Shown here: positions 1 through 5,710 of the stretch, piece by piece
Position numbering within the stretch: the first letter of the stretch is position 1
Layout of the letters: each line of letters opens with the position of its first letter
Virus record (IMG/VR): IMGVR_UViG_2651869755_000011
Coordinates: 1-5,710 of that record
DNA: 5,710 nt
Source: a virus
Taxonomy: Duplodnaviria; Heunggongvirae; Uroviricota; Caudoviricetes
Reading direction: 5' to 3' (one strand)
Program-made: the position numbers and the translations under genes
The notes under the pieces: generated by a model
What the model saw: the letters and a program-made list of their open reading frames with translations, nothing else
Databases searched by the model: none
What the model was told of the DNA's origin: nothing

Positions 1-157
1 TATTGCTTACGCCAGAGAAATAACTGGCTGGCTGCTACACCATGTTGCCGGGCAACGAGGGAGACCGTCATCCCTGGTTCAAAGCTCTGCTGAACAATTG
101 CGATCTTTTCCTGTGTGGTACGCCGTCTGCGTTTCTCCGGTCCTAAGACATCAATCA
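1..157 (-). CDS. insC: IS2 OrfA (InsC) transposase regulator, 5' partial (first ~52 codons; rest is outside the window)
   Basis: Minus-strand translation from the ATG at 155-157 gives [52 protein letters not shown], matching the IS2 OrfA N-terminus as I recall it. It is absent from the ORF track because it runs off the window edge. Confidence 0.85.
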
Positions 158-249
158 TCTGCTCTCCAATGACTAGTCTAAAAACTAGTATTAAGACTAT
201 CACTTAAATAAGTGATATTGGTTGTCTGGTGATTCAGGGGGCCAGTCTA
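1..249 (-). mobile_element. IS2 (IS3 family), left end only; the element continues beyond the window start and its terminus is at 249
   Basis: The reverse complement of 231-249 reads TAGACTGGCCCCCTGAATC, which I recognise as the IS2 left terminus. An IS2 OrfA reading frame opens at the minus-strand ATG at 155-157. Identity is from memory of the IS2 sequence, not a search. Confidence 0.9.
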
Positions 250-250
250 G

Positions 251-346
251 AAGTTTTCTAATGGTATTTTGCGTCGTATAGAGAGAGCCGGACCTGATGA
301 TGACTTTTCTTTAGTAAGTATAATGGTGCGTGTGACGTCAGATTAG
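251..346 (+). pseudogene. Orphan 3' coding remnant abutting the IS2 junction; possibly the C-terminus of a gene split by IS2 (by position a candidate late antiterminator Q, unverified)
   Basis: An open frame runs from the IS2 junction (the in-frame TAG at 248-250 lies across the IS terminus) to TAG at 344-346 and encodes KFSNGILRRIERAGPDDDFSLVSIMVRVTSD. It ends immediately before a promoter-like element, which is the Q / pR' arrangement in lambdoid phages. I do not recognise the peptide. Confidence 0.25.
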
Positions 347-376
347 TTGTATAAACCCAGTAGGGAATGCTAATTT
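347..376 (+). promoter_or_regulatory. Candidate sigma70 promoter (pR'-like by position): -35 TTGTAT (347-352), 18-nt spacer, extended -10 TGcTAATTT (368-376)
   Basis: Motifs read directly from the sequence. A second candidate lies just upstream (perfect TATAAT at 319-324). No experimental support. Confidence 0.3.
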
Positions 377-415
377 CCCATACTACAGAGTAAAGAAAAA
401 CTTAATTTTAATGTG

Positions 416-442
416 AAAAGGCTGCTATCAGGCGGCCTTTTT
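416..442 (+). terminator. Putative intrinsic terminator (tR'-like by position)
   Basis: Stem GGCTGC (420-425) pairs with GCGGCC (432-437), including one G-U pair, around a 6-nt loop, followed by TTTTT (438-442) and preceded by an A-run. Confidence 0.45.
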
Positions 443-450
443 ATGTCTGA

Positions 451-783
451 AAAGCTGTGCAGTACGTTAAACACGCTTGTGGTTGTGAATGCCGACTGCG
501 GCGGTATTTTGGCGTGACAGCGCAGGTGCCGTATACCGATGTCTGGACGCATAAACCGGTGCAGTTCTATCCCGGGAAACATCCGTGCGAAAAACCGGCA
601 GAAATGCTGCAGCAGATAATCAGCGCAAGCAGTCGTCCGGGAGACCTGGTTGCAGATTTTTTTATGGGCTCAGGTTCAACGGTAAAAGCGGCACTGGCGC
701 TCGGGCGTCGTGCGATTGGCGTTGAACTGGAGACCGGACGTTTTGAGCAGACAGTCAGGGAAGTTCAGGATTTAATCGTTTGA
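451..783 (+). pseudogene. N6-adenine (N6/N4 family) DNA methyltransferase, C-terminal remnant; the N-terminal catalytic region is missing
   Basis: The 108-aa ORF (457-783, GTG start) contains HPCEKP and DFFMGSGST, which resemble the conserved HPTQKP and AdoMet-binding F-x-G-x-G motifs at the C-terminal end of beta-class amino-methyltransferases. The frame is closed at 448-450 and the 200 bp upstream is noncoding, so no DPPY catalytic motif can be present. Confidence 0.65.
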
Positions 784-832
784 AACGGATGAGATTGCAG
801 AATTAATTACGCACCATTATTATTCTGCTTCC

Positions 833-908
833 GGCCCTTTAGCTCAGTGGTGAGAGCGAGCGACTCATAATCGCCAGGTCGCTGGTTCAAATCCAGCAAG
901 GGCCACCA
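833..908 (+). tRNA. ileZ: tRNA with CAU anticodon, tRNA-Ile2 (lysidine type, AUA decoder) by similarity to E. coli ileX; tRNA-Met cannot be excluded
   Basis: Manual cloverleaf: acceptor GGCCCTT/AAGGGCC, D-stem GCTC/GAGC, anticodon loop CTCATAA (anticodon 866-868), T-arm GCTGG-TTCAAAT-CCAGC, encoded CCA at 906-908. The symbol follows the ileZ-argN-argO cluster described in Stx-type prophages. Confidence 0.85.
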
Positions 909-915
909 TCACATA

Positions 916-992
916 CCGCCATTAGCTCATCAGGAAAGAGCGCCAGCCTTCGAAGCTGGTTGCGCGGAGTTCGGGTCCCCGAAGGCGGTCCA
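916..992 (+). tRNA. argN: tRNA-Arg(UCG)-like, atypical and possibly degenerate
   Basis: Manual fold: perfect 5-bp anticodon stem CCAGC/GCTGG with loop CTTCGAA (anticodon 950-952), canonical U8/A9, D-stem GCTC/GAGC, encoded CCA at 990-992. It also has an A-A mismatch in the acceptor stem, an A-C mismatch in the T-stem and a T-loop of TTCGGGT (G where A58 is normally conserved). Confidence 0.5.
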
Positions 993-1005
993 TTATCTGT
1001 ATCCT

Positions 1006-1082
1006 GCGTTGTTAGCTCAGCCGGACAGAGCAATTGCCTTCTAAGCAATCGGTCACTGGTTCGAATCCAGTACAACGCGCCA
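1006..1082 (+). tRNA. argO: tRNA-Arg(UCU), AGA decoder
   Basis: Manual cloverleaf with perfect acceptor stem GCGTTGT/ACAACGC, D-stem GCTC/GAGC, anticodon stem ATTGC/GCAAT with loop CTTCTAA (anticodon 1040-1042), T-arm ACTGG-TTCGAAT-CCAGT, discriminator G and CCA at 1080-1082. Confidence 0.85.
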
Positions 1083-1097
1083 CACTTATTTTCCCTG

Positions 1098-1121
1098 GCT
1101 CGCTTTTGCGGGCTTTTTTTT
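1098..1121 (+). terminator. Intrinsic terminator directly after the tRNA cluster
   Basis: Stem GCTCGC (1098-1103) pairs with GCGGGC (1108-1113), one G-U pair, loop TTTT, followed by eight T (1114-1121). Confidence 0.6.
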
Positions 1122-1127
1122 AAATGT

Positions 1128-1341
1128 CTCACAATTCAGGCGGTTGACTGTTGTCTGGTTTGCGGGGAGTTTGTTAAAAGAAACTGGCATGGTGAATCCC
1201 CCTGTGCGGAGGGGCAATCAGCGAGTAGGTATATGGGATAATCGCGGATTCAGGTGCTGGTACTGAATTCACCGGGAGGCACCCGGCACCATGCAATGGC
1301 ACATAGCGCCACTCTCCAGCCCCTCTCCGGAGGGGCTTTTC
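1128..1341 (+). repeat. Copy A of a duplicated noncoding module (candidate small-RNA or regulatory unit) ending in an intrinsic terminator
   Basis: Shares ordered blocks with copy B: CTCACAATTCAG, TTGAC(T/A)GTTG, TTTGTTAAAA(G/A)AAA, GCATGGTGAATCCCCCTG(T/A)GCGGAGGGGC, TGAA(T/C)TCACCGGGAGGCACCCGGCACCATG and AGCCCCTCTCCGGAGGGGCTTT. Internal hairpins include CCCCT/AGGGG and CCGGG/CCCGG. Confidence 0.75.
1319..1340 (+). terminator. Intrinsic terminator closing module copy A
   Basis: 7-bp GC-rich stem GCCCCTC (1319-1325) / GAGGGGC (1330-1336), tetraloop TCCG, then TTTT (1337-1340). There is no U-run on the minus strand, so it acts on the plus strand only. Confidence 0.65.
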
Positions 1342-1396
1342 TGTGCCGGATACATCACAGTTTCTGGAACCTTAGGTACTACAGTATCAGTCAGGG

Positions 1397-1405
1397 TGCT
1401 ATATT
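1397..1405 (+). promoter_or_regulatory. Candidate extended -10 promoter (TGcTATATT) for a short transcript ending at the 1532-1558 terminator
   Basis: TG at 1397-1398 and hexamer TATATT at 1400-1405; no convincing -35. About 150 nt downstream is an intrinsic terminator. Confidence 0.3.
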
Positions 1406-1531
1406 TTCAGATGTGATGAAAGCCTGTCAGCAGGCAGGGCGTATCGGAAATGACCCAGTAGAGAAAACGTTGACTCAGATACCGGTGCTGAGTTACCGGG
1501 AAACCGGCATCACATGACCGCTATCCTTCCA

Positions 1532-1558
1532 GGCCCATCCGCTCCGGTGGGCCTTTTT
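1532..1558 (+). terminator. Intrinsic terminator
   Basis: Stem GGCCCA(T)CCG (1532-1541) pairs with CGGTGGGCC (1545-1553), giving 9 bp with one bulged T around loop CTC, followed by TTTTT (1554-1558). Confidence 0.6.
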
Positions 1559-1595
1559 ACTGCAGAAAACAGGTTCCCCGTTAAATGCTATGTTG

Positions 1596-1829
1596 CTCAC
1601 AATTCAGTAAGTTGACAGTTGCCTGTCAGACTGGGCATTTGTTAAAAAAATTTCGCATGGTGAATCCCCCTGAGCGGAGGGGCGACTGGTGACGGTATAA
1701 TCTCTGATTATCAAAACGAGAATGACGCGGGTTTAGTGGCACCGGGCTGAACTCACCGGGAGGCACCCGGCACCATGTGCATGATGATACAGATACGCGG
1801 CTTTAGCCCCTCTCCGGAGGGGCTTTCTT
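1596..1829 (+). repeat. Copy B of the duplicated noncoding module, ending in an intrinsic terminator
   Basis: Same ordered conserved blocks as copy A, with variable sequence between them. It contains a perfect TTGACA (1612-1617) inside the palindrome TGACAG-N4-CTGTCA (1613-1628) and a perfect TATAAT (1696-1701). Confidence 0.75.
1806..1829 (+). terminator. Intrinsic terminator closing module copy B
   Basis: Stem GCCCCTC (1806-1812) / GAGGGGC (1817-1823), loop TCCG, then TTTCTT. Confidence 0.6.
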
Positions 1830-1835
1830 ATGGAC

Positions 1836-1864
1836 AAAAAAAGCCCGCGCTGGGAGACGCGGGC
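1836..1864 (-). terminator. Minus-strand intrinsic terminator, convergent with the copy-B terminator
   Basis: 7-bp stem GCCCGCG (1843-1849) / CGCGGGC (1858-1864) with an 8-nt loop. On the minus strand the hairpin is followed by seven U (plus-strand A-run 1836-1842); there is no U-run on the plus side. Confidence 0.5.
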
Positions 1865-1932
1865 GGCAAGGAATAAACAATAAAACGTGAAGTAATATTT
1901 CAGCTGGCGAATAATACCCCATAGTAATCACT

Positions 1933-1955
1933 CTGCGCAACTGCGCGGTCTTTTT
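1933..1955 (+). terminator. Intrinsic terminator-like hairpin upstream of the esterase gene
   Basis: Stem CTGCGC (1933-1938) / GCGCGG (1943-1948) with one G-U pair, loop AACT, followed by TCTTTTT (1949-1955). Confidence 0.45.
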
Positions 1956-2057
1956 CGAATTGCGGGCTGTAGTCTCCCTTCTGCCATTGTCCTGTAACTT
2001 CCGGACTTCAGCCTGCTCCTTATCTGACTCACAACATTATCCCGCCCGGGAGGATTC

Positions 2058-3911
2058 ATGGCATTTAAACACTATGACGTGGTCAGGGCGGCATCGCCGT
2101 CAGACCTTGCGAAACGACTGACACAAAAACTGAAGGAGGGCTGGCAGCCGTTTGGTAGTCCGGTGGCCATAACCCCTTATACCCTGATGCAGGCGATTGC
2201 AGCAGAAGGTGATGTGGTCGTCAGTGGTGCAACTGAGCCGGAGTGGTACTACGTCATCGTACTGGCCGGGCAATCCAATGCCATGGCTTACGGTGAAGGG
2301 CTTCCGCTTCCGGATTCATACGATGCGCCCCATCCGCGCATTAAGCAACTGGCCCGTCGTAACACAGTGACTCCCGGTGGTGAAGTATGCGTATTTAACG
2401 ACATCATTCCTGCTGACCATTGTCTGCATGATGTTCAGGATATGAGTACGATTAACCATCCCCGGGCTGACCTGAGCAAAGGGCAGTACGGCTGTGTCGG
2501 ACAGGGCTTACATATTGCCAAAAAACTGCTTCCGTATATCCCTAATAATGCGGGGATCCTGCTGGTACCATGCTGTCGTGGTGGTTCGGCATTCACCCAG
2601 GGCACGGAGGGGACATTCAGCGAGTCCACGGGAGCCAGTCAGGATTCGGCTCGCTGGGGAGTGGGTAAGCCGTTATATCAGGATCTGCTTTTCCGCACGA
2701 AGGCAGCATTGCAGAAAAACCCGAAAAACGTTTTGCTGGCGATATGCTGGATGCAGGGGGAATTCGATATGACGAATGCCAGTTACGCCCAGCAGCCAGC
2801 AGCATTTCTTGCAATGGTACAGCAGTTCCGTGCTGACCTTGCCGGGCTGGCAGCGCAGTGTCACGGTGGAAGTCCGGCATCAGTCCCCTGGATTTGTGGC
2901 GACACGACATACGCGTGGAAACAAGAACACGGTACGCAATATGAAGTGGTATATGGTGCATATAAAGGTAAAGAATCCCAGCAGATTTATTTTGTTCCCT
3001 TTATGACCGATGGTAGCGGAGTTAATACACCGACAAACAACCCGTCAGAAGATCCTGATATTGTCGGGTCTGGTTATTACGGTTCGGCATCCCGAACGAA
3101 CAAAAACTGGGTATCATCAAATCGCCCGACGCATTTCAGCTCATGGGCGCGTCGTGGCATTATTCCCGATCGTATGGCAACTGCTATTCTGAACGTAGCC
3201 GGTCGCACCTTAGCCTTCATTAGTGGTAAGGCACCGGAAATCAAACTCTCGCCCGGCGGCGACACGCCATCGGGGCCGTCTGAAGATGCATCCATACGCA
3301 CAATCTCCCTGTTGCCGACAGCCGGAGACGCTGCTGCGCAGGGCTGGAGCATTAAGAATGGCGGAATTCAGTTGTCAGATGGTGTATTTAAGATCACCAA
3401 GCAGAGCAATAAAGCCTGGTCCCTGACGCGCCCGGTGGATGACGCAGTCTCCCTGCTGACACGGGGTGGCAGACTGAGCTGTAAGTTTCGACTGTCAGGC
3501 GCACTGACCAACAATCAGTTCGGTCTGGGAATTTATCTGTATACCGATGTAGCGTTACCTGACGTCGTGGCGATGACCGGGACTGGTAACCCGTTCCTGA
3601 TGTCGTTCTTCACCCAGACCACAGACGGCAAACTGAATCTGATGCATCACAAGAAAGCAGGAAACACAAAGTTGGGCGAGTTCGGGAATTACAGTAACGA
3701 CTGGCAGACGCTGGAGCTGGTGTTCACCGCCGGCAGTGCCACGGTTACTCCGAAACTGAATGGAGTGGCTGGCCCGGCATTCCAGGTCATAAAAGACAGT
3801 CTGACACTGGGGCTGAATGCGCTGACGCTGACGGATATTACCAAAAATGCAGCGTATGGCGTTGAGATAGAAAGTCTGGTGCTGGAGATAAATGCACCGG
3901 CATCATCATAA
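2058..3911 (+). CDS. nanS-p: Prophage-encoded sialate (N-acetylneuraminate) O-acetylesterase, NanS-p-like: N-terminal DUF1737-like region, SGNH/SASA esterase core, long C-terminal domain of unclear function
   Basis: 617-aa ORF with SD GGGAGG 7 nt upstream of the ATG. The N-terminus MAFKHYDVVRAASPSDLAKRLTQKLKEGWQPFGSPV and the esterase block I motif VIVLAGQSNAMAYGEG (putative catalytic Ser73) match the NanS-p family of EHEC prophages as I know it. The position after the tRNA cluster and before the holin is typical. Confidence 0.88.
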   Translation: MAFKHYDVVRAASPSDLAKRLTQKLKEGWQPFGSPVAITPYTLMQAIAAEGDVVVSGATEPEWYYVIVLAGQSNAMAYGEGLPLPDSYDAPHPRIKQLARRNTVTPGGEVCVFNDIIPADHCLHDVQDMSTINHPRADLSKGQYGCVGQGLHIAKKLLPYIPNNAGILLVPCCRGGSAFTQGTEGTFSESTGASQDSARWGVGKPLYQDLLFRTKAALQKNPKNVLLAICWMQGEFDMTNASYAQQPAAFLAMVQQFRADLAGLAAQCHGGSPASVPWICGDTTYAWKQEHGTQYEVVYGAYKGKESQQIYFVPFMTDGSGVNTPTNNPSEDPDIVGSGYYGSASRTNKNWVSSNRPTHFSSWARRGIIPDRMATAILNVAGRTLAFISGKAPEIKLSPGGDTPSGPSEDASIRTISLLPTAGDAAAQGWSIKNGGIQLSDGVFKITKQSNKAWSLTRPVDDAVSLLTRGGRLSCKFRLSGALTNNQFGLGIYLYTDVALPDVVAMTGTGNPFLMSFFTQTTDGKLNLMHHKKAGNTKLGEFGNYSNDWQTLELVFTAGSATVTPKLNGVAGPAFQVIKDSLTLGLNALTLTDITKNAAYGVEIESLVLEINAPASS

Positions 3912-3996
3912 AAAGTGAGCCAGCCAAATGGAAGGTATCGTTAAACTCACCGGTAGTGTCAGTGGGTCGTCTGAGATGCCTGCATGAGTTATCAGA

Positions 3997-4026
3997 GCCA
4001 TCAGTACTTAACTGGTGGCTTTTTTT
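3997..4026 (+). terminator. Intrinsic terminator between the esterase gene and the holin
   Basis: 8-bp stem GCCATCAG (3997-4004) / CTGGTGGC (4012-4019) with one G-U pair, 7-nt loop, followed by TTTTTTT (4020-4026). Confidence 0.5.
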
Positions 4027-4061
4027 ATTGTTGTCAGCTTCCGGATAACGGGAGACGGGGT

Positions 4062-4277
4062 ATGTACCAGATGGAAAAAATCACAACAGGTGTGTCATAC
4101 ACCACGTCAGCGGTGGGAACGGGCTACTGGTTCCTGCAGTTGCTGGACAGGGTTTCCCCGTCTCAGTGGGCGGCAATAGGCGTGCTGGGGAGTCTGCTGT
4201 TTGGGCTGCTGACATATCTGACTAACCTGTATTTCAAAATCAGAGAGGACCGTCGTAAGGCTGCACGGGGAGAGTAA
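4062..4277 (+). CDS. S: Class II holin (phage 21 S-type pinholin), 71 aa, with dual-start motif MYQM (Met1 at 4062, Met4 at 4071)
   Basis: [71 protein letters not shown] closely resembles the phage 21 S protein as I recall it, with two hydrophobic segments and a charged C-terminus. SD GGAGACGGGG lies upstream. The ORF-track start at 3984 would add an N-terminal extension that overlaps the upstream terminator and has no RBS. Confidence 0.85.
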
Positions 4278-4281
4278 TTCA

Positions 4282-4626
4282 ATGACTCAAAACTATAAAC
4301 TGATTGTGAAAGGGATCCGCAATTTTGAGAATAAAGTTACGGTAACTTTAGCGTTACGGGACAAAAAACGCTTTGACGGTGAAATTTTTGACCTGGACAT
4401 CTCGCTGGACCGTGTTGAAGGTGCCGCGCTGGAGTTTTATGAGGCAGCAGCCAGAAGGAGCATCAGACAGGTCTTCCTGGATGTTGCTGCCGGGTTATGT
4501 GAAGGGGATGAGCAGTCGCCGGAAAAGCGCCCCGTAATTTTAGAGGCGCAGGATGTGTTGATAACCTACAGAGGAAAACTACCGGGAATAATTACGGGTT
4601 CTCTGAAGAGTCCGCCGAAATGGTAA
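4282..4626 (+). CDS. Hypothetical 114-aa protein inserted between holin and endolysin (function unknown; possibly comparable to the uncharacterised genes found between S and R in some E. coli prophages)
   Basis: ATG at 4282 is 4 nt after the holin stop, with SD GGGGAGAG at 4267-4274, so it is translationally coupled to the holin. The sequence looks like ordinary coding sequence. I do not recognise the protein. Confidence 0.6.
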   Translation: MTQNYKLIVKGIRNFENKVTVTLALRDKKRFDGEIFDLDISLDRVEGAALEFYEAAARRSIRQVFLDVAAGLCEGDEQSPEKRPVILEAQDVLITYRGKLPGIITGSLKSPPKW

Positions 4627-4864
4627 TTTTACCAGCATATTTTTCATCCAGTAATACAGCAAGCCGCCTGAAAGAGTCTTGTTGTTCCTGAGACCATTTG
4701 GGATTGCATGATTCAAACTGGATTGATGCCAGCGTTGATTGCATCTGTTCCCTTGGAATTGAGAATGCCAGATATGAGAAGGCGACGGTAAGGGTATTCA
4801 CGTCTTCCCGAAGCCTGGAAATGCTGTCGAGCAACTCCTGTAGAGAAATGGTGTTATTGTCCAT
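4592..4864 (-). CDS. Possible 90-aa hypothetical protein on the opposite strand, convergent with and overlapping the 3' end of the 114-aa ORF by 35 nt
   Basis: Minus-strand ATG (4862-4864) is preceded by SD GAGGA at 7-nt spacing. A promoter-like pair lies upstream on the minus strand (TTGCCT, 19-nt spacer, TACAAT). It fills most of an otherwise unexplained 343-bp gap between ORF114 and the endolysin. No recognisable homology. Confidence 0.4.
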   Translation of the reverse strand: MDNNTISLQELLDSISRLREDVNTLTVAFSYLAFSIPREQMQSTLASIQFESCNPKWSQEQQDSFRRLAVLLDEKYAGKITISADSSENP

Positions 4865-4896
4865 AAATAATCCTCATGATTGTATTGACCTGTTAG

Positions 4897-4916
4897 CAGC
4901 CTGAGGCAACAGGCTG
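4897..4916. promoter_or_regulatory. Perfect 7-bp inverted repeat CAGCCTG-N6-CAGGCTG between the putative minus-strand gene and the endolysin; candidate operator
   Basis: Read directly. There is no U-run on either side, so it is unlikely to be a terminator. It overlaps the -35/spacer of the putative minus-strand promoter. Confidence 0.3.
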
Positions 4917-4969
4917 GAACTGATAAACATATCCAGGGCTCAGAAACCGATAAATCCTGATAAATATCC

Positions 4970-5623
4970 ATGAACGCAAAAATCAGATACGGCCTGTCGG
5001 CTGCCGTTCTGGCGCTGATTGCCGCTGGTGCGCCTGACATTCTCGACCAGTTTCTGGATGAAAAGGAAGGTAACCACACCACGGCATACCGTGATGGCGC
5101 GGGTATCTGGACCATCTGCCGCGGTGCCATCCTGGTGGATGGCAAACCTGTCGTTCCGGGCATGAAGTTGTCGAAGGAAAAATGCGACCGGGTTAACGCC
5201 ATTGAGCGTGATAAGGCGCTGGCATGGGTGGAGAAAAACATCAAAGTGCCATTGACCGAACCCCAGAAAGCGGGGATCGCGTCATTCTGTCCGTACAACA
5301 TTGGTCCCGGTAAGTGTTTCCCGTCGACGTTTTACAGACGAATTAATGCTGGCGATCGCAGGGGAGCATGTGAGGCGATTCGCTGGTGGATTAAGGACGG
5401 TGGCAGAGACTGCCGTATTCGTTCAAATAACTGCTATGGACAGGTCTCACGGCGTGACCAGGTGAACCGCCCCGGGTTTCCTGGAGAGTATTTTATCTGT
5501 GAACTCAGGCTGCCAGATCATCGTTTCCGATGGAAGCATAATAAGCTTTTTCTGCTTCTGCCGGAGGAGTATGGCCCAGCCTTTCCAGCAATCGTCGATT
5601 GTTATACCAGTCCACCCACGTGA
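4970..5623 (+). CDS. R: SAR-type phage endolysin (T4-lysozyme-like muramidase, phage 21 R type), 3' end disrupted by IS insertion: codons 1-164 (4970-5461) are native, the last 53 codons are IS-derived
   Basis: N-terminal signal-anchor-release segment MNAKIRYGLSAAVLALIAAGAP, catalytic E33/D42/T48 spacing (E-8x-D-5x-T) and overall similarity to phage 21 R. The frame runs straight from ...YGQVSRRDQ into the IS terminus TGAACCGCCCC at 5463. Family members are about 165-185 aa, so roughly 10-15 native C-terminal residues appear to be replaced. Confidence 0.8.
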   Translation: MNAKIRYGLSAAVLALIAAGAPDILDQFLDEKEGNHTTAYRDGAGIWTICRGAILVDGKPVVPGMKLSKEKCDRVNAIERDKALAWVEKNIKVPLTEPQKAGIASFCPYNIGPGKCFPSTFYRRINAGDRRGACEAIRWWIKDGGRDCRIRSNNCYGQVSRRDQVNRPGFPGEYFICELRLPDHRFRWKHNKLFLLLPEEYGPAFPAIVDCYTSPPT

Positions 5624-5710
5624 GTGTGGCCAGTTCCACTTCTGCACGGTTTTTCCAGCTCTTACGGTGTATTACCTCCGCTTTGTAAAGACCATTGATG
5701 CTCTCCGCCA
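5463..5710 (-). mobile_element. IS629/IS1203-like IS3-family element, right end only (continues beyond the window end), inserted into the endolysin gene
   Basis: Terminal inverted repeat TGAACCGCCCCGGGTTTCCTGGAGAGT at 5463-5489. The minus strand encodes the C-terminus of an IS3-family OrfB transposase ending LERLGHTPPAEAEKAYYASIGNDDLAA, which I recognise as IS629-like from memory. Confidence 0.85.
5505..5710 (-). CDS. IS3-family transposase OrfB, C-terminal fragment (5' part outside the window)
   Basis: Minus-strand translation AESINGLYKAEVIHRKSWKNRAEVELATLTWVDWYNNRRLLERLGHTPPAEAEKAYYASIGNDDLAA with stop codon at 5505-5507 (TGA on the minus strand). Confidence 0.85.
   Translation of the reverse strand, partial: AESINGLYKAEVIHRKSWKNRAEVELATLTWVDWYNNRRLLERLGHTPPAEAEKAYYASIGNDDLAA

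Follow-up and report, generated by a model that had tools for sequence, protein, structure and literature searches.

A prophage ileZ-argN-argO cluster in which the middle gene, tRNA-Arg(UCG), appears to be eroding between two conserved tRNA genes

Introduction

Which tRNA genes does a temperate phage keep, and is a tRNA gene with visible structural defects still a working gene? Both questions are raised by three tRNA genes that lie side by side in the viral record IMGVR_UViG_2651869755_000011 (Caudoviricetes). The stretch of DNA analysed here, hereafter called the window, comprises 5,710 nt (positions 1 to 5,710 of that record). A sequence-only reading of the window had proposed a prophage tRNA cluster serving rare codons, with an atypical and possibly decaying tRNA-Arg(UCG) as its middle member.

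The cluster as such is not new. The ileZ, argN and argO genes of the Stx2 phage 933W and its relatives were first described in the late 1990s and have been textbook material since, and the trio is annotated in thousands of genomes. The same logic has been proposed for the tRNA sets of the virulent phages T4 and T5, in which the tRNAs match codons that the phage over-uses relative to its host; the set studied here differs in belonging to a temperate phage, in comprising three genes only, and in that one of the three is apparently being lost. The new part of the present work is a comparison of 91 related loci, in which the fate of each of the three genes can be followed.

Results

Identity and position of the tRNA cluster

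ARAGORN and Rfam (family RF00005) both recovered the three tRNAs. The coordinates and the anticodons CAU, UCG and UCU given by the sequence-only reading were borne out by ARAGORN, with all three genes on the plus strand. The features of the cluster are as follows:

833 to 908, plus strand: ileZ, tRNA of the Ile2 type, anticodon CAU, encoded CCA (ARAGORN; Rfam 72.5 bits)
909 to 915, plus strand: spacer between ileZ and argN, 7 nt (from the sequence; 7 or 9 nt among the loci)
916 to 992, plus strand: argN, tRNA-Arg(UCG), derived allele with A6·A67, A52·C62 and G58 (ARAGORN; Rfam 43.4 bits)
993 to 1005, plus strand: spacer between argN and argO, 13 nt (from the sequence; nucleotide diversity 0.19 among 61 loci)
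1006 to 1082, plus strand: argO, tRNA-Arg(UCU) for AGA and AGG, encoded CCA (ARAGORN; Rfam 70.1 bits)
1097 to 1122, plus strand: terminator-like hairpin GGCTCGC-TTTT-GCGGGCT followed by a T run (consensus scan; predicted function)

The Rfam scores of ileZ, argN and argO are all above the gathering score of 29 bits (E-values of 5.6e-15, 5.8e-07 and 2.7e-14, respectively), and the three are thus real tRNAs and not chance matches.

Positions 700-1200 of the window are matched by 297 phage records, mostly of Stx2-converting phages, and the annotation under these matches reads ileZ, argN and argO, or tRNA-Ile/Met, Arg and Arg. The same region is matched by 3,195 of 5,426 complete E. coli genomes, many of them at 100% identity. 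In a scan of one genome per species, the trio was confined to Escherichia and Shigella, if contigs that are probably mis-binned are set aside. The window trio is the ileZ-argN-argO cluster of the Stx-type lambdoid prophages of these two genera, as annotated in Stx2 phages, and the assignment to a prophage is upheld by its place in the late region. Order and strand of the three genes are the same in the Stx-phage clusters (GenBank AP012536 and AM072972), which are likewise found downstream of Q and a DNA methylase gene. In Stx2a_1447 the trio sits between the DNA methylase gene and stx2A. Both ileZ and argO are 100% identical across the window, Stx2a_1447 and Nil3, and the terminator-like hairpin 3' of argO is conserved in all three; argN, by comparison, is identical at only 70 of 77 positions between the window and Stx2a_1447. 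Where Stx2 phages carry stx2AB, the window continues with STnc100-like repeats and nanS-p.

The chromosome of E. coli VR50 is 100% identical to the window over positions 700-1200. Upstream of the trio it carries, in this order, Q, a Ser/Thr kinase, a PP2C phosphatase and a truncated methylase, and downstream a SASA-family esterase (nanS-p), a holin, YdfR and a lysozyme. Pfam supports the neighbours of the trio within the window itself, where nanS-p, the holin and the lysozyme lie downstream. The cluster thus has Q upstream in close relatives and nanS-p with the lysis genes downstream, as expected of a late-region position. A sequence scan between positions 200 and 1400 found no sigma-70-like promoter, a result that neither shows nor excludes a local one. 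Together with the late position, this fits, although it does not prove, transcription from a Q-dependent late promoter.

The flanking genes ileZ and argO

The sequence-only reading had taken the tRNA with anticodon CAU to be of the Ile2 type, and its comparison with the host gene agrees. By its sequence, ileZ is of the Ile2 type, a decoder of AUA, and not a tRNA-Met, because it is identical to host ileX at 68 of 76 positions and carries the pairs C4-G69 and C5-G68; PGAP labels it tRNA-Ile. The host gene (VR50 copy) has the same CUCAUAA anticodon loop and the same two acceptor-stem pairs. The product of ileZ would read AUA after lysidine modification. The prophage-borne gene differs from host ileX in having A27·C43 in place of G27·U43 (window positions 859 and 875, at the top of the anticodon stem). 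As this opposition is invariant in 91 of 91 loci, it is a fixed feature of ileZ and not damage.

The argO gene of the window forms a cloverleaf with no defects. Among the 91 loci, ileZ is defect-free in 89 and argO in 79, and six loci carry a true compensatory double change in argO (C51G/G63C).

Structure of argN in the window

The two stem mismatches and the G at position 58 that had been noted in the middle tRNA are confirmed: cmscan marks exactly two non-standard pairs, and the base-by-base layout agrees. These are A6·A67 in the acceptor stem and A52·C62 in the T stem, while the other 19 of the 21 pairs are standard or G·U. The T loop, UUCGGGU, has G instead of A at position 58, with the rest of the conserved T-loop set and the G53-C61 pair present. 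Among the conserved positions, argN keeps U8, A14, G18, G19, A21, U33, G53, U54, U55, C56 and C61.

The E. coli arginyl-tRNA synthetase (ArgRS) recognises A20, C35, G or U at position 36 and a purine at position 73, the last being a minor element. The D loop of argN, AUCAGGAAA, contains A20, the UCG anticodon supplies C35 and G36, and the 3' CCA is encoded. Position 73 is U instead of a purine, in the window as well as in all 34 full-length alleles, and C1-G72 is the first pair in every argN allele. Part of the atypical look of argN (C1-G72 and U73) is therefore a property of the whole family, not of this copy alone.

A normal score in another fold would have refuted the sequence-only reading. 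The window argN has an unchanged fold, and its 43.4 bits lie 12.5 bits below the canonical argN alleles. The minimum free energy (MFE) structure of the window argN is not a cloverleaf (-27.0 versus -26.4 kcal/mol for the cloverleaf), and G58 together with A67 creates an alternative UUCGG/CCGAA hairpin. MFE folding was given no weight as evidence of decay, since neither ileZ nor argO, both of them intact, has a cloverleaf as its MFE fold.

Variation of argN among 91 related loci

A 24-mer that is invariant in ileZ served as the anchor for collecting loci from IMG/VR, which made the sampling independent of the state of the middle slot, and 91 loci were kept in which ileZ and argO flank a homologous middle element. 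The three genes were compared after gene-by-gene semi-global extraction. This replaced a multiple alignment of the whole trio, which inflated the diversity of argO and misaligned loci with other downstream tRNAs. The 91 loci are related and recombining, and counts of loci are not counts of independent events. With this reservation, the argN slot was found in the following states:

Perfect cloverleaf (17 alleles, varying only in loop, variable-region and G·U positions): 33 of 91 loci
One defect: 9 of 91 loci
Window-type triple defect: 15 of 91 loci
Four to seven defects: 5 of 91 loci
Length changes (indel, rearranged or deleted): 29 of 91 loci

The length-changed group includes an 80/81-nt allele in which the anticodon arm is replaced (24 loci), a 66-nt deletion (3 loci), a 76-nt allele lacking one T-stem base (1 locus) and a shortened allele with a UUU anticodon (2 loci).

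With 44 alleles in 91 loci, argN is the most polymorphic of the three genes. It is defect-free in 33 of 91 loci against 79 of 91 for argO (Fisher p 1.6e-12 by locus, the loci being related). Counted by allele, the contrast is weaker but in the same direction, with 17 of 44 argN alleles and 18 of 25 argO alleles intact (p 0.012). Over the 61-62 loci with a full-length 77-nt argN, nucleotide diversity is 0.005 in ileZ, 0.015 in argO, 0.072 in argN, 0.19 in the spacer and about 0.3 in the flanks. The adjacent spacer thus evolves about 2.7 times as fast as argN, which indicates that some constraint on argN remains.

The alleles form a graded series. The allele of Stx2a_1447 (933W-type), from which the window argN differs at 7 of 77 sites, has 21 of 21 pairs standard and a T loop UUCGAGC with A58. 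The allele of Nil3 is intermediate, with A52·C62 as its single defect. Derivatives of the window allele show further damage, namely T10·C25, A50·C64 and a change of CCA to TCA. No compensated stem change was found in argN among the sampled alleles of the 91 loci. The Rfam scores follow the same series:

Canonical argN: 55.9-56.0 bits
argN with G58 only: 54.0 bits
argN with A52·C62 only (Nil3): 50.4 bits
Window argN: 43.4 bits
Six-defect argN allele: 26.4 bits, below the threshold of 29
80-nt and 66-nt relics: no match

A total of 230 E. coli records carry the window allele (at least 99% identity) and label it tRNA-Arg; ATCC 11775, VR50 and 042 are examples of strains that have precisely this allele. 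It was found in no deposited phage genome, the best match there being 92.8%. The suggestion that the middle tRNA is possibly decaying thus gains support from a series that runs from intact to destroyed over the 91 loci, between neighbours that are near-invariant.

The rearranged 80-nt allele and other relatives of argN

The 80-nt allele, which has no anticodon loop, lies unannotated in 1,863 of 5,426 complete E. coli genomes. It also occurs in deposited phage genomes (for example mEp460_ev081), so that argN looks dispensable for the phage. In this allele, exemplified by positions 2718-2797 of locus L014 and with equivalents in L007, L024, L030, L057 and others, the anticodon arm is replaced by unrelated sequence and the T loop reads GCGGGUC; it is called by no detector. 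Its predicted fold is still four-armed. A common G/C polymorphism disrupts the predicted replacement stem and so speaks against a conserved new fold; the length of the T loop varies. An origin of the rearranged alleles as integration scars was considered and rejected; the replacement is internal, in the anticodon arm, and not at the 3' end of the gene.

Genes with the acceptor stem, D arm and 3' end of argN, and with other anticodons, were seen in L124 and L127 (species scan) and in L008, L045-L047, L062, L016, L069 and L031. The relative with a UUU anticodon has C at position 33 and an A51·C63 mismatch, and ARAGORN calls it tRNA-Lys. A 77-nt form of it heads an ileZ-Lys-Thr-Gly cluster in at least 12 loci. 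L016 and L069 have a 76-nt form in the slot between ileZ and argO; in L016, the one of these two that was scanned, Rfam gave no tRNA match to it. In L031 an otherwise canonical argN has the anticodon UCU and duplicates the specificity of argO.

Codon usage and the demand for the three tRNAs

Two sets of codons were compared, one from prophage-locus ORFs of 200 aa or longer (106,572 codons) and one from a 50-kb host core region (13,938 codons); frequencies are given per 1000:

ATA: prophage 10.2, host core 4.7, ratio 2.2
AGA: prophage 6.6, host core 1.6, ratio 4.1
AGG: prophage 5.0, host core 1.1, ratio 4.5
CGA: prophage 5.1, host core 3.5, ratio 1.5
CGG: prophage 10.8, host core 5.5, ratio 2.0

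The description of all three tRNAs as rare-codon decoders holds in part. It stands for ATA, AGA and AGG, which are enriched 2.2-4.5 times, and is a weaker label for CGA, enriched 1.5 times only. The rare codons reported early in nanS-p (ORF 2058-3911) are indeed there, with AGG at codon 10, CGA at codon 20 and ATA at codon 38.

In E. coli, AUA, AGA and AGG depend on low-abundance host tRNAs, while CGA is read by tRNA-Arg(ICG), which is abundant and encoded in several copies. We know of no tRNA-Arg(UCG) in the E. coli host. Codon enrichment and host tRNA supply, taken together, indicate that the demand for ileZ and argO is real and that argN is largely redundant.

In neighbouring ORFs of at least 200 aa, CGA amounts to 5.8-6.2 per 1000 in loci whose argN has one defect at most, and to 4.3-4.5 per 1000 in those with a defective or rearranged argN. 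Next to intact and defective argN, the values are 5.9 and 4.4 per 1000, respectively (chi-square p 0.001, uncorrected for shared ancestry).

Discussion

The trio of the window offers a comparison between three tRNA genes that share one place in the genome and have diverged at very different rates. We consider it probable that selection on argN is relaxed and that the window copy is weakened or dead. In the mechanism that we propose, ileZ and argO would be held by strong purifying selection, since they supply decoders for codons that the prophage over-uses (2-4.5 times) and that are scarcely served by the host. The argN product would read CGA, and probably CGG, and so would add a specificity absent from the host; it would nevertheless be dispensable because the abundant host tRNA-Arg(ICG) already reads CGA. 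Being dispensable, the argN slot would have come under relaxed selection, and appears to have been eroding independently in many prophage lineages.

The window allele may then stand partway along this course. A tRNA can still be recognised in it, and the main ArgRS identity elements (A20, C35 and G36) are in place; it has also gained three uncompensated changes that damage its structure, the loss of the 6-67 pair, the loss of the 52-62 pair and A58G, the last of which removes the conserved U54-A58 pair of the T loop. Most likely, its product is poorly folded, poorly processed or poorly charged, or is absent altogether. In the literature searched we found no expression or charging data for ileZ, argN or argO, and a study of tRNAs in EHEC was without the prophage tRNAs.

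Comparison with the tRNA pseudogenes and relics of decaying prophages points the same way, within limits. Like these, the window argN has uncompensated stem breaks and has lost a near-universal T-loop base; it belongs to a gene whose substitution rate is well above that of the neighbouring tRNAs, and related copies have fallen below detection. Unlike them, it remains above the detection thresholds and retains its anticodon loop, identity elements and CCA. Uncompensated damage and a raised substitution rate are thus present and loss of detection is not, and the window argN is at most an early-stage pseudogene.

The main alternative is that the window argN is a fully functional, if non-canonical, tRNA-Arg(UCG) in which the two oppositions and G58 are tolerated, and which is kept for Watson-Crick decoding of CGA, a codon that the host reads by an inefficient I·A wobble. 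We regard this as rather unlikely, though it has a good deal in its favour. The gene scores 43.4 bits against a threshold of 29, is called by ARAGORN as well as Rfam, and in identical E. coli loci is annotated by PGAP as tRNA-Arg with no pseudogene flag. Its A20, C35, G36, U33 and CCA are intact, the diversity of argN is lower than that of the spacer, and prophage ORFs show a modest excess of CGA (1.5 times) and CGG (2.0 times). Moreover, some tRNAs are functional in spite of a single mismatch or an A·C pair. On the other hand, all three changed positions are intact in the 17 canonical alleles and also in the argN-related Lys(UUU)-type gene, and none of the three changes is compensated. The descendants of the allele add further breaks, among them disruption of the D stem and loss of the CCA. 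The frequency of the allele in E. coli (230 records) is no proof of function either, since the non-decoding 80-nt allele is far more prevalent. Finally, the use of CGA is, if anything, lower beside a defective argN, as far as a comparison uncorrected for kinship can tell. These observations favour a weakened or dead gene over a functional variant.

Another explanation would see in the middle element a structure kept for a role other than decoding, either as a structured spacer that guides RNase P or RNase E, or as a tRNA-like regulatory RNA. An acceptor stem, D arm and 3' end like those of argN do lie between ileZ and argO in 89 of the 91 loci, homology to argN persists even where the anticodon arm is gone, and the 80-nt allele folds into four arms. 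We nevertheless hold such a role to be very improbable: 66-nt deletion alleles exist, the replacement stem of the 80-nt allele is interrupted by the polymorphism described above and its T loop differs in length, other tRNAs can fill the slot, as in the Lys-Thr-Gly cluster, and no covariation supports any alternative fold. A bolder form of the idea is that the 80-nt derivative, with a 7-bp hairpin in place of its anticodon arm, was exapted as a tRNA-like RNA (a decoy, a processing element or a regulator), the window allele being a second, independent step away from decoding; this we think highly unlikely.

Diversifying selection for escape from tRNA-targeting nucleases (anticodon nucleases and colicin D-type toxins), an idea known from the general literature on phage tRNAs that evade such nucleases through loop mutations, would account for the high polymorphism of argN and for some anticodon-loop variation (C32U, A37G and G36U, the last giving UCU), but it is scarcely credible here, because the window allele is changed in its acceptor stem, T stem and T loop and not in the anticodon loop where the nucleases act, many alleles without an anticodon arm represent loss and not escape, and the changes bear no signature of a maintained structure.

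If argN is indeed a weakened or dead gene, the trio may serve, on a small scale, as a natural experiment on the usefulness of phage tRNAs. Conservation extends only to the two tRNAs whose codons, AUA and AGA/AGG, are truly limiting in the host, and the third, with a specificity that the host lacks and yet does not seem to need, is apparently being lost repeatedly. There is also a caution for annotation: in many cases the label 'tRNA-Arg' in E. coli genomes may stand for a weakened or dead gene, and one relic goes unannotated although it is very common.

Additional features of the locus

Unlike the Stx-phage clusters, the window combines a truncated methylase with a prophage that is cut by IS elements. 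The prophage is itself defective or decaying, as seen from its IS ends, its truncated methylase and its interrupted lysozyme. Both ends of the window (1-243 and 5466-5710) are multi-copy IS sequence; the left end resembles the terminal ~240 nt of an IS2-like element of the IS3 family on the minus strand, and the right end holds the C-terminus of an IS3-family transposase, also on the minus strand. The lysozyme ORF (4970-5623) runs into the IS after about residue 165. Both IS junctions together were found in no genome of the collection searched, and IS elements interrupt Q in the closest genome. The methylase remnant upstream of ileZ (457-783, plus strand) is the C-terminal third of an N6/N4 DNA methylase, covering profile positions 134-219 of 221 of Pfam PF01555; in identical loci PGAP flags the remnant as a pseudogene.

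Between argO and nanS-p there are three tandem copies of the Rfam sRNA STnc100, all on the plus strand:

1158 to 1348: STnc100 copy, 136.3 bits
1387 to 1560: STnc100 copy, 30.1 bits
1626 to 1835: STnc100 copy, 165.4 bits

Each of the two strong copies ends in a GC-rich hairpin and a T run, and the two are marked by direct repeats of 88 nt (80% identical) and 31 nt. In related loci the STnc100 element likewise follows the tRNAs or stx. Directly after it, AgvB, an anti-sRNA of EHEC, is found in L036 (2840-2901, minus strand, 96.5 bits) and L015 (3051-3110, minus strand, 56.6 bits), and weaker matches to AsxR accompany AgvB in related loci. At the equivalent place in the window (1836-1924, minus strand) there is a weak OmrA-B-like match only (25 bits, E 0.15), and this segment may hold a diverged or different sRNA.

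Follow-up and report, generated by a model that had tools for sequence, protein, structure and literature searches.

The window analysed here, a 5,710-nt stretch of a Caudoviricetes record (IMGVR_UViG_2651869755_000011), carries three tRNA genes followed 3' by nanS-p (a SASA esterase gene), a holin gene and a lysozyme gene, an order that the initial annotation had recognised as that of Shiga toxin (Stx) phages. The interval between the tRNA genes and nanS-p (1083-2057) is occupied by three plus-strand modules, a convergent minus-strand gene and a series of intrinsic terminators (table 1). Anticodons and order of the tRNA genes equal those of ileZ2, argN2 and argO2 upstream of stx2A in Sakai Sp5, with the CAT gene being variously named Ile (PGAP, identical locus), ileZ2 (Sakai) and Met (ARAGORN). 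In identical loci the order is Q, a kinase/phosphatase gene, a methylase fragment, the tRNA genes, the 1083-2057 region and the SASA esterase gene. Insertion sequence (IS) elements interrupt the prophage copy on both sides, and in strain 118UI an IS lies within the first module.

Table 1. Features between the phage tRNA genes and nanS-p, including both borders; positions are those of the window.
Feature	Position	Strand	Basis
tRNA cluster: tRNA(CAT), tRNA-Arg(TCG), tRNA-Arg(TCT)	833-1082	+	ARAGORN, Rfam tRNA matches
Terminator 1, end of tRNA cluster and left border of cargo slot	1097-1121	+	7-bp stem and U8, -11.4 kcal/mol
Module A, STnc100-family sRNA gene	1128-1348	+	Rfam RF02076 at 1158-1348, 136.3 bits, E 6e-31
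Module B, divergent STnc100-like sRNA gene	1362-1562	+	Rfam RF02076 at 1387-1560, 30.1 bits, E about 1e-3
Module C, STnc100-family sRNA gene	1596-1835	+	Rfam RF02076 at 1626-1835, 165.4 bits, E 2e-38
Convergent sRNA gene, EcOnc08/21/42 / EPEC E2348C_1409-1408 IGR type	1836-1905	-	Terminator stem 1864-1843 and U7
Predicted promoter of convergent sRNA gene	1911-1940	-	-35 TTGCGC (1940-1935), 18-nt spacer, -10 TATTAT (1916-1911); sequence reading
Hairpin/terminator 5	1933-1955	+	6-bp stem and UCUUUUU, -9.3 kcal/mol; overlaps -35 of minus-strand promoter
nanS-p 5' leader, Shine-Dalgarno GGGAGGA at 2048-2054	1956-2057	+	Sequence reading; collinear with Sp5 upstream of ECs_1207
nanS-p, SASA-family sialate O-acetylesterase, right border	2058-3911	+	617-aa ORF; PGAP name in identical loci

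Based on the curated gathering score of 47 bits that sets membership in the STnc100 family (RF02076), modules A and C belong to the family and match its full-length model. Module B shares the common architecture, though its 30.1 bits fall below that score. Modules A and C each open with a leader block (1128-1186, which includes the proposed promoter, and 1596-1654), followed by the start of the closing helix, GCAUGGUG, at 1187 and 1655, and end in terminator 2 (1318-1344) and terminator 4 (1805-1831), respectively. Module B has TCACAGTTTC at 1362, a closing helix pairing 1411-1418 with 1509-1516, and terminator 3 (1531-1559) at its end. The repeats noticed in the initial annotation are genuine: identity is 80% between 1128-1215 and 1596-1683 and 97% between 1263-1293 and 1747-1777, and the terminator sequences 1318-1339 and 1805-1826 are the same. 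Over their whole length A and C share 70.6% identity and B shares ∼57% with either; these values, together with the occurrence of A-type and C-type modules singly elsewhere, led us to reject the idea that the array arose by recent tandem duplication. The motif CTCACAA (1128, 1596 and 2028) occurs three times against 0.94 expected, a count equalled in 10 of 200 shuffles, and its enrichment is not significant. PGAP marks no ncRNA features in identical loci, so that an annotation look-up alone would miss these genes.

The fold of the modules is conserved beyond their sequence. In a test set of 35 distinct modules and 30 base pairs, 98.2% of the cells were paired compared with 41-49% when partners were slid, double (compensatory) changes were found in 14 of the 30 pairs as opposed to 1-7 with slid partners, and none of 500 shuffles matched the observed structure value. 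Covariation supports the structure of modules A and C, and module B has retained its closing helix through four compensatory changes. The stretch between closing helix and terminator varies, by contrast with this scaffold, and falls into at least eight discrete types that are shuffled independently of the scaffolds carrying them. Because A and C differ in this putative seed stretch, they are probably not redundant.

A generic sigma-70 scan of 1083-2057 returned zero plus-strand promoters, and the promoters proposed here for that strand are based on conserved extended -10 elements and on the 5' end of PasD, an enteropathogenic Escherichia coli (EPEC) relative. Module A has an extended -10 (TGtTAAAAG, 1172-1180) that is kept in its relatives, module B has a near-consensus one (TGcTATATT, 1397-1405), and TGnTAAAA(A/G) lies 6-7 nt ahead of GCATGG in most of 34 distinct upstream sequences. 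PasD2 (172 nt by RNA-seq and northern) begins exactly at the homologous GCATGG. The 5' ends are ambiguous, however, as PasD starts from GCAUGG whereas Sakai EcOnc27 measures 235/247 nt and has an Hfq peak beginning 39 nt upstream of GCAUGG. By the latter observations, transcription would begin close to the conserved TCACAATTCAG block (1128/1596), or a longer transcript would be processed.

The convergent gene faces module C terminator to terminator, the plus-strand terminator at 1805-1831 adjoining the minus-strand one at 1864-1836. Directly 5' of its terminator stem is a putative seed, CCUUGCC (∼1872-1866), which complements GGCAAGG, the target motif of an EPEC sRNA known from RIL-seq, and the 3' seed-plus-terminator part matches that sRNA at ∼90% as judged by eye, without alignment statistics. 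The predicted promoter has a parallel in Sp5: there the mapped 5' end of AsxR is preceded by a TAAAAT hexamer, and TTGCGC again stands 18 nt upstream of that hexamer. We place the 5' end from this predicted promoter, which would give an RNA of ∼70 nt. Identity with AsxR or AgvB was rejected, as their Rfam models (RF02703 / RF02702) had no match at E<=10 in 1790-2060, with AsxR itself being recovered in Sp5 at 88 bits. OmrA-B, sRNA71 and other weak Rfam matches of this gene were rejected as terminator driven and below threshold.

A consensus scan recovered all of the five plus-strand terminators listed in the initial annotation, with stems at 1097-1114, 1318-1337, 1531-1554, 1805-1824 and 1933-1948 and hairpin energies of -11.4, -17.3, -16.3, -17.2 and -9.3 kcal/mol in that order (z -2.2 to -4.1). 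It also added a sixth on the minus strand, that of the convergent gene (-16.9 kcal/mol, z -3.9). The 10 terminator-like matches in 1083-2057 comprise these six distinct sites and nested versions of them; dinucleotide shuffles gave 0.9 ± 1.0. Terminators 2-4 form the 3' ends of modules A, B, and C, respectively. Terminators 2 and 4 have broken U-tracts (UUUUCUGU and UUUCUUAU), weaker than usual for Hfq-dependent sRNAs. Terminator 1 is kept in Stx phages upstream of stx2A, and hairpin 5 is kept upstream of nanS-p, with a near-identical element in Sp5 (locus L006, 4711-4733). Another plus-strand terminator lies directly ahead of the holin gene (3994-4029). The spacer between nanS-p and the holin gene (3912-4062) was also searched for a PasA/PasC homolog; BLAST of the EPEC PasA region against the window gave nothing and Rfam gave only subthreshold noise in the spacer, and this candidate was rejected.

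The initial annotation found nothing toxin-like between the tRNA genes and nanS-p, and our searches agree. No match better than E=0.6 was obtained in 1083-2057 by tblastn with Stx1A/B and Stx2A/B, and blastn of stx cassettes produced only noise of 15-25 nt. The stxA-stxB pair that characterizes Stx-converting phages between the tRNAs/Q and nanS-p is thus absent, with no Stx1 or Stx2 protein or DNA similarity in the window; stx remnants and an stx promoter were likewise rejected, none being found.

Comparison with Stx phages places the toxin genes precisely. STnc100 is reported to lie 75 nt after stx2 (PMC12370729). In Sakai Sp5, stx2B is followed at a distance of 75 nt by STnc100 (207.7 bits), then by the minus-strand AsxR gene, the same hairpin and nanS-p, a layout with which the window is collinear. 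Against Stx2a phages the window is ∼90% identical over 682-1120 and 89-90% identical over 1597-2165, the homology breaking at 1120 and resuming at 1125/1597. From 1597, module C into nanS-p is collinear with the Stx2a phages and with the stx-negative phage phi296 at 88.8-90% identity. Module C is the ortholog of the Stx2-phage copy downstream of stx2B. These collinear segments uphold the suggestion that the locus is a stx-negative relative of an Stx phage. What the initial annotation had named as refuting its reading of the slot is also observed, in that Stx2 and Stx1 phages (Sakai Sp5, two Stx2a phages and a Stx1c phage) carry the same module or modules directly after stxB, in addition to the toxin genes. 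The two Stx2a phages (L003 and L004) and phi296 have one module each, the Stx1c phage has two tandem STnc100 copies after stx1B, and the infective phage PhiR5_2 has the same A-B-C array with a module B copy scoring 30.0 bits. In Stx phages stxAB lies precisely in the gap from the tRNA terminator to the first module, and the equivalent of that position here comprises modules A and B only (1125-1596); module C and everything downstream is the constant neighbor of stx. The stx genes, where present, are inserted at the left edge of the cluster, after the terminator of the tRNA genes and ahead of the first module, without replacing the cluster.

The interval from the tRNA terminator to nanS-p holds stx2AB, stx1AB, TerB-like ORFs or one to three sRNA modules in 56 related loci, with a gap of 450-3602 nt. 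This variety bears out the proposal that it is a site of cargo exchange. A-type modules stand alone as the single module in many of these loci. The full array is present in 353 of 5,426 complete E. coli genomes and module B in 673 of them (∼12%), the type strain included, as two sequence types (≥99% and 90-95% identity). E. coli ML35 matches 1083-2057 at 100% identity, as does ATCC 11775 for module B. Module B is also present in five phage records, unannotated there as in the genomes, and was not found in any record named as an Stx phage.

We conclude, with a probability of roughly 0.8, that 1083-2057 consists of four sRNA genes, each with a terminator of its own, that occupy the stretch from the phage tRNAs to nanS-p, the "moron" site of the lambdoid late operon. 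Family membership of A and C, the conserved structure, synteny and the breakpoints are the observed basis of this conclusion. Modules A, B, and C are built on one scaffold, in which a helix closed by the 5' and 3' parts encloses internal hairpins and is followed by a single-stranded stretch of variable sequence and an intrinsic terminator; A and C belong to the STnc100/EcOnc27 family, B is a divergent relative, and in the related PasD the variable stretch is the seed. The fourth gene, apparently of the EcOnc08/21/42 type with a CCUUGCC seed, would converge on module C from the minus strand. In a lysogen, we predict, transcription of each gene runs from a separate sigma-70 promoter to the gene's own terminator and yields an sRNA that associates with Hfq and acts in trans on mRNAs of host and prophage. 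Once the prophage is induced, Q-modified polymerase starting at pR' would pass every one of these terminators and go on to transcribe nanS-p and the lysis genes; Q and PR' themselves fall beyond the window. For this copy we infer expression, 5' ends, Hfq dependence, targets and Q read-through. The terminator-resistant, Q-dependent expression of nanS-p and the lysis genes that the initial annotation had implied is plausible by analogy with Stx phages, whose late genes are Q dependent (PMC7547250, PMC10462455), although it may be lost in this copy because IS elements disrupt the prophage on both sides.

The same late-gene requirement for Q invites a different reading, in which the interval is a gene-free spacer whose terminator stack silences nanS-p and the lysis genes until Q-modified polymerase arrives. 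Six terminator-like hairpins in 975 nt compared with 0.9 expected, and a further one before the holin gene, are consistent with such a function, but we consider it unlikely: terminators 2-4 each close a conserved, covarying RNA with its own conserved -10, one terminator faces the opposite direction, and members of the family are discrete Hfq-bound RNAs in uninduced cells. Nor is a stack required, because the same late genes are preceded by far fewer terminators in relatives that have a single module or protein cargo. Since the interval is made up of four sRNA genes, most of its terminators can be regarded as ordinary gene ends. The description of the slot as only noncoding and terminator-rich therefore stands as to its many terminators and lack of a credible ORF, and fails in that it is composed of sRNA genes, three of the five plus-strand terminators being their ends.

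It is quite improbable that A and B are functionless, decaying duplicates of a functional C, left as recombination debris at a hot spot. The divergence of the modules (70.6% for A and C, ∼57% for B), the score of B under the Rfam threshold and the mosaic, IS-prone nature of the locus, as in 118UI, are what such decay would leave behind. Module A, however, scores 136 bits with terminator and -10 intact, and A-type modules are the sole module in many loci. The closing helix of B was saved by four compensatory substitutions next to a near-consensus extended -10, and B is retained in 673 genomes as two sequence types. The array is also found in the infective PhiR5_2.

An action in cis on the late transcript, either as put-like antitermination or as processing or stability elements for the nanS-p and lysis mRNA, would suit modules that lie inside the late operon in the same orientation, whose conserved leader block is free of any assigned function, and whose relative EcOnc27 is longer than the PasD-type transcript and hence compatible with processing of a longer RNA. 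We nonetheless hold it to be very unlikely given that the modules close with their own terminators, the opposite of what antitermination needs, that many Hfq-dependent chimeras with unlinked mRNAs are known from RIL-seq for PasD and for the EPEC counterpart of the minus-strand RNA, and that the variable segment is seed-like, its discrete types shuffling independently of the scaffold. That the region encodes small proteins, as "hypothetical protein" annotations have it, is barely credible: PGAP and PHANOTATE call short minus-strand ORFs, and one of these (1626-1766) has a YmjE-like Pfam match (14 bits, E 0.05) that we dismissed as weak along with one to FlgM (also 14 bits), but the longest ORFs of 1083-2057 (42-93 aa) match zero families at the Pfam threshold, PGAP itself labels the ORFs partial pseudogenes, those of A and C use differing frames of homologous sequence, and substitutions track base-pairing, not codons.

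The main value of the sRNA-gene reading is as a correction, in that an apparently empty toxin slot is densely filled with sRNA genes which PGAP leaves blank or calls pseudogene fragments. It also fixes exactly where stx is inserted, downstream of the tRNA terminator and ahead of the first STnc100 module, and identifies the downstream sRNA cluster as common to stx-positive and stx-negative phages. The gain for sRNA biology is modest, namely tandem arrays with differing seed stretches and a widespread divergent module B missed by the Rfam threshold; a limited literature search found no description of either tandem STnc100 arrays or module B. More tentatively, and with considerable doubt, the stx/moron slot may have STnc100-type sRNA genes among its exchangeable cargo, with arrays (A-B-C, A-B-A, A-Sp5-type and C-C) arising by recombination between coresident lambdoid prophages, the seed stretch being swapped as a cassette and module B constituting an unannotated sister family.

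Among the closest known systems is EcOnc27/sRNA103 of enterohemorrhagic E. coli (EHEC) O157:H7, with which STnc100 overlaps (PMC12711010). Like it, A and C match the full 206-position model with the same closing helix and terminator, and they share the CCCCC...GGGGG and ACCGGGAGGCACCCGG hairpins, the upstream block and the place upstream of nanS-p. Here, however, two full tandem copies and a divergent third are present without stx upstream, and the stretch from closing helix to terminator differs in both A and C. PasD1 and PasD2 of EPEC E2348/69 (Pearl Mizrahi 2021; Zhu, Shabalina and Storz 2026 preprint) similarly lie directly upstream of a SASA esterase gene and resemble the modules in their 5' end (GCAUGGUGAAUCC), -10 (TAAAAA), overall architecture and length class, the STnc100 model giving PasD2 41 bits. 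The TCACAATTCAG leader block is missing from PasD, whose -35 (TTGACT) is canonical; the alignment extends over the first 30-60 nt only (76-83% identity), and the PasD seed CCUUGUGAG, by which membership was judged, is absent from A, B, and C. The PasD copies are also far apart (Zhu, Shabalina and Storz 2026 preprint), whereas the modules here are tandem.

The minus-strand gene resembles EcOnc08/21/42 of Sakai Sp4 and the EPEC sRNA "E2348C_1409.E2348C_1408.IGR", whose 3' part, ...CACGUUUU.UUGUU.AU.CCUUGC.CCCGCGUCUCCC.GCGCGGGCUUUUUUU, is common with 1905-1836 and whose CCUUGC(C/G) seed is complementary to the RIL-seq motif GGCAAGG/GGCAGGG. These RNAs are published as ∼182 nt (EPEC coordinates) and ∼271 nt (EHEC northern), in contrast to the ∼70 nt predicted here. 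StxS and the lambda 6S RNA are likewise small RNAs of the late region ending at terminators that Q-modified polymerase must pass (PMC7547250), but they arise, as short PR'-tR' transcripts, from PR' directly downstream of Q and are unrelated in sequence, whereas the genes described here lie 3' of the tRNAs, each with its own predicted promoter.

Pairs of sRNA genes that converge on one another at the moron site, 3' of PR', have been described before, including EcOnc27, which is Hfq-bound by CRAC and confirmed by northern (PMC4104026). These pairs, EcOnc27 with AsxR in Sp5, and AgvB in Sp10/Sp17, oppose a plus-strand STnc100-type gene to a short minus-strand gene terminator to terminator, as in the window, with the conserved hairpin and nanS-p next and all lying 3' of Q/PR' (Tree et al. 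2014). They differ in the minus-strand partner, which here is not an anti-sRNA of the AsxR/AgvB type, a family marked by a conserved ∼42-nt 3' region and a variable 5' end, and which has a different 3' region and terminator. The convergent-pair layout at the moron site is thus already published (Tree et al. 2014), and the sRNA families are already described in Stx phages; the locus is an ordinary one of its kind.

The interval between the tRNA cluster and nanS-p (1083-2057) holds three plus-strand STnc100-type sRNA genes, modules A, B and C, and a fourth, convergent gene on the minus strand. Modules A and C are full-length matches to STnc100 (RF02076) and module B is a weak one. The five plus-strand hairpins with T-runs and the repeated modules noted in the initial annotation are real; a consensus scan recovered all five where they had been placed, together with a strong minus-strand site. 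Its 10 terminator-like hits within 1083-2057 represent six distinct sites, versus 0.9 ± 1.0 in shuffles, with hairpin energies of -9.3 to -17.3 kcal/mol (z-scores -2.2 to -4.1). Describing the interval as only noncoding, terminator-rich sequence is nevertheless misleading, because the terminators are gene ends: terminators 2, 3 and 4 are the 3' ends of modules A, B and C, respectively, and the minus-strand terminator is part of the convergent gene. Terminator 1, after the last tRNA, is kept upstream of stx2A in Stx phages. By established lambdoid biology, expression of nanS-p and the lysis genes would require Q-modified polymerase to run through these terminators (PMC7547250, PMC10462455); such a requirement would follow from the placement of the sRNA genes and would not be evidence of a dedicated barrier.

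Features of the 5,710-nt window
Feature	Position	Strand	Basis or remark
IS3-family element, 5' part	1-243	minus	window's left end
PP2C phosphatase gene, 3' end	244-345
DNA-methyltransferase 3' fragment	457-783		ORF list, PGAP of near-identical loci
tRNA(CAT), tRNA-Arg(TCG), tRNA-Arg(TCT)	833-1082		ARAGORN
Terminator 1	1097-1121	plus	consensus scan
Module A	1158-1348	plus	Rfam, 136.3 bits
Terminator 2	1319-1340	plus	consensus scan
Module B	1387-1560	plus	Rfam, 30.1 bits (under gathering score 47)
Terminator 3	1532-1558	plus	consensus scan
Module C	1626-1835	plus	Rfam, 165.4 bits
Terminator 4	1806-1829	plus	consensus scan
Minus-strand terminator	1864-1843	minus	consensus scan
Hairpin 5	1933-1955	plus	consensus scan
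nanS-p (SASA-family esterase)	2058-3911		ORF list, PGAP of near-identical loci
Spacer terminator	3994-4029	plus	12-bp stem + U7
Class II holin	about 4062-4277		ORF list, PGAP of near-identical loci
YdfR-family gene	4282-4626		between holin and lysozyme
90-aa ORF	4592-4864	minus	overlaps YdfR-family gene
Lysozyme	from 4970		ORF list, PGAP of near-identical loci
Second IS3-family element	from about 5466, to 5710	minus (orfB)	inverted repeat (TGAACCGCCCCGGGTTTCCTGGAGAG...), transposase orfB 3' end

From at least 120 IMG/VR loci sharing a conserved 24-mer, plus GenBank loci, 50 distinct module sequences were extracted and 35 aligned. RNAalifold returned a structure with a 5'/3' closing helix, internal hairpins and the terminator, with compensatory changes in 14 of 30 pairs. 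Counted on this structure, 98.2% of cells are paired versus 41-49% with slid partners, and 14 pairs are doubly changed versus 1-7, values matched by none of 500 shuffles. Module B keeps the closing helix through four compensatory substitutions (AUGUGAUG with CAUCACAU; GCAUGGUG with CACCAUGC in A and C). Modules A and C are 70.6% identical and B shares about 57% identity with each of them, ruling out recent duplication as the origin of the array.

The promoters and 5' ends given here for the modules are predictions. PasD2, a 172-nt sRNA of EPEC E2348/69 defined by RNA-seq coverage and northern blot, starts at GCATGGTGAATCC, homologous to window positions 1187 and 1655, with a TAAAAA -10 ahead. 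The motif TGnTAAAA(A/G), 6-7 nt ahead of GCATGG, is kept in most of 34 distinct upstream sequences and is replaced by TGcTATATT in B-type modules. EcOnc27, the STnc100 copy of the Sakai Stx2 prophage Sp5, measures 235/247 nt on northern blots, and its Hfq-crosslink peak begins 39 nt upstream of GCATGG, which suggests either that transcription starts near the conserved TCACAATTCAG block (1128 and 1596; in B, TCACAGTTTC at 1362) or that the RNA is processed out of a longer one. As these lines of evidence conflict, we give two candidate starts per module. Ahead of the closing helix (1128-1186, 1362-1410, 1596-1654), nearly every A-, C- or Sp5-type module has a conserved block, TCACA(A/G)TT...TTGA(C/T)..TTG(T/C)CTG, of which B has a part and which PasD lacks; candidate roles for this block are a 5' leader for the longer EcOnc27-type transcript, a second promoter and a site for a regulator. 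Within 2028-2040 the nanS-p leader carries CACAACA (2030-2036), which Tree et al. quote as the consensus sequence targeted by the R1 seed of GcvB; Sp5 has CACAAUA at this place. CTCACAA also starts modules A and C, and three occurrences are not a significant enrichment.

In the stretch from closing helix to terminator, the predicted seed in PasD, at least eight discrete types of sequence can be distinguished across the 35 modules, and they combine freely with differing central-hairpin types; A and C carry differing types. Seed stretch and central hairpin appear to recombine independently, as seen in a Stx2a-phage copy with an Sp5-type centre and window-A-type seed (L003 4559-4728), and in two other loci, one with a window-C centre and A-type seed (L089 1867-2041) and one with an A-like centre and C-type seed (L042 769-945).

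The minus-strand gene was considered as AsxR or AgvB, the EHEC anti-sRNAs, and rejected: it has no Rfam match to either at E<=10, while the same method gives AsxR 88 bits in Sp5. Towards its 3' end (...CACGUUUUAUUGUUUAUUCCUUGCCGCCCGCGUCUCCCAGCGCGGGCUUUUUUU) it is a close match to E2348C_1409.E2348C_1408.IGR, an EPEC sRNA from RIL-seq, equated with EHEC EcOnc08/21/42 by its RIL-seq authors, and its CCUUGCC complements GGCAAGG, the target motif of that sRNA. Hairpin 5, kept in Sp5, contains TTGCGC; on the minus strand, the hexamer 18 nt downstream of it, TATTAT, resembles a -10 element for the convergent gene, and the Sp5 counterpart, TAAAAT, precedes the 5' end mapped for AsxR.

Searches of 1083-2057 with Stx1/Stx2 proteins and stx cassettes gave only noise, upholding the absence of toxin-like content, and its short ORFs match no Pfam family above threshold. 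In stx-positive phages these modules are found alongside stx, the observation that the initial annotation had named as refuting its interpretation. Sp5 has the order tRNAs, terminator, stx2A, stx2B, STnc100, AsxR (on the minus strand), hairpin, nanS-p, its STnc100 copy scoring 207.7 bits and lying 75 nt beyond stx2B; two Stx2a phages share this layout with a single module apiece, and a Stx1c phage has two tandem modules after stx1B. The stx-negative phi296 has a single module directly after the tRNA terminator, and PhiR5_2, which infects MG1655, has the A-B-C array. Pairwise BLAST gives exact breakpoints: homology between the window and Stx2a phages ends at 1120 and restarts in module A at 1125 (77%) or in module C at 1597 (88.8%), continuing into nanS-p, which places the stx2AB insertion after the tRNA terminator and ahead of the first module. 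Module C and all that lies downstream are thus the constant neighbour of stx, whose position is taken in this window by modules A and B (1125-1596). Among the 56 loci listed with left anchor and nanS-p, a sample biased by the seeding 24-mer, 8 are stx-positive, always ordered stx, module(s), nanS-p, and 48 stx-negative, with one module in 37, two in 2 and three (A-B-C or A-B-A) in 9. The slot spans 450 to 3602 nt in these loci, some with protein cargo, for example a TerB-like ORF. This variable content supports a site of cargo exchange, and the collinearity of this stx-free window with Stx2a phages supports a stx-negative relative, as first proposed.

Of 5426 complete E. coli genomes, 353 carry the full 975-nt array and 2870 some part of it; in strain ML35 the identity is 100%. 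Module B is in 673 of these genomes, including type strain ATCC 11775, and in five phage records, none named as a Stx phage. A 195-kb E. coli plasmid record (NZ_CP195449.1, 187722-188662) covers 97% of the region at 91.5% identity and may be a phage-plasmid or a plasmid-borne prophage segment.

The window is a lambdoid E. coli prophage late region; in intact relatives the genes leading up to the sRNA interval run in the order Q, Ser/Thr kinase, PP2C phosphatase, methylase fragment, tRNAs. The left IS3-family element, whose InsC-like orfA N-terminus we take to be IS2-like, has removed the 5' part of the phosphatase gene. The right-end element, presumably IS629/IS1203-like from its inverted repeat, cuts the lysozyme gene about 13 codons short of its normal stop. 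With elements at both ends and lysozyme truncated, this prophage copy is damaged and probably lysis-defective. In strain 118UI (L002 5053-6266), an IS3-family element lies within module A of an otherwise identical array (corresponding to about 1244-1256). A possible hairpin + U5 at 420-442, upstream of the methylase fragment, is absent from the terminator scan list; its tail (434-453) resembles that of the module B terminator (repeat D7, 80%). The strong spacer terminator between nanS-p and holin (-17 kcal/mol, z -5.2) could mark the nanS-p 3' end or a 3'UTR-derived RNA. Upstream of Q, phi296 has isrK, C4 antisense RNA and c4-a1b1 target elements beside ant genes (Rfam; L005 229-424), additional phage sRNAs in the same genome.

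Our limited literature search turned up neither the tandem A-B-C arrangement nor any account of module B as a relative in its own right or of seed stretches shuffling independently. The kind of locus is already known, as convergent sRNA pairs have been described for the 'moron' site, 3' of PR', in Sp5, Sp3, Sp4, Sp9, Sp10, Sp11, Sp15 and Sp17 (Tree et al. 2014, PMC4104026), and STnc100 downstream of stx2 (PMC12370729, PMC12711010). In EPEC, PasA lies on the opposite strand of the nanS-p to holin spacer, whereas the window's spacer has no PasA homology. S and R are adjacent in the Stx phages compared but apart here, separated by the YdfR-family gene and the minus-strand 90-aa ORF. The PasD copies are mutually distant and not tandem (Zhu, Shabalina and Storz 2026 preprint).

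What the first reader, a model, noticed from the sequence alone, without database searches (positions are those of the whole stretch)
1128..1829. Twice-repeated ~215-235 bp noncoding module, each copy ending in a strong intrinsic terminator: candidate paralogous small RNAs
Two copies (1128-1341 and 1596-1829) share the same ordered conserved blocks (CTCACAATTCAG; TTGAC(T/A); TTTGTTAAAA; GCATGGTGAATCCCCCTGnGCGGAGGGGC; TCACCGGGAGGCACCCGGCACCATG; the terminator GCCCCTC-TCCG-GAGGGGC), with divergent sequence between the blocks and about 250 bp of unrelated spacer between copies. Conservation sits on hairpin-forming segments, not on an ORF: the short ATG-initiated frames after GGGAGG differ completely between copies (MQWHIAPLSS... 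versus MCMMIQIRGF...). That pattern fits a structured RNA or protein-binding regulatory module, not a protein gene. The module sits where Stx phages carry stxAB, downstream of the tRNA cluster, and I cannot assign it to a known element from memory. Prophage-encoded regulatory sRNAs are known in EHEC, so this is a plausible undescribed or under-annotated pair.
Basis: seen in the sequence. Interest (0 to 1): 0.7.

Follow-up and report, generated by a model that had tools for sequence, protein, structure and literature searches.

The report
Known prophage small-RNA genes, three in tandem
The repeated module is a tandem array of already described prophage small regulatory RNA genes (the STnc100 family, known in EHEC as EcOnc05/EcOnc27/sRNA103), and the "unrelated spacer" between the two copies holds a third, strongly diverged member that current annotation misses.

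Summary
The two modules are real, far beyond chance, and non-coding. They are not undescribed. Both match the curated Rfam family STnc100 (RF02076) over the full model, at 136 and 165 bits against a threshold of 47. Copy 1 is 99.7% identical to the Sakai Sp4 gene for EcOnc05, an Hfq-crosslinked, Northern-verified sRNA. Homologs include EcOnc27/sRNA103 downstream of stx2 and, more distantly, PasD1/PasD2 of EPEC.

Structure is well supported. RNAalifold recovers a closing helix, three hairpins and the terminator. On 54 distinct homologs, 19 of 26 core pairs show compensatory changes.

Two things are new here. The "spacer" (about 1397-1560) is a third paralog with the same fold. It keeps 24 of 26 pairs, 7 of them changed on both sides. 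It has an extended -10 box and its own terminator. It falls below the Rfam threshold and is unannotated, yet occurs in 673 of 5426 complete E. coli genomes. Also, the conserved 5' scaffold and the variable 3' segment reassort among homologs.

Most likely mechanism: independently transcribed "moron" sRNAs that bind Hfq and pair with mRNAs through the variable 3' segment. This step is inferred, and no direct target is validated.

Verdict: already-known family, with low to moderate interest from the third copy and the modular architecture.

The parts
833..1082 (+). Context: prophage tRNA cluster. tRNA-Met(CAT) at 833-908 (annotated tRNA-Ile in RefSeq), tRNA-Arg(TCG) at 916-992, tRNA-Arg(TCT) at 1006-1082.
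   Evidence: ARAGORN; Rfam tRNA hits; RefSeq annotation of the identical ML35 locus.
1097..1122 (+). Terminator-like hairpin plus T8 that closes the tRNA cluster, directly upstream of sRNA gene 1.
   Evidence: stem 1097-1114, tail TTTTTTTTAAA.
1128..1186 (+). Gene 1 upstream/leader region. It holds the conserved block CTCACAATTCAG (1128-1139), GTTGAC (1143-1148) and the extended -10-like box TGtTAAAAG (1172-1180). It is either the 5' leader of a ~211-nt transcript or promoter DNA for a ~155-nt transcript. The 5' end is unresolved.
   Evidence: Blocks are conserved across 57 distinct upstream sequences. The Northern size of ~222 nt for the 99.7% identical Sakai gene EcOnc05 favours the long form. 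The PasD2 5' end, mapped by RNA-seq at the G of GCAUGGUG, favours the short form for the other promoter class.
1187..1294 (+). Gene 1 scaffold. Closing helix GCAUGGUG/CACCAUGC encloses hairpin CCCCU..AGGGG, a variable hairpin, hairpin GGAUUCAG..CUGAAUUC and hairpin CCGGG-AGGCA-CCCGG.
   Evidence: Rfam STnc100 136.3 bits; MFE fold; RNAalifold and covariation; own core model 119.6 bits.
1295..1317 (+). Gene 1 variable 3' segment (AAUGGCACAUAGCGCCACUCUCC). It is the candidate seed region and ends in single-stranded CUCUCC.
   Evidence: Unpaired or weakly paired in the MFE fold. This 3' module type is found joined to 5 different scaffold types. The PasD seed lies at the equivalent position.
1318..1343 (+). 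Gene 1 intrinsic terminator AGCCCCUC-UCCG-GAGGGGCU followed by UUUCUG.
1397..1405 (+). Extended -10-like box TGcTATATT of the middle gene, about 6 nt before its closing helix. It is 100% conserved between the two variants of this element, while sequence further upstream diverges.
   Evidence: Sequence; alignment of variants.
1411..1515 (+). Middle gene scaffold, a diverged third paralog. Closing helix AUGUGAUG/CAUCACAU, hairpin CCUGUC-AGCA-GGCAGG, hairpin GACUCAG..CUGAGUU and hairpin CCGG-GAAA-CCGG.
   Evidence: Rfam STnc100 30.1 bits, full-length but below the threshold of 47. Own core model, built without this element, scores 34.9 bits with E about 2e-7, and the next window hit scores 9.9 bits. 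The MFE has the same architecture, z -2.7. 24 of 26 model pairs are canonical and 7 are changed on both sides relative to copy 1, at 59.5% core identity.
1516..1530 (+). Middle gene single-stranded 3' segment GACCGCUAUCCUUCC. It is CU-rich and anti-Shine-Dalgarno-like, the candidate seed. It is invariant between the two variants.
1531..1560 (+). Middle gene intrinsic terminator AGGCCCAUC-CGCUCC-GGUGGGCCU followed by UUUUU.
   Evidence: 9 pairs, 6 G-C.
1596..1654 (+). Gene 3 upstream/leader region: CTCACAATTCAG (1596-1607), GTTGAC (1611-1616) and TGtTAAAAA (1640-1648). A TGcTATGTT box at 1586-1594 lies just upstream.
1655..1778 (+). Gene 3 scaffold, with the same helices as gene 1 and a longer variable hairpin.
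   Evidence: Rfam STnc100 165.4 bits; core model 121.9 bits; MFE fold.
1779..1804 (+). Gene 3 variable 3' segment GCAUGAUGAUACAGAUACGCGGCUUU, predicted unpaired. It is the candidate seed and differs from that of gene 1.
   Evidence: This 3' module type is found with 5 different scaffold types.
1805..1830 (+). Gene 3 intrinsic terminator. The hairpin is identical to that of gene 1; the tail is UUCUUA.
1836..1924 (-). Convergent minus-strand sRNA-like element ending in terminator GCCCGCGUCUCCCAGCGCGGGC plus U7. It is the partner of gene 3 in a 'dyad'. Its 5' end is not defined and may reach the esterase start near 2058.
   Evidence: Terminator. 90.7% identity over 54 nt to the EPEC RIL-seq sRNA candidate E2348C_1409.E2348C_1408.IGR. 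The homologous Sakai Sp4 stretch is the Hfq-crosslinking peak EcOnc08. It is not AsxR/AgvB.

Best explanation
Window 1128-1830 is a tandem array of three paralogous small-RNA genes of the STnc100/PasD family. They sit in the 'moron' insertion site of a lambdoid prophage, between the phage tRNA cluster and the nanS-p-type esterase and lysis genes.

Each unit has its own promoter-like elements, a conserved multi-helix 5' scaffold, a variable and largely single-stranded 3' segment, and an intrinsic terminator. The scaffold is one closing helix around three hairpins. A fourth, unrelated sRNA gene converges on the array from the minus strand.

Shown here: family membership, the fold and its covariation, the third copy, the genomic context, and the reassortment of scaffold and 3' modules.

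Taken from published work on identical or homologous genes: these RNAs are made in lysogens as discrete ~170-250-nt species and crosslink to Hfq.

Inferred: each RNA acts in trans by Hfq-assisted base pairing through its variable 3' segment. The three paralogs would therefore address different mRNA sets, and the scaffold would provide stability or chaperone binding. Also inferred: the stacked terminators keep tRNA and sRNA transcription out of the lysis genes in the lysogen, while Q-modified RNA polymerase reads through them after induction.
For: Family: Rfam RF02076 gives full-length hits of 165.4 and 136.3 bits against a threshold of 47.

Identity to studied genes: window 1006-1340 is 99.7% identical to Sakai Sp4, and the EcOnc05 Northern probe matches window 1216-1250 exactly. 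The STnc_100 qPCR primers of PMC12370729 match 1188-1207 and 1261-1280 exactly.

Fold: RNAalifold on 22 diverse homologs recovers the helices. Of the cells, 96.6% are paired, against 39-54% when partners are slid. There are 17 double-change cells against 3.4 in shuffles, 0 of 500 shuffles reaching that. On 54 distinct sequences aligned to a core model, 19 of 26 pairs carry compensatory changes and 98.4% of cells are paired.

Third copy.

Not coding: scaffold lengths among homologs are 102-128 nt and differ by non-multiples of three. No Pfam family matches above threshold. The frames differ between copies.

Context: Q, tRNAs, esterase, holin and lysozyme in the identical ML35 locus. In Stx2a phage L002, stx2AB lies between the tRNAs and an STnc100 gene.

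Expression and Hfq, from the literature: convergent Hfq-bound sRNA pairs lie at the moron site in at least 8 Sakai prophages, and EcOnc05 gives ~222 nt and EcOnc27 ~235/247 nt, the latter destabilised without hfq (PMC4104026). Eleven STnc100 copies are transcribed in EDL933, one confirmed by Northern (PMC5331693). PasD1/PasD2 are abundant, recovered in Hfq RIL-seq chimeras, and have a seed just 5' of the terminator (PMC8550237).

Modularity: scaffold types and 3' module types recombine freely. The 3' module of gene 1 occurs with 5 scaffolds and so does that of gene 3.
Against: There are no expression data for this exact locus or for the middle gene.

The 5' ends are unresolved. No canonical -35/-10 pair was found on the plus strand. 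Two candidate extended -10 boxes per unit give RNAs of about 155/175 or about 211/231 nt.

The U-tails of genes 1 and 3 are short and interrupted (4 U and 3 U), which is poor for classical Hfq 3'-end binding and for efficient termination.

No direct target of any STnc100 member is validated. Overexpressed sRNA103 raises fimZ and espA by an unknown route (PMC7873438).

The most conserved part is the scaffold, not the putative seed. This is the reverse of typical seed-conserved sRNAs and could mean that the scaffold carries the main function.

Some EDL933 copies show ribosome footprints (PMC5331693). PHROG families of unknown function exist for ORFs over these elements.
Confidence: 0.8

Rival explanations
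1. The conserved scaffold, not the variable 3' segment, is the functional part. On this view it is a structured RNA module that binds or titrates a protein, or directs processing or stability. The 3' segments would then be incidental.
For: The scaffold is the most conserved part, with many invariant columns, while the 3' segments are swapped freely. The same fold recurs in a non-sRNA context. The dicF-dicB intercistronic spacer scores 43.6 bits in K-12 Qin (L128:654-784) and 39.6-43.8 bits in related prophage contigs, with 24-25 of 26 pairs canonical and an MFE z of -3.9.
Against: No protein partner or cleavage site is known for the scaffold. The RNase III site of the dicBF transcript lies upstream of DicF, not in this spacer (bioRxiv 10.1101/2023.04.14.536235). 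The PasD RIL-seq chimeras and predicted seed map to the 3' end. This rival does not exclude seed pairing; both could hold.
Confidence: 0.15
2. The units act mainly in cis at the DNA or transcription level. They would form a stack of terminators, and perhaps promoters, that insulates the lysis cassette from upstream transcription in the lysogen. The short RNAs would be by-products.
For: Four plus-strand terminators lie within 750 bp between the constitutively expressed tRNAs and the esterase and lysis genes, plus one on the minus strand. The position is downstream of Q/PR'. Arrays of 1 to 4 units occur at this site.
Against: A terminator needs only about 30 nt. This does not explain roughly 110 nt of scaffold maintained by compensatory substitutions, nor the published stable, abundant, Hfq-associated RNAs.
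Confidence: 0.1
3. The modules encode small proteins or are remnants of a protein gene.
For: An SD-like GGGAGG lies upstream of an ATG in each copy. PHROG families of unknown function match ORFs overlapping the elements, for example phrog_23557 at E 7e-30 over the middle element. PGAP places pseudo-CDS on the minus strand. Some EDL933 copies have ribosome coverage values above 1.
Against: The frames after the ATG are unrelated between copies. The GGGAGG and the ATG are sequestered in conserved helices. Homolog scaffold lengths differ by non-multiples of 3. No Pfam family reaches threshold; the best is YmjE-like at 14 bits against 27. Between the two variants of the middle element, the changes inside the 33-codon ORF are mostly non-synonymous yet preserve the RNA hairpin. 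PHROG families are built from predicted ORFs and can reflect conserved non-coding DNA.
Confidence: 0.03

Closest known systems
STnc100 (Rfam RF02076), known in EHEC as EcOnc05 (Sp4), EcOnc27/sRNA103 (3' of stx2B), EcOnc04 and EcOnc06
   Same: Genes 1 and 3 are full-length members at 136 and 165 bits. Gene 1 is 99.7% identical to the Sakai EcOnc05 gene. They share the fold, the position after the phage tRNAs or stxAB and before the esterase and lysis genes, and a convergent partner sRNA.
   Different: Here three units stand in tandem, whereas Sakai Sp4 and the Stx2a phage L002 have one. The middle unit falls below the Rfam threshold. The Rfam model's first 29 positions may not match the true 5' end; a longer leader or a start at GCAUGG are both possible.
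PasD1/PasD2 of EPEC E2348/69 (homologs reported in EHEC as EcOnc13)
   Same: They have the same scaffold architecture and the same 5' motif GCAUGGUGAAUCC. They score 35.8 bits with the core model, the same level as the middle gene. They occupy the same locus type upstream of the esterase. Zhu et al. 2026 already proposed common ancestry with STnc100.
   Different: PasD has a TTGACT-17-TTAAAA promoter, lacks the CCGGG-AGGCA-CCCGG hairpin, and carries the UGUGAG seed and a U8 tail. None of these is in the window.
AsxR/AgvB 'anti-sRNAs' (Tree et al. 2014)
   Same: They occupy the same moron site and have the same 'dyad' arrangement of convergent sRNAs. They follow the same modular logic of one conserved part and one variable part.
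   Different: They are a different family: 51-60 nt, on the opposite strand, with a conserved 3' part and a variable 5' part. Their conserved 3' motif is absent from the window. The window's convergent partner is of the EcOnc08 / EPEC IGR type.
dicF-dicB intercistronic region of the Qin/dicBF operon (E. coli K-12)
   Same: The STnc100 scaffold model hits it at 43.6 bits, E about 4e-10, with the CACCUGGAGGCACCAGGCAC hairpin and the long-range closing helix.
   Different: It is an internal spacer of an mRNA rather than a free-standing gene. It has no terminator of its own, a much longer closing helix (about 21 bp) and lies in a different region of the prophage. No function has been assigned to it.

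Membership tests
STnc100 (Rfam RF02076) | Score at or above the curated gathering threshold (47 bits) over the full covariance model | tested here: met
   1626-1835 scores 165.4 bits and 1158-1348 scores 136.3 bits, both over model positions 1-206.
STnc100 (Rfam RF02076), middle element only | Score at or above the gathering threshold | tested here: not met
   1387-1560 scores 30.1 bits, below 47, though the match is full length with E 1e-3 across 4227 families. A core model built without this element gives 34.9 bits, E about 2e-7. It is a diverged relative, not a member by Rfam's cut-off.
STnc100 (Rfam RF02076) | Consensus secondary structure kept by compensatory substitutions | tested here: met
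   RNAalifold recovers the helices independently. Cells paired are 96.6% and 98.4%, with 6 of 34 and 19 of 26 pairs changed on both sides, and 0 of 500 shuffles reach the observed covariation score. Caveat: alignment A4 is fitted to the model.
STnc100 (Rfam RF02076) | Encoded in lambdoid prophage late regions (moron site), ending in a Rho-independent terminator | tested here: met
   Context; terminators; the same position in the Stx2a phage and Sakai Sp4.
STnc100 (Rfam RF02076) | Discrete transcript of about 170-250 nt | not testable with these tools
   Published for near-identical or homologous genes only: EcOnc05 ~222 nt, EcOnc27 ~235/247 nt, and an STnc100_4 Northern.
Hfq-dependent trans-acting sRNA | Hfq binding in vivo | not testable with these tools
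   Hfq CRAC peaks cover the Sakai homolog of gene 1, at L126:307-415. PasD is recovered in RIL-seq. There are no data for this locus or for the middle gene.
Hfq-dependent trans-acting sRNA | Terminator hairpin followed by a long U-tail | tested here: inconclusive
   The hairpins are present. The tails are UUUUCUG (gene 1), UUUUUAC (middle) and UUUCUUA (gene 3), all shorter than the U8 of PasD.
Hfq-dependent trans-acting sRNA | Seed that pairs with defined mRNA targets | not tested
   No host genome was available in the sandbox for target prediction. No validated direct target exists in the literature read.
PasD (EPEC) | Seed UGUGAG 5' of the terminator, with BLAST-level identity to PasD1/PasD2 | tested here: not met
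   No match to CCTTGTGAGTTCTGGCTGCGCA at up to 3 mismatches. Only the first 26-42 nt align by blastn.
AsxR/AgvB anti-sRNA | Conserved 3' region AGTATCTCATGCWWTTGCCCGAACCCAYTCGGGC | tested here: not met
   0 matches at up to 3 mismatches on either strand. No Rfam AgvB or AsxR hit.

The most novel reading that the evidence does not exclude
The locus is a three-gene array, and its middle member represents an unrecognised subfamily. It is as far from STnc100 as PasD is, falls below Rfam's threshold, is unannotated, and occurs in about 12% of complete E. coli genomes.

The STnc100 scaffold would then be a reusable structured RNA module of lambdoid prophages. It is recombined with interchangeable 3' seed/terminator cassettes to generate new regulators. 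It also occurs as the dicF-dicB intercistronic structure of K-12 Qin, which implies a scaffold-borne function (protein binding or processing) that nobody has examined.
Probability: 0.45. Interest if true: 0.45.

Novelty: already known. Interest (0 to 1): 0.2.

Why it matters
For the finding as submitted, it matters little. The pair belongs to a curated RNA family with a decade of EHEC and EPEC literature, so it should be annotated rather than reported as new.

It still has some value. The family sits next to stx2, and sequence variants in it were recently among the strongest predictors of HUS in O157:H7 (PMC12711010). Even so, its targets, true 5' ends and mechanism remain unknown.

This window offers a natural experiment: three paralogs with one scaffold and three different 3' segments. 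It also adds an overlooked diverged member and a link to the dicF-dicB spacer of K-12. These make the question "what does the conserved scaffold do?" testable in a non-pathogenic background.

There is also a practical point. Gene callers and PHROG/PGAP place spurious ORFs over these sRNA genes.

Tried and rejected
1. I first proposed a transcription start at the G of GCAUGGUG for all units, from the TGnTAAAA box and the RNA-seq-mapped PasD2 5' end. I withdrew this as a general claim. The ~222-nt Northern size for the near-identical EcOnc05 and ~235/247 nt for EcOnc27 fit a start near the CTCACAATTCAG block, about 55 nt further upstream. A probe listed as 'EcOnc13' is complementary to the leader of an L024-type gene, but it does not match the Sp3 EcOnc13 locus, so I did not use it as evidence.

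2. I suspected the minus-strand element at 1836-1893 was AsxR, because the identical sequence follows STnc100 in a Stx2a phage. I rejected this. The published AsxR/AgvB sequences are unrelated and absent from the window.

3. I looked for a PasA homolog between the esterase and the holin, as in EPEC. blastn gives no match.

4. I recalled that RNase III cuts downstream of DicF, which would have given the scaffold a processing role. This was wrong: the mapped RNase III site is upstream of DicF.

5. I looked by eye for a sigma-54 promoter, prompted by the RpoN ChIP-exo note for Salmonella STnc100. There is no GG-N10-GC match.

6. I tested protein-coding readings against Pfam (no family above threshold) and PHROGs (only unknown-function families built from predicted ORFs).

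7. The standard -35/-10 scan found no plus-strand promoter in 780-2100.

8. A full-text search for sequence strings from the middle element found no paper.
Full report
OBSERVATION. The repeat finder reports an 88-nt direct repeat (1128-1215 / 1596-1683, 80% identity), a 31-nt repeat (1263-1293 / 1747-1777, 97%) and identical terminator hairpins at 1318-1339 / 1805-1826. A global alignment of 1128-1341 with 1596-1829 gives 71% identity, with conserved blocks and divergent segments alternating. The two longest blocks each occur exactly twice in the window, against 0.00 expected in 200 dinucleotide-preserving shuffles. Terminator-like hairpins are called at 1318-1337 and 1805-1824, and ten terminator-like sites are found in 780-2100 against 1.0 expected. 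The short ORFs that follow GGGAGG..ATG are unrelated between copies. The modules start 45 nt after a cluster of three tRNAs.

IDENTITY. An Rfam scan of the whole window assigns both copies to RF02076, 'Gammaproteobacterial sRNA STnc100', over the full 206-position model. The scores are 165.4 bits (1626-1835) and 136.3 bits (1158-1348), against a gathering score of 47. So this is a curated, published family.

The literature held in the library ties the window's own sequence to experiments:
- The qPCR primers used for 'STnc_100' in STEC outer-membrane vesicles match window 1188-1207 and 1261-1280 exactly (PMC12370729).
- The Northern probe for EcOnc05 of E. coli O157 Sakai is the exact reverse complement of window 1216-1250 (PMC4104026 supplement).
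- Window 1006-1340 is 99.7% identical to the Sakai Sp4 region carrying argO and the EcOnc05 gene.
- EcOnc05 was found by Hfq UV-crosslinking and gives a ~222-nt band. Its relative EcOnc27 (sRNA103), 3' of stx2B, gives ~235/247-nt bands, the longer one destabilised without hfq.
- Overexpressed sRNA103 raises fimZ and espA by an unknown route (PMC7873438; PMC12711010).
- EDL933 carries eleven Rfam-annotated copies. All are transcribed and one is confirmed by Northern blot (PMC5331693).
- A 2026 preprint proposes that the EPEC sRNAs PasD1/PasD2 share ancestry with STnc100. These are abundant, recovered in Hfq RIL-seq and Northern-verified (bioRxiv 10.64898/2026.05.13.724894; PMC8550237).
- k-mers overlapping the STnc100/EcOnc27 gene downstream of stx2a were among the strongest predictors of HUS in an O157:H7 machine-learning study (PMC12711010).

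DISTRIBUTION AND ANNOTATION. A megablast of window 1083-2057 finds matches in 2870 of 5426 complete E. coli genomes, with a median of 2 places per genome and up to 14. In 353 genomes at least 80% of the query is present, and many are 100% identical (ML35, VR50 and others). In ML35 the locus reads Q, kinase, phosphatase, methylase remnant, three tRNAs, this array, SASA-family esterase, holin, YdfR-family protein, lysozyme. RefSeq annotates nothing over the array except a pseudo 'hypothetical protein' on the opposite strand. 'Undescribed' is not.

STRUCTURE. I collected homologs from IMG/VR with a 16-mer from the 5' block. This gave 89 distinct family sequences, which I reduced to 34 clusters at 93% identity.

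RNAalifold on 22 diverse representatives, including PasD2, predicts without prior information:
- a long-range closing helix GCAUGGUG/CACCAUGC;
- a hairpin CCCC..GGGG;
- a hairpin GGRUUCAG..CUGAAYUC;
- the CCGGG-AGGCA-CCCGG hairpin;
- the terminator.

On that MAFFT alignment, 96.6% of cells are standard pairs, against 39-54% when 3' partners are slid by 1-3 columns. There are 17 cells changed on both sides against 3.4 in column shuffles, and 0 of 500 shuffles reach this.

I then built a covariance model of the core alone, searched 100 loci with it and aligned the matches. On the 54 distinct sequences of that alignment, 19 of 26 pairs carry changes on both sides and 98.4% of cells are paired, against 32-48% when slid. 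That alignment is fitted to the model, so it leans towards the structure. The MAFFT-based result does not share this bias.

The RNA-structure reading stands.

THE 'SPACER' IS A THIRD GENE. Rfam gave a weak full-length STnc100 hit at 1387-1560 (30.1 bits, below threshold). Folded alone, 1400-1562 adopts the same architecture in its minimum-energy structure (z -2.7):
- closing helix AUGUGAUG/CAUCACAU;
- a first hairpin;
- hairpin GACUCAG..CUGAGUU;
- hairpin CCGG-GAAA-CCGG;
- a 15-nt single strand, GACCGCUAUCCUUCC;
- a 9-bp terminator with U5.

The core model, built without this element, scores it at 34.9 bits with E about 2e-7. The next best hit in the window scores 9.9 bits. That is the same level as PasD1/PasD2, at 35.8 bits. 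In the model alignment, 24 of its 26 pairs are canonical and 7 differ from gene 1 on both sides, at only 59.5% core identity.

A perfect extended -10-like box, TGcTATATT (1397-1405), lies about 6 nt before the closing helix. It is invariant between the two known variants of the element, while sequence further upstream diverges. Between those variants the first hairpin changes by compensatory substitutions and the 3' single strand is invariant.

The element occurs in 673 of 5426 complete E. coli genomes in two variants (100% and 90% identity), always unannotated. It also occurs in five phage records. No paper in the library contains its sequence.

Compared with Sakai Sp4, which has only gene 1 followed directly by the convergent sRNA and the esterase, the window carries the middle gene and gene 3 as about 468 extra bases between two identical terminators.

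TRANSCRIPTION UNITS. The 3' ends are clear, but the U-tracts of genes 1 and 3 are short and interrupted.

The 5' ends are not settled. The homologs have two upstream classes. In the PasD-like class, TTGAC(T)-17-TTAAAA precedes GCAUGG, and the RNA-seq-defined PasD2 5' end is the G of GCAUGGUG. The class found in the window reads (TG)TTAAAT-n2-CTCACAATTCAG-n3-GTTGAC-n-GTTGYCTG-n13-TTTGTTAAAA-n6-GCAUGG.

That class holds two extended -10-like boxes. One would start the RNA inside CTCACAAT, giving RNAs of about 211 and 231 nt. The other would start it at GCAUGG, giving about 155 and 175 nt. The published band sizes for the near-identical EcOnc05 (~222 nt) and for EcOnc27 (~235/247 nt) favour the long forms.

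The standard -35/-10 scan finds no plus-strand promoter. The role of the conserved CTCACAATTCAG and GTTGAC blocks is unexplained. If the long form is real, the A-rich stretch GUUAAAAGAAAC would be in the RNA. It contains consecutive A-R-N triplets of the kind Tree et al. associate with Hfq binding. This last point is my inference only.

CONTEXT. The array sits in the 'moron' site 3' of Q/PR'. Tree et al. described convergent pairs of Hfq-bound sRNAs at this site in at least eight Sakai prophages (PMC7873438).

In the Stx2a phage L002 the order is tRNAs, stx2A, stx2B, then one STnc100 gene whose leader block begins 44 nt after stx2B, then the same minus-strand element as in the window. So stxAB is an insertion between the tRNAs and an STnc100 gene, not an alternative to it.

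Copy number varies. There is one unit in Sakai Sp4 and in L002. There are three in the window and in phage PhiR5_2. Four STnc100-type units lie in tandem at about 265-nt spacing in L066, and two at 273 nt in L116.

MODULARITY. I split each homolog at the end of the closing helix and clustered the two halves separately. This gave 12 scaffold types and 11 3' types that combine freely. The 3' module of gene 1 occurs with five scaffold types, and so does that of gene 3. The scaffold of gene 1 occurs with five 3' types. For example, L023 joins the scaffold of gene 3 to the 3' module of gene 1. The invariant blocks and the identical terminators are the likely recombination substrates; this is inference.

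MECHANISM. Shown: three independent-looking units, each with a conserved folded scaffold, a different single-stranded 3' segment and a terminator.

From the literature on identical or homologous genes: expression in lysogens, Hfq association, and for PasD a seed immediately 5' of the terminator.

Inferred: each RNA is an Hfq-assisted base-pairing regulator whose specificity lies in the 3' segment. These segments are CUCUCC-ending in gene 1, UAUCCUUCC in the middle gene (both anti-Shine-Dalgarno-like), and an unrelated 26-nt segment in gene 3. The array would therefore encode three regulators with one chassis.

A secondary cis role is plausible. The stacked terminators shield the lysis genes from tRNA and sRNA transcription until Q-modified polymerase reads through.

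I put 0.95 on 'STnc100-family sRNA genes' and about 0.55 on the seed-pairing mechanism.

RIVALS.
(a) The scaffold carries the function. Scaffold conservation exceeds seed conservation, and the core model also hits the dicF-dicB spacer of K-12 Qin (43.6 bits, E about 4e-10) and of related prophages (DicF at 77 bits just upstream; fold z -3.9). No partner is known, and my recollection of an RNase III site there was wrong.
(b) A purely cis terminator stack. This does not explain about 110 nt of covarying scaffold.
(c) Small proteins. Against this: the frames are not conserved, scaffold length differences are not multiples of three, and no Pfam family reaches threshold. PHROG hits are unknown-function families of predicted ORFs.

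VERDICT. The pair is already known. The third, diverged gene, the modular reassortment and the link to the dicF-dicB spacer are modest additions worth a note.

Noticed in passing
window 1836-1924, minus strand (possibly extending to about 2100): A convergent sRNA-like element ends in a strong terminator (GCCCGCGUCUCCCAGCGCGGGC plus U7). It is 90.7% identical over 54 nt to the EPEC RIL-seq sRNA candidate E2348C_1409.E2348C_1408.IGR. The homologous stretch in Sakai Sp4 is the Hfq-crosslinking peak EcOnc08 (~271-nt band), which would be antisense to the 5' UTR and start of the esterase gene. It is not AsxR/AgvB. A promoter-like site lies on the minus strand at 2064-2036.
   Followed up: partly
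L128 (E. coli K-12 MG1655) 654-784 = genome 1649453-1649583; also L013:12612-12751, L015:12241-12380, L071:20-150: The STnc100 core model hits the intercistronic spacer between dicF and dicB of the Qin/dicBF operon (43.6 bits in K-12; 24-25 of 26 pairs canonical in the prophage contigs). The same structured module therefore also occurs inside an mRNA, about 11.6 kb from the sRNA array in the same prophage type. I found no mention of this in the papers read.
   Followed up: partly
window 3-158 (minus strand) and 5518-5710 (minus strand): Both ends of the window are insertion-sequence DNA in the same orientation. The left end holds the start of an IS2 TnpA (113 bits to the IS2 repressor TnpA model). 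The right end holds the C-terminus of an IS3-family transposase. The right-hand IS appears to replace the 3' end of the lysozyme gene: the ORF 4970-5623 runs into it, whereas in ML35 the lysozyme ends at the equivalent of 5503.
   Followed up: partly
window 457-783, plus strand: Only a C-terminal fragment of a DNA adenine methyltransferase is present. It is annotated as an incomplete pseudogene in the identical ML35 locus.
   Followed up: no
window 833-908: ARAGORN calls tRNA-Met (anticodon CAT). RefSeq annotates the identical gene as tRNA-Ile, the ileZ-type reading in which CAT is modified to lysidine.
   Followed up: no
window 1086-1302 and 1626-1766 (minus strand), 1254-1517 (plus strand): Short ORFs over the sRNA genes match PHROG families of unknown function (phrog_27294, phrog_24488, phrog_23557), and PGAP places pseudo-CDS there. 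These look like gene-calling artefacts on conserved non-coding RNA genes.
   Followed up: partly
window 1121-1139 and 1581-1607; loci: The block CTCACAATTCAG, preceded in most homologs by TGTTAAAT, is as conserved as the RNA core, and its role is unknown. It may be a promoter or transcription start, or a regulator site. Its first six bases equal the CUCACA motif enriched in PasD RIL-seq targets.
   Followed up: no
L066 6983-7882 (IMG/VR contig 2529293141_000008): Four STnc100-family units lie in tandem at about 265-nt spacing, with a fifth 2 kb upstream. All have different 3' segments. This is the largest array seen.
   Followed up: no
window 1197-1218 versus 1318-1339: The first scaffold hairpin (CCCCCUGUGCGGAGGGGC) is 73% identical to the gene's own terminator hairpin (GCCCCUCUCCGGAGGGGC). 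This suggests an internal duplication, or a terminator-like hairpin without a U-tail.
   Followed up: no

Follow-up and report, generated by a model that had tools for sequence, protein, structure and literature searches.

A minus-strand small RNA gene upstream of nanS-p in an E. coli prophage corresponds in sequence to EcOnc08/EcOnc21/EcOnc42

The minus strand upstream of the nanS-p gene of a lambdoid Escherichia coli prophage carries a small RNA (sRNA) gene that, on sequence comparison, is the already known EcOnc08/EcOnc21/EcOnc42, found experimentally in pathogenic E. coli. Positions 1836–1871 very probably constitute the 3′ functional module of this prophage-encoded, Hfq-dependent sRNA, with seed, terminator and U tract, in a model where the RNA pairs with its targets in trans. 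A real sRNA gene was thus correctly found from sequence alone. It is unmarked in RefSeq genome annotation and has no Rfam family. About 18% of complete E. coli genomes carry the RNA, as do many Stx-converting phages. Its contacts in enteropathogenic E. coli (EPEC) span virulence and envelope/metabolism mRNAs (tir, cfa, dppA). The yield is modest, as the gene is already known and no new class of mechanism is opened. It consists of a precise anatomy (terminator, seed and two candidate promoters) and of the finding that the published probes are blind to a short form of the RNA.

Genomic setting

The window, i.e. the whole 5710-nt stretch of DNA that was analysed, comes from an E. coli prophage of lambdoid, Stx-phage-like type without stx genes and represents its late-regulatory region. 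Over its whole length it shows 99.8% identity to prophages in many non-Stx E. coli. Features in and around the sRNA gene are listed in Table 1, together with the number of variable sites in homologous loci where these were counted.

Table 1. Features of the window and site variability of the small RNA cassette
Feature	Position	Strand	Basis	Variable sites (124 loci)
DNA methyltransferase fragment	left part of window			
tRNA trio, ileZ-argN-argO type	833–1082			
STnc100 copy 1 (pR′-tR′ RNA)	1158–1348	+	Rfam, 136 bits	
STnc100 copy B, convergent partner of the minus-strand sRNA	1626–1835	+	Rfam RF02076, 165 bits	
tR′ hairpin ending STnc100 copy B	1805–1824	+	terminator scan	
U7 tract, RNA 3′ end, likely Hfq proximal-face site	1842..1836	-	sequence; EPEC 3′ end	
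Intrinsic terminator hairpin, GCCCGCGU / loop CUCCCA / GCGCGGGC	1864..1843	-	top terminator-like site; fold	stem 2/16; loop 2/6
Seed CCUUGCC, directly 5′ of terminator stem	1871..1865	-	target-motif complementarity; invariance	0/7
A/U-rich body of 3′ module (UUUUAUUGUUUAUU...)	1872..1904	-	EcOnc08 homology	
Candidate internal -10, TATTAT (plus-strand ATAATA)	1916..1911	-	invariance; AsxR-like geometry	0/6
Spacer between candidate -10 and -35			length always 18	5/18
Candidate -35, TTGCGC, shared with AsxR-type cassette, inside plus-strand hairpin 1933–1948	1940..1935	-	invariant	0/6
5′ extension of long form, antisense to nanS-p 5′ UTR	1905..2017	-	EPEC estimate; EcOnc21 peak; probe	
Candidate long-form promoter, ATGCCA, 17 nt, GATAAT	2064..2036	-	consensus scan	
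nanS-p/SASA esterase gene, 617 aa	2058–3911			
Holin, YdfR and lysozyme genes	downstream of nanS-p			

The module formed by a pR′-like promoter, STnc100 and tR′ is tandemly duplicated (1128–1348 and 1596–1835). The two copies share an 88-nt core that is 80% identical, and their start-to-start spacing is 468 nt. A third, degenerate STnc100-like stretch lies between them at 1387–1560; it scores 30 bits, which is below threshold, and its end is formed by a terminator of its own at 1531–1554. The Sakai prophages Sp4, Sp15 and Sp5 have a single STnc100 module at the corresponding position, and the copy in EPEC prophage PP6 is truncated.

Identity of the minus-strand RNA

Tree et al. (2014; Mol Cell, PMC4104026) described convergent sRNA pairs at the moron site downstream of pR′ in the lambdoid prophages of enterohaemorrhagic E. 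coli (EHEC) O157 Sakai. Three of the Hfq-CRAC peaks in their Table S2 are of concern here: EcOnc08 on the minus strand of Sp4 (1179938–1180010; found in 5/5 datasets), EcOnc21 (1180016–1180101), and EcOnc42 in Sp15. The table links the three to one another as homologues and gives ~271 nt as their Northern size; the CRAC signal (AUC) is 3.2 M for EcOnc08 vs 2.7 M for EcOnc21 (PMC4104026). EcOnc42 has also been described as an sRNA 3′ of the toxin genes stx1AB (Sy et al., 2020), and in a 2021 review EcOnc42/21/08 appear among the RNAs confirmed by Northern blot and CRAC, their function being given as unknown.

The CRAC peaks were mapped onto the current Sakai record, where the probe and peak of the opposite-strand EcOnc05 confirm the coordinates. 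The minus strand of the window from 1910 to 1838 is identical to the Sp4 EcOnc08 peak at 71/73 positions (97%). The EcOnc08 sequence, TCGCCAGCUGAAAUAUUACUUCACGUUUUGUUGUUUAUUCCUUGCCGCCCGCGUCUCCCUGCGCGGGCUUUUU, comprises the terminator and ~50 nt upstream of it, and the second Hfq peak region, that of EcOnc21/EcOnc42, falls in the 5′ extension (1905..2017). From tR′ to the nanS-p ATG, the window aligns colinearly with Sp4, Sp15 and EPEC PP6.

The EPEC homologue comes from an independent source. Pearl Mizrahi et al. (2021; Sci Adv, PMC8550237) reported an sRNA candidate, E2348C_1409.E2348C_1408.IGR, in prophage PP6 of strain E2348/69. It occupies the minus strand at 1444797–1444978 (182 nt) and carries a 7-U tract, and the authors annotate its homology to EcOnc08/21/42 in Table S6B (PMC8550237). 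Its 3′ end (1444797) corresponds to window position 1836 and its estimated 5′ end to position 2017. The mapped EPEC 3′ end thus coincides with the end of the 8-bp stem and U7 tract in the window.

The window shares with EcOnc08/21/42 the strand, the position between an STnc100-type tR′ and nanS-p, the terminator and the seed. The gene is on the minus strand, convergent with STnc100 (1626–1835, plus strand) and upstream of nanS-p (2058–3911). With the EPEC homologue, the flanks and the GGCAAGG-complementary seed are identical. There are also differences. The present copy is in a non-Stx prophage with two tandem STnc100 modules, and its 3′ module has two substitutions relative to EcOnc08, one in the loop (1851) and one in the body (1881). 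The promoter spacer is CCCCATAG here and TCCGACAG in EcOnc08/21/42, and the hexamer near the start of the long form is TCAGAT here vs TAAAAT in those homologues. In EPEC the convergent STnc100 is truncated by ISEc13, whereas in the window it is intact and duplicated.

The sequence-only reading had proposed a minus-strand small RNA that ends at the 1843–1864 hairpin. Such an RNA has been observed in homologues by Hfq-CRAC (EcOnc08), by Northern blot (the EcOnc08/21/42 probe) and by RIL-seq in EPEC. All these data are from homologues, and expression and Hfq binding of the present copy are putative. The antisense sRNA model of that reading therefore holds for the RNA itself and for its terminator; its size and start do not fare as well, as discussed below.

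The terminator

The minus-strand stem has eight base pairs (seven G-C and one U-G) and a 6-nt loop, and is followed by T7 (plus-strand A7, 1836–1842). It therefore has what is expected of an intrinsic terminator, i.e. a G+C-rich stem, a short loop and at least five U residues directly 3′. The hairpin folds with -16.9 kcal/mol (z = -3.5), and 0/200 shuffled sequences were equally stable. A scan of the window gave 17 terminator-like sites, vs 5.2 +/- 2.6 in shuffles, and the hairpin at 1843–1864 ranked at the top of these. The inverted repeat GCCCGCG/CGCGGGC had been read as having its U7 run on the minus strand only, and there is indeed no T run after it on the plus strand. It had also been placed back-to-back with the copy-B terminator. 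The two hairpins are convergent and separated by 18 nt, so this description is accurate.

In the copy of Sakai Sp15 (an Stx1-phage copy; locus L002, 5310–5335), one base of the terminator arm is changed from G to T (CGCTGGC), leaving the stem with an A-G mismatch. Pairing in a different register (CCGCCAG / CUG-GCGG) may make up for it. The variant is common to four IMG/VR loci.

Conservation of the cassette

A 135-nt segment of the gene is present in 987/5426 complete E. coli genomes (~18%) and in 58 phage records, mostly of Stx2a and Stx1 converting phages. Under this segment there is no annotation in RefSeq, save that a few phage records list a CDS for a ‘hypothetical protein’. Two core sequence patterns had no exact match in a collection of species-representative genomes (one genome per species), and hence there are no distant relatives to compare.

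Two sets of IMG/VR loci were compared. The first was anchored on the nanS-p leader and gave 95 loci with the present cassette, representing 40 distinct sequences; the second consists of 124 loci carrying the present cassette. In the first set, 13% of sites vary in the 3′ 69 nt (1836–1904) vs 30% in the 5′ extension. In the second set, among the elements counted in Table 1, sites vary in the spacer, stem and loop, and both the hairpin and the -10, whose conservation in homologous prophages had been suggested as a check, are kept in the 124 loci. The run length of the U tract is 6–8 in homologues. Stems are nearly invariant across the 124 loci, and consequently there is no covariation to test.

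Seed and candidate targets

The EPEC RIL-seq data yield a target motif, GGCAAGG/GGCAGGG, that is complementary to CUUGC(C/G) beside the terminator (PMC8550237). In the window, CCUUGCC at 1871..1865 is complementary to GGCAAGG, and it is invariant in the 124 loci. The predicted fold of the 68-nt form leaves the seed unpaired. The long form folds no better than shuffles (z = -1.24), and its minimum-energy fold pairs part of the seed with the 5′ end. A duplex of 9 bp and -15.5 kcal/mol is predicted between the seed and the cfa site, but it should be pointed out that the targets had been selected by the motif, which makes the check partly circular.

The EPEC homologue has ten RIL-seq partners. It is RNA2 in nine of the interactions, is found in both orientations in one, and is never RNA1 only (PMC8550237); it behaves as a canonical Hfq sRNA in RIL-seq. 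Chimeras number 767 with the cfa 5′ UTR and 197 with the dppA 5′ UTR, and other partners are tir, emrA, pcm, espC and a LEE gene (PMC8550237).

These data fit a model in which the gene acts in the lysogen. By analogy with lambdoid phage biology, rightward transcription would halt at tR′, leaving the leftward gene free to be transcribed, so that the sRNA would be expressed in lysogens. The RNA would end at the U7 terminator and bind Hfq, as its homologues do, the putative Hfq module being formed by the A/U-rich stretch and the U7 tail. Single-stranded CCUUGCC beside the terminator would then pair in trans with mRNAs that contain GGCAAGG; the partners and the motif were established in EPEC, and the candidates are the cfa and dppA 5′ UTRs, tir and emrA. 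The main species would start at ~2017–2029, and a species of ~68 nt, produced by the TATTAT promoter or by processing, may coexist with it. An additional cis-antisense effect on the nanS-p leader is possible.

Size and 5′ end

Published sizes disagree: 182 nt from EPEC RNA-seq coverage (PMC8550237) vs ~271 nt from the EHEC Northern blot (PMC4104026). No convincing minus-strand promoter was found for a transcript of exactly 271 nt, which would start at ~2107. In the same EcOnc table the Northern sizes of EcOnc05 (~222 nt) and EcOnc27 (~235/247 nt) exceed the ~170 and ~185 nt predicted from sequence by ~1.3-fold, and for this reason 271 nt is taken here as a probable overestimate.

The sole minus-strand consensus promoter match near the locus, in the window as well as in Sp4 and Sp5, is of the 2064..2036 type. 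It overlaps the start codon and ribosome-binding site of nanS-p (GGAGG, ATG) and predicts a start at ~2029 and an RNA of ~193 nt. Most homologues have an alternative -10, TAAAAT, and the start predicted from it fits the EPEC 5′ end. In the window this hexamer is degraded to TCAGAT (2027..2022), and the long form may therefore be weaker here. Most likely the major species starts at ~2017–2029 from a promoter overlapping the nanS-p ribosome-binding site and is ~180–195 nt in length.

The sequence-only reading had instead assigned the RNA a length of ~70 nt and a start near 1904, from a -10-like TATTAT at 1911–1916 with a weak -35. Both promoter elements are present, the -35 being TTGCGC (1940..1935), 18 nt upstream. 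The size and the start are probably wrong or at best incomplete. The RNAs published for homologues measure 182 nt (window 1836–2017) and ~271 nt. Moreover, the published probe of the EHEC Northern blot, AATAATATCCGACAGTAATCACTCTGCGCAATAGC, has plus-strand sense and falls at window positions 1910–1944, which are upstream of 1904; the RNA that it detects must cross the proposed internal promoter. The position of the probe also means that a 68-nt RNA is undetectable with the published Northern blot.

Alternative interpretations

Perhaps the short RNA is nevertheless a species in its own right. It would be an autonomous sRNA of ~68 nt, transcribed from TTGCGC-18-TATTAT with a start at ~1904 and consisting of body, seed, stem and U tract (1837–1904). 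The locus would then be a third AsxR/AgvB-type allele, and the longer RNAs would be read-through products of an upstream promoter and not the main functional species. We consider this a tenable but somewhat doubtful interpretation. The internal promoter is weak, with a consensus score of 8/12 that fails the scan threshold, and is unremarkable by itself. But the promoter of AsxR, inferred from a start that was mapped by TAP-dependent RLM-RACE (Tree et al., 2014; PMC4104026) in the same slot of Sp5, likewise fails the consensus scan, and scan failure is thus no evidence against the TATTAT promoter. The mapped AsxR start implies TTGCGC, 18 nt, TAAAAT, i.e. the same -35 and the same spacing as here, and the chance of a -10 matching 5/6 at the AsxR geometry is 0.027. 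Both hexamers are invariant in the 124 loci, whereas spacer sites vary and the spacer length is fixed, although the invariance of the -35 may come from the conserved plus-strand hairpin that contains it. EcOnc08 is a separate 73-nt Hfq peak that starts 1 nt past the TATTAT hexamer; on the other hand, similar signals for EcOnc08 and EcOnc21 are expected of two Hfq sites on one RNA. Two IMG/VR loci (L132 and L133) retain the cassette with its -35 hairpin, while the nanS-p 5′ region and the upstream promoter are replaced, and on its left side the cassette recombines with different tR′ types. The blindness of the probe to a 68-nt RNA also speaks for a short form, and the invariance of TATTAT together with the AsxR-like geometry makes such a form plausible. 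Nevertheless, EPEC RNA-seq coverage is 182 nt and not ~70 nt, and detection of RNA by the probe upstream of 1904 shows that transcription passes the proposed promoter. The fullest version of the short-form proposal is that the locus is a true third allele of a short anti-sRNA cassette, a ~68-nt Hfq sRNA with an AsxR-type promoter that was missed because the only published probe lies upstream, and that the segment from terminator to -35 hairpin is the unit exchanged among prophages. This is rather unlikely. The AgvB allele relieves dppA repression by sponging GcvB, and the present allele would contact the dppA and cfa leaders directly. If the proposal were true, prophages would thus be swapping, at a single site, cassettes that act on one host regulon.

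Two other interpretations do not centre on pairing in trans. One gives the RNA mainly a cis role, by antisense regulation of the late operon or by transcriptional interference with it, the RNA being fully complementary to the nanS-p 5′ UTR. In lysogens it could damp leaky expression of late genes or of nanS-p, and after induction Q-antiterminated read-through could silence it. The long form (1836–2017/2029) is antisense to the whole leader from tR′ to nanS-p, the promoter at 2064..2036 overlaps GGAGG and the ATG, and the arrangement upstream of nanS-p is conserved in both cassette types that occupy the slot. Yet in EPEC the Hfq chimeras are with trans targets and involve the 3′ end of the RNA, the cis-complementary 5′ extension is the less conserved part, and L132 and L133 keep the cassette without nanS-p. 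A predominantly cis role is accordingly judged unlikely, although it is compatible with action in trans. The other interpretation sees the hairpin as a mere insulator that stops stray leftward transcription into the tR′/tRNA/Q region and releases an RNA without function. Back-to-back convergent terminators are a common insulating arrangement and the terminator is strong, but Hfq binding in 5/5 CRAC datasets and a RIL-seq profile typical of a canonical sRNA, whose targets share a motif, argue against it, as do the invariant seed and highly conserved body, next to which non-functional positions vary. An insulator alone is very improbable. The trans-pairing sRNA with its 3′ module at 1836–1871 is the interpretation preferred here.

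Relation to AsxR, AgvB and other small RNAs

The minus-strand sRNA is a positional analogue of AsxR/AgvB, with the same place in the convergent pair 3′ of pR′ at the moron site, but not a member of that family in sequence. In the set of IMG/VR loci anchored on the nanS-p leader, the slot contains either the present cassette type (95 loci) or the AsxR/AgvB type (26 loci) and no other. In Sp5 (L001), Rfam places STnc100 at 4423–4628 on the plus strand and AsxR at 4630–4682 on the minus strand, the same abutting geometry as in the window. The slot sequence of Sp4 and Sp15 is that of the window and unlike that of Sp5.

AsxR (RF02703), AgvB (RF02702) and EcOnc03 thus resemble the present RNA in occupying a minus-strand slot that abuts an STnc100-type tR′, as in Sp5. 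The AsxR-type cassette has in common with it the -35 hairpin and the 18 nt to the -10. AsxR/AgvB and the present RNA, the latter via its homologues, bind Hfq and have intrinsic terminators. The RNA bodies, in contrast, show no sequence similarity. The seed of the present RNA is beside the terminator, whereas that of AsxR/AgvB is at a variable 5′ end and mimics an sRNA target. AsxR/AgvB measure 51–60 nt, and the sizes published for homologues of the present RNA are 182 and ~271 nt, with a 68-nt form as a possible further species. Furthermore, AsxR/AgvB are anti-sRNAs, and there is no evidence that the present RNA sponges another sRNA. Membership of the AsxR/AgvB family was rejected, as neither the conserved ~42-nt 3′ region (AGUAUCUCAUGC..UUGCCCGAACCCAYUCGGGC) nor an Rfam match was found at E <= 1, where the Sp5 control gave 88.1 bits for AsxR. 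An Rfam search with permissive thresholds gave no match to AsxR, AgvB or Esr41, and no family covers the element.

STnc100/StxS-type pR′-tR′ RNAs belong to the same convergent pair; they too are found in the prophage late region, are associated with Hfq and are expressed in lysogens. They differ in being on the opposite strand and unrelated in sequence. In addition, STnc100 is a by-product of termination of the late-promoter transcript, whereas the present RNA would have its own promoter.

Other candidates were considered and set aside. OmrA-B (RF00079) matched 1836–1924 on the minus strand with 25.2 bits vs a gathering threshold of 40 (E = 0.15), and the match was treated as due to chance. 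This full-length match probably reflects the terminator and the A/U-rich body, and there was no seed in common. Esr41 is EcOnc14 of SpLE1 and has no Rfam match here. The Pas sRNAs of Zhu, Shabalina and Storz (2026) do not fit either: PasD is an STnc100-like RNA of the plus strand, PasA and PasC are located between esterase and holin genes, and PasB is among structural genes.

A plus-strand terminator-like hairpin at 1933–1957, CTGCGCAACTGCGCGG followed by TCTTTTTCG, is conserved in both EcOnc08-type and AsxR-type cassettes. Only its loop varies, and it contains the shared leftward -35, TTGCGC. It also marks where the sRNA cassette recombines on its right-hand side. L132 and L133 retain the cassette through the -35 hairpin, and their nanS-p leader is replaced right after GCGCGGCCT. 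A further IMG/VR locus, L066, keeps the promoter side and the body and has lost the seed and terminator. These three natural recombinants may serve as tests of which promoter drives the sRNA.

Other elements in the window

In EPEC, the slot between nanS-p and the holin gene is occupied by minus-strand sRNAs, PasA or PasC (homologues EcOnc51/52). The PasA/PasC probe sequences were not found by eye in the nanS-p/holin interval of the window. A strong plus-strand terminator-like hairpin of 12 pairs followed by T8 is present in this interval, at 3994–4030, and the slot of the present prophage appears to have an element that differs from PasA/PasC.

Within the lysis cassette, a 90-aa minus-strand open reading frame at 4592–4864 is convergent with the YdfR-family gene and antisense to its 3′ end. 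It is annotated as hypothetical protein WP_000369850.1 in RefSeq genomes.

The similarity of the lysozyme reading frame (from 4970) to intact homologues ends at ~5465, and the minus strand at 5505–5639 encodes the C-terminus of an IS3-family transposase. The transposase sequence beyond ~5465 indicates that an insertion sequence has interrupted the lysis gene. In related genomes an IS3-family element also adjoins the left end of the window (1 to ~243).

Follow-up and report, generated by a model that had tools for sequence, protein, structure and literature searches.

A predicted three-domain NanS-p sialate O-acetylesterase between two IS3-family element ends in a lambdoid E. coli prophage

The gene described here is very probably an ordinary three-domain nanS-p, coding for the sialate O-acetylesterase that lambdoid E. 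coli prophages carry. It lies within the window, by which we mean the whole 5,710-nt stretch of viral DNA that was analysed. The gene is already known: the protein is an exact copy of a RefSeq entry, recurs in thousands of E. coli sequences and adds nothing new to a family that has been under study since 2014. An earlier note, made from the letters of the window, had called an ORF of 617 aa with a GQSN motif a NanS-p-like esterase, and the ORF lies exactly where it was claimed to lie (Table 1). The same note drew from the intactness of the gene a conclusion about selection that we do not share.

Table 1 Features of the window.
Feature	Position (nt)	Strand	Basis or remark
End of an IS3-family element, transposase N-terminus reading leftward	1..249	-	100% identical to L002 6001-6249
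Three phage tRNA genes (CAT anticodon, annotated Ile in RefSeq; Arg-TCG; Arg-TCT)	833..1082	+	
Two STnc100 sRNA copies (1158-1348, 1626-1835)	1158..1835	+	Rfam RF02076
nanS-p ORF, 617 aa + stop	2058..3911	+	ATG start; RefSeq WP_000874518.1 'SASA family carbohydrate esterase'
DUF1737 domain, aa 3-50	2064..2207	+	Pfam PF08410
Variable anchor loop aa 32-51 (type B, FGSPVAITPYTLMQAIAAEG) and short linker aa 52-58	2151..2231	+	Alignments, loop census
Predicted NanS-type SGNH (type II) sialate O-acetylesterase domain, aa 59-385	2232..3212	+	3PT5, Pfam SASA, Foldseek
Gln72 (oxyanion hole) and Ser73 (nucleophile), GQSN block	2271..2276	+	Align to NanS Gln18/Ser19
His359, catalytic base, block 'RPTH'	3132..3134	+	Aligns to NanS His301
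Pro/Ser/Gly-rich interdomain linker aa 386-413 (AFISGKAPEIKLSPGGDTPSGPSEDASI)	3213..3296	+	pLDDT <50 for aa 384-413
DUF6645 lectin-like beta jelly roll, aa 414-617, presumed non-catalytic carbohydrate-binding module	3297..3908	+	
Class II holin	4062..4277	+	Downstream lysis cassette (4062..5462)
YdfR-family gene	4282..4626	+	Downstream lysis cassette
Lysozyme R, IS-truncated	4970..5462	+	Downstream lysis cassette
End of a second, different IS3-family element, in R	5463..5710	-	99.6% identical to the L001 and L002 IS copies

Domain architecture and predicted activity

All three domains were recognized by Pfam at E-values of 1e-12 to 2e-19, far beyond chance. The domain search proposed in the earlier note returned both families named there, DUF1737 (E = 1.3e-15; 57.4 bits against a cut-off of 24) and SASA (PF03629; E = 1.4e-12; 48.2 bits against a cut-off of 24.8), as well as DUF6645 in the C-terminal domain (E = 2e-19). 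PHROG 143 covers the product at full length (E = 0), and the exact protein (P0047) is a member of a cluster of 3161 sequences; a search of NCBIfam with the product gave no significant match. At the nucleotide level, the ORF has 0 differences from the copies in three relatives (L001, L002 and L006; 100% identity).

The esterase had been placed in roughly the first half of the protein. Its share of the length, 53%, bears this out, but the domain is central (aa 59-385) and stands behind 58 residues of DUF1737 and linker. The best-matching structure is that of the chromosomal E. coli NanS, both by sequence (3PT5; E = 2.2e-122 over aa 59-379) and by Foldseek (E = 1.4e-26; 57% identity in the structural alignment). 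The GQSN motif occupies aa 71-74 (nt 2268-2279, with the codons checked), and the predicted catalytic residues map with a constant offset of 11 onto Ser19, His301 and Gln18 of NanS, in which Gln18 and a Ser-His dyad have been assigned their roles (PMC9063846). G71-Q72-S73-N74 is invariant in all 11 aligned sequences, as is His359 in the 10 of 10 phage homologues that cover that position. The block I Ser, the oxyanion-hole residue and the block V His of the NanS subtype of SGNH enzymes are all found, and, as in NanS, there is no catalytic Asp. With a SASA match present and the catalytic serine kept, the NanS-p-like assignment stands. The residues before the catalytic His are Pro-Thr (RPTH), compared with Ala-Ser in 933W and Ser-Ser in NanS; RPTH is the variant of phage 86 and has been flagged as atypical (PMC10462455). 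Because the alignment was shallow, a full-length AF2 model was of low quality in the esterase domain, where pLDDT fell to 30-40 (aa 73-148 and 317-366), and the model of the C-terminal domain alone was used; the assignment of the esterase is made from sequence.

A dN/dS comparison showed purifying selection in every domain. For the esterase, dN/dS was 0.08-0.16 (0.15-0.16 at unsaturated dS), for the C-terminal domain 0.26-0.27 at unsaturated dS, and for aa 1-31 of DUF1737 in siphoviral copies 0.12-0.17. Long-term values below 1 are compatible with a role as cargo and with a role in the virion alike.

For the C-terminal region, the earlier note had proposed a lectin-like or carbohydrate-binding module of ~250 residues that starts at about the peptide PGGDTPSGPSEDASIRT (aa 399-415). 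From P399 to the end there are actually 219 residues, with the folded domain at ~aa 414-617, and the guess about its nature agrees with the fold. The last ~200 residues fold as the DUF6645 lectin-like jelly roll solved for the NanS-p of phi24B (PDB 6YP6; sequence match E = 4.3e-30), which was crystallized in 2020 (Franke et al., as cited in the available text of PMC10462455 and PMC8065619). The region is Pfam DUF6645, and thus already described and not novel. Three of the four aromatic residues proposed to line the binding site in phi24B stay aromatic here (F488, Y493 and F518); the fourth, F611 in phi24B, is Leu584. The nearest fold outside the family, by fold similarity only, is the sialic-acid-binding lectin domain of V. 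cholerae sialidase, and the jelly roll may tether the enzyme to sialoglycans as a carbohydrate-binding module. An exhaustive HMMER search of 1.84 billion representatives showed the DUF6645 family to be small (59 clusters at E<=1e-3) and brought up no new architecture beyond DUF1737 +/- SASA + DUF6645. Homologue searches with the C-terminal domain alone returned almost exclusively E. coli fragments, and a BFVD fold search returned generic ConA-like phage proteins only.

Esterase activity, with growth on Neu5,9Ac2 as a result, is reported for the NanS-p alleles of EDL933 and O104:H4 (PMC8065619). The enzyme encoded here would act on mucin glycans, where it would strip sialic acids of the Neu5,9Ac2 type of their 7/8/9-O-acetyl groups. 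It has been raised as a possibility in PMC8065619 that such an enzyme deacetylates O-antigen or capsular polysaccharide, which would aid phage adsorption or release, and does not act on host mucin; a location on the virion would position it correctly. We regard this as highly improbable, as NanS, the closest homologue by a wide margin, is specific for sialates, the NanS-p alleles that have been tested act on sialic acids (same paper), and the nearest outside fold of the C-terminal domain is that of a sialic-acid-binding lectin.

Genomic setting and insertion elements

nanS-p lies in the late operon, between a tRNA and sRNA region and a holin-lysozyme cassette. The order in the window (tRNAs, two STnc100 copies, nanS-p, holin, YdfR, R) matches the layout of tRNAs, (stx), nanS-p, S and R in 933W, phi24B and phage 86. 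The tRNA cluster is of the ileZ-argN-argO type, which precedes stx in Stx phages, and the STnc100 pair (136 and 165 bits against a gathering score of 47, with terminator-like stems at 1318-1337 and 1805-1824) sits where stx is in those phages, immediately 5' of nanS-p. Synteny of STnc100 with the esterase has been described (preprint 10.64898/2026.05.13.724894). An Rfam E-value scan of the spacer between esterase and holin gave no credible match, and a PasA/PasC-type sRNA was not confirmed there. Transcription of nanS-p would be expected to proceed by Q-dependent read-through from pR', and expression of NanS-p goes up upon phage induction (PMC10462455). Neither a signal peptide nor a membrane segment was found in the product, which has a hydrophilic N-terminus and a maximum 19-residue hydropathy of 1.27. 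Phage lysis would probably be the protein's only way out of the cell, whether it leaves as free protein or, as in phi24B, on the capsid surface by means of DUF1737.

By construction, the window is delimited by two IS ends. The left element, which we take to be IS2-like, adjoins the final ~100 nt of a gene for a PP2C phosphatase and not Q, which the earlier note had named as possibly hit but which lies outside the window; its counterpart in the relative L002 is annotated as an IS3 family transposase. That R is struck by an IS, as the earlier note had stated, is correct: the right element, whose transposase C-terminus forms an ORF at 5505..5639 on the - strand, cuts R at ~5462/5463, 35 nt before the normal stop. 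The result is a chimeric 217-aa ORF (4970..5623) in which only the last 11 codons of R are lost. We considered and rejected a composite transposon, which would have the same IS on both sides, as the two ends here come from different IS3-family elements. In the closest relative (L002), Q, the terminase gene and the phosphatase gene are all interrupted by IS elements, with the Q locus outside the region that corresponds to the window.

From an intact gene amid IS-hit flanks, the earlier note had argued for selection on the cargo and not on the phage. In its full form, this is the idea of a moron-type gene that selection on the host keeps while the prophage decays, with the bacterium, and not the phage, gaining growth on O-acetylated sialic acids. 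Several observations speak for it: EHEC can use Neu5,9Ac2 and mucin for growth thanks to its NanS-p alleles (PMC8065619); the gene is very common, with a match in 2393 of 5426 complete E. coli genomes (median 2, up to 13 places per genome); dN/dS is below 1; and IS ends lie on both flanks, with R truncated. We nevertheless consider it unlikely. The surrounding 5.2 kb is 99.8% identical to relatives without these two insertions, and the ORF 100%, so that since the insertions there has been no time for the gene to decay. The window is by definition an inter-IS piece. By simple arithmetic, a target of 1854 nt within 5219 nt escapes both of two random hits ~42% of the time. An IS ~0.8 kb upstream of nanS-p is tolerated in the relative L001, and split or internally deleted copies of the gene occur elsewhere (phage 2851; H113-H120). 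Without a signal peptide and with R truncated, a benefit to the host could come only via lysis by another prophage. Finally, the phi24B orthologue is a capsid-decorating virion protein, and 'cargo, not phage' is therefore no safe dichotomy. The copy in this IS-damaged prophage would be a young, still-intact allele whose intactness is uninformative on selection, and it offers a worked example of why 'intact between IS hits' is a weak argument for it.

The same youth could mean that the gene is a functionally silent passenger of a defective prophage, impaired in late transcription and lysis, whose ORF persists only because it is young. We find this rather doubtful. The IS ends on both sides, the truncated R, the IS-interrupted Q, terminase and phosphatase genes of the closest relative and the complete identity of the allele to those of relatives are consistent with it. 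The window does not reach Q, pR' or the remainder of the prophage, however, and R is missing just its last 11 codons. Several lambdoid prophages are often present in one E. coli, as the number of nanS-p places per genome shows, and their Q proteins and lysis genes could act in trans. Expression and release of the window copy are uncertain, because R is truncated here and Q and pR' lie outside the window.

The DUF1737 anchor loop and the phage head

In phi24B, gp84 is a capsid-decorating virion protein of which DUF1737 is the hexameric capsid anchor, and the equivalent of the interdomain linker is the reported site of autoproteolysis (2026 cryo-EM preprint 10.64898/2026.04.10.717836). Across 147 IMG/VR loci, the anchor loop takes only three discrete types. 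Podovirus heads of the phi24B type go with type A, heads of the VT1-Sakai type with type C, and siphovirus heads of the lambda and Pankowvirus types with type B, that of the window; relatives of the window prophage have lambda-type Nu1-A-W-B-C-D-E heads and not the phi24B/GP4-type T=9 head module. In a comparison of 57 dereplicated IMG/VR loci and 13 GenBank phages, the head module was better tracked by loop type than by the remaining gene: the mutual information of loop and head amounted to 58% of head entropy, compared with 36% for the physically closer C-terminal domain. The body of the gene is shuffled relative to the loop, with loop A on a window-type body in phage 86, loop B on a 933W-type body in Stx2a_1447 and WGPS6, and loop C on a 933W-type body in VT1-Sakai. 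The N-terminus of NanS-p is in this respect a mosaic that follows the head module, and the three-type census and the tracking of loop and head are a new side observation. A strict lock and key of one loop to one capsid was rejected: loop B is found with both lambda-type and Pankow-type MCPs, between which BLASTP shows no similarity, and two loci (L169 and L145) are exceptions.

It is possible, by analogy with phi24B, that the primary role of the protein is structural, with DUF1737 anchoring it on the capsid hexons of a lambda-type siphovirus. A particle with esterase and lectin might then bind and edit mucus sialoglycans, in a Hoc-like 'adherence to mucus', possibly followed by proteolytic release. 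The cryo-EM and proteomics of phi24B (preprint 10.64898/2026.04.10.717836), the purifying selection that keeps DUF1737 in siphoviral copies, the way in which loop type follows the head module while the esterase and C-terminal body recombines, and the existence of proteins with DUF1737 and DUF6645 but no esterase (P0169 and P0184) argue in this direction. Yet the demonstration concerns a T=9 podovirus, gpD is already present on lambda-type heads, loop B spans MCP families of the lambda gpE type and the Pankowvirus type without sequence similarity, and the association of loop and head, with its two exceptions, may stem partly from shared descent. The window loop is also 3 aa and its linker 11 aa shorter than those of phi24B, and Tyr41, which lies within the loop, is not paired by MAFFT with the 'tooth' Tyr42 of phi24B, in an alignment that is ambiguous here. 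SSP-containing linker motifs (SISSP after Gly54) have been proposed for autoproteolysis, as a tentative assignment (same preprint). SISSP is absent from the window protein, where the N-terminal linker DVVVSGATEPE has no SSP and the C-terminal linker has KLSPGG...TPSGPS only.

More generally, we suggest tentatively that the anchor loop (aa 32-51) could be a head-specific adaptor and NanS-p a capsid-displayed decoration protein in most lambdoid phages, and not a moron. If so, the many nanS-p copies of E. coli would be virion genes, with benefit to the host a by-product, and the account of NanS-p as a prophage-supplied metabolic gene that aids EHEC growth on mucin would need revision. The enzyme would then be part of the contact of lambdoid particles, including those of Stx phages, with gut mucus, with a bearing on phage spread and toxin-gene transfer in the intestine.

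Comparison with known systems

Among the closest known systems is the NanS-p of the Stx2-converting phage 86 (YP_794050.1), which has the same three-domain layout and position upstream of the holin. Its esterase is 95% and its C-terminal domain 97% identical to those of the window protein, and it has the RPTH block as well. It differs in its phi24B-type (A) anchor loop, a 14-aa longer N-terminal segment and only 15% identity over aa 32-58. The Stx1 phage YYZ-2008 and phage 434 have NanS-p proteins of 616 aa, again with the same architecture and position upstream of the holin; identity is 83% for the esterase and 87-88% for the C-terminal domain. YYZ-2008 has a type B loop as in the window (96% over aa 32-58), and 434 a diverged variant of it (63%). 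Unlike the Stx phages, the window lacks the stx operon upstream and has two STnc100 copies instead.

The protein of phi24B (vb_24B_21 / gp84), the equivalent of L0105 (z1466) of 933W, is more distant: identity is only 70% across the esterase and drops to 35% for the C-terminal domain and to 15% for anchor loop plus linker. The window protein is 28 aa shorter and lacks SISSP, and belongs with a lambda-type, T=7-style head module, in contrast to the T=9 podovirus capsid of phi24B. E. coli chromosomal NanS (YjhS; 3PT5) is homologous to the esterase end to end, and both have a Ser-His dyad without catalytic Asp and an oxyanion-hole Gln; NanS is the catalytic domain alone, which begins at window aa ~55, with neither DUF1737 nor a C-terminal jelly roll. 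The lectin domain of V. cholerae sialidase (2W68 / 1W0O), presumably a CBM40, shares 14-15% identity with the C-terminal domain, a resemblance of fold and not a sign of family membership. T4 Hoc, an analogy that comes from the phi24B preprint, has no relation in sequence or fold and is a monomer, whereas DUF1737 of phi24B forms a hexamer in hexon centres. If the analogy is transferable, the window protein would, like Hoc, be a non-essential protein of the capsid surface that displays a mucus-interacting module.

Domain architecture and catalytic site

The earlier note had described a 617-aa NanS-p-like esterase with a GQSN motif, and both were found, the motif at aa 71–74. We detected no nucleotide difference between the ORF and the gene for WP_000874518.1 (RefSeq name 'SASA family carbohydrate esterase') in the three E. 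coli loci fetched for comparison, and the exact protein belongs to a 90%-identity cluster of 3,161 sequences. A match to PHROG 143 spans the full protein length. Three Pfam domains scored above curated cut-offs: DUF1737 (aa 3–50, E = 1.3e-15), the expected SASA domain (aa 66–262, E = 1.4e-12) and DUF6645 (aa 467–577, E = 2e-19). PDB sequence searches matched aa 59–379 to E. coli NanS/YjhS (3PT5, E = 2.2e-122) and aa 421–613 to the 218-residue chain 'NanS-p' of 6YP6 (E = 4.3e-30). These matches give the four-part layout in the table. The esterase, previously placed in the first half, is present but forms the middle 53% of the protein; the C-terminal region, put at ~250 residues from the peptide PGGDTPSGPSEDASIRT (aa 399–415), counts 219 from P399. 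Because all the defining features of NanS-p that can be tested in sequence are present, we assign the protein on that basis to the NanS-p family; its sequence is exactly that of an annotated protein, and it is already known.

Features of the window and of the NanS-p protein
Feature	Position	Strand	Remark
IS3-family element end	1-249	-	adjoins PP2C remnant
PP2C phosphatase gene, last ~100 nt			right of left IS end
Site-specific DNA methyltransferase pseudogene, 5'-truncated	457-783	+	directly 5' of tRNAs
Three tRNAs	833-1082		
STnc100 sRNA copy 1	1158-1348	+	Rfam RF02076, 136 bits
STnc100 sRNA copy 2	1626-1835	+	Rfam RF02076, 165 bits
nanS-p, 617 aa	2058..3911	+	ORF call, ATG start
DUF1737 and short linker	aa 1-58		
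Complete NanS-like esterase	aa 59-385		
Pro/Ser/Gly-rich linker	aa 386-413		pLDDT <50
C-terminal beta domain	aa ~414-617		
Class II holin	4062-4277		
YdfR-family gene			between holin and lysozyme R
Lysozyme R			cut at ~5462 by second, different IS3-family element
Second IS3-family end	5463-5710	-	

NanS acts through Ser19 and His301, lacks the catalytic Asp and has Gln18 in the oxyanion hole (PMC9063846). In a HMMER alignment Ser73, His359 and Gln72 correspond to Ser19, His301 and Gln18 at one constant offset, and the catalytic serine is kept, as the esterase assignment had predicted. Among 11 aligned sequences (the window protein and ten phage NanS-p) G71, Q72, S73, N74 and H359 show no variation in any sequence that covers them; the fragment from phage 2851 is truncated and stops short of H359. 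The block leading up to the catalytic His is RPTH, shared with phage 86 and noted as the sole atypical variant among Stx2a phages (PMC10462455). By analogy with characterised homologues the substrate would be sialic acid, and action of the esterase on a bacterial surface polysaccharide is very improbable.

The C-terminal domain

The C-terminal region had been called unassigned and guessed to be lectin-like. The fold was guessed correctly; the domain itself is already in the literature, its homologue from phi24B vb_24B_21 being reported as crystallised (Franke et al. 2020, PDB 6YP6). Four aromatics form the putative binding site in phi24B, Y510, Y515, Y540 and F611 (PMC10462455), and their counterparts in our alignment are F488, Y493, F518 and L584. 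Carbohydrate binding is a putative function, by analogy with characterised homologues; the likeness to the lectin domain of V. cholerae sialidase extends to the fold only. Compared with YYZ-2008 and 434, dN/dS was 0.26–0.27 in the C-terminal domain (dS ~0.2) versus 0.15–0.16 in the esterase (dS 0.74–0.79); purifying selection acts on the domain, but less strongly than on the esterase.

DUF6645 is a small family (59 clusters at E ≤ 1e-3 among 1.84 billion representatives), always paired with DUF1737 and/or SASA among the matched clusters. Two distant relatives, P0169 (294 aa) and P0184 (440 aa), join DUF1737 directly to DUF6645 without an esterase, a pairing of capsid anchor and lectin that fits a virion-display role of the C-terminal domain. 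In three further database proteins (P0099, P0073 and P0079) NanS-p domains are fused to tail-fibre (PF07484, PF03406) or molybdopterin oxidoreductase domains; artefacts of assembly or gene calling, or fusions mediated by IS elements, could account for them.

Genomic setting, expression and retention

The window comes from a lambdoid E. coli prophage and runs in the order IS end, PP2C, methyltransferase, tRNAs, two STnc100 copies, nanS-p, holin, YdfR and R. In 933W, phi24B and phage 86 nanS-p lies at the same position, downstream of stx. Relatives of the window prophage have head and tail genes of the classical lambda kind (Nu1, A, W, B, C, D, E through J). Of 34 IMG/VR loci that pair a window-type gene with a head that could be classified, 32 have lambda-type heads. 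The left IS3-family element is one that we take to be IS2-like; in L002, a close relative, an IS is located 117 nt from the left junction position. Insertion of the right element costs R its final 11 codons and yields a chimeric ORF of 217 aa (4970..5623). RefSeq labels the methyltransferase stretch 'missing N-terminus'. The first tRNA (833–908) is called Met (anticodon CAT) by ARAGORN and tRNA-Ile by RefSeq in an identical gene; presumably it is ileZ-type and reads AUA once lysidine-modified, as annotated in 933W and phi24B.

The STnc100 copies stand in tandem ~470 nt apart in the stx slot of Stx phages, and each ends in an identical terminator stem (1318–1337 and 1805–1824); STnc100/PasD has been linked to the sialic-acid esterase locus (2026 preprint 10.64898/2026.05.13.724894). 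The 150-nt spacer between nanS-p and holin (3912–4061, +) contains a strong terminator-like hairpin (3994–4022) with a T-run at its end and is 99.4% identical to the equivalent spacer of phage 86. In related prophages this is where PasA/PasC sRNAs have been reported; the spacer here matched no Rfam model and is at most a candidate for one of them.

Transcription of nanS-p is reported to rise upon phage induction (PMC10462455), which is consistent with Q-dependent late expression, and regulation here would follow that of characterised homologues. Neither a signal peptide nor a membrane segment is present in the 617-aa protein (hydropathy over 19 residues peaks at 1.27), so exit from the cell must be by lysis. 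Very probably, nanS-p would be expressed late in the phage cycle and its product released through cell lysis, de-O-acetylating sialic acids via the Ser73/His359 dyad while the lectin-like C-terminal module directs the esterase to sialoglycans.

The earlier note read the intact gene, flanked by R and possibly Q genes hit by IS elements, as a sign of selection for the cargo and not for the phage. R is indeed cut; the left element cuts the phosphatase gene, and Q lies outside the window. The argument fails because the insertions are very recent: compared with relatives without these two elements the ORF is 100% and the 5.2-kb block 99.8% identical, so there is no reason to expect decay. Two IS ends define the window in the first place, and two random insertions in 5,219 nt would by arithmetic both miss the 1,854-nt gene ~42% of the time. 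Nor is nanS-p universally retained, since it is split into two ORFs in the Stx2c phage 2851 (20001–21938 of that locus) and several complete E. coli genomes (matches H113–H120) hold only a ~350-nt internally deleted remnant, the DUF1737 end joined to the 3' end. The virion role of phi24B gp84 directly challenges 'cargo, not phage', and host-selected cargo, as originally argued, is unlikely. A nanS-p match is present in 2,393 of 5,426 complete genomes, in up to 13 places per genome; dN/dS, the check proposed earlier, does reveal purifying selection, but neither this nor commonness separates host benefit from phage benefit. That the gene is a silent passenger within a dead prophage seems rather doubtful.

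Anchor loop types and head modules

In phi24B, gp84 of the NanS-p family reportedly ranks with the virion proteins of highest abundance; hexamers of its DUF1737 sit as plugs in the central hexons of the T=9 capsid, held there by Tyr42, and its esterase and jelly-roll domains are lost through slow autoproteolysis (preprint 10.64898/2026.04.10.717836). The window protein could likewise be primarily a structural decoration protein, a reading compatible with the lysis-released esterase that we hold to be conceivable though not favoured. Across 12 GenBank phage homologues aa 1–31 are 84–97% identical to the window protein, and aa 32–58, which include the anchor loop, split into discrete types. Type A (YGSALISTAGYGAEFIQPVV...SISSP) occurs in 933W, phi24B, 86, P27, STEC1589 and AU6Stx1, every one with a phi24B-type head or in Traversvirus; type B (FGSPVAITPYTLMQAIAAEG) in the window, YYZ-2008, 2851, Stx1_14744, Stx2a_1447 and WGPS6, with a variant in 434; type C in VT1-Sakai. 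Outside the loop the gene has been reshuffled without regard to loop type: a window-type esterase (95% identical) and C-terminal domain (97%) accompany loop A in phage 86, and 933W-type bodies stand behind loop B in Stx2a_1447 and WGPS6 (95–100% identity) and behind loop C in VT1-Sakai. Highly conserved patches, aa 1–31 and the GQSN region, border the loop cassette (window 2151–2231).

Three loop types only were seen in 160 IMG/VR loci (B 107, A 23, C 17). A downstream head module could be classified in 66 of these loci (57 after dereplication). In the 66, type A accompanied Traversvirus-type (7) and Pankow-type (1) heads, type B lambda-type (42), Pankow-type (7) and VT1-like (1) heads, and type C VT1-type heads (8). 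Loop type explained 58% of head-type entropy versus 36% for C-terminal domain type, in loci that are not phylogenetically independent; the C-terminal domain is physically nearer the head genes than the loop, yet has the lower share. A capsid adaptor would be expected to give such a pattern. Against it, the major capsid proteins of lambda-type and Pankow-type heads, both with loop B, share no detectable sequence similarity. Two loci are exceptions, L169 with loop A beside a Pankow-type head and L145 with loop B beside a VT1-like head (70–78% identity); they could be true recombinants or adjacent prophages on one contig. The window loop is 3 aa shorter than that of phi24B, Tyr41 has no confident alignment to Tyr42, and SISSP is absent from the window protein in alignments with phage homologues. 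Given loop-B sharing, the exceptions, kinship among loci and these loop differences, we treat virion display of NanS-p in a lambda-type phage as a tentative possibility and draw no conclusion.

The loop–head association is the sole part without precedent found in the literature surveyed. Compared with the phi24B decoration protein the window gene misses two features, the T=9 head module and the SSP motif, so it is at most a candidate member of that class; by analogy, the window NanS-p may work like the phi24B protein.

Follow-up and report, generated by a model that had tools for sequence, protein, structure and literature searches.

What are two small genes doing between the holin and the endolysin gene of a lambdoid prophage of E. 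coli, and do they belong together? In the window (the whole stretch of 5,710 nucleotides that was analysed), 692 bp lie between the holin stop and the lysozyme start (Table 1), close to the 690 bp or so given in a first-pass annotation made from the letters alone. That annotation saw an unexplained two-gene insert, in which an ORF of 114 codons (ORF114), translationally coupled to the holin gene, runs into an overlapping, convergent ORF of 90 codons (ORF90), and it offered lysis-timing regulators, toxin-antitoxin-like pairs and small cargo modules as models. Its measurements are exact: ORF114 starts (ATG 4282) 4 nt after the holin stop (TAA 4275-4277) with a good Shine-Dalgarno (SD) sequence, and the 343 bp separating its end from the lysozyme ATG (4627-4969) hold most of the minus-strand ORF together with its GAGGA element. 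The idea of a functional pair fares worse, for each gene occurs without the other, their counts are unequal and mosaic breakpoints fall between them. We consider it somewhat more likely than not that the stretch carries two accessory genes, each independent of the other, within a mosaic lambdoid prophage. The region itself is an ordinary, already-annotated mosaic, composed of a late-operon accessory gene and a moron-like antisense cargo gene.

Table 1. Features of the holin-endolysin interval, numbered from the first letter of the window
Feature	Position	Strand	Basis
Class II (phage P21 S-type) holin, 71 aa	4062..4277	+	Pfam PF04971 Phage_holin_2_1, E 2.3e-32
Shine-Dalgarno-like GGGGAGAG for ORF114, within the last holin codons	4267..4274	+	direct reading
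ORF114, YdfR-family (DUF1327) protein, 114 aa	4282..4626	+	Pfam PF07041
Convergent overlap of ORF114 and ORF90 3' ends, 35 nt	4592..4626		pN/pS, pLDDT, homology limit
ORF90, 'Ybl58'/phrog_2411 family, 90 aa	4592..4864	-	phrog_2411, E 1.1e-58
Exchangeable antisense cargo module: ORF90 codons 1-81 plus 5' leader	4620..4925	-	junction comparison
ORF90 Shine-Dalgarno GAGGA, 6 nt before ATG	4871..4875	-	direct reading
Promoter candidate P1: TTGCCT (4909..4904), 19 nt, TACAAT (4884..4879)	4879..4909	-	position-weight scan
Palindrome CAGCCTG-N6-CAGGCTG, perfect 7-bp repeat	4897..4916		inverted-repeat search
Promoter candidate P2: TTTATC (4954..4949), 17 nt, TATGTT (4931..4926)	4926..4954	-	position-weight scan
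Conserved GATAAA-rich block adjoining the lysozyme start	4926..4969		alignments
SAR-type phage lysozyme (endolysin)	4970..5462	+	Pfam PF00959, E 2e-23

The holin bears the dual-start motif MYQMEK...; the mechanical ORF list puts its 5' end further upstream, at 3984, and PGAP gives the gene 216 nt in identical prophages. Alignment with intact 177-aa relatives shows that an IS3-family element interrupts the lysozyme near codon 165 and that the hydrophobic N-terminal segment of the enzyme is 2 residues (AP) shorter than theirs. The block that adjoins its start is common to prophages with ORF90 and to those with an unrelated ORF86 (see below) and is better conserved than the ORF90 coding sequence; K-12 Qin keeps only the last 12 nt or so of it. 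No Rfam RNA family was found within 4282-4969.

The first-pass annotation recognised neither protein, yet both genes are already known, RefSeq annotating each of them in more than 1,000 complete genomes. ORF114 belongs to the long-known YdfR (DUF1327) family and is named 'YdfR family protein' by PGAP; ORF90 is a member of phrog_2411 ('Ybl58' in some records) and corresponds to RefSeq WP_000369850.1, a PGAP 'hypothetical protein' at the matching position of FDAARGOS_1249. Pfam, PHROGs, NCBIfam and PADLOC searches with both proteins returned nothing beyond DUF1327, phrog_2411 and phrog_406, and the sub-threshold matches (Mip, ABATE, McrBC and others) were dismissed as noise. Profile and structure comparisons, which had been suggested for both proteins, thus gave ORF114 its family and neither of them an informative fold: fold searches produced no specific match (for ORF114, Foldseek against the PDB gave E values of at least 0.26, with a model of pLDDT 56) and profile searches of PDB sequences were empty.

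The assignment of ORF114 to PF07041 is secure by score (142.6 bits where the cut-off is 25, with E 4.5e-42 over profile positions 1-91 of 93) and is matched by that to phrog_406 (E 1.9e-67). The conserved core takes up residues 1-112, and the last 2 residues are specific to the module; the N-terminal domain (approximately residues 4-73) is predicted to be beta-beta-beta-alpha, with the remainder modelled at low confidence (AF2, pLDDT 56), and no transmembrane segment was found. Members of the family follow P21-type holins at 8,603 places in 4,348 of the 5,426 complete E. coli genomes, and the 4-nt spacing is the same in K-12 Qin and in every locus examined. With K-12 YdfR, a homologue 69% identical to it, ORF114 has 58 of 72 N-terminal residues in common. 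Besides gene lists and a single passing mention of DUF1327, the literature found on YdfR consists of a 2026 paper on RNase E, in which the K-12 protein bound residues 1-597 of RNase E via its own first 72 residues, in both two-hybrid and pull-down assays, and co-purified RNA; its overproduction altered few transcripts and was not toxic (PMC13232886). In our reading, ORF114 would share the late-operon transcript of the lysis genes, its translation would be coupled to that of the P21-type holin, and its product would be soluble and cytoplasmic. If the homologue is a guide, the conserved N-terminal domain of this product most likely has as its target the catalytic half of RNase E, RNA or both, late in lytic growth; its action would then be on RNA turnover and not on the membrane step of lysis, a suggestion that comes from one study of a homologue, in which overproduction was used.

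Might YdfR proteins nevertheless regulate lysis itself? ORF114 could be a cytoplasmic regulator, either antiholin-like or an endolysin-release factor, held in fixed ratio to the holin by coupling, with RNase E irrelevant to its role in the phage. We judge this unlikely, but not strongly so. The gene always lies directly after a P21-type holin gene, and in K-12 it even overlaps the endolysin start by 4 nt; both the invariant position between holin and endolysin and this tight coupling to each would fit a direct part in lysis, as would the confinement of the family to this one position in thousands of prophages. Against it stand the absence of a membrane segment and of similarity to any known antiholin, releasin or spanin, and phage 21 is known to lyse its host with S, R and Rz only. 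A K-12 envelope-integrity screen did hit ydfR, as far as its citation in the RNase E paper goes (PMC13232886); the result could reflect polarity of the deletion cassette on the endolysin gene that follows, and the sole direct biochemistry points to RNase E and RNA (PMC13232886).

ORF90 is a genuine gene. It matches phrog_2411 end to end (positions 1-90 of 90), its identical 90-aa product is encoded in FDAARGOS_1249 and at a minimum of 52 IMG/VR loci, and the 62 homologues found are mostly 90 aa long. The protein is acidic (pI 4.5) and soluble, with predicted helices at residues 8-35, 38-52 and 59-77 and a disordered tail at 79-90 (AF2 pLDDT 74.9). The first-pass annotation had raised the possibility that the minus-strand frame is broken in relatives and had proposed a Ka/Ks analysis. 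All 19 unique alleles, drawn from 92 loci, are intact at 83-90 aa; the median pairwise dN/dS is 0.26, indicative of purifying selection, with synonymous change up to saturation; and the frame is free of stops, whereas the other frames contain them. Variable columns number 50, 36 and 75 at codon positions 1, 2 and 3, and the ATG and SD are conserved, the purine-rich SD core being GAGGAT in 7 of the 9 alleles of E. coli type and AAGGAT in L086 and in copies of the Citrobacter type. The frame is also open and under selection in diverged relatives. Profile searches delineate a small family (21 clusters among 1.8 billion proteins) with homologues in other genera (E down to 1e-6), where purifying selection is strong too. 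One relative lies between dinI and bssS in six Serratia species, among which pN/pS is 0.07-0.21, and in one uncultured Enterobacterales genome; the most distant relatives, P0065 and P0072, were not found in IMG/VR, and literature searches found nothing on ybl58 or the RefSeq accessions. In complete E. coli genomes ORF90 occurs at 1,338 places in 1,207 of 5,426. It is intact in the window although an IS cuts the endolysin gene, and likewise in L091 and L092, two loci with IS elements in the holin gene or in place of the endolysin gene. In E. coli B/BL21 the Rac remnant has the gene order essD-ydfR-ORF90-rrrQ.

Where, then, does ORF90 end and its neighbour begin? Comparison of the window with L103, and with L085 and K-12, puts the junctions of the module at about 4620 and 4925, and homology to the ydfR core of prophages of the ORF86 type extends to about 4619, within ORF90 codon 82. 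Codons 80-90 of ORF90 evolve at a pN/pS of 1.08, as compared with 0.31 for the remaining codons, and the tail over the overlap (11 codons) is modelled with a pLDDT below 50. The overlap, which had been taken as a meaningful arrangement, is therefore best read as incidental read-through of ORF90 into antisense ydfR, its 11 unconstrained and disordered tail codons spanning a recombination junction. The same slot is filled at 335 places in other prophages by an antisense ORF of 86 codons, ORF86, that is unrelated to ORF90 (homology between the two was rejected at an hhalign probability of 0.3%); the two types of module have the conserved upstream block in common and each has a 5' hairpin. Segment identities are mosaic, the N-terminal part of ydfR being 99% identical where ORF90 is 87% identical, and the reverse in L064. 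GC content over 4550-4950 is 42-47% as against 50-59% in the holin, ydfR core and lysozyme genes, a modest difference. A literature search on antisense morons inside lysis cassettes found nothing.

The candidate signals for transcription of the module are weaker. The first-pass promoter, P1, exists as a motif, and its position-weight score of 10.8 compares with a best score in random 203-nt stretches of the window that averages 6.9 +/- 1.9 and reaches at most 10.9; a consensus scanner does not call it, because its 19-nt spacer lies outside the 16-18 range. TACAAT is kept in 7 of 9 alleles and the -35 element varies (TTGAAT, TTAGCT, CTGAAT, TCGACT). The -10 element ends 14 nt before the ORF90 ATG, and a promoter role is doubtful, since a normal start site, near 4872, would fall inside the conserved SD and remove most of it. 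P2 has an ordinary score of 8.4; its sequence does not vary among the ORF90 alleles and recurs unchanged in the unrelated ORF86 module of L103, and a putative transcript from it, beginning near 4919, would open with the palindrome hairpin and retain the SD. Neither candidate is convincing as a promoter. The palindrome that had been placed over P1 is present to the letter; across alleles only its core, CTG-N6-CAG, is generally retained, and no alleles but those of the window type and L084 have all 7 bp of the repeat. A search of the whole window for perfect 7-bp inverted repeats (loops of 3-8 nt) gives 12 overlapping matches at about 7 sites (composition-matched simulations, 2.4 +/- 1.9), so that one palindrome at a given spot proves nothing and this one is unremarkable by chance; as an RNA hairpin it folds no better than shuffled sequences (z -1.2). 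A reading as a LexA box was rejected by eye, the spacing being CTG-N6-CAG and not CTG-N10-CAG. No terminator after ORF90 passed the scan, the first minus-strand terminator-like site being 4103-4089, inside the holin gene. Some 45-75 nt past the ORF90 stop, in antisense ydfR, a GC stem with a 9-nt loop and 4 Ts can be seen by eye; it is not counted as a terminator, because it lies inside conserved coding sequence.

It is conceivable that this leftward transcription, and not the protein, is what matters. A transcript antisense to ydfR and the holin gene could pair or collide with leaky late transcripts and so silence holin and endolysin in the lysogen, or else the ORF90 protein could modulate the pinholin/SAR-endolysin pathway, so that the module would serve as a timing or safety device for lysis. 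ORF90 does converge on the late operon with no strong minus-strand terminator before the holin gene, its slot always lies within the lysis cassette in enterobacterial prophages, and the occurrence of two unrelated antisense ORFs behind the same upstream block, both with 5' hairpins, fits selection on antisense transcription itself. However, selection acts on the protein sequence of ORF90 and not on its presence alone, its Serratia relatives stand by themselves on the chromosome, away from lysis genes, most of the prophages that carry this holin, ydfR and lysozyme do without any antisense module, and ORF90 stays intact where the lysis genes have already been inactivated. The leftward transcript and its promoter are, moreover, both putative, and we consider such a device improbable. 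A broader proposal would treat the spacer that precedes the SAR-endolysin gene, from the end of the ydfR core onwards, as a conserved antisense cargo slot, expressed in the lysogen, with a shared leftward promoter in the invariant block by the endolysin start, a module-specific 5' hairpin and a gene for a small acidic protein, either ORF90 or the unrelated, interchangeable ORF86; its transcript would also act as an antisense brake on leaky holin expression, and YdfR would be a widespread prophage modulator of RNase E made with the lysis proteins. As a whole, this too seems to us a fairly slim prospect.

Do the two genes nonetheless form a pair? In K-12 Qin the order is essQ-ydfR-rrrQ, with the genes 4 nt apart or overlapping by 4 nt, and ORF90 is missing; O157-type prophages have ydfR, 50 nt and the lysozyme gene, again without ORF90; and in L085 and L086 an intact ORF90 stands next to a stop-ridden remnant of ydfR. 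ORF90 and ydfR, whose co-occurrence the first-pass annotation had thought worth checking, are thus not an obligate pair. A qualification comes from L082, the Citrobacter-type locus with the most diverged copy of ORF90, in which the convergent partner ORF still ends in the YdfR-like ITGSLRAPIKL; the placing of ORF90 next to the end of the ydfR core is therefore old, which weakens the notion that the two are fully independent. That one product neutralises the other, as in a toxin-antitoxin or anti-phage defence system, might be supposed from the adjacency and overlap of two small genes, one of them with candidate autonomous signals, and prophage accessory slots do often hold defence genes. This reading is largely refuted by the distribution data (8,603 places as against 1,338, each gene being found without the other), and we give it very little credence: the genes are convergent and not co-transcribed as one operon, neither has a PADLOC, Pfam or NCBIfam match to a toxin, antitoxin or defence family, and the Serratia relatives stand alone as core chromosomal genes away from phage. 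Overproduction of K-12 YdfR was, besides, not toxic (PMC13232886). Among the three models first offered, the cargo module describes ORF90 best, and positive evidence for the other two is wanting. As for a chance open frame in the spacer, annotated merely for being open, this has next to no probability, for although ORF90 belongs to no Pfam family and a plus-strand frame sharing its third-codon positions has the same pN/pS of 0.36, that alternative contains stops, whereas ORF90 is open in every allele across saturated synonymous divergence, with the conserved start signals, codon-position bias and selected homologues in other genera described above.

We therefore return to two independent accessory genes as the favoured reading. 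ORF90 would be a moron-like cargo gene of the other strand, acquired separately, whose exchangeable slot has the ydfR core on one side and the endolysin gene on the other, and its 3' overlap with ydfR would be a by-product of the recombination junction. It would presumably be expressed independently of the late operon, from a promoter of its own in the spacer near the endolysin start. The product, a 10.2-kDa acidic cytoplasmic protein with three predicted helices, would most likely act by binding another protein; this is a guess from size, charge and helicity, the fold searches having given nothing specific. Its role is probably host-directed, in the physiology of the lysogen, and not in the control of lysis, because it has core-genome relatives in Serratia and survives beside broken lysis genes.

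The main value of these results lies in clarification: what appeared to be a coupled gene with an antisense partner resolves into a very common late gene, YdfR, and a swap-in cargo gene. In most E. coli genomes a YdfR gene sits between those for the holin and the endolysin, and the recent link to RNase E makes the reason testable. ORF90 represents a tiny family that is core-chromosomal in Serratia and prophage-borne in Escherichia, and its slot is also used by an unrelated gene whose product has the same size and charge, a hint that lysis cassettes may contain a small class of factors expressed by the lysogen. Neither point changes the current understanding of phage lysis.

How does this arrangement compare with known systems? 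Type II toxin-antitoxin pairs are same-strand operons with obligate co-occurrence, and ORF114 and ORF90 show neither feature. Antiholins and other lysis regulators (S21-71, T4 RI/RIII, P1 LydB, Mu releasin) are co-expressed on the late transcript, as would be ORF114, whereas ORF90 is on the opposite strand; a search for regulator features gave no family match and no transmembrane segment (maximal Kyte-Doolittle 19-residue means of 0.69-0.75). Several phage proteins target RNase E, namely T4 Srd, T7 gp0.7 and phiKZ Dip, with T4 Srd binding the N-terminal catalytic half. If the K-12 result transfers, ORF114 may be another RNase E binder of phage or prophage origin, directed to the catalytic half as is T4 Srd. 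It differs from these three by having no known sequence or fold similarity to them and by being encoded in the lysis cassette of a temperate phage, and overproduction of its K-12 homologue, set against them, barely affects the transcriptome.

The known system closest to ORF114 is K-12 YdfR (b1555, Qin prophage), which belongs to the same family, occupies the same place directly after a P21-type holin gene and has in common with it the N-terminal domain, for which binding to the catalytic half of RNase E is reported. The K-12 protein, at 103 aa, diverges after about residue 68, and its gene overlaps the endolysin start by 4 nt; ORF114, by contrast, has the commoner 112-residue core (GLCEGDE...ITGSLKxPP), and a 343-bp spacer with an antisense gene separates it from the endolysin gene.

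ORF90 can be likened to the morons of lambdoid phages described by Juhala, Hendrix and colleagues; one of them, lambda bor, is a lysogen-expressed gene next to the lysis genes, in the opposite orientation. Like the morons, ORF90 is small and supernumerary, sits at a fixed junction and is missing from some prophages that are otherwise homologous; it runs opposite to the late operon, with its own ribosome-binding site and a GC content below that of its flanks, and it is kept in decaying prophages. Unlike Bor or Lom, its product is cytoplasmic and acidic and is neither a lipoprotein nor an outer-membrane protein; unlike lambda bor, the gene enters its neighbour at its 3' end and sits inside the lysis cassette, between holin and endolysin, instead of at its edge. 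Set against the transcriptional hallmarks of a moron, a promoter and a terminator of its own, ORF90 offers only the higher-scoring P1, which would truncate the SD, and the invariant P2 of lower score, and no terminator-like site precedes the holin gene. With phrog_2411/'Ybl58' there is no difference at all, ORF90 being of that same family. The Serratia dinI-bssS protein (92-93 aa) is a diverged member, approximately 35% identical, of which E. coli K-12 has no counterpart at the equivalent position; it differs from ORF90 in being a stand-alone core-genome gene with its own terminator, outside any prophage or lysis cassette. The two nevertheless resemble each other in size, helicity and purifying selection, are linked by a profile E of about 1e-6, and have the VAFSYLAFS helix and the ES-x-N motif in common.

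The window comes from a lambdoid E. coli prophage of the Stx-phage type and represents its late region. The same arrangement recurs in 1,101 of the 5,426 complete E. coli genomes (megablast of 3900-5500, at least 80% query coverage), where the PGAP labels read ‘class II holin / YdfR family protein / hypothetical protein / lysozyme’. All coordinates and motifs in the first-pass annotation proved correct when the sequence was re-read. The tRNA genes carry the anticodons CAT (Met according to ARAGORN, Ile in the PGAP annotation of identical prophages), TCG (Arg) and TCT (Arg), the usual set for this phage type. The stretch from the tRNA cluster to the esterase gene contains, on the plus strand, two strong matches to the Rfam sRNA STnc100 (RF02076; 1158-1348 and 1626-1835, 136 and 165 bits, gathering score 47) and a weak third copy (1387-1560). 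A terminator-like hairpin (3994-4032, plus strand; a 12-bp stem followed by TTTTTATTGTT) separates the esterase gene from the start of the holin, and falls within a longer, mechanical holin ORF starting at 3984.

Features of the window and of the comparison loci (window coordinates unless a locus is named)
Feature	Position	Strand	Remarks
Truncated N6/N4 DNA methyltransferase gene	457-783		
Three tRNA genes	833-1082	+	downstream of the truncated methyltransferase gene
SASA/NanS-p-type esterase	2058-3911		617 aa
P21-type class II holin	4062-4277		stop codon 4275-4277
ORF114 (ydfR)	4282-4626	+	ATG at 4282, GGGGAGAG just before
ORF90	4592-4864	-	SD GAGGA 6 nt upstream of ATG
P1	4909..4879	-	TTGCCT-19-TACAAT; candidate promoter
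Palindrome	4897-4916		CAGCCTG-N6-CAGGCTG
P2	4954..4926	-	TTTATC-17-TATGTT; candidate promoter upstream of P1
Phage lysozyme	from 4970		cut near 3' end by IS3-family element
ORF86	L103:2979-3239; also in L104	-	overlaps ydfR 3' end by 53 nt
ORF90 relatives, dinI-bssS	L096-L102, about 2968-3250	+	stand-alone chromosomal genes

ORF114, the 114-aa ORF after the holin, is a clear member of the YdfR/DUF1327 family (PF07041, 142.6 bits; phrog_406), and a search with its first 239 nt gives matches at 8,603 places in 4,348 of the 5,426 E. coli genomes. In every locus inspected the YdfR-family gene follows a P21-type holin with an identical 4-nt gap. The conserved core of the family (~112 residues) has the C-terminal end ...ITGSLKxPP; ORF90-carrying alleles terminate 2-4 residues past it, other alleles run into a 65-70-residue extension that gives 176/183-aa forms, and K-12 YdfR (103 aa) diverges earlier, past about residue 68. 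The AlphaFold2 model, of low confidence (pLDDT 56), has a beta-beta-beta-alpha N-terminal domain, and neither fold nor PDB-sequence searches gave an informative match for ORF114. The only functional data found for the family concern K-12 YdfR (PMC13232886, 2026). In two-hybrid and pull-down assays its residues 1-72 bind the N-terminal catalytic half of RNase E; YdfR co-purifies RNA, and overproducing it changed few transcripts and was not toxic. Given that ORF114 is identical to K-12 YdfR at 58 of 72 positions of this region, its most likely activity, by homology, would be to bind RNase E or RNA as a cytoplasmic late-operon accessory protein, presumably co-translated with the holin. Because the position of the family within the lysis cassette is invariant, direct regulation of lysis by ORF114 is a serious rival.

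Is the minus-strand ORF90 a gene at all? The first-pass annotation had raised conservation of the frame and selection on it, and both were found. The 92 copies sampled in IMG/VR, in metagenomes and in genomes comprise 19 unique coding sequences, all of them intact (83-90 aa), with a median pairwise dN/dS of 0.26 (Nei-Gojobori; dS reaches saturation for the Citrobacter-type copies). At codon positions 1, 2 and 3, 50, 36 and 75 columns vary, respectively. In a six-frame control the only stop-free frame was that of ORF90; one plus-strand frame sharing its third positions gives the same ratio, as expected, yet contains stops. At the level of sequence this amounts to proof that ORF90 is a real gene. 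Its protein is acidic (pI 4.5) and soluble, with a predicted fold of three helices and a disordered tail (pLDDT 74.9), and a profile search retrieved just 21 clusters among 1.8 billion representatives. Family members of 92-93 aa are encoded in six Serratia species between dinI and bssS, by pyrC and solA, and a 97-aa relative has the same position in one uncultured Enterobacterales genome. This context is core-chromosomal and non-phage, and purifying selection on the gene is strong among the six Serratia species (pN/pS 0.07-0.21). In E. coli K-12 the interval from dinI to bssS is 286 bp of intergenic sequence and contains no gene.

Where YdfR is the long, 176-aa form, the ORF90 slot is occupied by another antisense ORF, ORF86 (86 aa, pI 4.6). 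This ORF was counted at 335 places, spread over 314 E. coli genomes, and upstream it has its own SD (GAGGTG), together with a stable 8-bp palindrome (CGCCAGTG-N5-CACTGGCG). Homology between ORF86 and ORF90 was rejected (hhalign probability 0.3%). The best reading of ORF90 is as moron-like cargo occupying an antisense slot that can be exchanged; this fits the small accessory cargo module among the options first proposed. Downstream of the slot, loci also differ in gene content (L093:1285-2322 and L085/L086:1089-1623, minus strand): in some prophages a second, unrelated lysis set (holin_8, holin_3_7, M15 peptidase) replaces the lysozyme, and in others a ParE/ParD toxin-antitoxin pair lies beyond it.

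The promoter candidate initially assigned to ORF90, P1, is present as a motif and scores 10.8 in a simple weight-matrix scan (background best-of-203-nt mean 6.9 +/- 1.9), and its TACAAT is retained in 7 of 9 alleles; against it stand the 19-nt spacer, a variable -35 and a -10 ending just 14 nt before the ATG, so that a transcript from a normal start site would lose most of the conserved SD. P2 has an unremarkable score (8.4) and is invariant across all ORF90 alleles and the unrelated ORF86 module. Transcripts from P2 would start with a hairpin in both modules, of unusual stability in the ORF86 module (z -3.9) and not in the window (z -1.2). The palindrome likewise exists, with conservation limited to the core CTG-N6-CAG, but its significance did not hold up, perfect 7-bp inverted repeats being common by chance, so that one proves nothing. 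An Rfam search found no RNA family in the ORF114-ORF90 region. Since both promoter candidates are doubtful and a terminator scan found no terminator-like site after ORF90, its expression is inferred. As a less likely alternative to a host-directed role of the ORF90 protein, antisense transcription could act as a brake on the holin. Conservation of a GATAAA-rich block (4926-4969) directly upstream of the lysozyme start exceeds that of the ORF90 coding sequence; no Shine-Dalgarno site is recognisable for the lysozyme start. The block is common to ORF90-type and ORF86-type prophages, K-12 Qin keeping only its last ~12 nt; it could be a shared leftward promoter or an endolysin translation leader.

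The first-pass annotation had joined ORF114 and ORF90 into a two-gene insert; counts, architectures and mosaic breakpoints instead find them independent. The ORF90 region is about one-sixth as frequent as ydfR copies, with 1,338 places in 1,207 genomes. The K-12 Qin order is essQ-ydfR-rrrQ, with ydfR overlapping the endolysin start, and in O157-type prophages ydfR lies only 50 nt from the lysozyme gene; two loci (L085/L086) have an intact ORF90 and a ydfR that has lost its N-terminal domain, leaving a remnant with stops. Segment identities mark the breakpoints (ydfR N-part 99% vs ORF90 87%), and locus L064 is the reverse mosaic (ORF90 100% identical, ydfR N-part 59%). Distribution and orientation effectively rule out the toxin-antitoxin-like pair that had also been suggested.

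Nor did the overlap of the two 3' ends prove to be a meaningful arrangement. When the window is compared with the ORF86 locus L103, the left junction of the ORF90 module falls at ~4619/4620, within ORF90 codon 82, and the last nine codons and stop therefore come from antisense ydfR-core DNA. These tail codons are unconstrained (pN/pS 1.08 vs 0.31 in the rest) and predicted to be disordered; judged from substitution pattern and model, the overlap is incidental. A caveat comes from the most diverged ORF90 copy, on the Citrobacter-type contig L082: its convergent neighbour still ends ...ITGSLRAPIKL, which makes the adjacency of ORF90 to the ydfR core end an old one. This neighbour (L082:488-721, minus strand) is a short coiled-coil protein without the DUF1327 N-domain, its end (...KITGSLRAPIKL) resembling that of the YdfR core, and upstream of it the holin position is taken by a small membrane protein.

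The IS3-family element (5463-5710; inverted repeat TGAACCGCCCCGGG..., transposase C-terminus 5505-5639, minus strand) interrupts the 177-codon lysozyme gene (4970-5462) at about codon 165, the last 11 residues giving way to read-through sequence. The endolysin of this prophage is probably defective; ydfR and ORF90 are intact. At lysozyme codons 21-22 (about 5030-5035) a 6-nt deletion removes from the hydrophobic N-terminal SAR-type segment an AP present in near-identical relatives and K-12 RrrQ (AAG--APDIL vs AAGAPAPDIL). ORF90 survives beside IS-hit lysis genes in the window (endolysin), in L091 (holin) and in the Stx-encoding prophage L092 (2380-2500), where an IS66 replaces the endolysin and comes to within 42 nt of the ORF90 ATG on its upstream side. 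That IS66 removes the left palindrome arm, part of the P1 -35 and all of P2; the allele is nonetheless intact, on many contigs. This survival, together with purifying selection and the stand-alone Serratia relatives, points to an ORF90 protein directed at the host in the lysogen rather than to lysis control.

Both genes are already annotated, ORF114 as a named family of unknown function and ORF90 as a ‘hypothetical protein’. To this the present analysis adds that ORF90 is real, that the two genes are independent, that the slot is exchangeable and has an unrelated occupant, and that ORF90 has chromosomal relatives in Serratia. The whole arrangement is an ordinary lambdoid mosaic.

Follow-up and report, generated by a model that had tools for sequence, protein, structure and literature searches.

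IS629 is an insertion sequence of 1310 bp with the genes orfA and orfB, which are joined by a programmed -1 frameshift, and it encodes a transposase of the DDE (rve) type. IS1203 and IS3411 are isoforms of IS629, and the IS629 subtypes differ from each other by 4-5% (Rump et al. 2011, PMC3271280). In E. coli O157, 62% of the IS629 copies are located in prophages, and the duplications of 3-4 bp formed by the element are kept at 21 of 47 sites in O157 genomes (PMC3271280). Phage endolysins of the signal-anchor-release (SAR) type are exported via the Sec system and tethered in an inactive state until the holin dissipates the membrane potential and thereby sets them free (PMC6116005). In Stx-type phages, SAR endolysins are paired with pinholins (PMC10462455), and in endolysins of the P21/P22 type an arginine residue on the C-terminal helix forms a salt bridge to the catalytic glutamate (PMC6024848).

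The DNA analysed in this study (5,710 bp, in the following called the window) is the entire contig LJYC01000082.1 of assembly GCA_001306715.1. It belongs to E. coli JA37 (LJYC00000000), a uropathogenic urosepsis blood isolate from a set of eight such strains that were cultured from the blood of septic patients. The draft genome was sequenced on a MiSeq (2x250), assembled with the A5 pipeline and comprises 193 contigs. The prophage on this contig is lambdoid and Qin/Stx-phage-like, and the open reading frame at positions 4970-5623 is that of a P21/Stx-phage-type SAR endolysin of family GH24, which runs into an IS629-type element. The features of the window are as follows.

1 to 249, minus strand: left end of an IS2 element at the other boundary of the contig; 52 residues from 3-158 (minus strand) match the NCBIfam model of the IS2 repressor TnpA (E 9e-33)
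4062 to 4277, plus strand: class II (P21 S-type) holin gene of 71 aa, about 700 bp upstream of the endolysin gene (Pfam Phage_holin_2_1, E 2e-32)
4970 to 5623, plus strand: chimeric open reading frame of 217 aa from the program-made list of reading frames; it begins with MNAKIRYGLSAAVLALIAAGAPDILDQ and ends with ...SRRDQVNRPGFPGEYF...CYTSPPT
4970 to 5461, plus strand: native part of the endolysin gene (R / rrrQ-type GH24 lysozyme); codons 1-164 here correspond to residues 1-166 of the intact 177-aa allele
5029 to 5034, plus strand: single copy of the hexamer TGCGCC, of which the closest relatives carry two tandem copies (alignment with 118UI)
5460 to 5462, no strand: AGG, the last native bases before the IS and the presumptive 3-bp target, with a duplication to be expected at the far end
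5462 to 5623, plus strand: foreign tail VNRPGFPGEYF...CYTSPPT of 53 residues, consisting of the junction codon GTG, 52 IS codons and the stop codon TGA
5463 to 5710, minus strand: right-hand 248 bp of an IS629 isoform, opposite to the endolysin gene and cut by the contig end
5463 to 5487, no strand: IRR, terminal inverted repeat of the IS629-type element, about 25 bp, identical to the end of the 1310-bp copy of 118UI
5505 to 5710, minus strand: terminal 67 codons and stop codon of the IS transposase gene orfB, in antisense overlap with the chimeric tail

A search of 5,426 complete E. coli genomes revealed prophages of human isolates, e.g. 118UI, VR50 and ML35, as the closest relatives (99.6% over positions 3950-5462). 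The prophage of strain 118UI, which is located next to ompW (NZ_CP032515.1), showed no substitutions over window positions 263-5462 (about 5.2 kb) and differed by one 6-bp indel and by an IS copy of its own. Positions 263-1256 correspond to L002:1-994 of the 118UI locus with zero mismatches, and positions 1244-5462 to L002:2295-6519, with no substitutions and one real indel. Within positions 4900-5462, the two alleles are identical except for the 6-bp deletion, and they diverge from 5463 onward: past ...GACCAGG (5462), 118UI continues with AGAGCGCGCTGG..., whereas the window reads TGAACCGCCCCGGG..., an IS terminus common to the window, the 118UI copy and the copies of O157:H7. Codon 164 (Q) of the window allele ends at 5461, and base 5462 (G) is still native, being the first base of GAG. 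The lysozyme of 118UI comprises 177 amino acids and has the C-terminal end ...SRRDQESALACWGIDK; therefore, 11 native residues (ESALACWGIDK) were lost, and 53 IS-encoded residues stand in their place. Endolysin gene and IS share a few bases at most at the joint, and a chance resemblance is excluded because the break matches the IS terminus to the base.

The preliminary description of this DNA, made from the letters alone, had placed the native part up to codon 164 (5461), the IS from 5463 onward and the stop at 5623 after 53 IS-encoded residues; the list of reading frames and the alignment to 118UI gave the same coordinates. Its central claim, namely that an IS629-like element interrupts a phage lysozyme gene of the SAR type close to the 3' end and thereby yields a chimeric reading frame, is borne out by the domain matches, the 118UI alignment and the IS copies alike, and the number of missing residues, which it had left to a comparison with intact homologues, is the 11 counted on the 177-aa allele.

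The length of the foreign tail has a simple cause. As the IS starts with TGA, frame 0 stops at once when the IS is entered from the joint end, frames 1 and 2 stay open for 12 and 52 codons, respectively, and the 53 residues result from an insertion that happens to be in the third phase. In random sequence, an open run of 53 codons is met with a frequency of (61/64)^53 = 0.08, and the run is thus unremarkable and an accident of insertion phase. The tail contains eight proline and three glycine residues and no hydrophobic stretch, and no Pfam match was obtained for its 53 residues.

The junction was absent from the 5,426 complete E. coli genomes as well as from 185,579 species-representative genomes, and a search of about 15 billion proteins gave the chimeric protein on one contig only. 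Apparent full-coverage matches of the junction elsewhere were rejected, as all of them consisted of two separate pieces, a lysozyme gene and a nearby IS. As the prophage DNA around the insertion is the same as in 118UI, the event is a recent one and specific to this strain. Other aberrant lysozymes occur in public assemblies on one contig each, namely an N-terminal transposase-lysozyme fusion (P0029) and two proteins with foreign C-termini (P0012 and P0056). They have other break points and partners and none has the 5462/5463 junction, but they illustrate that broken and fused forms of this gene arise sporadically; most likely, these singletons are assembly errors or other disruptions. Three proteins scoring above the intact ones (P0001-P0003) were considered as further IS chimeras and were rejected, as they are internally duplicated lysozymes and probably assembly errors.

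The identity of the element was determined from its terminus and its coding part. The IRR pairs as an inverted repeat with the other end of the 118UI copy (TGAACCGCCCCGGGTTTCCTGGAGA versus TGAACCGCCCCGGGAATCCTGGAGA). The orfB fragment matched Pfam rve_3 and rve_2 as well as positions 317-369 of 369 of the NCBIfam model NF033516 (IS3 family transposase), and it encodes the same C-terminus as orfB of the 118UI copy (296 aa). Positions 5463-5710 differ from L002:993-1240 by one mismatch (5490 A/G; 99.6% identity over 248 bp) and are 98.4% identical to copies of O157:H7 annotated in RefSeq as 'IS3-like element IS1203 family', these RefSeq-annotated copies being the reference for the isoform identity. 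The window holds only the last 67 codons of orfB, and the full architecture was read from 118UI as a proxy. The complete IS of that strain has 1310 bp; TGAACCGCCCCGGGTTTCCTGGAGA... and ...TCTCCAGGATTCCCGGGGCGGTTCA form its ends, a copy of the 3-bp duplication AGG lies on either side of it, and its genes specify an OrfA of 108 aa and an OrfB of 296 aa. Over all 1310 bp the element is 96.2-96.3% identical to the IS1203-family copies of O157:H7, one of which is flanked by the duplication AAT. The designation 'IS629-like' was right as judged by terminus, identity and IS3 transposase model, because the identity to the O157:H7 copies agrees with the isoforms and the subtype range described for IS629 (PMC3271280). 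That IS629 is abundant in O157 lineages, as had also been pointed out, is true but irrelevant here, since JA37 is not an O157 strain.

The 1310-bp IS629 isoform of 118UI itself (L002:993-2302) is located between the tRNA genes and the esterase gene, at window positions 1254-1256, with the target site duplication AGG. The insertion sites of JA37 and 118UI both read CAGG directly before the right inverted repeat, and the element has the same orientation in both. The shared CAGG may reflect a target preference or a coincidence.

Very likely, an IS629 isoform (IS3 family, 1310 bp) jumped into the SAR endolysin gene of the JA37 prophage, at codon 167 of 177, and left behind a passive fusion, whose product is probably unstable or inactive. 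The right inverted repeat abuts ...GACCAGG, and the transposase genes are antisense to the endolysin gene. Translation from the unchanged endolysin start would then read through the joint and meet no stop for 53 codons in this phase. The product would comprise residues 1-164 with the SAR anchor, the catalytic Glu/Asp/Thr residues and the Arg pair, followed by a Pro/Gly-rich tail that is predicted to be disordered. The fusion would be a passive by-product of transposition and not a designed feature. A simple insertion, which we infer here, predicts that the far IS629 end reads ...CCCGGGGCGGTTCA and then AGGAGAGCGCGCTGGCGTGCTGGGGAATTGACAAATAA; this end should be flanked by the duplicated AGG and by AGAGCGCGCTGGCGTGCTGGGGAATTGACAAATAA, with the final 32 bp of the endolysin gene followed by the Rz region. 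The far end of the IS, the second copy of the target and Rz/Rz1 all fall outside this contig.

The junction could also be the edge of an IS629-mediated rearrangement, either an adjacent deletion or a recombination of two IS629 copies. In that case, the 3' end of the endolysin gene, Rz/Rz1 and possibly morphogenesis genes would be gone or moved in JA37. This possibility, which we consider clearly the less probable one, is raised by the contig itself, which ends inside the IS with the other flank beyond it and carries a second IS (IS2) that bounds the 5.2-kb segment on the left, and by the fact that less than half of the O157 IS629 sites keep a matching duplication (21/47; PMC3271280). However, short-read contigs stop at any multicopy IS, rearranged or not, the sister prophage of 118UI is complete downstream of the endolysin gene (Rz, terminase, portal), and positive evidence for a rearrangement was not found.

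Both ends of the contig run 248-249 bp into two different IS elements, i.e. about one 250-bp read, and we take such ends inside a multicopy IS for the usual mark of true unique-repeat junctions in short-read assemblies. A wrong joining of endolysin gene and IS by the assembler might be suspected in a short-read draft of 193 contigs from the A5 pipeline and for a protein present on one contig only, but it is highly improbable, as the break lies exactly where the IS inverted repeat starts, the few bases shared at the joint are too little for a k-mer misjoin, the contig contains no Ns and both of its ends extend into repeats by roughly the length of a read. As both ends carry an IS on the same strand, the contig was also considered as a composite transposon or a circle bounded by IS elements; this was rejected, the left element being IS2 and the right one IS629.

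With regard to the native part of the protein, Pfam Phage_lysozyme (PF00959) matched residues 31-163 with an E-value of 2e-23 over profile positions 2-123 of 125. The domain is almost complete, with a score of 84 bits for the chimera versus 86 bits for the native protein. The endolysin aligns to R21 (3HDE) and RrrD (4ZPU). The catalytic triad Glu-8-Asp-5-Thr corresponds to E33/D42/T48 in the window allele and is invariant in the alignment of homologues; it aligns one-to-one and without gaps with E35/D44/T50 of the R21 chain 3HDE_A, which we take to be the triad assigned by Sun et al. 2009, and the catalytic residues are intact as previously described.

The N-terminal segment YGLSAAVLALIAAGAP has a composition suited to a weakly hydrophobic, Ala/Gly/Ser-rich, uncleaved SAR segment and is predicted to be helical; it is a candidate signal-anchor-release segment, and its end is two residues shorter in the window allele. 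The 6-bp in-frame loss changes AAGAPAPDIL to AAGAPDIL, so that the SAR transmembrane segment lacks Ala-Pro at its C-terminal edge. The SAR domain had been described as intact; the segment is indeed present, but the alignment with 118UI showed this loss at its end. The short TGCGCC form was detected in 2 of about 3,260 complete E. coli genomes with a match, and in one of them (AR_0013) it is part of a full-length 175-aa lysozyme of a different prophage. The loss is a rare variant, which has probably arisen by slippage more than once, and it is compatible with an otherwise intact gene.

The lost C-terminus is strongly conserved. Among 59 cluster representatives with 76-97% identity, E167, S168, L170, C172, W173 and G174 are invariant and A169 is nearly so; the corresponding family motif E167-S168-x-L170-x-C172-W173-G174 is absent from the window allele, which carries VNRPGFPG... 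in its place. The pattern RRxxE....CWG was present in 108 of 120 cluster representatives, the exceptions being singletons with foreign ends or internal duplications. Intact homologues that naturally end at ...SRRDQ, which the preliminary description had considered, were not found, as none of the 120 representatives ends there or near RRDQ, and the reading as a chimera stands. R21 (3HDE) and RrrD (4ZPU) also align across the lost segment (GLMTRREIEREICLWG versus GQVSRRDQESALACWG), R21 through ...CLWG. C172 is one of eight invariant cysteines and is lost in the chimera.

The eight invariant cysteines of the endolysin family are C52, C74, C109, C118, C136, C150, C157 and C172. In a family of periplasmic enzymes, this number points to as many as four disulfide bonds.

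A native homologue was modelled with AlphaFold at a mean pLDDT of 81; the last helix spans residues 161-171 in this model, and the pLDDT at the C-terminus is a moderate 76-80. Accordingly, the cut at 166/167 falls into the middle of this predicted helix. The conserved Arg pair (R161 and R162 of the window allele) ends two residues before the cut and is retained. The native model matched GH24 endolysins including those of R21, RrrD, P22 and P1 Lyz, and SpmX (6H9D) was among the fold matches. In the model of the chimera, the core is kept at lower confidence, and the pLDDT is below 50 for residues 146-217 and 22-35 in the tail, although AlphaFold confidence is no measure of stability. It had been stated that only the extreme C-terminus is replaced. 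The position near the 3' end is correct, but the damage was understated, since the cut is mid-helix and six invariant residues are gone. An analogy to the C-terminal helix of T4 lysozyme was dropped, because the profile comparison aligned only the catalytic region (27 columns, probability 7%).

Judged from sequence and models, the chimeric endolysin is probably unstable, inactive or poorly active. An impairment is likely because the helix with the Glu-bridging Arg is halved and six invariant residues including C172 are removed. If the chimera were inactive, the pinholin would depolarise and kill the cell on induction, and no lysis would follow. A smaller chance has to be given to the opposite view, according to which the chimera is an active or only mildly attenuated SAR endolysin and this step would not prevent lysis. 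The chimera still contains the SAR segment, the catalytic Glu/Asp/Thr residues and the Arg pair, the lysozyme profile is matched up to position 123 of 125, and the tail has no hydrophobic segment likely to hold the enzyme in the membrane. Some residual activity is conceivable because triad and Arg pair are retained and the Pfam domain is almost complete. Full or nearly full activity, however, would have to be reconciled with a last helix that is halved and then followed by the helix-breaking VNRPGFPG, with the loss of invariant residues among which are both C172 and W173, with the lack of any natural homologue ending at the cut point and with a model confidence that drops from residue 146 on. 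That the chimera is an attenuated or re-regulated, 'detoxified' prophage lysin kept by the host, whose disordered IS-encoded tail would alter its release or activity, is very improbable; such a protein would be comparable in spirit to co-opted phage muramidase domains such as SpmX.

For genome annotation, it follows that the 'lysozyme' of 217 aa called on this contig should be flagged as a pseudogene, as it is a fusion of gene and IS. The chimera represents a natural C-terminal truncation/replacement mutant of a Stx-phage/Qin-type SAR endolysin. If tested, such a mutant would be informative about the function of the last helix and the eighth conserved cysteine, although an engineered deletion would answer this more cleanly. 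Beyond this, the insertion is one more documented way by which IS elements erode prophages and has little wider weight.

The lysis cassette of the window consists of the holin gene, a YdfR/DUF1327 gene, an antisense 90-aa reading frame and the endolysin gene. The holin (4062-4277) is the cognate pinholin-type partner of the SAR endolysin. This holin, for which a longer reading frame runs from position 3984, begins with MYQMEK and thus has Met1 and Met4, which presumably resembles the dual-start (antiholin/holin) arrangement of S21. The 90-aa reading frame (4592-4864, minus strand) lies between ydfR and the endolysin gene, overlaps the 3' end of ydfR, has no Pfam match and is annotated in RefSeq as a hypothetical protein.

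Upstream of the cassette, three phage tRNA genes are located at positions 833-1082, namely tRNA-Met (CAT) according to ARAGORN, followed by two tRNA-Arg genes (TCG and TCT). The first of them is a tRNA-Met (CAT) in the ARAGORN prediction, whereas RefSeq annotates the identical gene of 118UI as tRNA-Ile. No stx genes were found between the tRNA genes and the esterase gene. The latter (2058-3911) is intact and encodes a NanS-p-like sialate O-acetylesterase of 617 aa (DUF1737, SASA and DUF6645 domains), of the kind found downstream of stx in Stx phages. An N6/N4 DNA methyltransferase gene at positions 514-783 is truncated at its 5' end; the same pseudogene occurs in 118UI and a diverged form in AR_0013. 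Because this pseudogene is annotated in both strains, its truncation predates the IS events.

At the left boundary, the IS2 end cuts a gene for a PP2C Ser/Thr phosphatase, the 3' part of which is found at window positions 250-346. In 118UI, L002:1-84 represents the end of this gene, which in the intact prophage of that strain directly follows Q and a Ser/Thr kinase gene and precedes the lysis cassette. Hence, the late operon of JA37 is interrupted by IS elements at no fewer than two points over 5.5 kb, IS2 in the PP2C gene downstream of Q and IS629 in the endolysin gene, and this fits an ongoing decay of the prophage. The JA37 prophage may plausibly be cryptic in view of the IS2 end at the left boundary of the contig; what the contig shows of it ends inside an IS copy on either side.

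Like the window endolysin, R21 of phage 21 (3HDE/3HDF) and RrrD of DLP12 (4ZPU) have the same fold (Foldseek E about 1e-7) and the E35/D44/T50 spacing. An N-terminal Ala/Gly-rich, putative membrane segment and the C-terminal RRxxExx.C.WG motif are also common to these proteins and the family of the window endolysin, and a P21 S-type holin is encoded upstream, as in R21-type systems. The identity to R21 and RrrD is about 27%, and the window family is distinguished from them by an additional Cys-rich insert (DCRIRSNNCY) and by its eight invariant cysteines; in addition, the counterpart of the final ~10 residues of R21 is missing from the window allele.

The JA37 contig and the 118UI prophage share the gene order of truncated methylase, three tRNAs, SASA esterase, holin, YdfR and endolysin. 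The prophage of 118UI appears complete, with int/xis by ompW, replication genes, Q, the kinase/PP2C pair, tRNAs, lysis genes, Rz, terminase and portal. Its endolysin gene is full-length (177 aa) and followed by Rz and terminase, whereas that of JA37 is cut by IS629, and 118UI has neither the IS2 insertion nor the endolysin insertion nor the 6-bp deletion, all of which are present in JA37.

Furthermore, the IS629/IS1203 insertions in lambdoid prophages of O157:H7 and O111 (PMC3271280) involve the same type of IS and the same kind of target as in JA37. In several O157:H7 genomes, the IS is located 60-270 bp downstream of the homologous lysozyme gene and is antisense to it as in JA37, and because of these copies an IS629 element next to this lysis cassette is commonplace. 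In O157:H7, the insertion is intergenic and leaves a lysozyme of 177 aa intact, whereas in JA37, whose host is a urosepsis isolate and not an EHEC strain, it lies inside the coding sequence. The JA37 allele is thus a strain-specific but ordinary IS629 insertion allele of a known prophage endolysin.
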